Position numbers and translations under genes: made by a program
The notes under the pieces: generated by a model
Databases searched by the model: none
What the model was told of the DNA's origin: nothing
Seen by the model: only the letters and a program-made list of their open reading frames with translations
Sequence record: MH363708
Reading direction: 5' to 3' (one strand)
DNA from: Escherichia phage C130_2
Length of the DNA stretch: 41,775 nucleotides
Part shown: piece after piece, positions 1 to 41,775 of the stretch
How the letters are laid out: every line of letters begins with the position of its first letter
How positions within the stretch are numbered: the stretch's first letter is position 1

Positions 1-285
1 TTTCATCGTCTTTGCCTCATTGTTTCGTGAATGTGTGGTGAGCGTACAACAAAGGGGCCGCAGCCGCAAGCCCCTTGATATCCTCCCAGCGAGGCTGGGC
101 TTAAATTGCCCTGTCGCTGCTCTTCGCCAGGTGTCCACCTTTGCCGATCCAGGCGCTGGCGCGCTGGTATTCGCTGGCGATCAACTCGTCGGTAACATAC
201 AGCCCGCCCCGATGATATGCCGCGTTAAACTCCGGCGATTCGTTGTAACCACGGCTCATAGCGTCTGCTATGGCTTCCAGCGCCT
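1..285. repeat. Terminal exact repeat, left copy (identical to 41491-41775)
   Basis: Bases 1-285 match 41491-41775 exactly on direct comparison. Consistent with a circular or circularly permuted genome written with an overlap, or with a short direct terminal repeat. Confidence 0.9.
54..99 (-). terminator. Tandem GC-rich hairpins downstream of gene 101-1222
   Basis: GGGGCCGCAGCCGCAAGCCCC (54-74) and CCCAGCGAGGCTGGG (85-99), followed on the minus strand by a U-rich stretch, then RBS and ATG of the next gene (copy at 41496). Confidence 0.4.
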
Positions 286-1222
286 CGCGTCGCTTCTGCT
301 GCTGGCCCGCCAGGTCTTGCGCTACTGTCTTCACGAATGCTTCGGCATCGGTTGGCTGGGTGCTGCCGTCGCTGCGTGGCGTCGCTGGGTCGCCTTTCAG
401 CACCCAATGCCCCTGCGTCACCTCAATTGCGTTGCCGGACTCGGTGAGCGCTTCCCACGCTTTGAGCGGCACGGCGTGCCCGTGGTTGATCTCCGTCACC
501 AGTGCGCGCGCCTGGCCCACGGTCTGCCCGATCTTCTCCAGACGTGCGGCAAGGTCGGCAATCGGTGGAGGCAGTACGCCACCAGCCAGCGCCAGCCCGT
601 GCAACGATTCGCGCAGGTTGGCTATTGCTTCGCCGTCCTCAACGCTAAACGGCACGCCCTCAAGCGCTTTGCAAAGGTCAAGCGCGCTGGTCGCCAGGTT
701 GCTAACCTGCTTGCGCCAGGTGTCGGCGTCCTGCTTGATCGTGGCGCGCAACTTTTCGTTTTCCTGCTCGGCGTCGGCTAACTGCTGGCAAAGCTGGGTG
801 TTAACATCGTTGATCGCCTTGATCGCCTTGTTCTCTCCCTGCTGGTAGCCCAGCACCTGATCGCGAAGTCTGACGATCTCCGCTTCGGATTCGCGCATAA
901 GGAACTGAAACACGGCTGGCGGCGTGCTCCACTGCCCAGCATTCTTGCGCATTGCCTCGCGTTGCTCGCTCTGCTCCAGTGCGGCGCGCAGTTGTTCGAT
1001 CCGGCTGTGCAACTCATGACTATTGCGCACCCAATCTGCATGACCAATCGCCACCAGCCCGCAGAACGTCACGCCAAACGTTAACAGCGCGCCGGTTGAA
1101 ATGAACGAGGCCGATTCGCCGCCCAAAACCCAGCCAGCCGCAGCCAGCGCCGTTGCCAGTGCCGAAACAATGAGCGCGTGACCTACTCCAAACAATTTGT
1201 TTACCATTGTGATTATTTCCAT
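101..1222 (-). CDS. Membrane protein with N-terminal transmembrane helices and long coiled-coil region, function unknown
   Basis: 373-aa ORF; two to three hydrophobic helices near the N-terminus, then heptad-like Q/E/L/R-rich sequence. Preceded by promoter-like site 1296-1345 and a 16-bp palindrome in the leader. An alternative start at 1207 is possible. Confidence 0.55.
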   Translation of the reverse strand: MEIITMVNKLFGVGHALIVSALATALAAAGWVLGGESASFISTGALLTFGVTFCGLVAIGHADWVRNSHELHSRIEQLRAALEQSEQREAMRKNAGQWSTPPAVFQFLMRESEAEIVRLRDQVLGYQQGENKAIKAINDVNTQLCQQLADAEQENEKLRATIKQDADTWRKQVSNLATSALDLCKALEGVPFSVEDGEAIANLRESLHGLALAGGVLPPPIADLAARLEKIGQTVGQARALVTEINHGHAVPLKAWEALTESGNAIEVTQGHWVLKGDPATPRSDGSTQPTDAEAFVKTVAQDLAGQQQKRREALEAIADAMSRGYNESPEFNAAYHRGGLYVTDELIASEYQRASAWIGKGGHLAKSSDRAI

Positions 1223-1295
1223 TGTTAACTATTGTGAATCGGTGAAGCTGGCACCGTCAGCCCAGCTTTACACCGCTGTAAATGCTCGCGTTACA

Positions 1296-1345
1296 CCTCA
1301 TATATTAATCGGGTATCAAAACCCACGTTTAACAAAAAGTGCTAT
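1296..1345 (-). promoter_or_regulatory. Promoter-like bipartite element (inverted-repeat motif plus TATA-rich element) for gene 101-1222
   Basis: Minus strand reads ATAGCACTTTTTGTTAAAC, then about 18 nt, then TTAATATATGAGG. Member of the recurring motif family (see findings). Confidence 0.45.
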
Positions 1346-1551
1346 TCGATTTCGTCGTAAGTGGCGAACAATGCACCGCTCATTTTCTTACTGGCCCAGC
1401 GGCCTTTGCTGAATACCACGGGGATCAGCATGTCGTTGTGTCGGATCTTCCCTCGCTCCGGTGTCTCAAGGTCAACCGTCAGCACCATGCCGCCGCGCAA
1501 TTTGTACTGGTGATAATACTTCTTATCCACAAAATTCACTTTTACACGCAT
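1342..1551 (-). CDS. Hypothetical small protein (69 aa)
   Basis: ATG at 1551 preceded by GGGAGG 9 nt upstream; the longer track ORF 1342-1689 has no better start. Confidence 0.45.
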   Translation of the reverse strand: MRVKVNFVDKKYYHQYKLRGGMVLTVDLETPERGKIRHNDMLIPVVFSKGRWASKKMSGALFATYDEIE

Positions 1552-1618
1552 CAATAAGCCCTCCCGCGTATACGTGAGCACGCAACAAGCAAGTGCGCGC
1601 TCTTCCCCTTCACCATCA

Positions 1619-1870
1619 TCATGACGCTTGCATGAATGCCAGAAGACCGGCAAACGCACTTTGCAGCGATTGCACAACCCCAGCATCAATGCGCCATGCC
1701 AGAACTACTGCGAGAAGCACAAAGCCGGATAGCATGAAAACGATGTGTACCGCATTCCACGCGCCGTACTTCTCAACCCAATACGTGTGCCACTCTTCGA
1801 ACCGGTTAAAGCGCTGTGGTTCGTCTGGTGGCTTCTGGTCACGCTTCGGGAACTGAATCACGTTTGTCAT
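1619..1870 (-). CDS. Small membrane protein (83 aa)
   Basis: ATG at 1870 with GAGGGG RBS; hydrophobic segment FMLSGFVLLAVVLAW. Confidence 0.5.
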   Translation of the reverse strand: MTNVIQFPKRDQKPPDEPQRFNRFEEWHTYWVEKYGAWNAVHIVFMLSGFVLLAVVLAWRIDAGVVQSLQSAFAGLLAFMQAS

Positions 1871-1925
1871 TTTGGTTTTTCCCCTCTGTCTATCCGCAGC
1901 CGCAACCGCAAGCGCTCGCTCAATA

Positions 1926-1943
1926 ACCCCGCAAGGGGTTTTG
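1926..1943. terminator. Hairpin CCCCGCAAGGGG with flanking T-run
   Basis: Perfect 4-bp GC stem with GCAA loop followed by TTTT on the plus strand; lies between the AT-rich region and gene 1619-1870. Confidence 0.35.
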
Positions 1944-1949
1944 ACTGCG

Positions 1950-2115
1950 AGTGATAGCGAGCTTGCGAGCGTTAGCGAGTAATCATACGTAGTATATTTA
2001 TATAGGTTTTTTGATTCTTGATAACTCTTTAACTATCAATGACTTACAATGATTATTATCAGAGGCTTTTTGATTCACGTAAGCCATTGAATTTAAAAGA
2101 GTAATCAGCCGTTTT
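1950..2115. other. Candidate replication origin: four GCGAG direct repeats followed by an AT-rich tract
   Basis: TGCGAG, TAGCGAG, TTGCGAG, TAGCGAG spaced about 9-10 bp apart (1955-1988), then about 120 bp of AT-rich DNA with repeated TTGATTC / ATCAATGA-like words, immediately downstream of the replication-protein gene. Confidence 0.35.
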
Positions 2116-2124
2116 TGCCCTGAA

Positions 2125-3666
2125 TCATTGTTCAGCGAGCGGAGGCATTGAGGCTTGTTTAGCCGTTAGCGTCGTGCCGCCGTTCAACTCGTCAAAGGCT
2201 CGGATATATTGCTTCTCGATCAGGGTGCGGATTGACCGCAGGATGTTTGACCGGTGCGCCCTCAACTTCTCTTCGCAGATCTTCGACAACTCGCTTTGCA
2301 ACGCCTTCCCGCCGCAGTAGTGGATCAGGATATCCAAAACCTTTTGTTCGGCGTTCGTCGGCTTCTGCTTGCCCTCGGCCCGCTCTTTCTTCTTCTCGCC
2401 CTCCAGGTGCGCTTTTAGCTCTTCTGCCAACTGCTCTTCGGTCACGATCTCGCACTGGTTGAAGTAGCCGCCACAATAGGCCGGATCGATAGGCCGCAGA
2501 CCGGCGAGCGGATTCTCTGGGGGGATTGCGTCGGCAAACTCTCGTTCGTACTTCTCACGCTGGGCGCGTTCAAATTCACCCTCGAAGATCGGCATACTGC
2601 GGCGAGTCAGTCGCAGGAGTTGGGCGATCCCCCCACCACGACGCTTGCCCGCAGCCATGATCACTTTTTCGCTGTCGGTCTTGTCCAGGGTCAGCGAAAA
2701 GGTTTTCCACACTGCGCCCTTTGCAGCACCGCCGCCGCGTGATTCAAGCACCAGTGACGCGGATCGCTCGGCTTCCTTCGATACGTGCGGCACAAAGATC
2801 CCGCAAGCACCCAGCGCCGTTGAAAAGCGCTGCCCGCAAAACGTCACATACTGCTGATCGTCGTTGCTGTTTTCGTCAAGGGCTTTGCCGTTGCGCTGGG
2901 CACTGGATAGGTGAAAACTCTTTGAGTCATAAACAACCATGCAGATCCGGCGATCACCTGCAAACTCTCTGATCTCGCTAATCTGACGTGATGCCGTTTC
3001 ACCCCATTTGGGGCGCGGCAGTTTGATGATCTGACCATCGCGCATGACTTCTTTTTGAATGTCCGTAAGGGCTGCGGGCTTATCGTAGATCAGGACGTGA
3101 TCCAGGATGTTAACGCCCCATTCAAGCTGCCATGCGGAAAGGCAGTTGATCACGGTTTCCGCGTCTTCGGTAAAGAATACGCTGATCCCCTTCTTTACGC
3201 GGAAGGCATCAAGAAACGGCCTTCCGGTTGCCACGCACGCTGCCAGCATCGAAAGCAAAGTTGTTTTGCCCACACCTGGCCCCGCGTTAATCTCGTTGAT
3301 CGTCTTCATGTTGAAGAGGTATTCAACAAAGGGCGTTGGCATTTCCGGCTTCGGGTTTTGGATGTACCCACGGATCACCGCTGGCGCTTCCGGTTTTTCC
3401 GGTGCCGGTTGCGGCTGATCCTGCTGCTGATCGTCCTCAACTTCGACGATCCGATCCAGGTGATCTGACAATTCACGATCAGACGGTGGCGGCGCATCAT
3501 GCCCCACGTATTCTGGCGGCAATTCAGGCATGTTGGCATCGTCCAGCACGCCCCAATTGTCCTGCGCTTGCTCGTCCTCTTCCACGTAATGCGGCGGCAC
3601 GTCTTCTGCGTCAATAGGCGCAAACGGGCGCAAATCTTTTTTAGGGTCGAACTTTTCACCAGCCAT
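2125..3666 (-). CDS. Replication protein with RecA-fold P-loop NTPase domain (helicase or initiator-like)
   Basis: 513 aa; acidic and proline-rich N-terminus, Walker A GPGVGKTT, Walker-B-like hydrophobic strand ending in D/E; AAGGAG RBS; adjacent origin-like region. Confidence 0.55.
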   Translation of the reverse strand: MAGEKFDPKKDLRPFAPIDAEDVPPHYVEEDEQAQDNWGVLDDANMPELPPEYVGHDAPPPSDRELSDHLDRIVEVEDDQQQDQPQPAPEKPEAPAVIRGYIQNPKPEMPTPFVEYLFNMKTINEINAGPGVGKTTLLSMLAACVATGRPFLDAFRVKKGISVFFTEDAETVINCLSAWQLEWGVNILDHVLIYDKPAALTDIQKEVMRDGQIIKLPRPKWGETASRQISEIREFAGDRRICMVVYDSKSFHLSSAQRNGKALDENSNDDQQYVTFCGQRFSTALGACGIFVPHVSKEAERSASLVLESRGGGAAKGAVWKTFSLTLDKTDSEKVIMAAGKRRGGGIAQLLRLTRRSMPIFEGEFERAQREKYEREFADAIPPENPLAGLRPIDPAYCGGYFNQCEIVTEEQLAEELKAHLEGEKKKERAEGKQKPTNAEQKVLDILIHYCGGKALQSELSKICEEKLRAHRSNILRSIRTLIEKQYIRAFDELNGGTTLTAKQASMPPLAEQ

Positions 3667-3698
3667 AAAACTTTACTCCTTAATGAATGTGCCCAGCC

Positions 3699-3727
3699 AT
3701 TATGCGCAGGAGTTATCAATAAATCAA
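3699..3727 (-). promoter_or_regulatory. Sigma70-like promoter for the replication-protein gene
   Basis: Minus strand TTGATT, 17 bp, CATAAT, about 30 nt upstream of the RBS AAGGAG and ATG at 3666. Confidence 0.4.
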
Positions 3728-3757
3728 ATCAAAAAATCAATTGATTCTGACAATCAG

Positions 3758-3806
3758 AAATAGCACTTTTTGCTAAAACAGATTAATACAGACCATATAT
3801 AGTTAA
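3758..3806 (+). promoter_or_regulatory. Promoter-like bipartite element (site A) for the plus-strand early block
   Basis: AAATAGCACTTTTTGCTAAAACA (3758-3780), 18-bp spacer, CATATATAGTT containing a TATAGT -10-like hexamer; inverted-repeat centre about 42 bp upstream of the predicted start site. Confidence 0.5.
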
Positions 3807-3836
3807 CCCATCGAAACGAACAACGAGGCAGACAAA

Positions 3837-4004
3837 ATGAACTTTCCAAAAATCACTTACACCGCCAGCCGTAGCAAAAAATTCATCACCATTGAGCACG
3901 CGCCAAAATACGGCGTAAGCACCAAAGTAACGCGCAACGTTACCGGCAAACGTGAAGCGCGTCAGATTGCAAATGAGCTGGGCGGCATCTGCTGGAACTT
4001 CTAA
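3837..4004 (+). CDS. Hypothetical small basic protein (55 aa)
   Basis: ATG at 3837 with GAGG RBS 9 nt upstream; below the track size cut-off, translated manually (MNFPKITYTASRSKKF...ICWNF). Followed by a GGCCCC-TTCG-GGGGCC hairpin. Confidence 0.4.
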   Translation: MNFPKITYTASRSKKFITIEHAPKYGVSTKVTRNVTGKREARQIANELGGICWNF

Positions 4005-4012
4005 CCAACCAC

Positions 4013-4028
4013 GGCCCCTTCGGGGGCC
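4013..4028 (+). other. GC-clamped UUCG-tetraloop hairpin within the operon
   Basis: GGCCCCTTCGGGGGCC; no U-tract follows, so it is more likely an RNA stability or processing element or a weak attenuator than a full terminator. Confidence 0.35.
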
Positions 4029-4049
4029 ATATCAACTGAGGCAAAGACC

Positions 4050-4739
4050 ATGCAAAACAAAAAAGTATTCGTTAAAGAGGATCGCTATCTGGTGATCAAG
4101 CGCGCTGACCTGGAAGCGGCAACCGCTGCGGGGCTGCTGTCAGTTGGTCAGATTGCGATCCTGAATAAGATCCTTTGCGAGTCCAGCCGGATCCGCAGCA
4201 ACCGTGGCGCACGCCCGCTGCACGGCCTGTTTGTTGAAAATGACTGGCCTGAATACGACGCCGTTTTAAAGATGATTGCAGACCGCGTGGAAGGCGTGGA
4301 CGGCGCTGATAAGCAGGGGCCGATCCTTTACTGCATCGTTGACGCTGACGGCTTGCCATTCATGCAGGAATACTGCGTTGATCTGGATGCAGCCGCATTG
4401 CAAAAAGAAGTGGACGCGATGAACGAGCAAGACGGGATCCCCCCAGGTGGTGACGGCTTCCGCGTCGTGCCCCTTGAGGTGTACACCATTTCAGGCGCGC
4501 AACAACGCTGGGCCTGGTCAACGATCTTTGATCGCTTCCTGCGCACATTCCCTGAGCAAATGAACGTGCCCAACCGCAACGCAACCACGATGATTGATGA
4601 TCTGCTGGGTGAGTACGGCGAGATCCGCGATAATGCCCAGGCGGTGATCGACGAACTCGAAGAGGCGGCGAGCCATTCACCGGACGCCCGCCCAGCGATC
4701 AACAACGCGATCAAACTTCTCCGGGGTCTGCACAAATAG
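4050..4739 (+). CDS. Hypothetical early protein (229 aa), acidic
   Basis: Long ORF with GAGG RBS; no recognisable motif. Confidence 0.6.
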   Translation: MQNKKVFVKEDRYLVIKRADLEAATAAGLLSVGQIAILNKILCESSRIRSNRGARPLHGLFVENDWPEYDAVLKMIADRVEGVDGADKQGPILYCIVDADGLPFMQEYCVDLDAAALQKEVDAMNEQDGIPPGGDGFRVVPLEVYTISGAQQRWAWSTIFDRFLRTFPEQMNVPNRNATTMIDDLLGEYGEIRDNAQAVIDELEEAASHSPDARPAINNAIKLLRGLHK

Positions 4740-4780
4740 CACTTTTTGTTAAAACGATGGGATAATTACTATATATACTT
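4736..4780 (+). promoter_or_regulatory. Promoter-like bipartite element (site B)
   Basis: ATAGCACTTTTTGTTAAAAC, 18 bp, TATATATACT (TATACT -10-like), upstream of gene 4812. Confidence 0.5.
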
Positions 4781-4811
4781 ATCCCATCACTTACGAATGA
4801 GGGCAAACAAA

Positions 4812-5042
4812 ATGGCACGTTCAACGATTCGCGTTACCAACGATCAGGGCTTCGGCGGTTACTATGGCAACCTGCGCAAGTGGGAAGGCGTGAAGGCACG
4901 CGATCTGGCATGGCGTGAAGAGTTGGGCGCACCGGAAGCGGCCCAGGATCCAGACTGGTGGATCGACGAAACCACAACGCGCGGCGAGTACAACGCCCGC
5001 ACCCGTGCCCACGCTGCCAAATGGCGTGACGATTGGGCGTAA
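4812..5042 (+). CDS. Hypothetical small protein (76 aa)
   Basis: ATG at 4812 with GAGGG RBS; followed by hairpin GGTGCCCTTCGGGGCACC (5051-5068). Confidence 0.5.
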   Translation: MARSTIRVTNDQGFGGYYGNLRKWEGVKARDLAWREELGAPEAAQDPDWWIDETTTRGEYNARTRAHAAKWRDDWA

Positions 5043-5083
5043 TCAAACGCGGTGCCCTTCGGGGCACCAATGCTGGGGGATGT

Positions 5084-5428
5084 ATGGAAAAAATCGTTTA
5101 TGTGCTCATGAAGCGCCGGAAATTCTCGCAGGTGTCGCGCAATACCGCAGTTTTCGACGCGAACGGCTGCGCCCTGATCGACAAAATGATCCTGAGCCAT
5201 GCCACGCCGAAGGGCTGGAAAATGAAGCCGGTGTGGTCTTGCCGTGGCGAGCCTACTTTCTACGCTGCCGATTCTTACATGGTGTTTGATACCATCAAGG
5301 ATGCCGCAGAACATCTGCGCAAAGAGCTTGGCGGGGCTTATGCTGCGCTGACTCTGCAAGCGAAGCTGATCGCGGAGTTGTGCGATCAGTGCGATGAAAT
5401 TTACATGAGTGCAAAGGAGCCTGATTAA
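5084..5428 (+). CDS. Hypothetical protein (114 aa)
   Basis: ATG at 5084 inside track ORF 5033-5428; RBS-like GGGGG upstream. Confidence 0.5.
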   Translation: MEKIVYVLMKRRKFSQVSRNTAVFDANGCALIDKMILSHATPKGWKMKPVWSCRGEPTFYAADSYMVFDTIKDAAEHLRKELGGAYAALTLQAKLIAELCDQCDEIYMSAKEPD

Positions 5429-5688
5429 TGGCAAAGGTCAGTCTTATTGGCAACGCGGGCACCGGCAAGAAAACTGCCGTTTATAGTGTGACGCTGGACG
5501 GGTCGCCCCGTGCCTATGTGGTGGCAGGGCGTGAAATTAAGTACATGAGCGAACGACGCGGAAAGGGCGGGCGTATGCTGCGCCGCTGGCTTCCGGTGGT
5601 TCAAACGGCATTGCGTCGCCAGATCTCGGACGCGGTGCGGGAATATCAGATCGAAGAGGTGCGAAAGAGTGAAGAGGCGCAACCCTGA
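5428..5688 (+). CDS. Hypothetical small basic protein (86 aa)
   Basis: TAATG stop-start overlap with the previous gene; AAGGAG 8 nt upstream. Confidence 0.5.
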   Translation: MAKVSLIGNAGTGKKTAVYSVTLDGSPRAYVVAGREIKYMSERRGKGGRMLRRWLPVVQTALRRQISDAVREYQIEEVRKSEEAQP

Positions 5689-5956
5689 TCCGCATTCGTA
5701 CTGGAACCGCCGCCCATACCTTTTGAACAAAAGAAAGTCGCACCCTGGCGCGGTGTTTTGCAGGGTGTCCAGCGTATGCCCTGAAATGAATAAGCGCGGG
5801 CGGTTGTTTAAGCGCTGGATCGCCGCTGGCAGGTTGTACACGATGCACGGGATCTGCCTTCTGAGCGCATCAGGCCGCGTGCCCCATCTGCGCGAAGCGA
5901 TGCAAGAAGGCCGGTTATTTCTCCGCACCGATAAGGGCGGCAAAAACTTATATTAA
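5669..5956 (+). CDS. Hypothetical basic protein (95 aa), GTG start
   Basis: Track ORF starts on GTG at 5669 and overlaps the upstream gene by 20 nt; GAGG upstream. Start uncertain (internal ATG at 5786). Confidence 0.3.
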   Translation: MKRRNPDPHSYWNRRPYLLNKRKSHPGAVFCRVSSVCPEMNKRGRLFKRWIAAGRLYTMHGICLLSASGRVPHLREAMQEGRLFLRTDKGGKNLY

Positions 5957-5974
5957 TCAGTAGGAGCAAAGAAA

Positions 5975-6673
5975 ATGCGTATCACAAAGGCAATGCAGGA
6001 AACAATTTTCGAAAACATTATTGCAGACAATCACCCGCTGCGCGTCCGTGCCGATAAGGTGCGCTGGAACGTCGCGCGCATGGTGGCAGATCTGGTGCTG
6101 GAAGCCCGCGCAAAAAATGGGTTTAAATCCGACGCGGAGATCGGCGCGTTAATTGAAGAGGTGAAGGATCTTAATAAGCGCGGCAAAGATTTTTTGAATG
6201 TCTCAAACTCGTTTAATAAATTCCGTCTGGAAGGTGAGGGGGAAGAAAAATATTATTACGATTATAACCTTTATTTCACGGTTGGCGGGCAGAAGCGCGA
6301 AGCCTCTTTCCTCGGTGAGTTGGACAAGGATCACCGTCTGCGCGCCGGTATCATAACCCCAGGCGTTGGGCATGAGGTGGCGCGGCCTTACCTGGGCATG
6401 TTCACACCAACCGGACGGATCAACGTTCCTGCGGATCATTGGGTCATGGCGCGCTTGCAGGAGTTGGAAAGCGAAGTTGCAGCCATTAACGGTGAGCACA
6501 TAACGTTAAAAAGCACCGTCTTTGCAACCCTGAATAAATTCACTACGGTTAAAAAGCTGGTGGCACACTGGCCCGAAGTGGAAAAATACATTCCGAAGGA
6601 TCAGCCGGTAACGGGCACCGGCATTGCGATCAGCGTCGCGGATCTTAATGCGATGTGCGGCATTCCAAAGTAA
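5975..6673 (+). CDS. Hypothetical protein (232 aa)
   Basis: ATG at 5975 with AGGAG RBS; followed by an intrinsic terminator. Confidence 0.6.
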   Translation: MRITKAMQETIFENIIADNHPLRVRADKVRWNVARMVADLVLEARAKNGFKSDAEIGALIEEVKDLNKRGKDFLNVSNSFNKFRLEGEGEEKYYYDYNLYFTVGGQKREASFLGELDKDHRLRAGIITPGVGHEVARPYLGMFTPTGRINVPADHWVMARLQELESEVAAINGEHITLKSTVFATLNKFTTVKKLVAHWPEVEKYIPKDQPVTGTGIAISVADLNAMCGIPK

Positions 6674-6691
6674 AAATTATGACCGTCACGA

Positions 6692-6716
6692 AACCGCCAT
6701 TTGTGGCGGTTTTTTA
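6692..6716 (+). terminator. Rho-independent terminator
   Basis: CCGCCA-TTTG-TGGCGG stem-loop followed by TTTTTTATTTT. Confidence 0.6.
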
Positions 6717-6761
6717 TTTTGTGCTACCCTCAAGCCGTGATCAACCAGTCGGATTGAGGAA

Positions 6762-7061
6762 ATGAATAAACTTTGGGCATGGTTAAAGACTCGCGGGAGT
6801 AAAGCCCGTATTGTGTTAATCGGTGGGTTGGTAGCCTTCACGGCTTACATTCACTTTTCGGCGGATCGACTGCGTGAGCGTTTAACGATCCTTTGGGGCA
6901 CTTTCACTGCGACGGCTGGCGCGCTTAGTCTTGGGGATGTGGCGATCATTGTCGGTATTCTCTGCACAATCGGATCACTCCTTATTAACTGGTATTACAA
7001 GGCGCGCGATGATAAGCGGAAAGAGGCCATTTTCCGTAAAGGCAGGATCATTGATGAATAG
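6762..7061 (+). CDS. Holin, class II / pinholin-like
   Basis: 99 aa, two hydrophobic helices, highly charged C-terminus ([16 protein letters not shown]) resembling the tail of phage 21 S pinholin; overlaps the endolysin start; GAGGA RBS. Confidence 0.6.
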
Positions 7062-7545
7062 CAAATTGTTTACAAAATTCACGGCGGCACTTGGAGGCGG
7101 GGCGCTGGCTGTCGCCTTCGCTTTGCTGTCCGGTCAAAATGGGTTAGAGGGGCGTGAGTATATCCCTTATCAAGATATTGTGGGGGTCTGGACGGTCTGC
7201 GACGGTCACACCGGCCCCGATATCATCAAGGGCAAGCGGTACACGGATCGGGAGTGTGACGCGCTCACCAAAGCCGATTTAAAACGCATCGCCAGCCAGA
7301 TCGATCCCAATATCAAAGTTAAGTTGCCGGAAACCGTTCACGCGGCGATCTATACCTTCGCCTATAACGTGGGCGCGGGTGCCTTCAACAAGTCAACCAT
7401 GCTGCGCAAAATCAACGCCGGTGACACCATCGGCGCTTGCAATGAGTTGCAACGCTGGGTTTACGCTGGCGGCAAGAAGTGGAAGGGGTTGATCAACCGC
7501 CGTGAGGTTGAAACAACCGTTTGCAAATGGAGCCTTACCAAATGA
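7054..7545 (+). CDS. SAR endolysin (T4-lysozyme / GH24 family, phage 21 R-like)
   Basis: N-terminal signal-anchor-release segment ([18 protein letters not shown]), then [25 protein letters not shown]...[12 protein letters not shown], closely resembling phage 21 R lysozyme as recalled. Confidence 0.85.
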
Positions 7546-8078
7546 CGTGGGCCGCTGTAGTTGCAGCGATCCAACGGTGGTGGAAGCCAGCCGCGCTGCT
7601 GTTGCTGCTGGGTGGATCCTTCGCCGCCGGCACGGCCTGGAATGATCGGGGCTGGCAAGCAAAATGGGCTGATCGGGATGCAAAAGAATCCTCCCAGGAA
7701 ACGAACGCGCAGACCGCAGCCCGCATGATTGAACAAGGGCGAACCATTGCCCGTGAAGAGGCTGTGAAAGATGCACAACAACAAGCGGCAAAAGCTGCTG
7801 CCACTGCTGCTGGCCTGTCTGCCACTGTTAGCAAGTTGCAGCAACAAGCCGGAAAACTCGCAACCCGCCTGGACGCCGCAAAGCACACCGCAGATCTTGC
7901 CGCTGCCGTCGCAAGCAAGACAACCGGCGCAAACGCCGCAATGCTCGCCAACATGCTCGGAAGCCTTGCAGAAGAAGCTAAATATTATGCTGGAAGATCT
8001 GACGAAAGCTATCGGGCCGGAATGACGTGTGAAAGGATTTACGATCAGGTGCGGGAGTCAAACAACAAGGGGCCATGA
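7542..8078 (+). CDS. i-spanin (Rz-like)
   Basis: ATGA overlap with the endolysin stop; N-terminal TM helix then Ala/Gln-rich coiled-coil periplasmic domain; last gene of the lysis cassette. Confidence 0.65.
7771..8025 (+). CDS. o-spanin (Rz1-like lipoprotein) embedded in the +1 frame of the i-spanin gene
   Basis: Lies entirely within 7542-8078 in another frame; signal peptide with lipobox LLASC, proline-rich mature part with Cys residues; the classic lambda/P21 nested arrangement. Confidence 0.6.
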
Positions 8079-8092
8079 TGGCCCCTTTTTTT
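8069..8092. terminator. Bidirectional intrinsic terminator between the lysis cassette and the convergent Ig-like gene
   Basis: GGGGCCATGATGGCCCC followed by T7 on the plus strand and a U-rich stretch on the minus strand. Confidence 0.6.
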
Positions 8093-8888
8093 ATGCTGCT
8101 GGGTTAACTGTGACCGTGCAAACGTTGCTGGTAACGGTTTTCGGCGCGTTGTTGTTCGCGCTGGTAACGGTGCAACGGAAGCGCTTGCCGCTGTCGGATT
8201 CCTGCGGGGTGGCAAATGTCAGCGTTGGGCCGGTAGCGCCAGTGATGCCGGACGCGCCCCCGTTCGTTACGTTCGTCCAGGTGGCGCCGTCCGTGGACTG
8301 CTGCCACTGGTACGTGTAAGGCAACAAGCCGTCAGCCGCCACAACCGCCAGGCTTGCTGAGGTGCCAGCCGTCCAGGTTGCAGTCGCTGCAAGGTTCGTG
8401 GTCAGGCGGATCGCAACTTTGGTGCGCTCGCGCAGTGATTCCACGGTTTGCCCTGCGGAGTCGGTAACACGGCAGAAGTAATCACCGTTGTTGCTCGCTG
8501 CATAAGACGGGATGTTATAGGTATTCTGATCCGATCCGATTGGGTTATCAGTCGAAGAAGCGCGGCGAAACCATGCGTAATGATACGGCGGGATCCCGCC
8601 TTCCATTTCCACGGTGAAAGTTTTGTTTGCGCCCAGCGCCAGATAAGTTGCCGTGGCGTCACTGCCGTTATTGCCTGGCAGGTTGGTTGCGAAGGTGAGC
8701 GGGGGCACCTGGTTTGGATCCAGTTCGATATAAAACATACCAGTTGGATCCAGCGTGAGTGCTGCCTCTTGCTCTGCGGTCAGGTAGATAACGGAAAGTT
8801 GCGGAGTCTGCCCGCCGTCCGGCCCCGCAATGCGGGTGACTTTCCAGCCCTTAAGGGCGCGATCAGGGTGTCGGTGCCAAAAGCCCAT
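8091..8888 (-). CDS. Ig-like (I-set type) tandem-domain protein, possible virion decoration or adhesin
   Basis: 265 aa; two repeats with the Ig signature (PYHYAWF...GDYFCRV and PYTYQWQQSTDG..W...DSGKRFRCTV); AGAGG RBS. Confidence 0.55.
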   Translation of the reverse strand: MGFWHRHPDRALKGWKVTRIAGPDGGQTPQLSVIYLTAEQEAALTLDPTGMFYIELDPNQVPPLTFATNLPGNNGSDATATYLALGANKTFTVEMEGGIPPYHYAWFRRASSTDNPIGSDQNTYNIPSYAASNNGDYFCRVTDSAGQTVESLRERTKVAIRLTTNLAATATWTAGTSASLAVVAADGLLPYTYQWQQSTDGATWTNVTNGGASGITGATGPTLTFATPQESDSGKRFRCTVTSANNNAPKTVTSNVCTVTVNPAA

Positions 8889-8939
8889 TTTTAAAGCCTC
8901 TTTGTTGATTGCAATCGGGGTGATGATAAACCAGCACCC

Positions 8940-8970
8940 CCGAAAACGAAAGGAGCCGCGTTTTGCGGCC
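8940..8970 (-). terminator. Intrinsic terminator after gene 8976-9287
   Basis: Minus strand GCCGC-AAAAC-GCGGC hairpin followed by CCTTTCGTTTTC. Confidence 0.45.
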
Positions 8971-8975
8971 CTTTC

Positions 8976-9287
8976 TCATAGTTTACCTGCCTCCCTTAAG
9001 GTCTGGCGTCTGTTATGCACCTGCGCGAACGTCAGCCCCATTTCTTCGGCAATCTGTCGGCTGGTCTTGTCAGCCTTCACACCGGCGATGATCTGCCGGT
9101 CTTCCTCGGTAGTCCACCAGTGGAAAGCGCGGGTGATCGATATCTCAACCCCCAGCGCGCGTGCGCGTCCGTAAACGGATTGGCGCGGGCGTCCAATGTG
9201 CGCCACGATATCTGGCCCAGGCAGGGTGCCCGCATTGTCCAGGATGAATTGATCTTCCTTCGGTGTAAACGGCTTACCGCGTGGCAT
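8976..9287 (-). CDS. Myb/SANT-like helix-turn-helix DNA-binding protein
   Basis: ATG at 9287 with AAGGGGG RBS; WTTEEDRQII and FTPKEDQFIL motifs typical of Myb-like repeats. Confidence 0.45.
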   Translation of the reverse strand: MPRGKPFTPKEDQFILDNAGTLPGPDIVAHIGRPRQSVYGRARALGVEISITRAFHWWTTEEDRQIIAGVKADKTSRQIAEEMGLTFAQVHNRRQTLREAGKL

Positions 9288-9456
9288 TCTGGCCCCCTTC
9301 TGGCTGATCGTCTGCGAAGCGTAGCGCCTTTTGGCGCAACCCATATTTTGCCAGCGCGCGGATCAGATCGGCCCAATCAAAGCGGCTGCGGAAAACCGCT
9401 TCGGGATTGTCGCCGTTAGCCAGGCGCTTTAGCTGCGTGTGCGTGATTCGTTTCAT
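9274..9456 (-). CDS. Hypothetical small protein (60 aa)
   Basis: Internal ATG at 9456 of track ORF 9274-9582 with GAAGG upstream; overlaps the next gene by 14 nt. Confidence 0.3.
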   Translation of the reverse strand: MKRITHTQLKRLANGDNPEAVFRSRFDWADLIRALAKYGLRQKALRFADDQPEGGQNATR

Positions 9457-9710
9457 AGCCCCTTCAACCTTTTTGGATTGCTTTTTGATTTGGCAATTTC
9501 GGTTTTTATGCCTTCTTTGCCCGCCCGTGTTGCAACTGCAATGCGTGTGGTTTTGCGCGGCTTTTCGTTGAGGTATACGCATTCACCATCGTTGATCACG
9601 GCGATATCGGTCACATCAAAGACCGCCGCGATCTTCGCTATATCGTCAGCCATTCCGGCTTGCTTCACCGCTTGCCATACCTCTTGCCGGTTGCCCTGTC
9701 TGAATCGCAT
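9453..9710 (-). CDS. Hypothetical small protein (85 aa)
   Basis: ATG at 9710 preceded by GGAGG 9 nt upstream, but it overlaps 9646-10083 by 65 nt; an alternative start at 9653 gives an 8-nt overlap. Confidence 0.35.
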   Translation of the reverse strand: MRFRQGNRQEVWQAVKQAGMADDIAKIAAVFDVTDIAVINDGECVYLNEKPRKTTRIAVATRAGKEGIKTEIAKSKSNPKRLKGL

Positions 9711-10083
9711 TTAAAAACGCCTCCGCGTGTCGCACTACCTGCGCGCACATATCCGCATCGAATAAGGCAATGTGACAATCAACCTTCTCGATCCCCAACT
9801 GCTTTGCCAGCCAGGCATAAGCAACCGCCCTTTTTTTATACCCGTTGCGCCAGATCGGATCAAAGGCGGCGTGCGCACGGTTGCGGGCCTTTTTGGTCTT
9901 CGCGTCAGCGGTATTGCCCAGCGGGCGATCTGATCGCGGGTGGCAACCAACCGATGCCCCGCACGCGCAGCGATAAGCGAGAATGTGCTCAAGGTCGGGG
10001 CGGTGCGGGTACATCACTTTCCCCGTGGTCAAATAGGCGGTTTTCACACCGCCGCAGATAGCGCAATCAATAGCCTTAGTCAT
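9646..10083 (-). CDS. Zinc-ribbon protein (CxxC...CxC), nin-region-like
   Basis: ATG at 10083 (TAATG overlap with the upstream gene); N-terminal CAICGG...CACGASVGCH cysteine cluster. Confidence 0.5.
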   Translation of the reverse strand: MTKAIDCAICGGVKTAYLTTGKVMYPHRPDLEHILAYRCACGASVGCHPRSDRPLGNTADAKTKKARNRAHAAFDPIWRNGYKKRAVAYAWLAKQLGIEKVDCHIALFDADMCAQVVRHAEAFLNAIQTGQPARGMASGEASRNG

Positions 10084-10319
10084 TAGCAATCCTTGTGATC
10101 ATCCCACGGCCCGAAGCCGCCAACGTAAACAAATTCACGGCCCATGCCGCCGCCGTCCTGCCGGTCATGATAGGCCGCATTCTGGCCCGTTCTCTTCTCC
10201 TGCTTCATTGCCTTGCAGGACTTGGAGCAAAAGCGGCCCCAACCGCGCCGCAGGTCAACGGCGCGCACTTCATGCGGTTTTTTGCACCACTCGCAAGGTT
10301 TAGTGACCATCTTTGCCAT
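10083..10319 (-). CDS. Small C4 zinc-finger protein
   Basis: 78 aa; CEWCKKP...CSKSCK motif. Confidence 0.5.
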   Translation of the reverse strand: MAKMVTKPCEWCKKPHEVRAVDLRRGWGRFCSKSCKAMKQEKRTGQNAAYHDRQDGGGMGREFVYVGGFGPWDDHKDC

Positions 10320-10321
10320 GA

Positions 10322-10636
10322 TTACTGATCCCCCCAGCCGTAAGCGGCTTTTAAATTTTCGTTAGCCTTCTGCATTTGTGCGTGGGCTTCGCGCAGCGTA
10401 TCGCGTTTCACTTCCACTGACGCGGCGTAAAGGCGGGTACGGTTGCGAAGGCTGCAAGCGTTGTCGAAGTTGACGCGCGCCAGCGCCAGCGCCAGTGGAT
10501 TAACCACGCGGAGCGGTTCGGATCCTTCGCGGCTTCCGGTGAATACCAACGCTTTTGCGCGGTAGATCTCGCAGCCCGCAAAGGCTGCTTTCTTGCCCCA
10601 ATGTTTAGCGCGTAATTCCTGGATAGTTGCTTTCAT
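10322..10636 (-). CDS. Hypothetical protein (104 aa)
   Basis: ATG at 10636 with GGGAGG RBS; first gene downstream of promoter-like site C. Confidence 0.5.
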   Translation of the reverse strand: MKATIQELRAKHWGKKAAFAGCEIYRAKALVFTGSREGSEPLRVVNPLALALARVNFDNACSLRNRTRLYAASVEVKRDTLREAHAQMQKANENLKAAYGWGDQ

Positions 10637-10660
10637 CTGTCTGCCTCCCGTGTGGTTGAT

Positions 10661-10710
10661 GGGTTAACTATATATGGTCATTATGCCGGATGTTTAGCAA
10701 AAAGTGCTAT
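10661..10710 (-). promoter_or_regulatory. Promoter-like bipartite element (site C)
   Basis: Minus strand ATAGCACTTTTTGCTAAACA, 18 bp, CATATATAGTTAACCC; the 16-mer CATATATAGTTAACCC is identical to that at site A. Confidence 0.5.
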
Positions 10711-10713
10711 CAA

Positions 10714-10734
10714 CAAAAAACCGCCCGAAGGCGG
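10714..10734 (-). terminator. Intrinsic terminator (UUCG tetraloop hairpin plus U-run)
   Basis: Minus strand CCGCC-TTCG-GGCGG followed by TTTTTTGTTG, directly after the stop of gene 10735-11529. Confidence 0.6.
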
Positions 10735-11529
10735 TTAATATGGCACGTTGGCATTTGAGAGGAAAACGGCTTCGGCAAAGCCTCGCGGCGTCACACTCCT
10801 GATCGCCTTTGTCCTGGCATTCCGGCCCCCTGCGGCGTACCAGCCAGGATTGCAGCGCTTCCCGTTGATCAGCTGTATGGGCACCGGATTTTTTGGAGGC
10901 ATCACGAATGCTTCATTGCACCAAATGCCGGTTTTCTTCGGGTACGCATCGCGCGGCGGGTAGATCGTCGGGTAGATCGGGTGAGCGTCCACCTCTGGCA
11001 GATAGCCGCCATACTCGAACGGGTCGAAGGTGTGATCCGGCCTTCTCCACTGCGTGTTAAGCGTGTTAACTGCCGGATTCTCAAGCATCCACGGGATCTG
11101 CTTGCCGTCGCCGTTCTGCATGTCGCAGTAACCAGCAACCCACATCACCAGCTTTGCCAGCCTGATCGCGTCCTGCTGATCCTGTCGGCGGTTCGGGTAG
11201 TTTGGATGCGGGCGGCGCTCGCTGGTTGGCAAGTGCTTATCATCTGGATGATAGAACCACTTCGCGCCGGTGGTGGTTAGGTACGTGCATTCAGCGAAGC
11301 TGGCGACGAACTCAACGCCAGGGCCAACCATGCTGGCGATCTCCTGCGCTTGATTCACGATATCATGAGCCTTGAACCACATCCCCACGCGAACGATCAG
11401 AGGATTGACCGGATCGCGGTGAATGCCGTCAGGGTGTTTGCCGTCGAATAACCAACATTCATAACCTGCCCCCAACCAGGGGGCGGGCATAATGTCCGAT
11501 TCGTTAAAAAGGAAAATGGCTTTGCGCAT
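10735..11529 (-). CDS. Hypothetical enzyme-like protein (264 aa), function unknown
   Basis: Long ORF coupled to the upstream gene; His/Asp/Cys-rich; contains ENP and a C-terminal PRGFAEAV segment only faintly like C5-methyltransferase motifs. No confident assignment. Confidence 0.5.
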   Translation of the reverse strand: MRKAIFLFNESDIMPAPWLGAGYECWLFDGKHPDGIHRDPVNPLIVRVGMWFKAHDIVNQAQEIASMVGPGVEFVASFAECTYLTTTGAKWFYHPDDKHLPTSERRPHPNYPNRRQDQQDAIRLAKLVMWVAGYCDMQNGDGKQIPWMLENPAVNTLNTQWRRPDHTFDPFEYGGYLPEVDAHPIYPTIYPPRDAYPKKTGIWCNEAFVMPPKNPVPIQLINGKRCNPGWYAAGGRNARTKAIRSVTPRGFAEAVFLSNANVPY

Positions 11530-11533
11530 ATTT

Positions 11534-11746
11534 TTACGCCTGATTTTGCGCGCGGTCTAATTCGCGCTCGGTTGCGGTGATCACCACATAATCATGCTTT
11601 TCCATGCTGGCGAAACGAGCCAAAGCACCATCGCTTAAAAGCTGGAAAATAAAGTGATCGGAAACGCGGCTTGTTGATTCAGCCAGATCGCGCAACTGCT
11701 CAAGCTGGGTGACGGTTAATTGTGATGCGTGGATTGCAAATATCAT
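11534..11746 (-). CDS. Hypothetical small protein (70 aa)
   Basis: ATG at 11746 with AAGGA RBS; overlapping stop-start with the upstream gene. Confidence 0.4.
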   Translation of the reverse strand: MIFAIHASQLTVTQLEQLRDLAESTSRVSDHFIFQLLSDGALARFASMEKHDYVVITATERELDRAQNQA

Positions 11747-11958
11747 TGTGCGTGATCCTTTACTGATTGGCGATATTCCGCAAGGTCTTTGCGGGCCATT
11801 TCGGGCCATGATGAAACCGGTGCAACGCGGTATTCATCGAAATAAGAAGCATCAAGACTTTTTGCAAATTCTTCTGCCTCTGCAACGGTGCTGCATTCGC
11901 CGGAACCGATCAGGAATCCGACGATAAAATAAACCCACTGACGTTGTTTATGATCCAC
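11743..11958 (-). CDS. Hypothetical small membrane-associated protein (71 aa), GTG start
   Basis: GTG at 11958 preceded by AAGGGG; hydrophobic N-terminus WVYFIVGFLIGSG. Confidence 0.4.
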   Translation of the reverse strand: MDHKQRQWVYFIVGFLIGSGECSTVAEAEEFAKSLDASYFDEYRVAPVSSWPEMARKDLAEYRQSVKDHAQ

Positions 11959-11968
11959 TTATAACCCC

Positions 11969-12553
11969 TTAAAGGCGCGCTGGCATTACGGCATATTCAG
12001 CAACGCCGTTGTGCGATTTGATTTCGACAAATGCGGCGGTTGTCGCATCCTGTAAAGTAATTTTTACGATACTTGATTTCATCTGCAATGCCTTGCAAAT
12101 GCGCGTGATTACTGCGAAGTATTCGACGTTGAAGCCGATAACCTTTACACCTTCGCGCTTGCTGTCAACTTCCGTAAACACTCGGCGCAAATCAGGATAA
12201 CGCCCATCAACAAGATCCACGGTGCCCACTGCCACGCGCGCTGCCTTCAAATCAACGTCTTTGAGATCTTCCGGCTTATCGTATGCCAGCGGGAGCCAGT
12301 ACACGATCCCCGCGTCAACGTCGATTGCCGCAGTCTCAATGCCGCGCATGTTCGGCACCTTCGACACTTTCAACAATAAGCCGGTTTCCGGCGCGTTGAT
12401 CAGGTCATGCGTCAGACGAAAGGCGCGGTGCCCGTCCGTTGCCTGGATCTGGTTGCCGATGAAATGCAGGGCGTTAAGGTAATAACGCACATCGTTTTGC
12501 GCCTGGCATAAATGAGCCGCTTTAATGTGCTGCGCTTTTGCAAAAATAATCAT
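11969..12553 (-). CDS. DnaN-like protein: truncated beta sliding clamp homolog (domains II-III only)
   Basis: 194 aa. Blocks NDVRYYLNALHF..ATDGHRAFRL, DLVDGRYPDLRRVF, IGFNVEYF and C-terminal AEYAVMPARL match, as recalled, the E. coli beta-clamp segments QDVRYYLNGMLF..ATDGHRLAV, KLVDGRFPDYRRVLP, IGFNVSYV and AAYVVMPMRL. Has its own AGAGG RBS and ATG, with no domain I upstream. Confidence 0.7.
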   Translation of the reverse strand: MIIFAKAQHIKAAHLCQAQNDVRYYLNALHFIGNQIQATDGHRAFRLTHDLINAPETGLLLKVSKVPNMRGIETAAIDVDAGIVYWLPLAYDKPEDLKDVDLKAARVAVGTVDLVDGRYPDLRRVFTEVDSKREGVKVIGFNVEYFAVITRICKALQMKSSIVKITLQDATTAAFVEIKSHNGVAEYAVMPARL

Positions 12554-12600
12554 AGTCTTTGCCTCTTCTGGTAAAGCCCCATTGCTGGGGCTGTATCGCG

Positions 12601-13329
12601 TTATAAGACGCTTGCGGAAGCGTCCAGCATATCTTGCTTAGTAAGATAATCCGTCTTCACTGGCCCGCGTTTGCGTGGCTTAATCAGGAATAGTGAACTT
12701 GCCTTACTGTTTTTCCGGCCTTCCACTTCGGTTGCCGCATTCACGAATGCTACGCGCCCGTTATGGAATTTTTCTTCGCCTTTGGCGTCGGTGCCGTAAT
12801 AGCCCATGATGTTTACAATCTCGCTGCACGCCTGGATCATGTCATAGAACCATTGCGGCGAGTGGTCATGATTCAGAAGCATAACCGTTGTCACGCCATG
12901 CTGTTTTGCATTTCGTGCTGCTGCTGCAACCCAGGGGATCGGGTCTGCATACGGTGGATTACACCAGACGGTTTCCCCCTCCTTGCCCCATGCCACCTGC
13001 GGATCCAGCGCGTTTTGCTGCTCGTCGATAAACTCAACGCAAAGGGCGTTTCCGGCCTCTGCCGCAACGTCACGCGCGAACGGCCCCCAGCGGTGATCGG
13101 CATAGTTAAACAACCATTTTGGGGTGCGCCATTTCTGCCGGATAGCGTCAGGGGTTTTGCTCTTCGCAAAGCGTCGGCCCGTAATGACCTGATCCACTTC
13201 CTCCGGGGTTGCCGCCAGCGCGCCAGCGCCAGCCGCTTTCAATGCCTCTTCCAGCACCGCTTGCGGGATCGCAAAGTCTGCTGCCACCTGCGCAAGATCA
13301 ACGGTCTTGCTGTCGTTTTCGTCTTTCAT
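12601..13329 (-). CDS. DNA N6-adenine methyltransferase (phage Dam-like)
   Basis: Catalytic motif WCNPPY; ATG at 13329 overlapping the dUTPase stop (TGATG). Confidence 0.8.
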   Translation of the reverse strand: MKDENDSKTVDLAQVAADFAIPQAVLEEALKAAGAGALAATPEEVDQVITGRRFAKSKTPDAIRQKWRTPKWLFNYADHRWGPFARDVAAEAGNALCVEFIDEQQNALDPQVAWGKEGETVWCNPPYADPIPWVAAAARNAKQHGVTTVMLLNHDHSPQWFYDMIQACSEIVNIMGYYGTDAKGEEKFHNGRVAFVNAATEVEGRKNSKASSLFLIKPRKRGPVKTDYLTKQDMLDASASVL

Positions 13330-13781
13330 CACTTCGCCTTTTTATCAGTTGAGCCAAAGCCGTTGGCACCGCGTGCCGTGTCTTTGATCGTTTCCACTTC
13401 CGCGATCTGCCACTGCGGCGCGTCAACGATCATGCCCTGGGCAATAGCCGTGGTTGGGTCAATGGCTGGATATTCGCCGGTAGGGCGATCAGAAACGATT
13501 TTTACTTTCACCTCTCCGGTATAGTCGCTATCGATCACCCCCACGCAATTTGACAAGCGCGCATCCTGCTTGAATCCGTGCCCGCTGCGGCTGTAAATCA
13601 TCAGGGCTTTGCCCTTCGGAATGTCGAATACCAGCCCCGTTGAGAAGATCAGGGCGTTGATTTTTTCGTCGTAACTGCTTTCGATCCCGTAAATGTCGAA
13701 ACATGCTGATCCCTCGGTTGCATATTCTGGCAGACGCGCCAGGGGGTTTAACTTCTTAACGCCTAACACATTTGATCCCAT
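13329..13781 (-). CDS. dut: dUTP diphosphatase (dUTPase)
   Basis: Motifs SRSG, GVIDSDYTGE and C-terminal RGANGFGST characteristic of trimeric dUTPases; GAGG RBS. Confidence 0.85.
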   Translation of the reverse strand: MGSNVLGVKKLNPLARLPEYATEGSACFDIYGIESSYDEKINALIFSTGLVFDIPKGKALMIYSRSGHGFKQDARLSNCVGVIDSDYTGEVKVKIVSDRPTGEYPAIDPTTAIAQGMIVDAPQWQIAEVETIKDTARGANGFGSTDKKAK

Positions 13782-13811
13782 TGTTGGTGCCTCGTTGGTG
13801 AGTGGTGAAAC

Positions 13812-13857
13812 ATACTATATATAAAGACTTTGCAAACGCTTTAGCAATTCGTGCTAT
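13812..13857 (-). promoter_or_regulatory. Promoter-like bipartite element (site D)
   Basis: Minus strand ATAGCACGAATTGCTAAAGC, 18 bp, TATATATAGTATG, upstream of dUTPase. Confidence 0.5.
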
Positions 13858-13939
13858 TCTCTAACTGTCTTTGTTTCCTTCTGCTTTTTTTAGCCAGCCA
13901 GCTAACGCCGCGCCTTCTCCCTTTGGTTGCGGCTTTTTT

Positions 13940-14782
13940 TCAGCTTAACCACGCATTCATTGCCCCTGTGATATCCAGACCGGCGCGCACCCTGCCGCAA
14001 TCCTGGTATAAATAGATCTCGTCCTGATCCAGCGCCACCAATCGCACTTCACGATCACCCCTGTAGCGTGCTGAAACCTCGCGGCAGTTCAGCGGGGTAA
14101 AGCCGATCCATATCTCGCAACCCTTCGCGGGGCCGTCATGCTCTGCCATTGCCACGGCACAAAGGGGATCGCTGATCAGGTAGATTGGCCCGTCTTGCAG
14201 CCCCTTTGCTGGGTGGATCACTGCCACTGCGCCCCAGGTGCGAAGACCTGCCGCAAAGTGTACTGATCGATCAGGGTCTACCCGCGCCAGATTGCAGAAT
14301 TGAAGCGACGCGCCCGACTCGGCAACCTTCCTGCATGGCAGATAGGCTGATCCCTTTCTCCCCCCAGCACGCGCCATGCTCACAACTTTATCGTGCGGGA
14401 TCTCCGCGCTGTTCCTGGTGGTCTTGCTCTTCGATATGGCTTTAGCCTCTCTGGCGACGCTCTCGCGCCGTTCTGGCGTCATGCCCCCCAGCCAATCACC
14501 CAAATCATTGATCGCCTCGTTAAACGGCTGCATACGCGCTTTCATGAACCAATAAAGCCCATCATGCGAGCCGCCGCAGTCGCCGGAACAATACGCGAAA
14601 CCTTCCTCGCGCTTTTGCGGTTTTTTGTGGCCCCAGCGGAAGCGATCAACGCCGCCGCAGATGGGGCAAGATTGGTGGTTGCCGTCAAAGTTTTTGTGCT
14701 GCCAGCCGCACAACTCGATCAACGCCTTTTCCCACTTATCCCGCATTCCTCGCAAAACTGTTTGCTTGTCATGGATTGCCAT
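13940..14782 (-). CDS. Putative DNA primase (zinc-ribbon plus TOPRIM-like)
   Basis: 280 aa; CPICGG...YCSGDCG zinc-binding motif and an acidic LVALDQDE segment; divergent from the helicase gene. Confidence 0.45.
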   Translation of the reverse strand: MAIHDKQTVLRGMRDKWEKALIELCGWQHKNFDGNHQSCPICGGVDRFRWGHKKPQKREEGFAYCSGDCGGSHDGLYWFMKARMQPFNEAINDLGDWLGGMTPERRESVAREAKAISKSKTTRNSAEIPHDKVVSMARAGGRKGSAYLPCRKVAESGASLQFCNLARVDPDRSVHFAAGLRTWGAVAVIHPAKGLQDGPIYLISDPLCAVAMAEHDGPAKGCEIWIGFTPLNCREVSARYRGDREVRLVALDQDEIYLYQDCGRVRAGLDITGAMNAWLS

Positions 14783-14804
14783 TTTTGCCGGTGTCCGTTA
14801 TATT
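14776..14804 (+). promoter_or_regulatory. Sigma70-like promoter for the helicase / recombination operon
   Basis: TTGCCA, 17 bp, TATATT, about 40 nt upstream of ATG 14846 (RBS GGAG). Confidence 0.4.
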
Positions 14805-14845
14805 CATGAATCAGTCAGGTAGAAGAATAACGGAGCAAAAGACAA

Positions 14846-16903
14846 ATGGCAACCGCTGACACGTTAGAAAGCACCTTCGCAGAAAGGTTGATGGAAACGA
14901 TAGAAGACCGGATCGCCCGCACGCCGATTGAAGATCTGATCCGGCAGTTTGGCGATCTGCCGCTGGATCCTTACCCCTATCAGTGGGCCGCTTATGACGC
15001 GGTGGCGCAGTGCATCCGAAAATACCCAGGGCCGGTGATCGTTGAAGCGGCAGTGAGCGCGGGCAAAACGATCATGATCTCCATGCTGGCGCGCCGCATC
15101 ATGCAGTTGCCGTGGGATGATGAAAACCCAGCGAAAAAGCACCGCGCTTGTGTGCTGTCTCGCCAGGCTGAGATCATCGATCAGGATGCGCAGGAATTGT
15201 GGAATTTTCACGTAAACAACTCCATTTTCTGCGCTGGCCTGGGCAACAAAAAATCAACCCATTATCCCATCGTGTGCGGCAGTGAAGGCACGATGGTTAA
15301 CAGTCTGTTTGACAAGCTGGCAGACTTCGCCCCGCTCTTCCTGATCATTGACGAATGCCACCACGTCAACATTGACGATCTGATCGAATCCGAAGAAAGG
15401 ATGGTGCCCGACTACCTCAAAGACGAAAACGGCGCACTTGTTCTGGAAGACGGCGAGCCTGTCCAGATTGGCGAGCACAAAGGCGAGAATTACGAGGAAA
15501 TGATCGCCGCAAAGCGCAACGCTTACACGATCATAATCAGGACTTTGCAGGAGCGGTGCCTTAAGGTTCACGGGTGCCGGTTGCGCGTGATCGGTTACAC
15601 CGGCACCCCTTACCGTGGGGTTGATTCCATCGTCAATGAGGATTACGAAACGCCAGGATTTTGGCGCAAGACGGTGATCCGCATCACGACAAATTACCTG
15701 GTAAAAGTCGGTTCAGTTGTGCCCACTTACTTTGGCGTGTCGTCGCTGGGTTATCAGTTGGATCAGTTCGCCAGCTTCACTGAGTTTGGGGCGAAGGATT
15801 TTAGCAACAACGAAATGATCGCCATGCAGCGGCAGATCCTGAAAGATAAAAAGCTGACCTGGAAGATCATGCAAGAAGTGGTGGAACTCACCAAAGAGCG
15901 CAACGGGGTTTTAGTCACCTGCGCTGGTGTGGCCCACTGCAAAGAGGCCGCAGCGGCCCTGCCGGACGGCATAAGCTATGCGATCATCACGGAAGACACC
16001 GGCCCGAAAAAGCGAATGGAGATCATCGAAGACGCGAAGGCCGGAAAGATAAAATTCATCTTCCAGGTTAACGCCCTTACAACGGGCGTGAATGTGCCCC
16101 TGTGGGATACTTCCGTTATCCTGCGCCGTATTGGGTCACTCACCCTGTTGGTGCAACTGCTGGGCCGTGGGATGCGTATTTTAAAGGATTGGATGATTGA
16201 AGCCGGATTCAAGAAGAGCGATCACCTCGTCCTGGACTATTCGGGCACTATGGCTGCAATGGGCGGGCTGTATGAGGATCCGATCCTTGAAGATTACGTG
16301 TACACCGTGGACAAGGTGAAAGAGGATTGGAAGGAATGCAAATACGGGCACAAAAACGGCAAGCACGCGCGCCGCTGCCGCCACATTCACCCCAACGGCG
16401 AGCGCTGCGATGATTTCTTTGTTTATAAGCTCTGCGAAGACGTCAAAGACCGCAGCACGGGCCGCATCTTGCAGAAGGGCTGCGGGGCCAAAAATGACAC
16501 CGTGGCGCGCCAGTGCCGCTGCTGTGGCAACCTCCTGATCGATCCAAACAAAAACCTATCCGGCGAGCATTACACGGATAAAGATTATTGCGACGTGATC
16601 AGCTTTACGCCGCAGGTTGGCAACGGTGGATCCTTCGCTATTGAGTATCAACTCATGAAGGATGGGATCCAGTTTAAGGCGTGGGAAATTCACTGGCCCA
16701 ACTCCAAAAACCCTGGGGCGAAACAGCTATGGAACCAGTTTTTAAAAGAGCATGTTTTCATGCCGGAGCACCGCGCCACGTTGAAGGCGTGCAAATCTGC
16801 CGAAGCCGTGTTGGCTAACGTATCGTTGATCCTCCCCCCAAAGCGGGTGACGCATCGTAAAATGGGAAGCGGCAAAGATAACGTTTACAAAAAGGTATTT
16901 TGA
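14846..16903 (+). CDS. SF2 DEAD/DEAH-box family helicase with C-terminal zinc-ribbon
   Basis: Walker A AAVSAGKT, Walker B / DEAH-like LIIDECHH, C-terminal Cys clusters (CRHIHPNGERC, CRCCG). Confidence 0.8.
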   Translation: MATADTLESTFAERLMETIEDRIARTPIEDLIRQFGDLPLDPYPYQWAAYDAVAQCIRKYPGPVIVEAAVSAGKTIMISMLARRIMQLPWDDENPAKKHRACVLSRQAEIIDQDAQELWNFHVNNSIFCAGLGNKKSTHYPIVCGSEGTMVNSLFDKLADFAPLFLIIDECHHVNIDDLIESEERMVPDYLKDENGALVLEDGEPVQIGEHKGENYEEMIAAKRNAYTIIIRTLQERCLKVHGCRLRVIGYTGTPYRGVDSIVNEDYETPGFWRKTVIRITTNYLVKVGSVVPTYFGVSSLGYQLDQFASFTEFGAKDFSNNEMIAMQRQILKDKKLTWKIMQEVVELTKERNGVLVTCAGVAHCKEAAAALPDGISYAIITEDTGPKKRMEIIEDAKAGKIKFIFQVNALTTGVNVPLWDTSVILRRIGSLTLLVQLLGRGMRILKDWMIEAGFKKSDHLVLDYSGTMAAMGGLYEDPILEDYVYTVDKVKEDWKECKYGHKNGKHARRCRHIHPNGERCDDFFVYKLCEDVKDRSTGRILQKGCGAKNDTVARQCRCCGNLLIDPNKNLSGEHYTDKDYCDVISFTPQVGNGGSFAIEYQLMKDGIQFKAWEIHWPNSKNPGAKQLWNQFLKEHVFMPEHRATLKACKSAEAVLANVSLILPPKRVTHRKMGSGKDNVYKKVF

Positions 16904-17370
16904 TGAACCGGAAAGAAACAGCGCATTGGATCGAATACTGGACGGAATGGGATGAATCACAATTCCTGCCGTCCGAAGATGCAGACGCGGAAACGTGCTT
17001 CCATTGGGTTACTGAGTTTTTCCCTGATCTGCTGATCTTCCACCCCGTCAACGAGTCTGGCGGGGGCCGGAATCCGCAGTATGAGCAAAAGTTAAACGCA
17101 ATGGGCCGCGTCAAAGGGATCATGGATTATATCTTGCTGGAGCCGTTCGGCCCTTACCCCCACGCGGTGATCGAACTCAAGCGCCGGAACAAGAAGAAAA
17201 GCCGATTGAAGCCGGAGCAAAAAGAGCAACTGGAGCGCGCCCGCAGGAAAGGTGCATTTTGTGCTGTTTGTTGGGGGCCGGATGCTTTCAAGGCTTGCAT
17301 TCATGAATTAATGATGCTTAAATCTGCTCATGTTCACGAAACAATGAAGGGCAAAGACAATGCAGACTGA
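16903..17370 (+). CDS. VRR-NUC domain nuclease
   Basis: TGATG overlap with the helicase stop; PD-(D/E)XK-type motif (IMDYILLEP...AVIELKR) as in VRR-NUC proteins. Confidence 0.55.
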   Translation: MNRKETAHWIEYWTEWDESQFLPSEDADAETCFHWVTEFFPDLLIFHPVNESGGGRNPQYEQKLNAMGRVKGIMDYILLEPFGPYPHAVIELKRRNKKKSRLKPEQKEQLERARRKGAFCAVCWGPDAFKACIHELMMLKSAHVHETMKGKDNAD

Positions 17371-18367
17371 AACCGCACAACCTTACTTGCAGGTGTTTGA
17401 ATCGCACGAATTGAGCAACGAGGAATATCACGCGGAAACCGATCATATTTCGGGATCCTCGCTGCATGAACTTCTGATCCGCAGCCCTGCTGGCTGGCGC
17501 TTCAAAAAGGATAAAGAGGCGAAGGAAAAGGCGAAGGAAAGCACCGGCGCGAAGCAAAAGCCGCTGACGTTCGGCACAACGGGCCATACCTGTATGCTTG
17601 AGCCTGATCGCTTCGATCTGGAATATTACCGGATGCCGGATCCCGACGATTACCCCGACGCGCTCACGTCCGTTGCTGCGGTTACAAAGTGGCTTAAGGA
17701 TAAAGGGATCGCAGGTTACTCTGGGAAGAAAATGCCGGAACTTTACCCGCTGGTTGATATGACCGGCGAAGACGTGATGATCTGGCAACGCCTGTGGGAA
17801 CATCACCAGGGGATCGCCGGTGATCGTGAGCAAGTACCGGCAAAGGATTTTGACCGCGTGTTAATGATGCGTGACGTGCTTTTGCAGAATCAGGACTTTC
17901 ACCGCATTATCACCGAAGGCACGCCGGAACTTTCCATTTTCGCTGAGATCGACGGCGTAAAAGTAAAAGTGCGTCTTGACCGCATCACCGCTGACCGTGA
18001 GATCATCGACTATAAAACCACGCAAAGCGCGGAGCCGGAAAAATTCGGGCGGCTGGCTTTTGACAATGGTTATTATTTGAAAATGGCGTTGCAGCATGAC
18101 GTATTTTCTATCGCATACGGCGCACCAAAAGCCGTGACATTATTAGCGCAGGAGAAAGAAGAGCCATTCCTTGCGGAAGCATTCGAATTGACCGAAGAGC
18201 AATTATTATTGGGCCGCATGATGTACCGCACCGCATTACAGATTTATAAGGCGTGCCGTGATGCTAATAAGTGGCCTTCTTATTCTCGCGGTCAACGTAG
18301 AATTAAACTTCCGACGCCTGGCTATATTCAAGCGCGTTACCCTGAATACTTTAAAGCGGAGAAATAA
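17360..18367 (+). CDS. Putative PD-(D/E)XK exonuclease (recombination exonuclease partner of ERF)
   Basis: 335 aa; GAAGG RBS; motif RLDRITADREIIDYKTTQ; immediately upstream of the ERF gene. Confidence 0.5.
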   Translation: MQTETAQPYLQVFESHELSNEEYHAETDHISGSSLHELLIRSPAGWRFKKDKEAKEKAKESTGAKQKPLTFGTTGHTCMLEPDRFDLEYYRMPDPDDYPDALTSVAAVTKWLKDKGIAGYSGKKMPELYPLVDMTGEDVMIWQRLWEHHQGIAGDREQVPAKDFDRVLMMRDVLLQNQDFHRIITEGTPELSIFAEIDGVKVKVRLDRITADREIIDYKTTQSAEPEKFGRLAFDNGYYLKMALQHDVFSIAYGAPKAVTLLAQEKEEPFLAEAFELTEEQLLLGRMMYRTALQIYKACRDANKWPSYSRGQRRIKLPTPGYIQARYPEYFKAEK

Positions 18368-18369
18368 AG

Positions 18370-19092
18370 ATGGAAAACATCATTCAATTTTCGGAATCAC
18401 ATCAAACATTCATGCGGGCATTTTTTGAAGCCCGTAAGAATATCGGCAAGATTACGAAAAAACGTGAGAATGACCATTTAAAATCTAAATATGCCAACCT
18501 CGCTGACTATTTCGACGCCATTGATTCTGCCATTGAAGATCAAGGCTTAATGGTTATTCAGTCGGCGGGCCGCTTCACCGAAAAAGGCGATTTGCCGATG
18601 GAAACGCGGATCGAGCACGTCGAAAGCGGGGAATTTATGGTTGCCGTGATGGAAATTCACGTTGATAAGAAGACCGCGCAGGGCGACGGATCCGCGCAGT
18701 CTTACGCGAAGCGTTACCACATCGGATCGCTGTTCGGTATCGCTACCAGTGATGATGATGGGCACGGCGCGAAGCGCAAGGCGAAGGATTACATTAAAGA
18801 GTTTGACCTGATCACTGATATTAAAGAATTGAAAGACGAGGCCCGCGCCGCTTATCGCTTGCTGACGGGTCAGGAGACGGAGCAAAACCTTATCACAACT
18901 TACGTGACCAAACGCGAAGCCGAAGCCGCCGTGGCAAATCCTGGGTTTATTCCGGCGAAACCGCCAAAACGTGAAGTGCCACGCAAGCAAAGCGATCTGG
19001 CCCAGCCGCCAGCCGGTGTGGCTGACAACTTGCAAAGCGGCGCACAACCTGCGGATAATGCGGGCGACATTAAACCAACGGAGAGTTTTTAA
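18370..19092 (+). CDS. erf: ERF-family single-strand annealing protein
   Basis: N-terminal KSKYANLADYFDAI...GL pattern typical of ERF recombinases; located next to ssb. Confidence 0.6.
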   Translation: MENIIQFSESHQTFMRAFFEARKNIGKITKKRENDHLKSKYANLADYFDAIDSAIEDQGLMVIQSAGRFTEKGDLPMETRIEHVESGEFMVAVMEIHVDKKTAQGDGSAQSYAKRYHIGSLFGIATSDDDGHGAKRKAKDYIKEFDLITDIKELKDEARAAYRLLTGQETEQNLITTYVTKREAEAAVANPGFIPAKPPKREVPRKQSDLAQPPAGVADNLQSGAQPADNAGDIKPTESF

Positions 19093-19095
19093 CAT

Positions 19096-19623
19096 ATGGC
19101 AACGCGCGGAGTTAACAAAGTAATTATCGTCGGCAACCTGGGGCAAGATCCCGAAGTGCGATATATGCCCAGCGGCGGTGCCGTAGCAAACATCACGGTT
19201 GCCACCTCGGAAAGCTGGAACGATAAGGGCACCGGCGAGAAGAAAGAGCAAACGGAATGGCACCGGATCGTTTTGTTCGGCAAGTTGGCTGAGATCGCCG
19301 GTGAATACCTCAAAAAAGGATCGCAGGTCTACATTGAGGGCAAGTTACAAACTCGCAAGTGGACTGACAAAGACGGCGTGGAGCGCTACACAACGGAAGT
19401 TGTTGTGAGCATGGGCGGCACAATGCAAATGCTCGGCGGGAAGAATGCGCCAGCCAGCCAGACTGCGTGGGGGGATCCTCAACAACCTGGCGGCAATGGG
19501 GCAAATCCTCAACGTGGGGGCCGTGGGGCGTCTAACGGCAATCAGCGCGGCAACCGTCCGGCTAATCAGTCGCAAGGCGCTAACGAGCCTCCTGTTGACT
19601 TTGATGATGATATACCGTTTTAA
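19096..19623 (+). CDS. ssb: Single-stranded DNA-binding protein
   Basis: Near-identity over the OB fold to E. coli SSB as recalled ([28 protein letters not shown]...[12 protein letters not shown]...[13 protein letters not shown]), Gly/Gln-rich linker, acidic tip DFDDDIPF. Confidence 0.95.
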
Positions 19624-19629
19624 CTGGTC

Positions 19630-19650
19630 GGCCCCTTCGGGGGCCATTTT
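19630..19650 (+). terminator. UUCG-tetraloop hairpin with short U-run (partial terminator)
   Basis: GGCCCC-TTCG-GGGGCC followed by ATTTT. Confidence 0.45.
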
Positions 19651-19663
19651 GTAGGGCTGGCCC

Positions 19664-20098
19664 ATGAAAATTTGCACAACCTGCAAGGAATCAAAGCCGC
19701 TGACGGAATACCACGCCAACCGGCGAAGCAAAGACGGCAAATCATGCACCTGTAAGGGCTGCAAACGCGATAAAGATCGCAGCCGGTACGAATCCAACGC
19801 CGATGCAGTAAAAGCCCGTGTGCGGGCTTATCAGGCCGCAGAAGGCAAGGCCGTTGCGAATGGCTGCAAAGCTGAGTACAAAAAGCGCCACCCGAAGAAG
19901 GCGCGGGCACATCAACTGGTTAGAAATGCTCTTCGGCGCGGTGAATTAACGCGCCAGCCGTGCGAAGCGTGCGGCACGTCCAACCATGTGATCGCCCATC
20001 ATGACGATTACGATCAGCCGCTGGCGGTGCGCTGGCTGTGCGAAGATCATCACAAAGAATGGCACCGCATCAACGGAGAGGCAAAAAACCCATGTTAA
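19664..20098 (+). CDS. HNH endonuclease
   Basis: CxxC...CEACG...HHDDYDQPL...WLCEDHH arrangement typical of HNH nucleases. Confidence 0.6.
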   Translation: MKICTTCKESKPLTEYHANRRSKDGKSCTCKGCKRDKDRSRYESNADAVKARVRAYQAAEGKAVANGCKAEYKKRHPKKARAHQLVRNALRRGELTRQPCEACGTSNHVIAHHDDYDQPLAVRWLCEDHHKEWHRINGEAKNPC

Positions 20099-20478
20099 AC
20101 ACTCTGAAAGATAAAAACGTTTATTTGGCTGGCCCAATGACGGGGATCCCTGATTACAACCGCCCCGCGTTTATGGTGGCGCATTTCGCGCTGCGCCCGC
20201 ATGTGCTCGGCCTGTTGAATCCATCATTCCTGCCGGTAACGCTGCGTGATCATGCCGCCTATATGGCGATCTCCCTGCCGATGGTTGACGCGGCAGACGC
20301 GGTGGTATTCCTCCCAGGCTGGAAGGCTTCGAAAGGTTGCGCGCTGGAATTGGCCCGCGCCAATGAGCGTGGGATCCCGTGCTTCGAATACCTCAACCCC
20401 AGCAAAAAAGGCCGCTTGCCAAAACTGGTGCCTGTGGGCGATGATAGCGGGGTGAATACACGGGGGAATGAATCATGA
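20092..20478 (+). CDS. Nucleoside 2-deoxyribosyltransferase-like (DUF4406-like) protein
   Basis: ATG at 20092 overlapping the HNH stop; VYLAGPMTG...VVFLPGW...ELARA pattern of a Rossmann-like fold. Confidence 0.45.
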   Translation: MLNTLKDKNVYLAGPMTGIPDYNRPAFMVAHFALRPHVLGLLNPSFLPVTLRDHAAYMAISLPMVDAADAVVFLPGWKASKGCALELARANERGIPCFEYLNPSKKGRLPKLVPVGDDSGVNTRGNES

Positions 20479-20690
20479 AAATTGCAATCCTGATCGCTGA
20501 CGTGCGAAAGGCGAAAGGAAAGAGCCAGCGGCAGATCTCGGAAGCAACGGGGATCGCTGAGCGCCAGTTAAGCCGCTATGAAAACCAGCACGAAACGCCG
20601 TCTTTGGCAACGCTGGTTAAGGTGGCAGGGGCGCTGGGCGTCAACTTCTCTGATCTGGTTGAAGTGTCGGACATGGTTGATCCGGCTTAA
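20475..20690 (+). CDS. XRE-family helix-turn-helix transcriptional regulator
   Basis: 71 aa; QRQISEATGIAERQLSRYE HTH signature; overlapping start. Confidence 0.65.
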   Translation: MKIAILIADVRKAKGKSQRQISEATGIAERQLSRYENQHETPSLATLVKVAGALGVNFSDLVEVSDMVDPA

Positions 20691-20704
20691 TCCGGGGTGA
20701 AAAA

Positions 20705-20733
20705 ATAAGGGGCCATTGCGGCCCCTTTTTTTA
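20705..20733. terminator. Bidirectional intrinsic terminator between the plus-strand block and the tailspike gene
   Basis: A-run, GGGGCCATTGCGGCCCC, T7. Confidence 0.65.
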
Positions 20734-22983
20734 TGTTGGCGTGCGGAACGACACAACTTTTGCCGCTGCAAGCTGGGTGCCAGCCGGTGTGGCGGTCTGG
20801 ATAGCGTGAGCAATATCGATCCTGATCTCACTGGTTGGATCGTTCACGTTGACACGATAAGGCCCGCGCGTGATCCACGTAGAAAGAGGATTGCCCCCTT
20901 CACCGGCACCAGGGATCACAATTCGGCACCCTGGCGAAAGTGGCGTTTTGTAGATCCAGACCATATCACCATTATTGCCACCTAGCGGAAAGTTTGAAGC
21001 AATCGAGAAGGATCCCACGGTGGTTGCCTTGATTTTAAATTCATCAATGGCGGGAATGTACGCGCCGGAGGCGGTCACAACGAAGATCTTTCCGTCATTT
21101 CGAACAACGAGATCCCCCTCCATGAACTCACGCCCCGTGGGGAATGCGTTACCATCCCAAATGCCCGTGGCGTTCATATCAGCCGGTGACGGAATGATAT
21201 AAGTGTGATTCGATGCGGTCATTTTTGCACCGATCCCGCCGTCAATCCCCTGGCGCGGATATGGGCGCGCAAAGACGTTGGATCCTACGCTTTCGATATG
21301 CGAATAGGCGCAGCGTGACCAACCTTGATCGCCGTAGCCGTTCACGTCAGTTGCGTTAACGTTGACCATTCGCAAGATGGTGCGCCCCGTGGCAAGGTAG
21401 CCGTTTGAAGCTGTGCCGCCCGATGAATCATCACCCACGCAATCAAAGATCCGGCAATGAACATTGCTCATGTTCAATTCAGTTGCCACACCGAAAAGCG
21501 AGAATTTCGCCACGTTCACATTTTCAATGTAATACGTGTTAGTTGCCCCTGCCTTCTCGGTGCCGATACCGGCATAAAAGCGCCCTGTTTTACTGTATAC
21601 GTTGCGGATCGCCATATCGTGACAAGGGCCGCGCGCGCCAACGCCAGCATTTGTGCCCCATTCAAGCATAATAACGCGCACATCCTGGGCAAGCGTGCTG
21701 CCGGTAACTACCGGTTCACCGTAAACCCCATCAATGGAGCAACGGCGGGAGCCGTAGAAAAGCACCGTCGCAACCGTCAGGCCGGAACCGTTCGAAACGT
21801 TCTGGTTGGGGTCGCCGTGGATGTTTTCAACAACGGAATCACGAACCATTTCGAAGTGTACGATCTGACGCACTTTGTTTGCGTAAACGTTACGGATCGT
21901 AATGTTTTTGGCAAAGTTTGCGTCAGGTGTATCAATGCCATAAGGGCTTTGACCTGCAACCCCAATCCCAATACCCCAGTTTGACGGCGTGATCGGGGCT
22001 TGGCCTGTTGAGTCGATGTTATCAAGGAAAATGCCGTCAATCAGGCAACCATTATCATAATGGCGCTGTACTACGTTTAACTCGATCCCGTCGCCGCCCA
22101 TATCGTAAAACGACAAATTGCGGTAGACGCCGGACACAACCGTTGATCCCGTGCCTTGCTGGAGGATGCCGTAAAGGCCATTCCGAAACTCGGAATCGCT
22201 GACCTCAATAGTGCTTCCGTCCACTGGCACACCCTGCATCATGATTGATGCAACCTTGCTGGTTGTCGGCTTACCGTCAAACATGCAATCGCGGATCCTT
22301 ACGTCGCCGCCGTAGTGCATGATTCGCAGGTTGTTAATCACTGCACCTTCGATCAGGGTGTCAGTCAGGCGAAAATCTGCGGTGCCCTTCCAGGTTCCCC
22401 CCATGATGGTGATCCCATTCGGGTTGACCGTGCTTTCAAGCGTGCCAGACCAACCATAAGCGTTGACGATCTTCCCGTTCGCTTTGGCGTAGTCAAACAT
22501 TGCCTGAATCGCCTGTGAAACGCTGGTGTACTCTTCGCGGCCCACAAAATCAAACGGCGTCACAAAGCCTTGCAGTTTGGTTTTTAGCGTGCCTTCTGGC
22601 GTGCCCACGTATTCCCAGCCGGTAGACGATCCGATCACCTTCCACATCTGCGCCGCGTCATATTCCAGAAGGTTATCAAAGGAATATTGCAGCACGTCAT
22701 TGCGATCATAAACGTCCATGCTTGATGCGGTCTGCGTCACAAAGCGCCCAACAATCCCGTTATATTCGGGATAGCCGCTCTGGTTGATTTTGATCGGCTG
22801 CGGCACCGGCACCAGCGTTAGATCCTCATTTTCCAGGTACACTTGCACCTGATTTGCCGGATCCTTCGGGTTGGTGTCGGGCTTGCCAATATAGATATCA
22901 CCGCCGCTGATAGGCGCAAACTTGCCAACCTGAATAAACGGGCTGGACGGCATACGCACGGCAGAAAAAACAATATCGCTCAT
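20731..22983 (-). CDS. Tailspike protein (P22-like N-terminal head-binding domain, beta-helix receptor-binding domain)
   Basis: ATG at 22983 with GAGG RBS; N-terminus GDIYIGKPDTNPKDPANQVQVYLENED...PIKINQSG..YNG matches the P22 tailspike head-binding domain as recalled; rest is Gly/Asn/Val-rich, consistent with a parallel beta-helix. Confidence 0.85.
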   Translation of the reverse strand: MSDIVFSAVRMPSSPFIQVGKFAPISGGDIYIGKPDTNPKDPANQVQVYLENEDLTLVPVPQPIKINQSGYPEYNGIVGRFVTQTASSMDVYDRNDVLQYSFDNLLEYDAAQMWKVIGSSTGWEYVGTPEGTLKTKLQGFVTPFDFVGREEYTSVSQAIQAMFDYAKANGKIVNAYGWSGTLESTVNPNGITIMGGTWKGTADFRLTDTLIEGAVINNLRIMHYGGDVRIRDCMFDGKPTTSKVASIMMQGVPVDGSTIEVSDSEFRNGLYGILQQGTGSTVVSGVYRNLSFYDMGGDGIELNVVQRHYDNGCLIDGIFLDNIDSTGQAPITPSNWGIGIGVAGQSPYGIDTPDANFAKNITIRNVYANKVRQIVHFEMVRDSVVENIHGDPNQNVSNGSGLTVATVLFYGSRRCSIDGVYGEPVVTGSTLAQDVRVIMLEWGTNAGVGARGPCHDMAIRNVYSKTGRFYAGIGTEKAGATNTYYIENVNVAKFSLFGVATELNMSNVHCRIFDCVGDDSSGGTASNGYLATGRTILRMVNVNATDVNGYGDQGWSRCAYSHIESVGSNVFARPYPRQGIDGGIGAKMTASNHTYIIPSPADMNATGIWDGNAFPTGREFMEGDLVVRNDGKIFVVTASGAYIPAIDEFKIKATTVGSFSIASNFPLGGNNGDMVWIYKTPLSPGCRIVIPGAGEGGNPLSTWITRGPYRVNVNDPTSEIRIDIAHAIQTATPAGTQLAAAKVVSFRTPT

Positions 22984-23035
22984 TGTTGGTGCCTCGTTGT
23001 TGTATTCAGGCTTTAGTGTATAGACGTTCAGGAAA

Positions 23036-23057
23036 TTAAAAAAGGGGCCGAAGCCCC
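23036..23057 (-). terminator. Intrinsic terminator (UUCG hairpin plus U-run) upstream of tailspike
   Basis: Minus strand GGGGC-TTCG-GCCCC followed by TTTTTTT; the 20-mer is identical to the terminator at 31301-31320. Confidence 0.6.
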
Positions 23058-23062
23058 TTTGG

Positions 23063-26000
23063 TTACTGCTGCCCGTAGATCTGGATCCGCTGCTCACCGT
23101 CAGGGCCGGTGATTAACGGCGGGCGCTCGTCGGTCTGCTCACCGTCGCTGGCTGCTGCCGCTGCCGGAGTACCGGCAAGCCATGCGATGAAACCAGCGCG
23201 GGCGATTTGACGTTGATCAGCCTCGGCAAGCGTGGCGATAAAGTCTTGGGCCGCTTTGCTGTTCGCAAGGCGTCGCTCTGTGGTGTTGATGATCGTCCGG
23301 CTTGGGCCGCTGGATCCATCGTCTGCCACCATGCGAGCAACCGCCCTGATCGCCTGGGTCATATCATCACCGGCGAGGAAACGATCCGCAACCTGCGAAG
23401 CCGCAGCACGGTTGGCAACTGCCCCGCGCGCAGCCTCAACGGCAACGTTACCGAAGCCAGGAGAAACCGCAGCCGCCGCCGATTGCGTCAACATGGCACC
23501 GATCCGCGTGTTAAAGACTTTATCCAAAAAGTCATTGCTGTTGTTGAAGCGGCGCGAAAAGTTGTTGATCTTGCCGGTGGCGGCGAAAGATTCACCCTCT
23601 TTGCGGGCTGCGTTGGCGACTTTCGCCAGGTTGTCAACAACTGCACGCTGATCCGCTGGCAGGTGCTGCATGAGCATTCCCAATTTGCCTGAGTTGCGCG
23701 CCTCGGTGTACCACTTCGCAAAGCCTGGAATGTTCAGGCGTTCGCCGGTGGTGCCGCTCATGCGGAATGCCATTGCAAGCGCGTTGGTCGCAACCTGCGG
23801 GCGCATAGCCGCTGGCGTTGATCGCATGAGAGTTTGAAAACCCTTTGGATCTGCGCCTTTGGTGCCCAGCGCTTTAACAGCCTGATAAATCTTGCTGCTT
23901 GCGGAATTATCAAGCTCTTTGCCCAGCACGGCTTGCTGTTTGGCCTGTAGCGCCACGCGCTGACGGGTCAGATCCTTTGCCGCATCCCACGCATCTTTCA
24001 CGCCAAACTGTGCCGCCACATCCCCTTGATCCTCGGTTAAACGGCTGTACATGGCGTTAAGGCGCGCAACGTTCGCATCCTTGTATGGGCCTTGACGCTT
24101 GTTAATCGCCGCGCCAACGTCTTTGCGCACATCGTCCAGAAGGGCGAAAGTCGGCCCGCCTCGGCTGTCGCTGGTTGGGCTTAGGCGTTCCAATACGCTA
24201 CGCTCAATCGGATCCAGGTTGGCTGCGCCGCCACGGTTACTGGCTTTCTGGTTGAGGTAATCAACCGTCTTTTCTGGATTTACCGGAGTGTGATCCGGGA
24301 TCGTGCGCAATGATTTGTTATAGGCCGCAGTTTCAGCGGTGCCGATATCATCGATCAGTCGGCTTGTCTCTGCCTTGAATGCCTGATCGAAGGTGAGATC
24401 CTCAACCGGCCCGCCTAAGTCTTCCAGCACCTTATCTGCGCGGGCAGTCAACGCCTGATACTGGCGGCTCTGCTTCTCACCCAAAAGGGATCCGGTTTCG
24501 CTGCGCAGGTTGCCGATCACGTCGCGGGTTGACTTGTCGCGCATAAACAGGCCAGGCGTCAGATCGTCAGTCACGCCCAATTCATCTGCGGCGCGCACAA
24601 CCTCTGGATCGATATCGCCACGGCGCGCAAGGTTGATCGCCGCGTTCGGTGCGCTGGAAGTCTCGCCGGTTGCCGCGTCGGTTACTGTGGTGCGCGGTGC
24701 GCTTCCGCGTGCTGCTGCGGTTGCATCCTGTCGCACGGCGTCAATAGCGGCTTGTTGCGTCGCTTCTGCGCCACCAGTACCAGTGCCAGTGCCCGCGCCC
24801 GTTGCGTCCTCTGCTGGGCGGATCAGATCACGGATCACCGGTGCTGCACGCCGTGCGGCTGCGCCAACGGCATTTACTGCCGCCTCGCCCACTGGCCCTG
24901 CTGCGATGCCGATCAGCGCGTCTTGCTGGTCGCCTTCGCTGGCTGCAAGGGCACCTGGCACGGCACGGGTTGCCGGTGCTGCGATCCGTTGCTCAAGGAA
25001 TCCCCCCAAACGGGAAAGGATGCTCGCAACCTCTGGCGAAGCTGTGCCCGCCAATTCTGCCATTTCGCGTGCGATACCCTGAATTTTCGGGGCTGCTGAC
25101 ATAGCCGCGCCACCAGGGATCGGGGTCAGACCGGCGATCAACTTCGCGCCAAACTGAGCATAAGGATCTTCGGGATCATCAAGCCCCATGCCGATCCGGC
25201 CTTCGGGGATCGGGGTATAGGTGCCGTCACCCAGCCCAACTTGCTTGCCCAGCCATGCACCGGCAGACTGTGCCGCGTTCGCTGCATAGATCGGGATGTT
25301 GAGCACGTCTTCTGCTGCGCGCACTAAACCTTTGCCCGCCTGAGTCAGATCGCGCCCAATCGTTGTGGGTGCCTGGTAATCCTGCAACTGCTCTGCGCTG
25401 TAGTAGTCGCCGCTGGTGTCTGGTTGCGGCTGTGCGGCGCTCTGCTGCGTCGTGGCGGCTTGCGGCTGTGGTTGGGTGTCCATAGTCGCTTGCGGCTGTT
25501 CTGGCGCTGCTGGCTGCGTTTCCTGCGGTGCTCGCGGGGTCAGTTCGCCAAACTGGCTGGCAAATTTGTTGGTTGATCCGGTGTCGCCGGCACGGGCGCT
25601 GGTTGCCCGCTGTGGCGCGTCGGAGTCTGTGACCGCACCCAAAGCGCGATCAATCGGGTTAACGCCGCCCGTCCACTGGTCAAAGCGTGAATCGACGTAT
25701 TGACGCCCTTCCGGCCCTGGGGTGTACTCGCCTTTTAACATGGCGTCGGTGTTGCCTGGGCCGTCATGGTACGCTTGCAGGGCCAGCCCCCAATCGCCGT
25801 AGCGGTCATACATCTGGCGCAGGTATTTTGCGCCCGCTTCGGCCTGTAGCGCAGGATTGTTGCGCACCTCTGCTGGGTCATAGCCCATATCGCGCAGCGT
25901 GCCTGGCATAACCTGAGTGCCACCAATGGCACCTTTGCTGGACGTTGCGCCAGTGTCGCCGCCAGACTCTTTGCCAACGAGCGCAGACATAAGCCCTTCT

Positions 26001-26128
26001 GGAATGCCCTGTGATGCGCCCGCCGCTTCCCAATGATTGCCGCCCTGCTGCTGCGGGGCGGTCTGCTGCGGTTGTGCCTGGGCGTTGCCGCCCAGGTTCC
26101 CGAAAGTTGCCGCAAAGTTGAAAGCCAT
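23063..26128 (-). CDS. Ejection / internal virion protein with N-terminal lytic transglycosylase (SLT) domain
   Basis: 1021 aa; N-terminal GKESGG...GGTQVMPGT...AYHDGPGN SLT signature; long Ala/Gly/Thr-rich low-complexity remainder; in the position of P22 gp16. Confidence 0.7.
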   Translation of the reverse strand: MAFNFAATFGNLGGNAQAQPQQTAPQQQGGNHWEAAGASQGIPEGLMSALVGKESGGDTGATSSKGAIGGTQVMPGTLRDMGYDPAEVRNNPALQAEAGAKYLRQMYDRYGDWGLALQAYHDGPGNTDAMLKGEYTPGPEGRQYVDSRFDQWTGGVNPIDRALGAVTDSDAPQRATSARAGDTGSTNKFASQFGELTPRAPQETQPAAPEQPQATMDTQPQPQAATTQQSAAQPQPDTSGDYYSAEQLQDYQAPTTIGRDLTQAGKGLVRAAEDVLNIPIYAANAAQSAGAWLGKQVGLGDGTYTPIPEGRIGMGLDDPEDPYAQFGAKLIAGLTPIPGGAAMSAAPKIQGIAREMAELAGTASPEVASILSRLGGFLEQRIAAPATRAVPGALAASEGDQQDALIGIAAGPVGEAAVNAVGAAARRAAPVIRDLIRPAEDATGAGTGTGTGGAEATQQAAIDAVRQDATAAARGSAPRTTVTDAATGETSSAPNAAINLARRGDIDPEVVRAADELGVTDDLTPGLFMRDKSTRDVIGNLRSETGSLLGEKQSRQYQALTARADKVLEDLGGPVEDLTFDQAFKAETSRLIDDIGTAETAAYNKSLRTIPDHTPVNPEKTVDYLNQKASNRGGAANLDPIERSVLERLSPTSDSRGGPTFALLDDVRKDVGAAINKRQGPYKDANVARLNAMYSRLTEDQGDVAAQFGVKDAWDAAKDLTRQRVALQAKQQAVLGKELDNSASSKIYQAVKALGTKGADPKGFQTLMRSTPAAMRPQVATNALAMAFRMSGTTGERLNIPGFAKWYTEARNSGKLGMLMQHLPADQRAVVDNLAKVANAARKEGESFAATGKINNFSRRFNNSNDFLDKVFNTRIGAMLTQSAAAAVSPGFGNVAVEAARGAVANRAAASQVADRFLAGDDMTQAIRAVARMVADDGSSGPSRTIINTTERRLANSKAAQDFIATLAEADQRQIARAGFIAWLAGTPAAAAASDGEQTDERPPLITGPDGEQRIQIYGQQ

Positions 26129-27451
26129 TTAAAGCCCCTCTGGTAAATAGCCCGCCCATTCTTTAAAGGCGCGTTTGTTCTCTTCTGACGGGTCAGAGAG
26201 TAGCATTTTGCGCGCCTGGGCTGGTACTCCCAATTCATCCAGCTTGGGATCATTCATCACCGCATCATAACGGCTGGTGTTGTTGGTGTATTCCTTCACG
26301 CGCCCGCCGTTGGCTTTTTCGTACCCATCGCGCAAACGCTTAAGGTAGTTGCCAAAGTTTTTGATCGCACGCTGTGCCGCTGCCGGATCCTGAATGTTTT
26401 CAGGGTCGAAGCCCATCAACGATTGCGTGATCGCCATGCTTTCTTTTTCGGACATGCCCGCAGCCGTACCGGATGCAGCCTTGAGTGCCGCCATTGATTG
26501 CGACATTGCCAGGCCTTGAAGTGACTTAAGATCCTGCACCAGTTGCTTTTCATCGTTCGCGCCAGGGATGTTGCGCGCAATGGTGCCGCTTAAACCGCTT
26601 GCGCCTTCCCACGCCGTCTGCAAACGCTGTTTGCTGGCTGGGTTTTTCTGGTTGTCAGGGATCAGGCGGTTGACCTGTCCAATTGCATTATCAAGCGTCG
26701 TAACCTGGCTGTTGTAGCCGTTCAGCCAGTCGCGCTGGGTGTCTACGGTGTCGCCGTATACCTGCGCTTGTTTCTGCTGCGCTGCGGTGCGCTCACGCTC
26801 GCTCTTCGCCAGTTCGGCTTGCTGCTTGGCTTGCTGGCCCTGATAGCGCAAAAAGTTAAACTGGCGATTCATAGCCAGATTAGCCGCCTGGATATCCTGC
26901 GAGCGAGCCGTAAGGCGGTTGCGCTCAACCTCGTTGGCGTAGTCCAGTTGGTCTTTTGTGCCCATGCTGGAAAGCTGCACCGCGTGAACCGCCTGTTCAA
27001 AGCCCTGCTGGTCTGTCTGGTACTGCTCCCACGCATCCTGCGGATCGATGTTCAGCGCCTGGAATGCACCGGCGTTTTGCTGAATAAACTGCTGTACCTG
27101 CTGCGGCCCCTGAGACATTGCCACGCGCACGCCGTTTGCAAGCTGGCCCGCCTGGGTCGCTTGCATATCGTCTTGCAGCCCGATCCGCTCTTTCAGGGTG
27201 CTAATCATCGACGGGTATTTATAAACCAGATCATTCAGCTTTTGCGGATCGCCGCGTGCCGCGCTCCAATCCTGGTTAAACTGCTGCAATTGCTGCTGCT
27301 GCTGATCCTGCTGCTGCATGGCTTTAGCACGGATCTGGTTCTGCTGCTGCAATCCGGTGTTTTGCTGGATCGTCTGAATGTTATTGAGCGTGTTTTGCCC
27401 TGCGCGCTCAATAACCCCCATGTTTTGACCGAAAACGCTCATATCTGACAT
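26129..27451 (-). CDS. Ejection protein (P22 gp20-like by position), Gln-rich
   Basis: 440 aa, translationally coupled, very Q-rich; assignment by synteny only. Confidence 0.45.
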   Translation of the reverse strand: MSDMSVFGQNMGVIERAGQNTLNNIQTIQQNTGLQQQNQIRAKAMQQQDQQQQQLQQFNQDWSAARGDPQKLNDLVYKYPSMISTLKERIGLQDDMQATQAGQLANGVRVAMSQGPQQVQQFIQQNAGAFQALNIDPQDAWEQYQTDQQGFEQAVHAVQLSSMGTKDQLDYANEVERNRLTARSQDIQAANLAMNRQFNFLRYQGQQAKQQAELAKSERERTAAQQKQAQVYGDTVDTQRDWLNGYNSQVTTLDNAIGQVNRLIPDNQKNPASKQRLQTAWEGASGLSGTIARNIPGANDEKQLVQDLKSLQGLAMSQSMAALKAASGTAAGMSEKESMAITQSLMGFDPENIQDPAAAQRAIKNFGNYLKRLRDGYEKANGGRVKEYTNNTSRYDAVMNDPKLDELGVPAQARKMLLSDPSEENKRAFKEWAGYLPEGL

Positions 27452-28113
27452 TAGATCATCGCTCCAAAGAAGCTGCCCGCCGCTTGCGGTGCGCCGTTAA
27501 GATCCTGCGCAACGCCGTTACCGATAGAGTTGTTCATATAGGCCGCTGTCATCCACGGCAACGCCGCTTTCTGGCCCTGAATGTTCCCTTTCGTCTGGTA
27601 GAGGCCGGAAAGGTTGTTAGCCGTACCGGTAGCGAAGCCGCCCAACTGCGCGCCAGCGTTCGCGCCAGTGCCCGCAATATCCATCAGGTTTGAAAAACGA
27701 TCCTGATACTGCTGATACATTTGCGTTAAGTAGTTCTGGCCCAACTGCGACGCGATAGATCCCAGGCGGTTTTGCGTGGTGCTCGCGCCCAGCGTGCCAG
27801 TTGCCTCGGCAGACGCTAACGCCGCGTTGTTCGCCGCGTTGCTCATTAGGCCGTATTCCTGCCCGCCGTAGAAGTCGGACAAAAGACCGGCGCGATCAAA
27901 GCCGTCTGACAACTGGCCTTGAGCCTGGCCCAGCGCGTCTTGACCTGCATCAACGTATGGATCCAGATAGTTTTGCGCAGTTTGCAGCCCTTCACGCTGC
28001 GCGCCCATTGCCTTATCGGTGTACTTGCTTTGCTGTTTTAACTGCTTGTTGGTGCCGATGCCGCCTAACAAGCCGCCAACGGCGTTGGTTACACCGCTAA
28101 CAATCCCGCCCAT
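27451..28113 (-). CDS. Ejection protein (P22 gp7-like by position)
   Basis: 220 aa, Gly/Ala/Gln-rich; AGGAGG RBS; synteny only. Confidence 0.45.
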   Translation of the reverse strand: MGGIVSGVTNAVGGLLGGIGTNKQLKQQSKYTDKAMGAQREGLQTAQNYLDPYVDAGQDALGQAQGQLSDGFDRAGLLSDFYGGQEYGLMSNAANNAALASAEATGTLGASTTQNRLGSIASQLGQNYLTQMYQQYQDRFSNLMDIAGTGANAGAQLGGFATGTANNLSGLYQTKGNIQGQKAALPWMTAAYMNNSIGNGVAQDLNGAPQAAGSFFGAMI

Positions 28114-28495
28114 ATGGCAACCTCCTTAAAAAAAAGTAATTTTCGTATGTGCCATCGTGCATAAGCACCCTATCAACCGGAGATTCTACAAAGCCGCCCA
28201 TTTTTAGTACAACGTTTTTAACGTGTCGGCGGTGCTCGGCAATGGGCACCCTGATCGGGAAGTGGCCCCACTTTTCGATAAACTCGCGGCACATTTGGCG
28301 GGAATGGCGGCGCGCATCCTTACGCATCGCCATGTGACCATCGATCCCGCCTTCCTCGTTATTGTGGACGCAAAACACGCCACAATCGTTGAATAGCCAG
28401 AATTGGGAAGACGGCGGCACATCGTCGGGCCATTCCGTCACGCCCCATTCACGCATCAAGCGGCACCCCTCTTGGGTGGAGATCTGGATCAGCAT
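28097..28495 (-). CDS. Hypothetical virion-module protein (P22 gp14 position)
   Basis: 132 aa, Cys/His-containing; overlapping start with the upstream gene. Confidence 0.45.
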   Translation of the reverse strand: MLIQISTQEGCRLMREWGVTEWPDDVPPSSQFWLFNDCGVFCVHNNEEGGIDGHMAMRKDARRHSRQMCREFIEKWGHFPIRVPIAEHRRHVKNVVLKMGGFVESPVDRVLMHDGTYENYFFLRRLPYGRDC

Positions 28496-29028
28496 TACGC
28501 CCCCGCTAAACCATGATACATGAGAAGATGAATAACCGCCGTCAACAACTGGCGATTCTCGATCACCGCGTTTGCGATAGCCTGCACCTCTGCTGCGGTG
28601 TAGGTGGCGCTAACTGGCAACGTGAGATCGCCCACGCCGCCTTTTTTCGCCGTGCCGGTGTTGTCCGTCCATCCGGTCTGCTGATCCCTCACAACGGTTG
28701 TGCCGTTGATTTGCAGATCTCCCCCCAGCCCCAACGCTCCCAGCAACGTTTGCAGCCCTGCGTTGCTTGTGGTCACGCTGCTTTCTTCCAGTTCATCAAC
28801 GCGCGGCGTTAAGCCCTCCACGCCCTCTTTTGCTTGCCCTGCCACCTCTGCGGCCCCGCTGGCGGTTTCCTGCGCCGTTCCTGCGGTTTCCTCGGCACCG
28901 TAAGCCGTGGTTTGCGTACCGTTGAGGATATCCACCATACGCAAAAACACGTCTTTAAACTGCTGCGGCGTGCCTGGCGGGAATGATTGCGCGTTGATCA
29001 GCAATCGGGTTGCGGTCTTTGTTGCCAC
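28495..29028 (-). CDS. Tail needle protein (P22 gp26-like)
   Basis: C-terminal QTGWTDNTGTAKKG...TYTAAEVQAIANAVIE closely matches the P22 gp26 C-terminal region as recalled. Confidence 0.7.
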   Translation of the reverse strand: MATKTATRLLINAQSFPPGTPQQFKDVFLRMVDILNGTQTTAYGAEETAGTAQETASGAAEVAGQAKEGVEGLTPRVDELEESSVTTSNAGLQTLLGALGLGGDLQINGTTVVRDQQTGWTDNTGTAKKGGVGDLTLPVSATYTAAEVQAIANAVIENRQLLTAVIHLLMYHGLAGA

Positions 29029-29038
29029 GTCTGCCCCC

Positions 29039-30487
29039 TTAATCCACTGTGCGCACGCGCGCGCCTAACAGGTTACACGGTGCCGCACCAACTGCGCGGA
29101 TCCTGAAACCAACCGTAAAGCGAGCGCGGCCCACTTTCTTAATAATCGAACGTTTTAGCCAGTGCTGCGCGCGGTTAACTTCGATCTTGATCTCTTTGCC
29201 ATACGTCACGCCGTCTTCGGTGGCGGCGATCCAGACCGTCTGCGCCTGGTTAAGCCCTGGCATGGTGCCTGGGTCGATCTCAAAATCCCACAACAACTGG
29301 TTAGAGAGATCAAGCAATTTGGTATGGCACACGATTTCTTGTTGCTCGCCGTACTGGTTGGACGTAGCCGGATCCAGAATGCCAGCAATCGAACGGCGGC
29401 GATCTCCGCAGGTGATCACGTTGCCTTCATTGCAAAAATCAATGGCGGTATAGAGATCATCGTAAAGGCCGGATTTGATCACGCTCCACACTCGCTGGCC
29501 TAACTCCTGCGATGGGGTGTTGTCGTACACCAGCACACGATCCGGCAGGTGGACTAACAGCAATTCGTGATCCTCATACTTGAGGCTTTCCAGCACGGAT
29601 GATTTTAGCTGATCCTGCGTATAGCCAGCCAGGATGCGGCGCACCGTATTGTTTGCGATATCCTGCCACTGACCGCCGCCCGCGTTCAGGTAGCCGATTG
29701 TAACCATGCCGCTTGCCGGAGTGGTGATCATGGCGAAGCTGTCGGCAAACTGGCACACCGTATAAGGCGAGAAGGTGCCCGCCTGGGTGGTGTAGGACTG
29801 CTGCCCCTGGTAGATCTGATCCGCGCTGCCGGTCAATGCGAAAAATTCAACCGTAGCGCTACCGAAGGCCAAAACGTAATCGCGCCACGCCCTGATCGCA
29901 ACGATCCCATCCGGCATGGATTCTGCGCGGTAGGCTGGCGCAACTGCATCGGGGCGGCACTCATTAAAGAGGCTGGACACCCAAAACAGATCGCTATCTT
30001 TCGTGCAAAAAATATAGCGCTGGCGCAGGTGGCAAACGTCTTTGATATCCCCCCAGGCGAAGCTAGTCACTTCCGCTGGCTGTCCGTTGTAGTCGTCGCT
30101 GGCCTTCCAGTTCTGGAATGATTCGCGCTCGCCGGTGTACTTGTACATGATCAACTGATTGTTTGCCACGATGCCTTGCGAGGTGGTGCTATGCGCCATA
30201 GGGGCACGCTCAATGCCGCCCACATCGTCGATTTCTTCGCCGTTAAGGTAAAGTTTTTGCCCGTGGATCCGGTACGGCTGATTCTTCACCGTGTTCCAGT
30301 GGACACCACGGGAGATCCCCGCCACTTCATGCGATTGCGTCAACCCAGGGAACGTGCGCAGGTAGCCGCGCGCGCCTTTGACCTGTCGAGCAATCGCCAG
30401 AAGGTTGATCGGTAGCTTTTCGATATATTGCCCGTCTTTGGCGTCTACCGCGTCACCAAAGAGGATCGGAAACTGCACCATGCCCAT
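29039..30487 (-). CDS. Tail hub protein (P22 gp10-like)
   Basis: 482 aa; size and position (between the gp4-like and needle genes) match P22 gp10; TAATG coupling. Confidence 0.5.
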   Translation of the reverse strand: MGMVQFPILFGDAVDAKDGQYIEKLPINLLAIARQVKGARGYLRTFPGLTQSHEVAGISRGVHWNTVKNQPYRIHGQKLYLNGEEIDDVGGIERAPMAHSTTSQGIVANNQLIMYKYTGERESFQNWKASDDYNGQPAEVTSFAWGDIKDVCHLRQRYIFCTKDSDLFWVSSLFNECRPDAVAPAYRAESMPDGIVAIRAWRDYVLAFGSATVEFFALTGSADQIYQGQQSYTTQAGTFSPYTVCQFADSFAMITTPASGMVTIGYLNAGGGQWQDIANNTVRRILAGYTQDQLKSSVLESLKYEDHELLLVHLPDRVLVYDNTPSQELGQRVWSVIKSGLYDDLYTAIDFCNEGNVITCGDRRRSIAGILDPATSNQYGEQQEIVCHTKLLDLSNQLLWDFEIDPGTMPGLNQAQTVWIAATEDGVTYGKEIKIEVNRAQHWLKRSIIKKVGRARFTVGFRIRAVGAAPCNLLGARVRTVD

Positions 30488-30954
30488 TATTTGCCGCTCC
30501 CGTCATTGTAAAAGCGCCCTGCGGGCCAATATGGGCGGTTGCCGTCGCCGGTTGGCATATCGTTGCGGCGTTTCAGCGGCGTTGGCACCCAAAGAGTCAT
30601 CAATAGTGCTTTCATGGCACGATCTGCACGCTTCGCCAGCCCACTTGGCACCGGCCTTTGTGCATCGTCAAGCGCTCGCATGGCGATCTGGTAGCCAATG
30701 GCGCTTAAATAGTTCAGGTCTAACCCGGAGTCGTCGGATCCGTCCAGTTCGTCAAGCGAAGGGGCGAAAATGTACGGCGTCACCGGCTCGTTGTTCTGCT
30801 TGCGCTCGTTGTGAAACTCGGTCATGTACGCTTCAAGGTCGATCAGCGCGTCGCGCTTCTGTTCCTCGTCGGCGGGGTTTAGCATGGTGTCGCCACTAAA
30901 CCCCGCCTTACGCATGGCAAAGTTTACGAACTCCTGTTTTTGGAGTGTCGCCAT
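30487..30954 (-). CDS. Head-to-tail adaptor (P22 gp4-like)
   Basis: ATG at 30954 with AGGA RBS; 155 aa; position after the coat gene matches gp4; by synteny. Confidence 0.45.
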   Translation of the reverse strand: MATLQKQEFVNFAMRKAGFSGDTMLNPADEEQKRDALIDLEAYMTEFHNERKQNNEPVTPYIFAPSLDELDGSDDSGLDLNYLSAIGYQIAMRALDDAQRPVPSGLAKRADRAMKALLMTLWVPTPLKRRNDMPTGDGNRPYWPAGRFYNDGSGK

Positions 30955-30956
30955 GA

Positions 30957-31283
30957 TCACTTATCCTTTTTGGCTGCTTTGCTGTTTTCTTTGCGCTGCT
31001 GCTGCGGCTTCTTGGCGGGCACCTCAGACGCGCCAGCATACGGCAACAACGCTTGATAATGGGTAGGCATTGGGCCGGTGCTTTCGTGGCGTTCTGGTGG
31101 CGCTGGCGTCGCTGCTGGGGCTTCTGCCTTCTTGGGCTGCGGCACGTCCGATGGGTGCGCGTACCAATCGCCGGATTTCAACGCTTCTTCAACGTCTGAA
31201 TCATTGAAAACAGCACTTTTTGCAAAGAATTTACCCCAATAAAGTTTATTCTTGCCTTCGGTGTAAAGCATGGTGGTTGACAT
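30957..31283 (-). CDS. Hypothetical protein (108 aa), Lys/Pro-rich C-terminus
   Basis: ATG at 31283 with GAGGA RBS directly downstream of the coat-gene terminator. Confidence 0.45.
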   Translation of the reverse strand: MSTTMLYTEGKNKLYWGKFFAKSAVFNDSDVEEALKSGDWYAHPSDVPQPKKAEAPAATPAPPERHESTGPMPTHYQALLPYAGASEVPAKKPQQQRKENSKAAKKDK

Positions 31284-31300
31284 GGTGAGATCCTCATATG

Positions 31301-31320
31301 AAAAAAGGGGCCGAAGCCCC
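31301..31320 (-). terminator. Intrinsic terminator after the coat gene
   Basis: Minus strand GGGGC-TTCG-GCCCC followed by TTTTTT; identical to 23036-23057. Confidence 0.65.
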
Positions 31321-31353
31321 TTATTTATACACTTTTCAATCAGGTTGCGCCAG

Positions 31354-32619
31354 TTACGGCACAACGATCTGATTTGTCGCCACAACTGCCACGTATTCTG
31401 GCACCAGGACGTTTGCACCATAAAGCGTGGTGAAACGACAAGTGGTTTCGCCTTTCAGGTGGTCGAATGCGTAGGACATGATCAGGTATGCGCCCTGCTC
31501 AGTGGTCGCCGTCATTACCTGCGGGCCTTGACCGGTAGGGAATGCCAGCTTGCCATACATCAGCTCAACGGAACCATCAGCCCAAAGCAGGTTAGTTGCG
31601 GTTGCGCGCTTGTTAAGCACGGTGATCGCAGCACCCGAAGCGGCGTTGGCCTGTACGTTGGCGTAAGCACGGGATTTCTGATCCGCGTTGTCCAGCGGCA
31701 GGATCTTCGGAGAGATCGTTACGCTGGTGCCCTGCACGCCCAGCACGCGGAATACCTGCGGCTGGTCGGTGGTTTCCTTACCGATCAGATGCACCATATC
31801 CACGCCCTCAATGGTGAAGGCGTCGCCAACTTGCAGACCTGCGCCGGAAACGGTGATCACGCCCTGACGGTTATCAATCGGCAGGTTTGACACCGGATCC
31901 ATTGCTTCCACGGTGTGCGCTGGCGCTGCTGCCAGGGTCAGATCAGCCGTGGTGCCGGTTGGGATGCGTCCAGACTGATCAACCTTGTAGCTGTCGAAGC
32001 TGGCAACGTCTGGAATCTTCGCCTTTTCGAAAGCGGTCTGGTTAATGCCGGAGGTGTAAGAGCGCCCCGCCAGTTCACCTGCGATGTTTTTATAATCGCG
32101 GGCGTTCAGGAATGCGCGCTTAGTGATGCCCATCGGCACGCCGATCATTGTGAAATTGGCGTCAGCGTCTGCGATACCATCCCAAAGATCACGGCCCAGG
32201 GTGCCGGTTGAGTTATCGCCCACACCAACAAAGTTGGTAGCGCGCAAGGTCGCCTGGGTAACGAGATCCAGATCGATTTGCGCAGCGAGGCGTTGACCTG
32301 CGGCGCGGCCCGCTTCTTTCTTGTGTTCGTCGTCGCGCATTTCGTATGCGTCGAGAGTCCACAAAACGTTTTGAGGCGCTTTATACGCCGCTGGCACCTG
32401 ACGCTGTACCAGTTCAGTTTGCGCAGCGTTGGAAACGTCCAGGCCTTCCACAATATCCATGTGGTAGCGCTGCGGGCGGTGGATCACATCACCGGCGCGT
32501 TGCATGGTCTTATCATCTGGACGGAAGATCTTAGCGTTTTTGGAGACTACGCAAGCGGCTTCGAAGCCTTCCACGTACTCTTCAAACAAGATCTCAAGGT
32601 CTTTCGTTAACTGGTTCAT
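31354..32619 (-). CDS. Major capsid (coat) protein, P22-like
   Basis: 421 aa; AGGAG RBS; C-terminal blocks QKSRAYANV and NLLWADGSVEL resemble P22 gp5 (EQRAYANVN, NVFWADDAIRIV) as recalled; strong terminator downstream. Confidence 0.85.
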   Translation of the reverse strand: MNQLTKDLEILFEEYVEGFEAACVVSKNAKIFRPDDKTMQRAGDVIHRPQRYHMDIVEGLDVSNAAQTELVQRQVPAAYKAPQNVLWTLDAYEMRDDEHKKEAGRAAGQRLAAQIDLDLVTQATLRATNFVGVGDNSTGTLGRDLWDGIADADANFTMIGVPMGITKRAFLNARDYKNIAGELAGRSYTSGINQTAFEKAKIPDVASFDSYKVDQSGRIPTGTTADLTLAAAPAHTVEAMDPVSNLPIDNRQGVITVSGAGLQVGDAFTIEGVDMVHLIGKETTDQPQVFRVLGVQGTSVTISPKILPLDNADQKSRAYANVQANAASGAAITVLNKRATATNLLWADGSVELMYGKLAFPTGQGPQVMTATTEQGAYLIMSYAFDHLKGETTCRFTTLYGANVLVPEYVAVVATNQIVVP

Positions 32620-32657
32620 CTATTTATTGCTCCTGCCGATGATGTTCGGGAATAAGT

Positions 32658-33656
32658 CTATTTCTTACCCGTTCGTTGTTTCAACTGTTTTTTCAGTCGA
32701 ATAACGGCGGTGTAATCGCCTTTTGCGCGGGCGTCGTCAATGGCTTTTTCCAGGCCCAGCACCGTTGAATTGCTGGTGTCGCCCTTCACTTCCGGCGCGG
32801 AACTAACATCCTTGCGGGTCGCAGAAGGTGCGCGCTTCGTGCGCTTGTCAAGATCGGCAATCATATAGCCAAACGCTACCGGATCATTTTCGGCGGTCTG
32901 GATCAACTCCTGCCGCAACTTGGCGTTGCTGCCCAGCGCCATAACCAGCCCCGTTGGGTTTTTGCTGGTCATGAGTACCGCCATACGGATCCCCTGTGGG
33001 ATCTCCGCTGTGGCGATCTGCTCGGCCTTCACGTAGCCTGGTACTTTCTCAACTTTTTTACGCTCTGCCATGTACGCCGTGTTTGCGGTGTTCAGGCGTT
33101 CGCGTAGGGCTTTCTCAGTGGTTTCGCGCTGGCTGTTACGCTGCTGGATCTGGTCGCGGGTTTGTGCCCATTCGTTGATCGCGGCTTCCAGCTTGTCTGA
33201 ATCCCAATCGATCCCCTCGTCGCCTAACTTCGGCATCGGCGGGACTTCTTCGGGCAGGTTCACTGGCGCGGCGGTCTGACTCTTACCGGCTGTCGATTTC
33301 AGCGTTTTAAGCTCGGTGCTGTACTCTTTGAGTTTGCCCCGCAGGTTACGCACCAAATCGGTGTCGCCTTCCTGCTCTTCGAACTCGTCGGCGGCTGGCG
33401 AGGCCAACGGCTGATCGTCAAGGAAAAATTGCAGGGATTCGGGATCTTCTTCCTCTTCCTCTTCGGGATCCTTGCCGGTGTTGCCTTTGTCGTTCCCGTG
33501 CTCGTCGGTTGACTGCTCACGGTTGCGCGTCTGGCTGTCGCGGTTCGTTTCCTGGGTGGAATCGTCGTTGATCTGCTGCTGCATACGCTCGTAAGCGTCT
33601 GCGCCCCCATCTTCCTTGCCGGTCTGGTCGTTTACTGCCTGGTTTCCGAAAGTCAT
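32658..33656 (-). CDS. Scaffolding protein
   Basis: 332 aa, highly charged with predicted coiled coil, directly upstream of the coat gene; AGGAG RBS. Confidence 0.65.
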   Translation of the reverse strand: MTFGNQAVNDQTGKEDGGADAYERMQQQINDDSTQETNRDSQTRNREQSTDEHGNDKGNTGKDPEEEEEEDPESLQFFLDDQPLASPAADEFEEQEGDTDLVRNLRGKLKEYSTELKTLKSTAGKSQTAAPVNLPEEVPPMPKLGDEGIDWDSDKLEAAINEWAQTRDQIQQRNSQRETTEKALRERLNTANTAYMAERKKVEKVPGYVKAEQIATAEIPQGIRMAVLMTSKNPTGLVMALGSNAKLRQELIQTAENDPVAFGYMIADLDKRTKRAPSATRKDVSSAPEVKGDTSNSTVLGLEKAIDDARAKGDYTAVIRLKKQLKQRTGKK

Positions 33657-33726
33657 TAGCTTTTACACTCCTATACGCGATGAATTTTTGTACCCCATCG
33701 GCGGGCAAGGTGAGTGTAAGGCAGTA

Positions 33727-33742
33727 TTTACACCGTTGTAAA
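33727..33742. promoter_or_regulatory. 16-bp palindromic element TTTACACCGTTGTAAA in the scaffold-gene leader
   Basis: Arms TTTACA / TGTAAA; the same element, one central mismatch, occurs at 1267-1282 in the leader of gene 101-1222. Confidence 0.4.
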
Positions 33743-33754
33743 GGTGAATGCACG

Positions 33755-33782
33755 AAAAAATCCACCCAGCAACGGGGCTGGG
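33755..33782 (-). terminator. Intrinsic terminator after gene 33801-34247
   Basis: Minus strand CCCAGC-CCCGTT-GCTGGG followed by TGGATTTTTT. Confidence 0.45.
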
Positions 33783-33800
33783 CAGATTCGGTGGCGGGGT

Positions 33801-34247
33801 TTAGCGGTGGAATACGCCAATAAACTTGCCCAATCGGACGATCTCAGGGCTGATCATCGGGGCGTTGTGTACGGCGTCGGCTGCGGCGGTATTCAGGCGC
33901 GAAAAGTAGCGGATCATGTGCTTCGATACGATCTCAGGGTCGGTGCCCATTTCTTCCGGCACGCAAAACCGCGTTTCGATCATCCGGCGCGGATCGTTAA
34001 CGTCTGCCGCCTGATCTTGCTCAATGGTCACGGTCAACGCCTGATAGGTGATATCCTTCGGCGGCGCTGGGCGCGGGTAAATTACCCCGCTGGCTTCGGC
34101 TTCCTTCCACTTTTTGAGCGCCTCAACGTAAGCGCTGTACTCCTGATCCGACGCTGGCAGGGTGAAGACTGGCCCGCGATCATGATCAAACTGATAGGTG
34201 CGCCCGTTGAGCGCCCCCATTAACATTGTGTAGCGATAAACGGTCAT
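33801..34247 (-). CDS. Hypothetical protein (148 aa), second gene of the insert between portal and scaffold
   Basis: ATG at 34247 with AGGGG RBS. Confidence 0.5.
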   Translation of the reverse strand: MTVYRYTMLMGALNGRTYQFDHDRGPVFTLPASDQEYSAYVEALKKWKEAEASGVIYPRPAPPKDITYQALTVTIEQDQAADVNDPRRMIETRFCVPEEMGTDPEIVSKHMIRYFSRLNTAAADAVHNAPMISPEIVRLGKFIGVFHR

Positions 34248-34256
34248 GGCATCCCC

Positions 34257-34730
34257 TTAGAATGGAATATCAGGATCAAAATCGGCCTTTGGTGCTGCCG
34301 GTACGATCTCCGCGTCCTGCACGTCTTCTGCGCGGCGCGGGTTAACTTCGCGGGCATTGTCTGCCGCTGCCACAAAATCACCCTCCAGCGGGCCTTTGTA
34401 GGTCAGCGCACGAATGCTGGCGATATCGGCAAGGAATTTGGTTTCCTGCACGGTAAAATCAGCGCGCAACTTCTGCAAGCCAGCCTCCATGATCGGCAGA
34501 CTGATCGCCGCTTGCTCTTCGGCGCTCGGCATATCGTAATCAATCGCGCACTCAAACGTTTTTAACAGCACATAGGCTGCGCTTTCGCCACCCTTGCGGA
34601 TATGCTCTTCAACGCTCCAGATCGCGGAGTAGTCGAAGGATTCAACCGATACGGATCCGCGTTTTGGCCCGCCGTTTTTGCCCTCGGCAACGCAAAGGCA
34701 CACGAACAAAGTTTTATTGATAACTGGCAT
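34257..34730 (-). CDS. Protein ending in an SSB-like acidic tip (…ADFDPDIPF), function unknown
   Basis: ATG at 34730 with AGGG RBS; last 8 residues DFDPDIPF match 7 of 8 the SSB tip DFDDDIPF encoded at 19096-19623; the first ~35 residues weakly resemble the first beta-hairpin of SSB. Confidence 0.5.
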   Translation of the reverse strand: MPVINKTLFVCLCVAEGKNGGPKRGSVSVESFDYSAIWSVEEHIRKGGESAAYVLLKTFECAIDYDMPSAEEQAAISLPIMEAGLQKLRADFTVQETKFLADIASIRALTYKGPLEGDFVAAADNAREVNPRRAEDVQDAEIVPAAPKADFDPDIPF

Positions 34731-34774
34731 ATTCTTAACCCTCATGAATTAGTGAAGTGTACGGGCAAAGAATA

Positions 34775-34813
34775 GCCCGCCGAAGCGGGCTTGTCTTTAG
34801 CAAAAAGTGCTAT
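34775..34813 (-). promoter_or_regulatory. Inverted-repeat motif copy (site E) plus UUCG hairpin at the portal / insert junction
   Basis: Minus strand ATAGCACTTTTTGCTAAAG overlapping the portal stop codon, followed by GCCCGC-TTCG-GCGGGC; no TATATAG element here. Confidence 0.4.
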
Positions 34814-37050
34814 TGCTGCGGTTGCTGGGTTGCGGTCTGCTGCGCGGCAGATAACAGGCGATCCGCTTCGCGGTTGTCTTGCTCCTGCTGCTGCTGTCCG
34901 AAGCTCTGCAAAAGCTGGATAACCTGCACCAACTGGTTGTGCTCCACGCCCGCTGCGTCTGCCAGCGTCTTGATCGTCTGCGCCTCGGTCAAGCGTCCAT
35001 CCTGGGCGGCTTTGTTGGCGTCCACGTTCAGTTTCAGCGCTTTCAGTTGCAGATCCAAATGCTTGTTTTGCTCGCCCATCAAGGCTGCATCGCCTTTCTT
35101 GTTCTCTGCGATTGCCAGTTGGGTTGCGGCGTCCGGCTGCTGGTTCTGCTTCGACTGCTCCAGCATGGCTTTTTCTTCGTCCGTTTCCGGCTTGATCACA
35201 CCCTGCAAGATCATCTGATTGCGGGCGTACTCGCGGAAGTCCTGCATTCCCTCGCCGTCCATGTTCATGATGATCAGCGCCGCAACAATCGCAGCATTTG
35301 GGCTGGCGTCGCCCATCGTGGCAAGCAAGTTGGTCAGGTTGCGCACGGTGGCTTGACGGCGCGTTGTGCTCGCCTCGCCCACATCGGCTTCAACCTCATA
35401 GCGCCCCTGCGAAAGATCGTTGAGGCCGATCTCTTCTTTCGTGGTGCGGTCAATGATCTTGCCGTCCATCAATACGAACTCATCCGATCCGTCTTCCTGC
35501 ACGATTCGAATATAATCGGTTGATCCGTACACCTCGCGCGCCATTTCACGCCATACGCGCCCCGCGTGGCGCAGGGATTTTGCGAGGTTGTCCATATACA
35601 GCGCGCCTTGCCCGTCCATGCGGGAGAAAATCGCCTCAACGGTTTCCGTTGCCAGGTTGCTTGGCATGTTCTCAAGCTGGCTGGCCCCTACGATCTGTTG
35701 AATCGTGCCGCCCGTGTATTGCAGGATCGCTGCAACGGCTGGGCTTAGTGGGGTTGTCGGGGTGAAGTTGATCACCTGCCCTGCGGCAATAACATTGCCG
35801 TCAGCGTCGCGCAACGAGTCAACCGGCAGGAATGCTGGTCGATCAGTGTTACGATCCCCCCACGCCTGAGCCAGCGGGCCTGGGATCATGTTGATATCCA
35901 CAATCGGGATATTATCGCCGCCACACTGCGCCGCGTTGTCAGCCAGCATGGACACGATCAGGTTTTCCAGGCGCTGCGCATCAACGGCTAACGTAGCGTG
36001 ACCGGCGATCCGCTCCTTGTTGTCCACGAACGAACGGCGGGCATACACGGGGATCAGCGGAATATAACAGCCTGGCAAGCGCTTTGGCTTCTCGATCCAC
36101 TCGCCACCCGATAGGATCCCGCAGTAAACGCGCGGCTTTTTGACGGTGCGGCGGCTCTGCTCTTCAAATCCGCTTTCGCTCAACTCGTCTTTGATATCCT
36201 CGATCTGCTCTTCGTCGTAAACAACGGTTTGCTGCGTGATCGGGTTCAGGTAGCTAACCACGTCCACATCTTCGATCCGCTTCTCGTAGTAGCGCGCCAG
36301 GTAAACAACGTTCGGCGTTACCCAATCAAACTGCTTGCCGGTGTCGATGGTTTCCAGCGCGGCTGGCGGCAGGGCGTCTGGATATTGATCTTCGAAGCTG
36401 TCACGATCCAGGCTGTAAAGCTCGGTGGCCCACATAGCATCACTGCGATCATACTGCTTGCTGTTCTGGTCAAAGAAGACGCACGACGCCGGATCATAGA
36501 CCGGATAGAAACGAATGTTTCGTTGCACGCTTTCGGGGTTGAATGCGTCTTCCTCTTCGGTGTCCATGCGGAAGCAACCAAAGCCGCCCGTTACCGCATC
36601 ATCAAAAGCGTTGTCGATAGCCTCGCCGCCGCTGGACTCGTTGAAGTCGGCGCGAAACTTGCCATTCATCTTGTCGGCTAACTCGTCGGACGCGGCCCCA
36701 TCCTTCGGACGGAATACCACGTTGATCCGGTTCTGGCGGTAGTCGGTAATGATGCGATCAACTTCGCGCGCCAGCTTGTTCAGCTCAAAGCGCGGGTATT
36801 TTTCAAAGCGTTTATCGTCCATCGCCCAACCGGCAGACGTGCTGCCTTCCCACTGCGCACCAACGACACGAACAAAGCGCAGCACTTCGATCATCTTCTT
36901 GCGCGTAGTCTCTTCATTCGCGTACTGTTGCCCAATGCGCTTGCGGGCACGTTCAAAGCAAGCCTCGTCGCGCTTGGTCTGCTCTGCCGCCTCGCGGTTG
37001 CGCTGGCGCGTTTCGCGTGCCTTCTGCGCTGGGGTTTTGCTATTCGCCAT
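34810..37050 (-). CDS. Portal protein
   Basis: 746 aa, GGGAG RBS, directly downstream of the large terminase; size and position as P22 gp1. Confidence 0.8.
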   Translation of the reverse strand: MANSKTPAQKARETRQRNREAAEQTKRDEACFERARKRIGQQYANEETTRKKMIEVLRFVRVVGAQWEGSTSAGWAMDDKRFEKYPRFELNKLAREVDRIITDYRQNRINVVFRPKDGAASDELADKMNGKFRADFNESSGGEAIDNAFDDAVTGGFGCFRMDTEEEDAFNPESVQRNIRFYPVYDPASCVFFDQNSKQYDRSDAMWATELYSLDRDSFEDQYPDALPPAALETIDTGKQFDWVTPNVVYLARYYEKRIEDVDVVSYLNPITQQTVVYDEEQIEDIKDELSESGFEEQSRRTVKKPRVYCGILSGGEWIEKPKRLPGCYIPLIPVYARRSFVDNKERIAGHATLAVDAQRLENLIVSMLADNAAQCGGDNIPIVDINMIPGPLAQAWGDRNTDRPAFLPVDSLRDADGNVIAAGQVINFTPTTPLSPAVAAILQYTGGTIQQIVGASQLENMPSNLATETVEAIFSRMDGQGALYMDNLAKSLRHAGRVWREMAREVYGSTDYIRIVQEDGSDEFVLMDGKIIDRTTKEEIGLNDLSQGRYEVEADVGEASTTRRQATVRNLTNLLATMGDASPNAAIVAALIIMNMDGEGMQDFREYARNQMILQGVIKPETDEEKAMLEQSKQNQQPDAATQLAIAENKKGDAALMGEQNKHLDLQLKALKLNVDANKAAQDGRLTEAQTIKTLADAAGVEHNQLVQVIQLLQSFGQQQQEQDNREADRLLSAAQQTATQQPQQ

Positions 37051-37098
37051 TTGTCGGCACTCCCTCTGGTTTCATCTGGATATCACCACGGGGCAAAA

Positions 37099-37143
37099 AT
37101 AGCACAAATTGCTAAAACATTTCACGGATTAATGATTATAGTA
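37099..37143 (+). promoter_or_regulatory. Promoter-like bipartite element (site G) driving a plus-strand ORF inside the late region
   Basis: ATAGCACAAATTGCTAAAACA, 18-bp spacer, then TGATTATAGTA (contains the TATAGT hexamer). Confidence 0.45.
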
Positions 37144-37176
37144 AACGCACATTCACTGATTAATGAGGCAAGAAAA

Positions 37177-37380
37177 ATGGGAATCGAAATTACTGTGGGC
37201 CTGTTGTTGATGCGCGTTGCTTGCGCGCTGGTGGTTGGTCTGGCTGCGGGCCGCATTGGTCGCCGTGGCTGGCTGTGGGCACTCGTCACACTGGCTGGCG
37301 GCGTGATCATCGGCCTGGGCGGTCTGTTCATTGCCGAAGTGGTGAAGGCGCGGGCCAAAAAATCCCGCGTGCCGGCGTGA
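37177..37380 (+). CDS. Small two-helix membrane protein (67 aa) transcribed antisense to the late operon
   Basis: ATG at 37177 with GAGG RBS; two hydrophobic helices (ITVGLLLMRVACALVVGLAAG, WLWALVTLAGGVIIGLGGLFIA) and a basic C-terminus; lies between the terminase and portal genes. Confidence 0.5.
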   Translation: MGIEITVGLLLMRVACALVVGLAAGRIGRRGWLWALVTLAGGVIIGLGGLFIAEVVKARAKKSRVPA

Positions 37381-37501
37381 GTGGGATCAACCCAATAACG
37401 CTGGCTATCCGCACCGCTCATGAGCGCAACGCGCTTGATCGATGGGTGGCATACGTTAACGCGGCGTTGGCGTTCAGGGCTGAAATGATGCGATTGTTTG
37501 A

Positions 37502-37518
37502 GGGGCCATAATGGCCCC
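37502..37518. other. GC-rich hairpin GGGGCCATAATGGCCCC between the terminase and portal genes
   Basis: Perfect 6-bp stem; could terminate the antisense small-ORF transcript or act as a processing or attenuation site in the late transcript. Confidence 0.4.
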
Positions 37519-37524
37519 CTTTGC

Positions 37525-39147
37525 TTATCGGTTGGACGGCACCCGCAGGTTGCTATAGTCCGGCCTGATCTGCGGCTTCGGCGGCTGCATCGTCATGATC
37601 AGACTATCTGCCATGCCTGGTGAGCGGATCTTCAACTTCTCGCGCATTTGCTTTTTCGGCATCCTGCGGAATTTCCCGTTGTTGTCGTAGATACGGGGGA
37701 TCCTGCATAGCTCGGCGCGTAGCTGGGCCATAAATTCACCGATCCCCTCGCTGTCCAGACTGATCAACTCGTCGGGGTTGCTGTACTCCCCGTGCTCAAT
37801 CGCCCTGTATGTCTTTTCAAAGCGACGGCGTAACAGGTAGATATCCTGCGATCCCCTGTCACCAAACTGATCTTTGTTTTTGCGGGTGTTGCGCCCCTCG
37901 GCCTCCTTGTTTAGCCAGTTGTCCAACTCCACTGGCGCTTCGGGATTCTTCACGCCTTCACCGGCCTTGTATTCGTCCACCAGCACGGCAGTATCTTTGT
38001 AAGCCGTGGTGATATCGCGGCGCAGGGCTGCGCCCAGGCCGGAACCATCCCAAAGGAACATATTCACGCCGTGCGCCTTCGCCCAGGTGATCGCCTTGTC
38101 GGCTGAGTCGTTGGCGTCGCCGTCATACCAGGATTGAGCGAAGCAAACAACGCTGCCGTGCCGCTCAATGTACGCCTTGTTATCTTTCCCCACGTCTGCT
38201 GGGTCAAGTGCTGCGATGCGTGCGCCGGTAGGCTTCCAGCCCATTTTCTTATGCGCATCAATGGCGGCATCGAACCATTCAGCCGGAATGATCGCATCTT
38301 CTACGCTGTCGTTAAATGCGCCGTGCCAGATATGATCGAACAAGGCGCGGGAAAGCGTCTTCCGATCAAACTCCATTTCGGCGCGCAGGGCTTCGGGGAA
38401 CCACGGGTTTTTGTCGTAGTTCACTTTGATAACGAGGTGTAGATCATCCTCGTAGATCCCTTTGGCGTCCAGTTCATGCAGGAACGGCACAATAAAGCGC
38501 TGCGAGAATGGATCCTCGCTGCTGCCTGGGTTGGCGGTAAAGATCATGCGCCCGCCTTCCTCGCGCATGGTCGGGGTCAGCTTGCGCAGACTGTCGGCGC
38601 TGAATGTCTGCGACTCTTCACCCCAAAAGCGGGTAAAGCCAAACGCCGATTTTACGCCGTCAGGGTCACGGGCCATGCCTTTAAAGCGGTGCCCGCCGCC
38701 GTTGGCGTGCCTGATCTCGTCGCGCAGGAACTCCAGCCCCTCGATCCCCTGCTTCTCGGCGCACGCCTTTAACAGCGGGTAAACGGAATCTTTGATCGAT
38801 GATTGGAACTCACGGAGGTTGAGCACCTTTGCTGCGTAGTCGTCAACGTCAGCATTGACGATGCGGCCCACGCTTTCTGACTTGCCGGAACCACGGCCCC
38901 CGATGATAACGATAAATCGTTTTGGGCGGGTCAATACCGGCTCCATGACTTCGGGGATCGTCACGGTGTGCGGCTCGGTTGTTTCCACCCAGCGACGGCC
39001 CACGCGCTTAATATTCTTGACGTGGATCGGCATGAAGTCAGACGGGCGATAGATACCGAAAACCGTTTGGGTGTGCGTTTCGATATGGCGCGCCCTCGCC
39101 TCTGCCTGGTTCGTCCGGCGCATAATGTCTTTGAGGTTACGCCCCAT
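37525..39147 (-). CDS. Terminase large subunit
   Basis: 540 aa; Walker A IIGGRGSGKS near the N-terminus, nuclease-like C-terminal half; GAGGA RBS; immediately upstream of the portal gene. Confidence 0.85.
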   Translation of the reverse strand: MGRNLKDIMRRTNQAEARARHIETHTQTVFGIYRPSDFMPIHVKNIKRVGRRWVETTEPHTVTIPEVMEPVLTRPKRFIVIIGGRGSGKSESVGRIVNADVDDYAAKVLNLREFQSSIKDSVYPLLKACAEKQGIEGLEFLRDEIRHANGGGHRFKGMARDPDGVKSAFGFTRFWGEESQTFSADSLRKLTPTMREEGGRMIFTANPGSSEDPFSQRFIVPFLHELDAKGIYEDDLHLVIKVNYDKNPWFPEALRAEMEFDRKTLSRALFDHIWHGAFNDSVEDAIIPAEWFDAAIDAHKKMGWKPTGARIAALDPADVGKDNKAYIERHGSVVCFAQSWYDGDANDSADKAITWAKAHGVNMFLWDGSGLGAALRRDITTAYKDTAVLVDEYKAGEGVKNPEAPVELDNWLNKEAEGRNTRKNKDQFGDRGSQDIYLLRRRFEKTYRAIEHGEYSNPDELISLDSEGIGEFMAQLRAELCRIPRIYDNNGKFRRMPKKQMREKLKIRSPGMADSLIMTMQPPKPQIRPDYSNLRVPSNR

Positions 39148-39568
39148 TCCTGATCATCCTCTCAATGCCCCATAGTGTGCGCACCACGATCATTTCAATG
39201 GCGTATGCCTGGTATTCGTCATTCTCCAGATCCCATTCCTGCCCGCGTGATCGGAAAATGCTGTTAAGCGTGTGGATCGCCTCATGCGCCACCCGCCCTG
39301 CCACTATGGCTGGATCGGCGTCCATCTTCACACTGAGGACGGCAAGATCCCAATTGTCCGGGGTTTGGTATGGCTGGAAGCTGGCACCGTAAGGGCGTCC
39401 GTCTTCCAGGTCTGGCAGGATATCGCGGATCGCGTCGAAGTCTTCCAGAAGATGCACGACAAGCTGCACCCGCCAGGGGTGCAACTCATAGACGTAAAAG
39501 CCAGCCGCTTCTAACTGCTGGATCGTGTTTTTATTCCGCTTCTGTCGTGGTGTCAGTGTCCGTGCCAT
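39137..39568 (-). CDS. Hypothetical protein with HEAIH (HExxH) motif; possible small terminase by position
   Basis: ATG at 39568 with GGAGAG RBS; overlaps the large-terminase start by 11 nt; no recognisable small-terminase motif. Confidence 0.4.
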   Translation of the reverse strand: MARTLTPRQKRNKNTIQQLEAAGFYVYELHPWRVQLVVHLLEDFDAIRDILPDLEDGRPYGASFQPYQTPDNWDLAVLSVKMDADPAIVAGRVAHEAIHTLNSIFRSRGQEWDLENDEYQAYAIEMIVVRTLWGIERMIRNGA

Positions 39569-40124
39569 GCTCGATCTCTCCGCGTTTCGCTGCTTCTGCC
39601 TCTGCCTGGCGGCGTTCGATCTCGTCCAGACGTTCAAGGATCCCGCTGATTTCCTGCACCTCGGCACCCTTCTTGAAGATATCGATCAGGGCGTGCGCGG
39701 CATCAATCGGGATCTCACCCTTCGCCACTGCCACCATGATCGCATCAATGCGCTGGTTTGGTGTCCAGGTCGGATCAAAGTCAAATTCGAAGTGCGGCAT
39801 GGTTGGGCGCTGATACGGGATCAGGCGGGCCAAAATGTCACGGTACATGGAAGGATCTTTCCAGGCCAACTGCAAGCCGCGCTGAATGAAAAGCTCTTCT
39901 GTGAGCGTCACCTCTTCCATCTGGCCTTCGGCGTTCAGTTGCTTAACCTTGACCGTTTGCAGGGCTTGCAATAGCAGGGTGCGGAATTGTGGCCCGCGCT
40001 TCTGGTTGCGTGGGCTTTTCGGTGGCGGGTTATCCTCGCCAAACTTCTTGCCCTCGCCACGGCCTTTGCCTGGGCCTTGCTGTGGGCCATCGTCGATCAG
40101 GGGGTCTTTGTCGTGGTCGATCAT
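39531..40124 (-). CDS. Hypothetical protein (197 aa); alternative small-terminase candidate
   Basis: Basic Gly/Pro-rich N-terminus, acidic C-terminus; weak RBS; overlaps the downstream gene by 38 nt. Confidence 0.4.
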   Translation of the reverse strand: MIDHDKDPLIDDGPQQGPGKGRGEGKKFGEDNPPPKSPRNQKRGPQFRTLLLQALQTVKVKQLNAEGQMEEVTLTEELFIQRGLQLAWKDPSMYRDILARLIPYQRPTMPHFEFDFDPTWTPNQRIDAIMVAVAKGEIPIDAAHALIDIFKKGAEVQEISGILERLDEIERRQAEAEAAKRGEIEHGTDTDTTTEAE

Positions 40125-40166
40125 TTTCGCTTCATTCTCTCATGATTACATGGTTGAAGCGATTAT

Positions 40167-40180
40167 GGGCCAAAAGGCCC
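40167..40180 (-). other. Hairpin GGGCCAAAAGGCCC
   Basis: Perfect 5-bp stem between genes 40188-40547 and 39531-40124. Confidence 0.3.
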
Positions 40181-40187
40181 AATAAGA

Positions 40188-40547
40188 TCAATCAGAGTGG
40201 GAACTATGACCGGCGCGCGGTTGCGGGGTCAGGTCGATCCAGGCGATTTCCTCCGGCGTTATGTCCACCAGCGGCGCGCCTCGGTGGTTGAATGCGTGCG
40301 GGTCGGCCTTCTTCGACTCATACCCACGAAAGCGGCGGTTTTTGTTGTACTCCCTCGCATACAGCCTGGAACAATCAACGCACTTTCCGCTGCTGGTGAA
40401 GAATCCGGCGCTGTGCCCGTCAATCTGGCAACCCTGCTGGGGGTGGTAGATCTTCGCCTTCAATAGCCGCGCCTCTGCCCTGCTCTTCGGGTGCCGCGTA
40501 GTCAATCCCGCTGGCTTCCTGCTCTGCCAATCGTTCGTATTCCCCAT
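40188..40547 (-). CDS. Hypothetical Cys-containing protein (119 aa); conflicts with 40420-40620
   Basis: ATG at 40547 with AAGGGG upstream; Cys/His cluster (CQIDGH...CVDC). Overlaps the alternative ORF by 128 nt. Confidence 0.3.
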   Translation of the reverse strand: MGNTNDWQSRKPAGLTTRHPKSRAEARLLKAKIYHPQQGCQIDGHSAGFFTSSGKCVDCSRLYAREYNKNRRFRGYESKKADPHAFNHRGAPLVDITPEEIAWIDLTPQPRAGHSSHSD

Positions 40548-40620
40548 CAATGGTGATCCCCTTCTCAATGCGTAGGGGGCCGGACACGGCCCCGCATACT
40601 TGATAAGCGATGCCGCCCAT
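40420..40620 (-). CDS. Hypothetical acidic protein (66 aa); conflicts with 40188-40547
   Basis: ATG at 40620 forms a TGATG overlap with the upstream gene stop (translational coupling). Confidence 0.3.
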   Translation of the reverse strand: MGGIAYQVCGAVSGPLRIEKGITIDGEYERLAEQEASGIDYAAPEEQGRGAAIEGEDLPPPAGLPD

Positions 40621-40865
40621 CAGCCTAACCAATCCACGGGGCGCACGTCACACAACAACCGTGAGTTTTCAACGTTCACGCCGTCTGCCGATCCGCGCAC
40701 CTGGATAAAGATCCGATGGTACGCCTTATCGCCGTTAAGGCTGGGCTTTATGTCGTAGCCGGTTACGCGGTGCGCTACCCAGCGATCAACGCTGGAAAGG
40801 TGGATCAGCACGTCACAACCCACGGGCGGCAACTGCTCACCATCCCAAATCTGTTTCATGCCCAT
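40620..40865 (-). CDS. Hypothetical protein (81 aa)
   Basis: ATG at 40865 with AGGAG RBS. Confidence 0.5.
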   Translation of the reverse strand: MGMKQIWDGEQLPPVGCDVLIHLSSVDRWVAHRVTGYDIKPSLNGDKAYHRIFIQVRGSADGVNVENSRLLCDVRPVDWLG

Positions 40866-40870
40866 TGTGA

Positions 40871-41137
40871 TCAGTCTCCTAACAAGCGGCGGCGCATTTC
40901 GGCAAGGGCTTGCACCGCCTGGGCAACGTCAGCCCGTGACGCAAGCCCGCTGATAATCTGGAAGGCTTCGGGGTGATTGATCGCCCACTCAAGCTGGCGC
41001 GCCTCCAGGCTGGAAAGCTCGGAGATCCGCCCGTCTGCCGTCTTCACGATCAGCAATGCCCGCGAATCATCCCAAATGGCGCGGGTGCGCCCCTCGTCGT
41101 TCTCAAGCTCGGTGGCTAGTGTCGTGCCCTTGCTCAT
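40871..41137 (-). CDS. Hypothetical protein (88 aa)
   Basis: ATG at 41137 with GGGG RBS, 2 nt after the upstream stop. Confidence 0.5.
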   Translation of the reverse strand: MSKGTTLATELENDEGRTRAIWDDSRALLIVKTADGRISELSSLEARQLEWAINHPEAFQIISGLASRADVAQAVQALAEMRRRLLGD

Positions 41138-41139
41138 GA

Positions 41140-41496
41140 TTAACGCCCCTGTGCTGCGTTGCCAACGCTTCTGACGGCTTCCGCATAGCTGCGTTTGGCG
41201 ATTGCCTCGGCCTCTTTGCGGGAGTACCCACGGCGCATAAGTGACGCCGTACCTTTGGCGATCAGACGCGCCTTTTTCTCTTTGCGTGTCTCGCCCTCTT
41301 TGCGGTCTGGCACGTCAGGCGGTGTGCCCATCATGGCACGCTGCATGGCTGCGCGTGGCTTCACAATACCGGCGTTGATCGCCTCCTGCCGGATGTTATC
41401 GGCGCGCATCTTCTGGATCGGCTCTGGTATCACTTCGGCTTTTTGTTTCGAACTGATCACCATGTTAACCAATGCGCTGATAATCCCTCGTTTCAT
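41140..41496 (-). CDS. Hypothetical basic protein (118 aa), first gene after the terminator hairpins
   Basis: ATG at 41496 preceded by TGAGG 9 nt upstream; the track ORF extends further but this is the first ATG with an RBS. The window begins at the reverse complement of its first two codons (ATGAAA). Confidence 0.5.
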   Translation of the reverse strand: MKRGIISALVNMVISSKQKAEVIPEPIQKMRADNIRQEAINAGIVKPRAAMQRAMMGTPPDVPDRKEGETRKEKKARLIAKGTASLMRRGYSRKEAEAIAKRSYAEAVRSVGNAAQGR

Positions 41497-41775
41497 CGTC
41501 TTTGCCTCATTGTTTCGTGAATGTGTGGTGAGCGTACAACAAAGGGGCCGCAGCCGCAAGCCCCTTGATATCCTCCCAGCGAGGCTGGGCTTAAATTGCC
41601 CTGTCGCTGCTCTTCGCCAGGTGTCCACCTTTGCCGATCCAGGCGCTGGCGCGCTGGTATTCGCTGGCGATCAACTCGTCGGTAACATACAGCCCGCCCC
41701 GATGATATGCCGCGTTAAACTCCGGCGATTCGTTGTAACCACGGCTCATAGCGTCTGCTATGGCTTCCAGCGCCT
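41491..41775. repeat. Terminal exact repeat, right copy (identical to 1-285)
   Basis: Same 285 bp as the window start; duplicates the 3' end of the 101-1222 gene, its terminator hairpins and the first two codons of the 41140-41496 gene. Confidence 0.9.

Follow-up and report, generated by a model that had tools for sequence, protein, structure and literature searches.

A putative accessory cassette for a small, probably membrane-embedded protein lies antisense at the terminase–portal junction of Escherichia phage C130_2

The genes for the large terminase (TerL) and the portal protein of Escherichia phage C130_2, a Giessenvirus-type phage isolated from cheese, are separated by 474 nt, and this interval carries a short reading frame on the opposite strand. 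The arrangement raises the question of what a gene directed against its structural neighbours encodes, how it is expressed and how it came to lie there. The frame corresponds to gp50 (HOU22_gp50, YP_009812597.1), whose existing annotation is hypothetical protein, and no description of its function or regulation was found in the literature searched. The window analysed was the whole of sequence record MH363708 (41,775 nt), to which coordinates refer unless another record is named; the interval between the two genes is termed the island. We propose, as a matter of roughly even probability, that a self-contained accessory cassette, of the kind called a "moron", occupies the locus; it would derive from one ancestral insertion and encode a membrane protein of the exclusion or host-membrane-modulating kind. 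The parts of this proposal carry different weights. That the cassette is real and autonomous is held with high confidence, whereas an exclusion-type or host-membrane-modulating role for its product, put forward by analogy, is tentative. The features of the locus, in order of position, are the following:

34810–37050, minus strand: portal gene (P22_portal, E 7.7e-155), downstream of the island in the late direction
37098–37118, plus strand: palindromic element AATAGCAC-N4-TGCTAAAAC with the core TAGCA-N5-TGCTA, 0 mismatches to the consensus
37137–37142, plus strand: −10-like hexamer TATAGT, exactly 18 nt past the element
37149–37176, plus strand: predicted transcription start (A at about 37149, placed from the −10 position only) and short leader
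37177–37380, plus strand: gp50 gene (orf67), 67 aa, probable helical-hairpin membrane protein
37377–37511, plus strand: gp51 gene (orf44), soluble product of 44 aa, with a GTG start that overlaps the gp50 stop as GTGA
37502–37528, plus strand: intrinsic-terminator-like hairpin GGGGCCATAATGGCCCC with the tail CTTTGCTTAT (hairpin proper at 37502–37518)
37525–39147, minus strand: TerL gene (Terminase_3, E 9.8e-28), upstream of the island in the late direction

The gp50 frame runs from the ATG at 37177 to the TGA at 37378–37380 on the plus strand and encodes MGIEITVGLLLMRVACALVVGLAAGRIGRRGWLWALVTLAGGVIIGLGGLFIAEVVKARAKKSRVPA. Two hydrophobic peaks span residues ~5–25 and ~33–55 (GRAVY 1.11), and an AlphaFold prediction from a nine-sequence alignment yielded, at modest confidence (pLDDT 68), helices at residues 2–27 and 31–63 joined by a three-residue turn. 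We regard gp50 as very probably a membrane protein. The sequence-only reading had placed a 67-residue, two-helix membrane-protein gene on the opposite strand between terminase and portal, preceded by a GAGG ribosome-binding site (RBS), and both are present, the latter at 37165–37168, 8 nt before the ATG. The orientation in the membrane is ambiguous: the loop between the helices, RIGRRG, contains three arginines and the C-terminal tail, KARAKKSR, five basic residues, and the positive-inside rule returns a conflicting topology with the basic loop and the basic tail on nominally opposite faces. The GC content at third codon positions (0.69) resembles that of the neighbouring genes. Two longer frames were considered and rejected as genes, namely a 99-residue antisense frame (37122–37421), which is not open in the islands of the phage Skarpretter type described below, and a 150-residue upstream extension of gp50, whose start falls inside the promoter and has no RBS.

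Upstream of gp50 lies a promoter-like element of a class that belongs to the phage itself. The element at 37098–37118, AATAGCACAAATTGCTAAAAC, lies ~48 nt from the portal start codon and belongs to a set of seven copies in C130_2 at up to 3 mismatches, compared with 0.06 expected; none of 100 shuffled sequences reached seven. Skarpretter has six copies in syntenic places, against 0.08 expected; the class is conserved in two phage genera. No description of it was found in the literature searched. The copies are located as follows:

C130_2: 1326–1346 (minus), 3759–3779 (plus), 4735–4755 (plus), 10691–10711 (minus), 13838–13858 (minus), 34794–34814 (minus) and 37098–37118 (plus)
Skarpretter (L029; L numbers are our handles for records): 3963, 24172, 26478, 35074, 35710 and 36883

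Six of the seven C130_2 copies are followed at exactly 18 nt by TATAGT, TATACT or TAATAT, and in the same six a GAGG and an ATG come ~25–30 nt beyond the hexamer. In Skarpretter, TATAGT is spaced at 18 nt in four copies and at 19 nt in two. The leaders of the class are C/A-rich in both phages (CTCACA.. or CACATTCAC), and TATAGT is nearly invariant in the island alignment, with TACAGT in L038 as the sole deviant. A strict sigma-70 scan at the gp50 promoter site found no −35/−10 promoter; TTGCTA was considered as a −35 element and discarded, since it lies 22 nt from TATAGT. The centre of the palindrome is ~30 nt 5' of TATAGT, that is, at about −42 if the hexamer occupies −12 to −7. A palindrome that overlaps the −35 region is the layout typical of promoters dependent on a dimeric activator. 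Taken with the want of a usable −35 element across the class, this suggests that a phage-encoded dimeric DNA-binding protein may serve as activator. An XRE-type helix-turn-helix protein is encoded at 20475–20690 (HTH_3, 2e-14) and is a candidate for this part.

The promoter had been called early-type. The resemblance on which that name was based is borne out by the perfect copy of the element and by TATAGT at 18 nt, but the timing is not, as the class precedes structural genes as well as DNA-metabolism genes, which include those for a dUTPase and a DNA methylase. One further copy lies at the other end of the portal gene:

34794–34814, minus strand: second palindrome copy near the portal gene, overlapping the portal stop codon, with a GC hairpin behind it at 34774–34791

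This copy faces the genes ahead of scaffold and coat. Together with the gp50 copy it brackets the portal gene, which is likewise bracketed in Skarpretter. Its hexamer is degenerate (CTATTC), and the syntenic Skarpretter copy at 24172 has TATAGT at 19 nt, one base beyond the usual 18. Both phages have a terminator-like GC hairpin with the tail ATTCTTTGCC within the would-be promoter spacer (C130_2 34774–34814, minus; Skarpretter 24150–24192, minus), and the combination looks like a terminator nested in a putative promoter. A sigma-70-like divergent pair sits at the primase/helicase junction, with TTGCCA-17-TATATT (10 of 12 matches) at 14776–14804 on the plus strand and TTGCCA-17-TATTCT at 14852–14824 on the minus strand. 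These are the best sigma-70-like promoters of the genome and probably the true early ones, of a class distinct from the palindrome type. With the palindrome class also ahead of structural genes and a separate sigma-70-like pair elsewhere, timing is not readable from sequence.

Downstream of the predicted start, the leader holds the conserved CACATTCAC and AATGAGG and is unstructured (−2.8 kcal/mol, z +1.2). At the other end of the cassette, the hairpin at 37502–37518 has seven pairs, six of them G-C, and a folding energy of −14.1 kcal/mol. A GC hairpin downstream of gp50 had been reported from the letters, and it exists, although not directly downstream, as it begins 121 nt past the gp50 stop codon; that reading also missed the second, coupled frame gp51 that lies between. 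The plus-strand sequence after the hairpin is CUUUGCUUAU, and the corresponding minus-strand sequence, UCAAACAAUCGC, is not U-rich. The plus-side T-rich tail overlaps the TerL stop codon (37525–37527) and is kept in all island versions. Its restriction to the plus side fits with late transcription having to continue past the island from TerL into portal. The predicted plus transcript, from ~37149 to ~37520, would be antisense to neither flanking coding sequence, and its start would lie ~100 nt from the portal ATG. The sequence-only reading had also suggested that collision with late transcription could attenuate terminase or portal expression. For the terminase, the geometry speaks against this: late transcription passes TerL before it reaches the collision zone, and the predicted plus transcript goes no further than the TerL stop codon. 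An effect could fall on read-through into portal alone.

The same hairpin family, AAGGGGCC-N3-5-GGCCCCTT, closes all three convergent gene junctions of C130_2 (8067–8087, 20707–20727 and 37502–37518). At the first two, the hairpin is flanked by T-rich tails left and right and looks bidirectional; at the third, the tail is T-rich on the plus side only. A separate, strong terminator-like hairpin with a T-run lies at 6681–6713 on the plus strand, ~50 nt upstream of the holin gene at 6762, so that the lysis cassette may need a promoter of its own or antitermination.

How the cassette came to lie between TerL and portal was approached by comparison of island versions, which came from viral contigs scanned by way of the portal, from metagenomes scanned with a DNA pattern and from look-ups of the exact protein. 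They fall into a C130_2 type (C130_2, L004/L035, L033, L034 and a record named Stutzerimonas phage STP9) and a Skarpretter type (Skarpretter, L036, L037 and L038). Within the former, gp50 proteins are 90–100% identical and all changes are conservative (V/I, G/A, L/V/M, I/T), with dN/dS of 0.2–0.66 from small counts. The Skarpretter-type orthologues have 66–69 residues and 27–30% identity to gp50, at the same site and with the same promoter, RBS and terminator; dN/dS within that clade is 0.27–0.44 at dS of 0.4–1.6. The sequence-only reading had made its case hinge in part on conservation of the frame in related genomes, and the frame is indeed kept in all island versions, with dN/dS below 1. 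Nearly invariant across both clades, in nine island versions, are the palindrome, the spacer block CATTTCAC, TGATTATAGTAA, the leader CACATTCAC and AATGAGG. Skarpretter, L036, L037 and L038 all have the palindrome where C130_2 has it, and the DNA from the palindrome to the portal start is not conserved between the clades.

At the protein level, an alignment of seven sequences (A1) has C16, G21-x-A-A-G-R26, W32, G46 and L50-F51 invariant, and after addition of a weak 91-residue match (A2) only M1, G21, A24, R26, G46 and L50 remain so. The C-terminal tail is not conserved, being basic in the C130_2 clade only and mixed or acidic in the Skarpretter clade. The positional orthologue in Skarpretter (NC_048112) is gp30 (YP_009816899.1, hypothetical protein), annotated at 26467–26763 with 98 residues and a start inside the promoter element, which makes it 30 codons too long. 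The conserved GAGG and the ATG at 26557 point instead to a product of 68 residues, in line with all orthologues.

Relatives that lack the island have a short TerL–portal junction. In Sortsnevirus-type loci (L006–L010 and L013), with portal ~60% and TerL ~64% identical to those of C130_2, the TerL stop and the portal ATG are 15–18 nt apart and the junction contains GGAG; in the Kosakonia phages Kc166B and Kc259 the two genes are separated by 37 and 13 nt, respectively. With TerL and portal only 13–37 nt apart in relatives, the cassette is read as an insertion. Among the relatives compared, the island is confined to the C130_2 and Skarpretter lineages, and the simplest reading of these sequences is that one insertion took place in an ancestor that the C130_2 (Giessenvirus) and Skarpretter lineages share.

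Behind gp50, the island is variable. The gp51 frame, 100% identical to HOU22_gp51, has no obvious RBS and is missing in most close relatives, as befits exchangeable cargo. Seven of ten sampled contigs with the exact gp50 protein have a cargo-free slot, in which the gp50 stop is directly followed by the terminator. The occupied slots contain:

C130_2, L046 and L049: the 44-residue gp51
L004, L033 and STP9: a 56-residue frame that matches phrog_35516 (E 1.2e-12)
L037: a gp31-like frame
Skarpretter: gp31 and gp32
L036: a gp32-like frame
L038: an unrelated frame

Thus gp50 is the constant gene, and the frames behind it vary from zero to two per island. Profile searches with the cargo frames found no known function, and phrog_35516 is itself of unknown function. 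Several of these frames (those of L004/L033/L001, gp31 and gp32 of Skarpretter, and those of L036 and L037) have in common a helix motif near the C-terminus, (I/V)xELAQR or ELRQR with a heptad-like stretch behind it, and are otherwise unrelated. In L041 (Logan SRR36242585), the slot holds at 1715–1860 what looks like the remains of a tRNA, with the motif GGTTCGA(A)TCC, similar to a T-arm, present twice; ARAGORN called no tRNA in it and the only Rfam match was weak and tRNA-like (E 0.83). We take it as further evidence that the slot is an insertion hot spot.

Searches for wider kinship returned little. Against Pfam, PHROGs and PADLOC, gp50 and eight relatives gave nothing significant, the best matches being EMC6 (E 0.071) and phrog_13090 (E 0.0068). 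No Pfam match was found at E values up to 5 for any of the nine family members, including to the T4 Imm family PF14373; none matched a holin, exclusion or immunity profile, and none of the nine matched a PADLOC defence-protein profile. The segment GLAAGR recalls what we take to be a motif of the GlsB/YeaQ/YmgE proteins, a kinship for which the Pfam scan gave no support. A word-indexed protein search with gp50 returned near-identical copies only. A full HMMER profile search over 1.84 billion representatives retrieved three solid clusters, which represent the two positional clades, and the weak 91-residue match, which lies in an unrelated context; a further match was rejected as a repetitive false hit. 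The gp50 family is therefore real but tiny, and its function cannot be borrowed from relatives. Searches of 100,044 species genomes, of complete E. coli genomes and of plasmids found no prophage or plasmid copy, and all carrier contigs are shorter than 50 kb. With no prophage, plasmid or >50-kb carrier, C130_2 appears virulent. Both C130_2 and Skarpretter grow on E. coli.

These observations can be assembled into a model in which host RNA polymerase, probably aided by a phage dimeric protein on the palindrome, would initiate near 37149, and plus-strand transcription would end at ~37520, just before the TerL stop codon. Production of gp50 would then not depend on the late operon, and the cassette would yield no RNA antisense to the coding sequences beside it. 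Late TerL–portal transcripts would be complementary to the cassette mRNA and would meet its promoter head-on, which makes antagonistic expression likely. As the promoter class may not be early, any role for gp50 before late transcription is conjectural. The conserved residues of the protein (C16, GxAAGR, W32 and the small-residue motifs of helix 2) are predicted to be membrane-embedded and the tail is not conserved, so that gp50 most likely works through helix–helix contact with another inner-membrane protein. By this model, gp50 would block genome entry by a second phage, in logic like T4 Imm or gp15 of HK97 and outside both families. Superinfection exclusion, to which insertions of this sort had been linked in the sequence-only reading, is a plausible role by analogy. 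The fuller claim, that the family is a new intramembrane exclusion or host-takeover factor of virulent P22-type podoviruses, controlled within a phage-encoded activator regulon of palindrome-type promoters, set head-on into the TerL–portal junction and shut off by late transcription, with the slot behind it as a site of small-gene exchange, is rather doubtful in our estimation. In likelihood, the exclusion-type role comes first, followed by lysis timing, a regulatory role, an assembly helper and a chance frame.

Second in this order, gp50 might be a holin-like or antiholin-like factor that tunes the timing of lysis by the canonical holin. In size (67 residues), in its two predicted Gly/Ala-rich helices with small-xxx-small motifs and in its basic C-tail it resembles class II holins and pinholins such as S21-68 (~68 residues), the likeness in the tail being limited to the C130_2 clade. 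Helix 1 is weakly hydrophobic and contains an arginine, a feature that recalls releasable signal-anchor domains. However, C130_2 has a separate, complete lysis cassette at 6762–8078, with a canonical holin at 6762–7061 (Phage_holin_2_3, 2.7e-16), a Phage_lysozyme endolysin and a DUF2514 spanin. From this cassette gp50 is remote, and no holin profile recognises it, while the canonical holin is matched. Skarpretter-type orthologues do not keep the basic tail, and the two clades share the gp50 protein though their holins differ (Phage_holin_2_3 versus Phage_holin_3_1, as annotated). We judge a role in lysis timing unlikely.

A regulatory reading shifts the weight from the protein to the DNA: a promoter directed against the late operon, the factor bound to it and a terminator active in one direction would set or time read-through into portal, by transcriptional interference or as a roadblock, with the peptide in second place. 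Between the clades, no part of the island is better conserved than the promoter and leader, two palindromes bracket the portal gene in both C130_2 and Skarpretter, and a terminator that is T-rich on the plus side only would still permit late read-through. On the other hand, the frame is under purifying selection, and its length, helices and motif are kept at 27–30% identity, all of which is needless for a spacer. Relatives express portal with a junction of 13–37 nt, and the island holds no conserved minus-strand portal promoter, in that no conserved −10 occurs at a consistent offset in C130_2 and Skarpretter. Regulation as the first purpose of the locus is accordingly improbable.

T4 gp40 acts at the membrane in assembly for gp20, and gp50, which adjoins the portal gene and is probably membrane-embedded, might by the same token be a small inner-membrane chaperone from which assembly of the portal or procapsid starts; gp50 is missing from sister lineages whose portals are homologous (~60% identity), the gene is oriented opposite to the morphogenesis genes under its own promoter, and no profile similarity was found, so this role is very improbable. 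That gp50 is a chance frame in GC-rich DNA and the island only non-coding punctuation, a view that could draw on the long stop-free runs in other frames and on the opposite strand here and on the want of a known family, is close to negligible in the face of an orthologous frame of 66–69 residues with conserved RBS and start in nine island versions, dN/dS below 1 at dS up to ~1.6 and a GC3 pattern like that of real genes.

The accessory cassette that we favour can be set beside known systems. Morons, a concept of Juhala, Hendrix and colleagues, are extra genes of tailed phages, such as HK97 gp15 and lambda bor and lom. As in a moron, an extra gene lies between genes that are adjacent in related phages (474 nt here versus 13–37 nt), with its own upstream promoter-like element and a downstream terminator of the intrinsic type, as far as these can be read from the DNA, and its product is small and accessory; moron products are often membrane proteins. 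It differs in that the phage appears virulent, although lysogenic conversion is a frequent and not an obligatory moron trait, in that the promoter comes from a multi-copy class of the phage and not from the generic constitutive sigma-70 type, in that the cassette runs antisense to the operon into which it is set, and in that it consists of an anchor gene followed by a slot for exchangeable small frames. Like Imm, the superinfection immunity protein of T4 (PF14373), gp50 is small, probably sits in the inner membrane with two predicted hydrophobic helices, belongs to an apparently virulent phage and would be transcribed apart from structural genes; it shows no sequence or profile similarity to Imm. 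Type I toxins of the Hok/TisB kind have a single helix and fewer than ~60 residues, in contrast with the two helices and 66–69 residues of the gp50 family, and are controlled by a dedicated antisense small RNA that acts in cis or in trans. An Rfam search over 36800–37800 found no RNA family, and the late mRNA itself would be the sole antisense transcript.

Altogether, gp50 looks like an uncharacterised accessory cassette gene of ordinary layout, already annotated, and not like a new kind of system. If the exclusion or membrane-modulating role were true, a small, easily tested protein would join the short list of such factors in virulent coliphages, and the locus would be a clean natural case of an accessory cassette under a promoter class of the phage's own. 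Practical gains are the corrected start of Skarpretter gp30 and the definition of the seven-copy promoter class in C130_2.

Several minor observations concern the records themselves. The record L001 (OR754315.1, "Stutzerimonas phage vB_SstS_STP9", UNVERIFIED_ORG) is 95–98% identical to C130_2 in the structural region, and its assignment to a Stutzerimonas host looks doubtful. The exact gp50 protein is also filed under an Enterobacter hormaechei accession (WP_439197438.1), which probably derives from a phage contig within a bacterial assembly. The ends of the C130_2 sequence form an exact 285-nt direct repeat (1–285 and 41491–41775), which reflects either a genuine terminal repeat or, if the genome is circularly permuted, redundancy left by the assembly. 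Contigs related to C130_2 measure 41.3–42.2 kb.

Follow-up and report, generated by a model that had tools for sequence, protein, structure and literature searches.

Two kinds of described system bear on the pair of ORFs considered here. Lambda Rz/Rz1, phiX174 D/E and the MS2 L gene are out-of-frame overlapping phage pairs, while lambda G/GT (-1), dnaX (-1) and prfB (+1) are programmed frameshift cassettes. The pair, ORF A and ORF B, lies on the minus strand in Escherichia phage C130_2 (MH363708; genus Hungariovirus), whose whole genome, 41,775 bp at 55% GC, is the window analyzed here, and it resembles both kinds. As in the overlapping pairs, one DNA stretch is used in two frames, with one frame dominating selection at any position, and the downstream gene starts within the upstream one, in the +1 frame. 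As in the cassettes, the first ORF is short and runs into a longer second one, with the constraint changing phase where they overlap. The identical two genes, on the same strand, are already deposited for C130_2 in GenBank as overlapping hypothetical proteins: HOU22_gp56, which is B (exact sequence), and gp55, which is A shortened to 91 aa.

Layout of the locus

An earlier note on this DNA had singled out two candidate genes upstream of the terminase genes, overlapping by 128 nt in different frames, and had weighed a genuine overlapping pair against a single real gene. The ORF coordinates bear out the overlap (Table 1): both ORFs are on the minus strand, the frame of A is +1 with respect to that of B, and the minus-strand genes here head towards the large terminase gene (37525-39147), with the pair upstream of the terminase genes as described. 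The program-listed ORF for A reaches back to TTG 40568, giving a 126-aa form. The start signals are present too: B shows the TGATG coupling to its neighbor (CTGATGG at 40623-40617, in which the A of the upstream TGA is the first base of B's ATG), and the plausible ribosome-binding site (RBS) is the AAGGGG that precedes A's ATG. Two things were not foreseen: GenBank already has both genes, A in a shorter version, and within the overlap the constraint is asymmetric, not dual.

Table 1. Features of the A/B locus in the C130_2 genome, and pN/pS in the three frames of its segments (Nei-Gojobori sums over 12 distinct C130_2-clade sequences)
Feature	Coordinates	Strand	Details
Upstream gene	40620..40865	minus	81 aa, phrog_26831; TGA 40622-40620 shares one base with B's ATG
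ORF B	40420..40620	minus	66 aa, acidic (pI 4.1, net charge about -9.5); ATG 40620-40618, TGA 40422-40420
GC hairpin	40576..40593		GGGGCC(G)-loop-(C)GGCCCC; inside B codons 10-15
B conserved core, codons 14-28	40537..40581	minus	GPLRIE[KQ]GITIDGEY; 5/6 codon variants within clade synonymous in B frame
Shine-Dalgarno-like AAGGGG for A	40558..40563	minus	embedded in B codons 20-21
ORF A	40188..40547	minus	119 aa, basic (pI 9.6); ATG 40547-40545, TGA 40190-40188
Out-of-frame overlap	40420..40547	minus	128 nt; A codons 1-43 and B codons 25-66
Alternative A start, TTG, codon 15	40503..40505	minus	weaker SD, -5.1 kcal/mol, spacing 11
A codons 24-29 (AEARLL)	40461..40478	minus	start of conserved helix, within B tail; A24-E25-A26 invariant in nine-member alignment
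TTG start of GenBank gp55	40461..40463	minus	refuted
Predicted zinc-binding module of A, C40 to C59	40371..40430	minus	C40, C56, C59 invariant in 79-sequence alignment
Predicted sigma-70-like promoter	40162..40191	minus	TTGATC, 18-nt spacer, CATAAT; between A and next gene
B only	40620-40549		pN/pS B 0.53, A 1.31, third frame 1.36
Overlap, 5' half	40547-40483		pN/pS B 0.56, A 1.31, third frame 2.32
Overlap, 3' half	40482-40423		pN/pS B 1.01, A 0.13, third frame 0.71
A only	40421-40191		pN/pS B 1.76, A 0.16, third frame 1.47

By itself, a 66-codon alternative-frame ORF is unremarkable at 55% GC, and 96 ORFs of at least 100 aa are listed in the C130_2 genome. The length of the open alternative frame being ordinary, support beyond chance rests on comparative data, not on the ORFs themselves. 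These data make it likely that both ORFs are real genes, translated independently from one minus-strand mRNA, with ends that overlap out of frame. B would be initiated at ATG 40620, probably by termination-reinitiation, and the ribosome would translate its conserved part and then an unconstrained acidic tail as far as the B stop codon. A would be initiated, most likely at ATG 40547, through a Shine-Dalgarno (SD) sequence inside the B coding sequence; its product would consist of a disordered, weakly constrained tail of ~21 residues, a conserved helix of basic character (AEARLLKAK) and a zinc-ribbon-like Cys/His module. The dispensable end of each protein would be paired with the constrained part of the other, so that selection would act on one frame at a time.

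Constraint along the overlap

Which frame do the relatives preserve? The earlier note had proposed conservation in related genomes and codon usage as checks, and both are informative. The B frame is better conserved from 40620 to ~40483 and the A frame from ~40482 to 40191 (Table 1); codon usage favors the B frame over 40620-40483 (+25.5 bits vs -19.1 for the A frame), and its scoring changes frame at the same place, near 40483, with A codons 1-21 at -5.3 bits. Among distinct codon variants, 6 of 10 are synonymous in B codons 14-46 (p = 0.013) and 3 of 12 in B codons 47-66 (not significant); for A, the counts are 1 of 6 in codons 1-21 (not significant), 8 of 11 in codons 22-42 (p = 4e-4) and 17 of 24 in codons 43-119 (p = 6e-7). 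The start of A's conserved helix shows the effect at single codons: the variants found at 40461-40478 (CGG CTA TTG, CGG TTG TTG and CGA TTG TTG) are synonymous in A, and the same variation is non-synonymous in B, where it yields AAI, AVV, AIV and TIV. In the Skarpretter clade, the part that belongs to the B counterpart (B') alone has a pN/pS of 0.35-0.63 in the B frame vs 0.8-2.0 in the other frames, and in the overlap, 77 nt long there, the A frame dominates from the ATG of A on (pN/pS 0.13-0.29).

Judged by these comparisons, selection is asymmetric: the B frame is dominant as far as about 40483, the A frame beyond it, and the last 20 codons of B and the first 21 codons of A look unconstrained. 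By the same criterion, the unconstrained acidic tail of B overlies the conserved helix and the first predicted zinc ligand of A; in the C130_2 clade, the unconstrained N-terminal extension of A, which is probably disordered, overlies the middle of B. Sites at which both frames are constrained at once were not found among the 12-13 C130_2-clade sequences. Low diversity of 40547-40483 was considered as a sign of dual coding and dropped: with 9.2% variable columns vs 11.4% in single-coding A sequence, this segment is no less variable than the latter, and sequence evolution therefore does not demonstrate dual coding there.

ORF A and its predicted zinc-binding module

A matches phrog_30250 (E = 1.2e-10; residues 28-107 of the 126-aa form vs profile positions 12-85 of 98). 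Searches with tblastn find it in Stutzerimonas phage STP9 (94% identity), in Skarpretter (51%) and in several Murrayvirus and Sortsnevirus phages (~40%); the family sits ahead of the terminase genes in four phage genera. The homologs are followed by an ORF of ~185-197 aa, then by one of ~105-145 aa, and then by TerL (PF04466), an order that is not visible in the Lumpael record, which stops just 3' of the A homolog. In a nine-member family alignment, A24, E25, A26, Y34 and C40 are invariant; their codons, at 40478-40428, lie within the overlap. This homology, extending to residues encoded in the overlap, argues that A is real and encoded there; the idea that only B is real and A spurious is ruled out outright by it.

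The core of A is predicted to be zinc-ribbon-like, with C40, H45, C56 and C59 as its Cys/His set. A word-indexed protein search with A gave a single cluster, and the wider family needed an exhaustive profile search, in which residues 20-70 emerged as a module with 623 protein representatives at E <= 0.001, many of which carry 2-5 copies. Its consensus is R-x-EA...Y-x-G-x-x-C-x2-4-H...RYT-x-x-G-x-C-x-x-C, and no Pfam model exists for it. The depth of the alignment mattered for structure prediction as well: AlphaFold2 gave a pLDDT of 49 for A with 15 sequences, and a good core with 79, in which residues 21-75 have a pLDDT of about 95 and residues 1-20 are of low confidence. The model comprises a short helix, a zinc knuckle and a long helix.

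What might such a protein do? Solved structures offer no match to A: a PDB sequence-profile search returned chance hits only, and structure comparison returned none. Among predicted viral structures (BFVD), the module of A is found as an accessory domain in phage GIY-YIG, endonuclease VII and HNH proteins, with matches that cover solely the ~50-residue zinc module. From this company, A looks like a small zinc protein that probably binds nucleic acids. Searches of Pfam and NCBIfam gave no match to A. Assignment as a recombination endonuclease VII (PF02945; phrog_1035) was rejected, there being no Pfam match and a weak one to phrog_1035 (E = 0.0015), as was assignment as a terminase-associated HNH endonuclease, since A has no H-N-H pattern and what is conserved is C40, C56, C59 and one His. 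By any test run, A is not a nuclease.

ORF B and its conserved core

Among C130_2-clade proteins, B is found intact in 15 clusters (66-67 aa; 83-100% identity). A profile search with B adds six homologs of 54-59 aa from Skarpretter-like phages (B'; BLASTP of B against B', E = 1e-5), which brings the intact copies to 21 protein clusters in two genera. B and B' have in common the core RIxxGITIDGE[YF]. Its GITIDGE segment is identical in C130_2 and Skarpretter despite 5 nucleotide differences, all of which fall on B third positions, and the A-frame translation is unrelated. In Skarpretter, this core is ~30 nt upstream of A's own RBS; it is therefore not simply the RBS of A there. The indels seen in the B-only part are, in both clades, multiples of 3, keeping the frame between intact copies, and of the 8 nucleotide differences between C130_2 and STP9 in 40569-40620, 7 are synonymous in B, including TCC -> AGC (Ser -> Ser). 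Codons 1-13 are hypervariable (7 of 19 variants synonymous, not significant). Within the clade, codon variation lends modest support to B coding (p about 0.01), weaker than that for A.

B has no match in Pfam, PHROGs or NCBIfam. It is best described as a putative small acidic protein whose conserved part, as variation among relatives suggests, is roughly its first 28-46 residues. Its predicted peptides include GITIDGEYER and LAEQEASGIDYAAPEEQGR. In one lineage, sampled twice (L031 and L032), A has been cut down by deletion to a remnant of 24 codons, and B is still open; in L031, the conserved aromatic residue of the B core is changed to Cys (GEC). In L033, the A homolog carries two 1-nt deletions. 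The L031 variant of B and the L033 variant of A could be decaying copies or assembly errors. A sequencing frameshift that splits one gene was rejected as the origin of the two ORFs: the two-ORF arrangement recurs in >20 independent assemblies.

In every context seen, the B ATG is at the stop codon of the upstream gene. Among 13 related sequences, four different upstream sequences precede it, always with their stop codon at this position; in STP9, L012 and L018-L020, in which the 81-aa gene is absent here, the ATG is still at the stop of whichever gene precedes, and the homology between C130_2 and STP9 begins exactly at CTGATG. Because the ATG shares a base with the upstream stop and B's own SD is weak, B is probably started by termination-reinitiation coupled to the upstream gene. 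Start signals are present for both ORFs, and we infer that both starts are used.

With each frame conserved, in different segments, and with cross-genus homologs of both ORFs, the genuine overlapping pair envisaged earlier gains support, and the option that only one ORF is real fares badly: frame-specific conservation is seen for both, not for one.

Where A starts

If both ORFs are genes, where does A begin? ATG 40547 is probably the start, being favored by better start signals than those of the internal TTG 40505 and by an N-terminal alignment. The duplex of AAGGGG with the anti-SD sequence (-7.9 kcal/mol, spacing 9-10 nt) is in the top 5% of positions on that strand; relatives have an SD of -6.5 kcal/mol at spacing 9 before this ATG, and the Skarpretter clade has an invariant GAGGAG (-8.9 kcal/mol), at equal spacing, before its own A start. 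In Murrayvirus and Sortsnevirus, genera without B, the A homologs have their own ATG and stand alone. The KMB41 homolog, with its own start and no B gene, begins MGWQSKEP, which aligns to W7-P12 of C130_2 A.

Initiation at TTG 40505 instead would leave both genes real, with a 105-aa A, an 86-nt overlap and codons 1-14 untranslated. It would account for the missing purifying selection and atypical codon usage in A-frame codons 1-21, and it fits the family, most members of which have just 9-16 residues ahead of the AEA motif; P0025 begins MERTTPKSRAEA, matching C130_2 A from T16 onwards, and the TTG, with an AGGA motif 11 nt upstream, is kept in most relatives. Its SD, however, is -3.5 to -5.1 kcal/mol at spacing 10-11, vs -6.5 to -7.9 kcal/mol at 9 for ATG 40547; ATG is the better start codon; and the KMB41 alignment lies upstream of the TTG. 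Furthermore, the T at 40546 that completes the ATG occupies a B-synonymous site (GAT) and is nonetheless fixed in 13 of 13 clade sequences, whereas Skarpretter, which starts A elsewhere, has GAC at the matching site. The TTG 40505 start is unlikely, although it is the main alternative to ATG 40547. The GenBank arrangement, in which gp55 (AXC34326.1 / YP_009812602.1) starts at TTG 40463 and overlaps B by 44 nt, can hardly be right. It is the deposited annotation, several gene-caller outputs agree with it, and GAGG is present 7-8 nt upstream (-5.8 kcal/mol, spacing 7). But this start cuts off the invariant AEA (codons 24-26) and with it the module-wide consensus R-x-E-A, the confidently modeled helix 23-28 precedes it, and A codons 24, 26, 27 and 28, also upstream of it, vary purely synonymously in the A frame; on these grounds, it is refuted. 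With either ATG 40547 or TTG 40505, the overlap is at least 59 nt (A codon 24 to the B stop), and more probably 128 or 86 nt.

Less likely readings: a non-coding B or a B-A fusion

Two further explanations question the independence, or the existence, of B. If A were the sole gene, 40548-40620 would be a leader or intergenic region with a gene-end-type hairpin and the RBS of A, and B would be kept open while making no functional protein. The GC hairpin in B codons 10-15 speaks for this: its stem is essentially invariant in relatives (one base differs in STP9) and its loop hypervariable, Skarpretter-like B' has a different GC hairpin at the same place, and hairpins of this type are otherwise found in C130_2 solely after gene ends. 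Part of the conservation within these codons could accordingly act at the nucleic-acid level. Hypervariable codons 1-13, neutral last 20 codons, the lack of matches in Pfam, PHROGs and NCBIfam, and the commonness of alternative-frame ORFs at this GC content point the same way. On the other hand, the GITIDGE differences between genera recur with a period of 3 and are silent in the B frame, and the distance between this core and A's SD in Skarpretter removes the RBS as its cause there; the B-only indels seen are multiples of 3, the ATG is kept exactly at the upstream stop across at least four mosaic contexts, and in both clades pN/pS is lower in the B frame than in the other two, with codon usage also on the side of B. 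We consider a non-coding B quite improbable.

The sharp switch of constraint and codon usage from the B to the A phase near 40483 could also mark a programmed +1 (or -2) frameshift at ~40500-40480, for example on GCA CCC GAA, which would produce a B-A fusion, with B alone as the non-shifted product. The +1 relation of A to B holds in both clades, the C130_2 A frame is open back to the stop codon of the upstream gene, and a shift at CCC-G would, as judged by reading the sequence, join the two seamlessly (...AAP-KSRAEA...). Yet inspection of the overlap by eye finds no canonical +1 site (a stop or rare A-site codon with an SD ~3 nt upstream), and CCC-G, the sole candidate, is not kept in the Skarpretter clade and is TCC in L034. 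Both clades have a conserved SD and ATG for A (-6.5 to -8.9 kcal/mol, spacing 9); for the Skarpretter clade, constraint in the A frame already sets in at its ATG; the Murrayvirus and Sortsnevirus homologs have starts of their own; and of the 150 best A-family representatives, none has a B-like N-terminus. Nor is a stimulatory RNA structure seen: the folding of the overlap RNA (40420-40625) is not unusual, with a folding energy z-score of 0.69. To our knowledge, +1 frameshifting is very rare in phages. Such a fusion is very unlikely. RNA structure as the reason for the overlap was likewise rejected, given this z-score and an Rfam search of the overlap RNA that gave no credible match, its one chance hit being far below threshold. 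Two independently translated genes remain the preferred account.

A related conjecture, a long shot, is that the conserved +1 arrangement is of functional use and not incidental. In both genera, the conserved N-terminal peptide of B and a GC hairpin lie immediately before A, and the two might act together in regulation, by way of a +1 shift to a B-A fusion or of a translated leader with a hairpin. If so, they could control how much of the zinc-ribbon protein A is made, right ahead of the promoter for the packaging and structural genes. The predicted promoter follows A directly: its -35 element overlaps the A stop codon. The 63-nt spacer between A and the next gene has 2 variable columns among 13 sequences, and Skarpretter-like phages have TTGATT and GATAAT there, with a closely similar downstream leader.

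Significance and relation to known systems

A/B is an ordinary, rather long gene overlap, and it implies no new mechanism. What is new is modest: a longer extent of A, asymmetric constraint in the overlap, and an arrangement conserved across two genera. The arrangement is kept in the same relative frame in the C130_2 and Skarpretter clades, and the two genera share ~38% nucleotide similarity (PMC7552041). The locus offers a clear small example of how a long out-of-frame overlap is tolerated, with dispensable ends placed over constrained parts.

The main value is for annotation. The public gp55 and many related contigs shorten A at an internal TTG or omit it: gene callers on these contigs choose the TTG-40463 start or miss A altogether, and some metagenome records already carry the 119-aa form. 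Since the truncation removes the conserved helix, A is better annotated as the 119-aa form, or at least from a start upstream of codon 24.

How, then, does the pair differ from what has been described? From GenBank gp55, it differs in the start of A, which is supported here upstream of codon 24 in place of TTG 40463. Compared with other proteins that carry the module, A has a single copy of it and a family-specific C-terminal GY-x-x-K-x-x-D-x-x-A-x-x-H; compared with the GIY-YIG, endonuclease VII and HNH proteins among them, no nuclease domain is detected in A. Unlike Rz/Rz1, D/E and L, A/B is a partial, end-to-end overlap of neighbors with no full embedding, and A and B show no sign of a lysis function or of a dependence of A on B translation. 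Unlike lambda G/GT, dnaX and prfB, A/B is a +1 arrangement in which no shift site is recognized, A has its own conserved SD and ATG, and, in related genera, A is also found as a gene on its own.

Deletion in A and variation around B

Among Skarpretter-like phages, B can persist where most of its overlapping partner is gone. A natural variant found in two samples (L031 2501–2780 and L032 1627–1900) has lost most of A (in the window, the 119-aa zinc-ribbon-like candidate) and retains a remnant of 24 codons, MADLPIALMPKTKNEAILRCLPRR; the frame of B (66 aa in the window) remains open, with its conserved aromatic residue replaced by Cys (GEC). In another Skarpretter-like sequence, L033, A carries two 1-nt deletions, which could reflect pseudogenization or an assembly error.

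Ahead of B, the 81-aa gene represents a mosaic insertion or deletion. This gene or a counterpart of 80–81 aa is called there in L010, L011, L013–L017, and L022, is missing from STP9, L012, and L018–L020, and the mosaic junction coincides exactly with B's ATG. Where B would lie, Murrayvirus and Sortsnevirus phages encode an unrelated protein of ~160–190 aa, with CxxC...CxxC near its N-terminus and GGCD at the end of a Ser/Asp-rich tail; its gene is ATGA-coupled to the A homolog.

What is the A product made of? Its residues 20–59 (40371–40490) form a helix plus Cys/His module, a widespread repeat for which Pfam has no model. The module occurs in 623 representative proteins (E ≤ 0.001; P0027–P0172 among them), often in 2–5 copies per protein, and in predicted structures GIY-YIG, endonuclease VII, and HNH proteins of phages carry it as an accessory domain.

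Hairpins and the σ70-like promoter at the end of A

The window contains a family of six GGGGCC-loop-GGCCCC hairpins, five intergenic and one inside B. Among relatives, the loop of the latter is hypervariable and its stem nearly constant, the innermost pair being G-C, A-T, G-T, or an A-C mismatch. B′, the Skarpretter-like homolog of B, has another GC hairpin at the equivalent place, which differs from that in the window and in which pairing is kept despite a 3-nt indel.

The σ70-like promoter that overlaps the A stop codon probably drives the packaging and structural genes. The 63-nt spacer downstream of A has only two variable columns across 13 sequences. Skarpretter-like phages have TTGATT and GATAAT at the counterpart promoter, and their leader, which contains AACCATGTAATCATGAG, closely resembles that of the window.

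Features of the window and of relatives (window coordinates unless a locus is named)
Feature	Position	Strand
σ70-like promoter, TTGATC, 18-nt spacer, CATAAT, overlapping A stop codon	40162–40191, in the region 40125–40191	minus
Hairpin TGGGCC-TTTT-GGCCCA, within promoter's 18-nt spacer	40166–40181	minus
81-aa gene (phrog_26831), upstream of B	40620–40865	minus
197-aa gene (phrog_9747)	39531–40124	minus
143-aa gene, start overlapped by 197-aa gene	39137–39568	minus
Intergenic GC hairpins near gene ends	4013–4028, 8069–8085, 19630–19645, 20709–20725, 37502–37518	
GC hairpin within B codons 10–15	40576–40593	
~160–190-aa protein, Murrayvirus/Sortsnevirus	L003 1941–2504, L004 971–1474, L005 974–1480, L006 1001–1471	

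A second overlap towards TerL

Near A/B, the 197-aa and 143-aa genes form a second out-of-frame overlap of 38 nt (39531–39568, minus strand), and the 143-aa gene overlaps that of TerL, the large terminase, by 11 nt. The annotations of other phages show comparable overlaps: 26 nt in Skarpretter, 23 nt in KMB41 and ST231.
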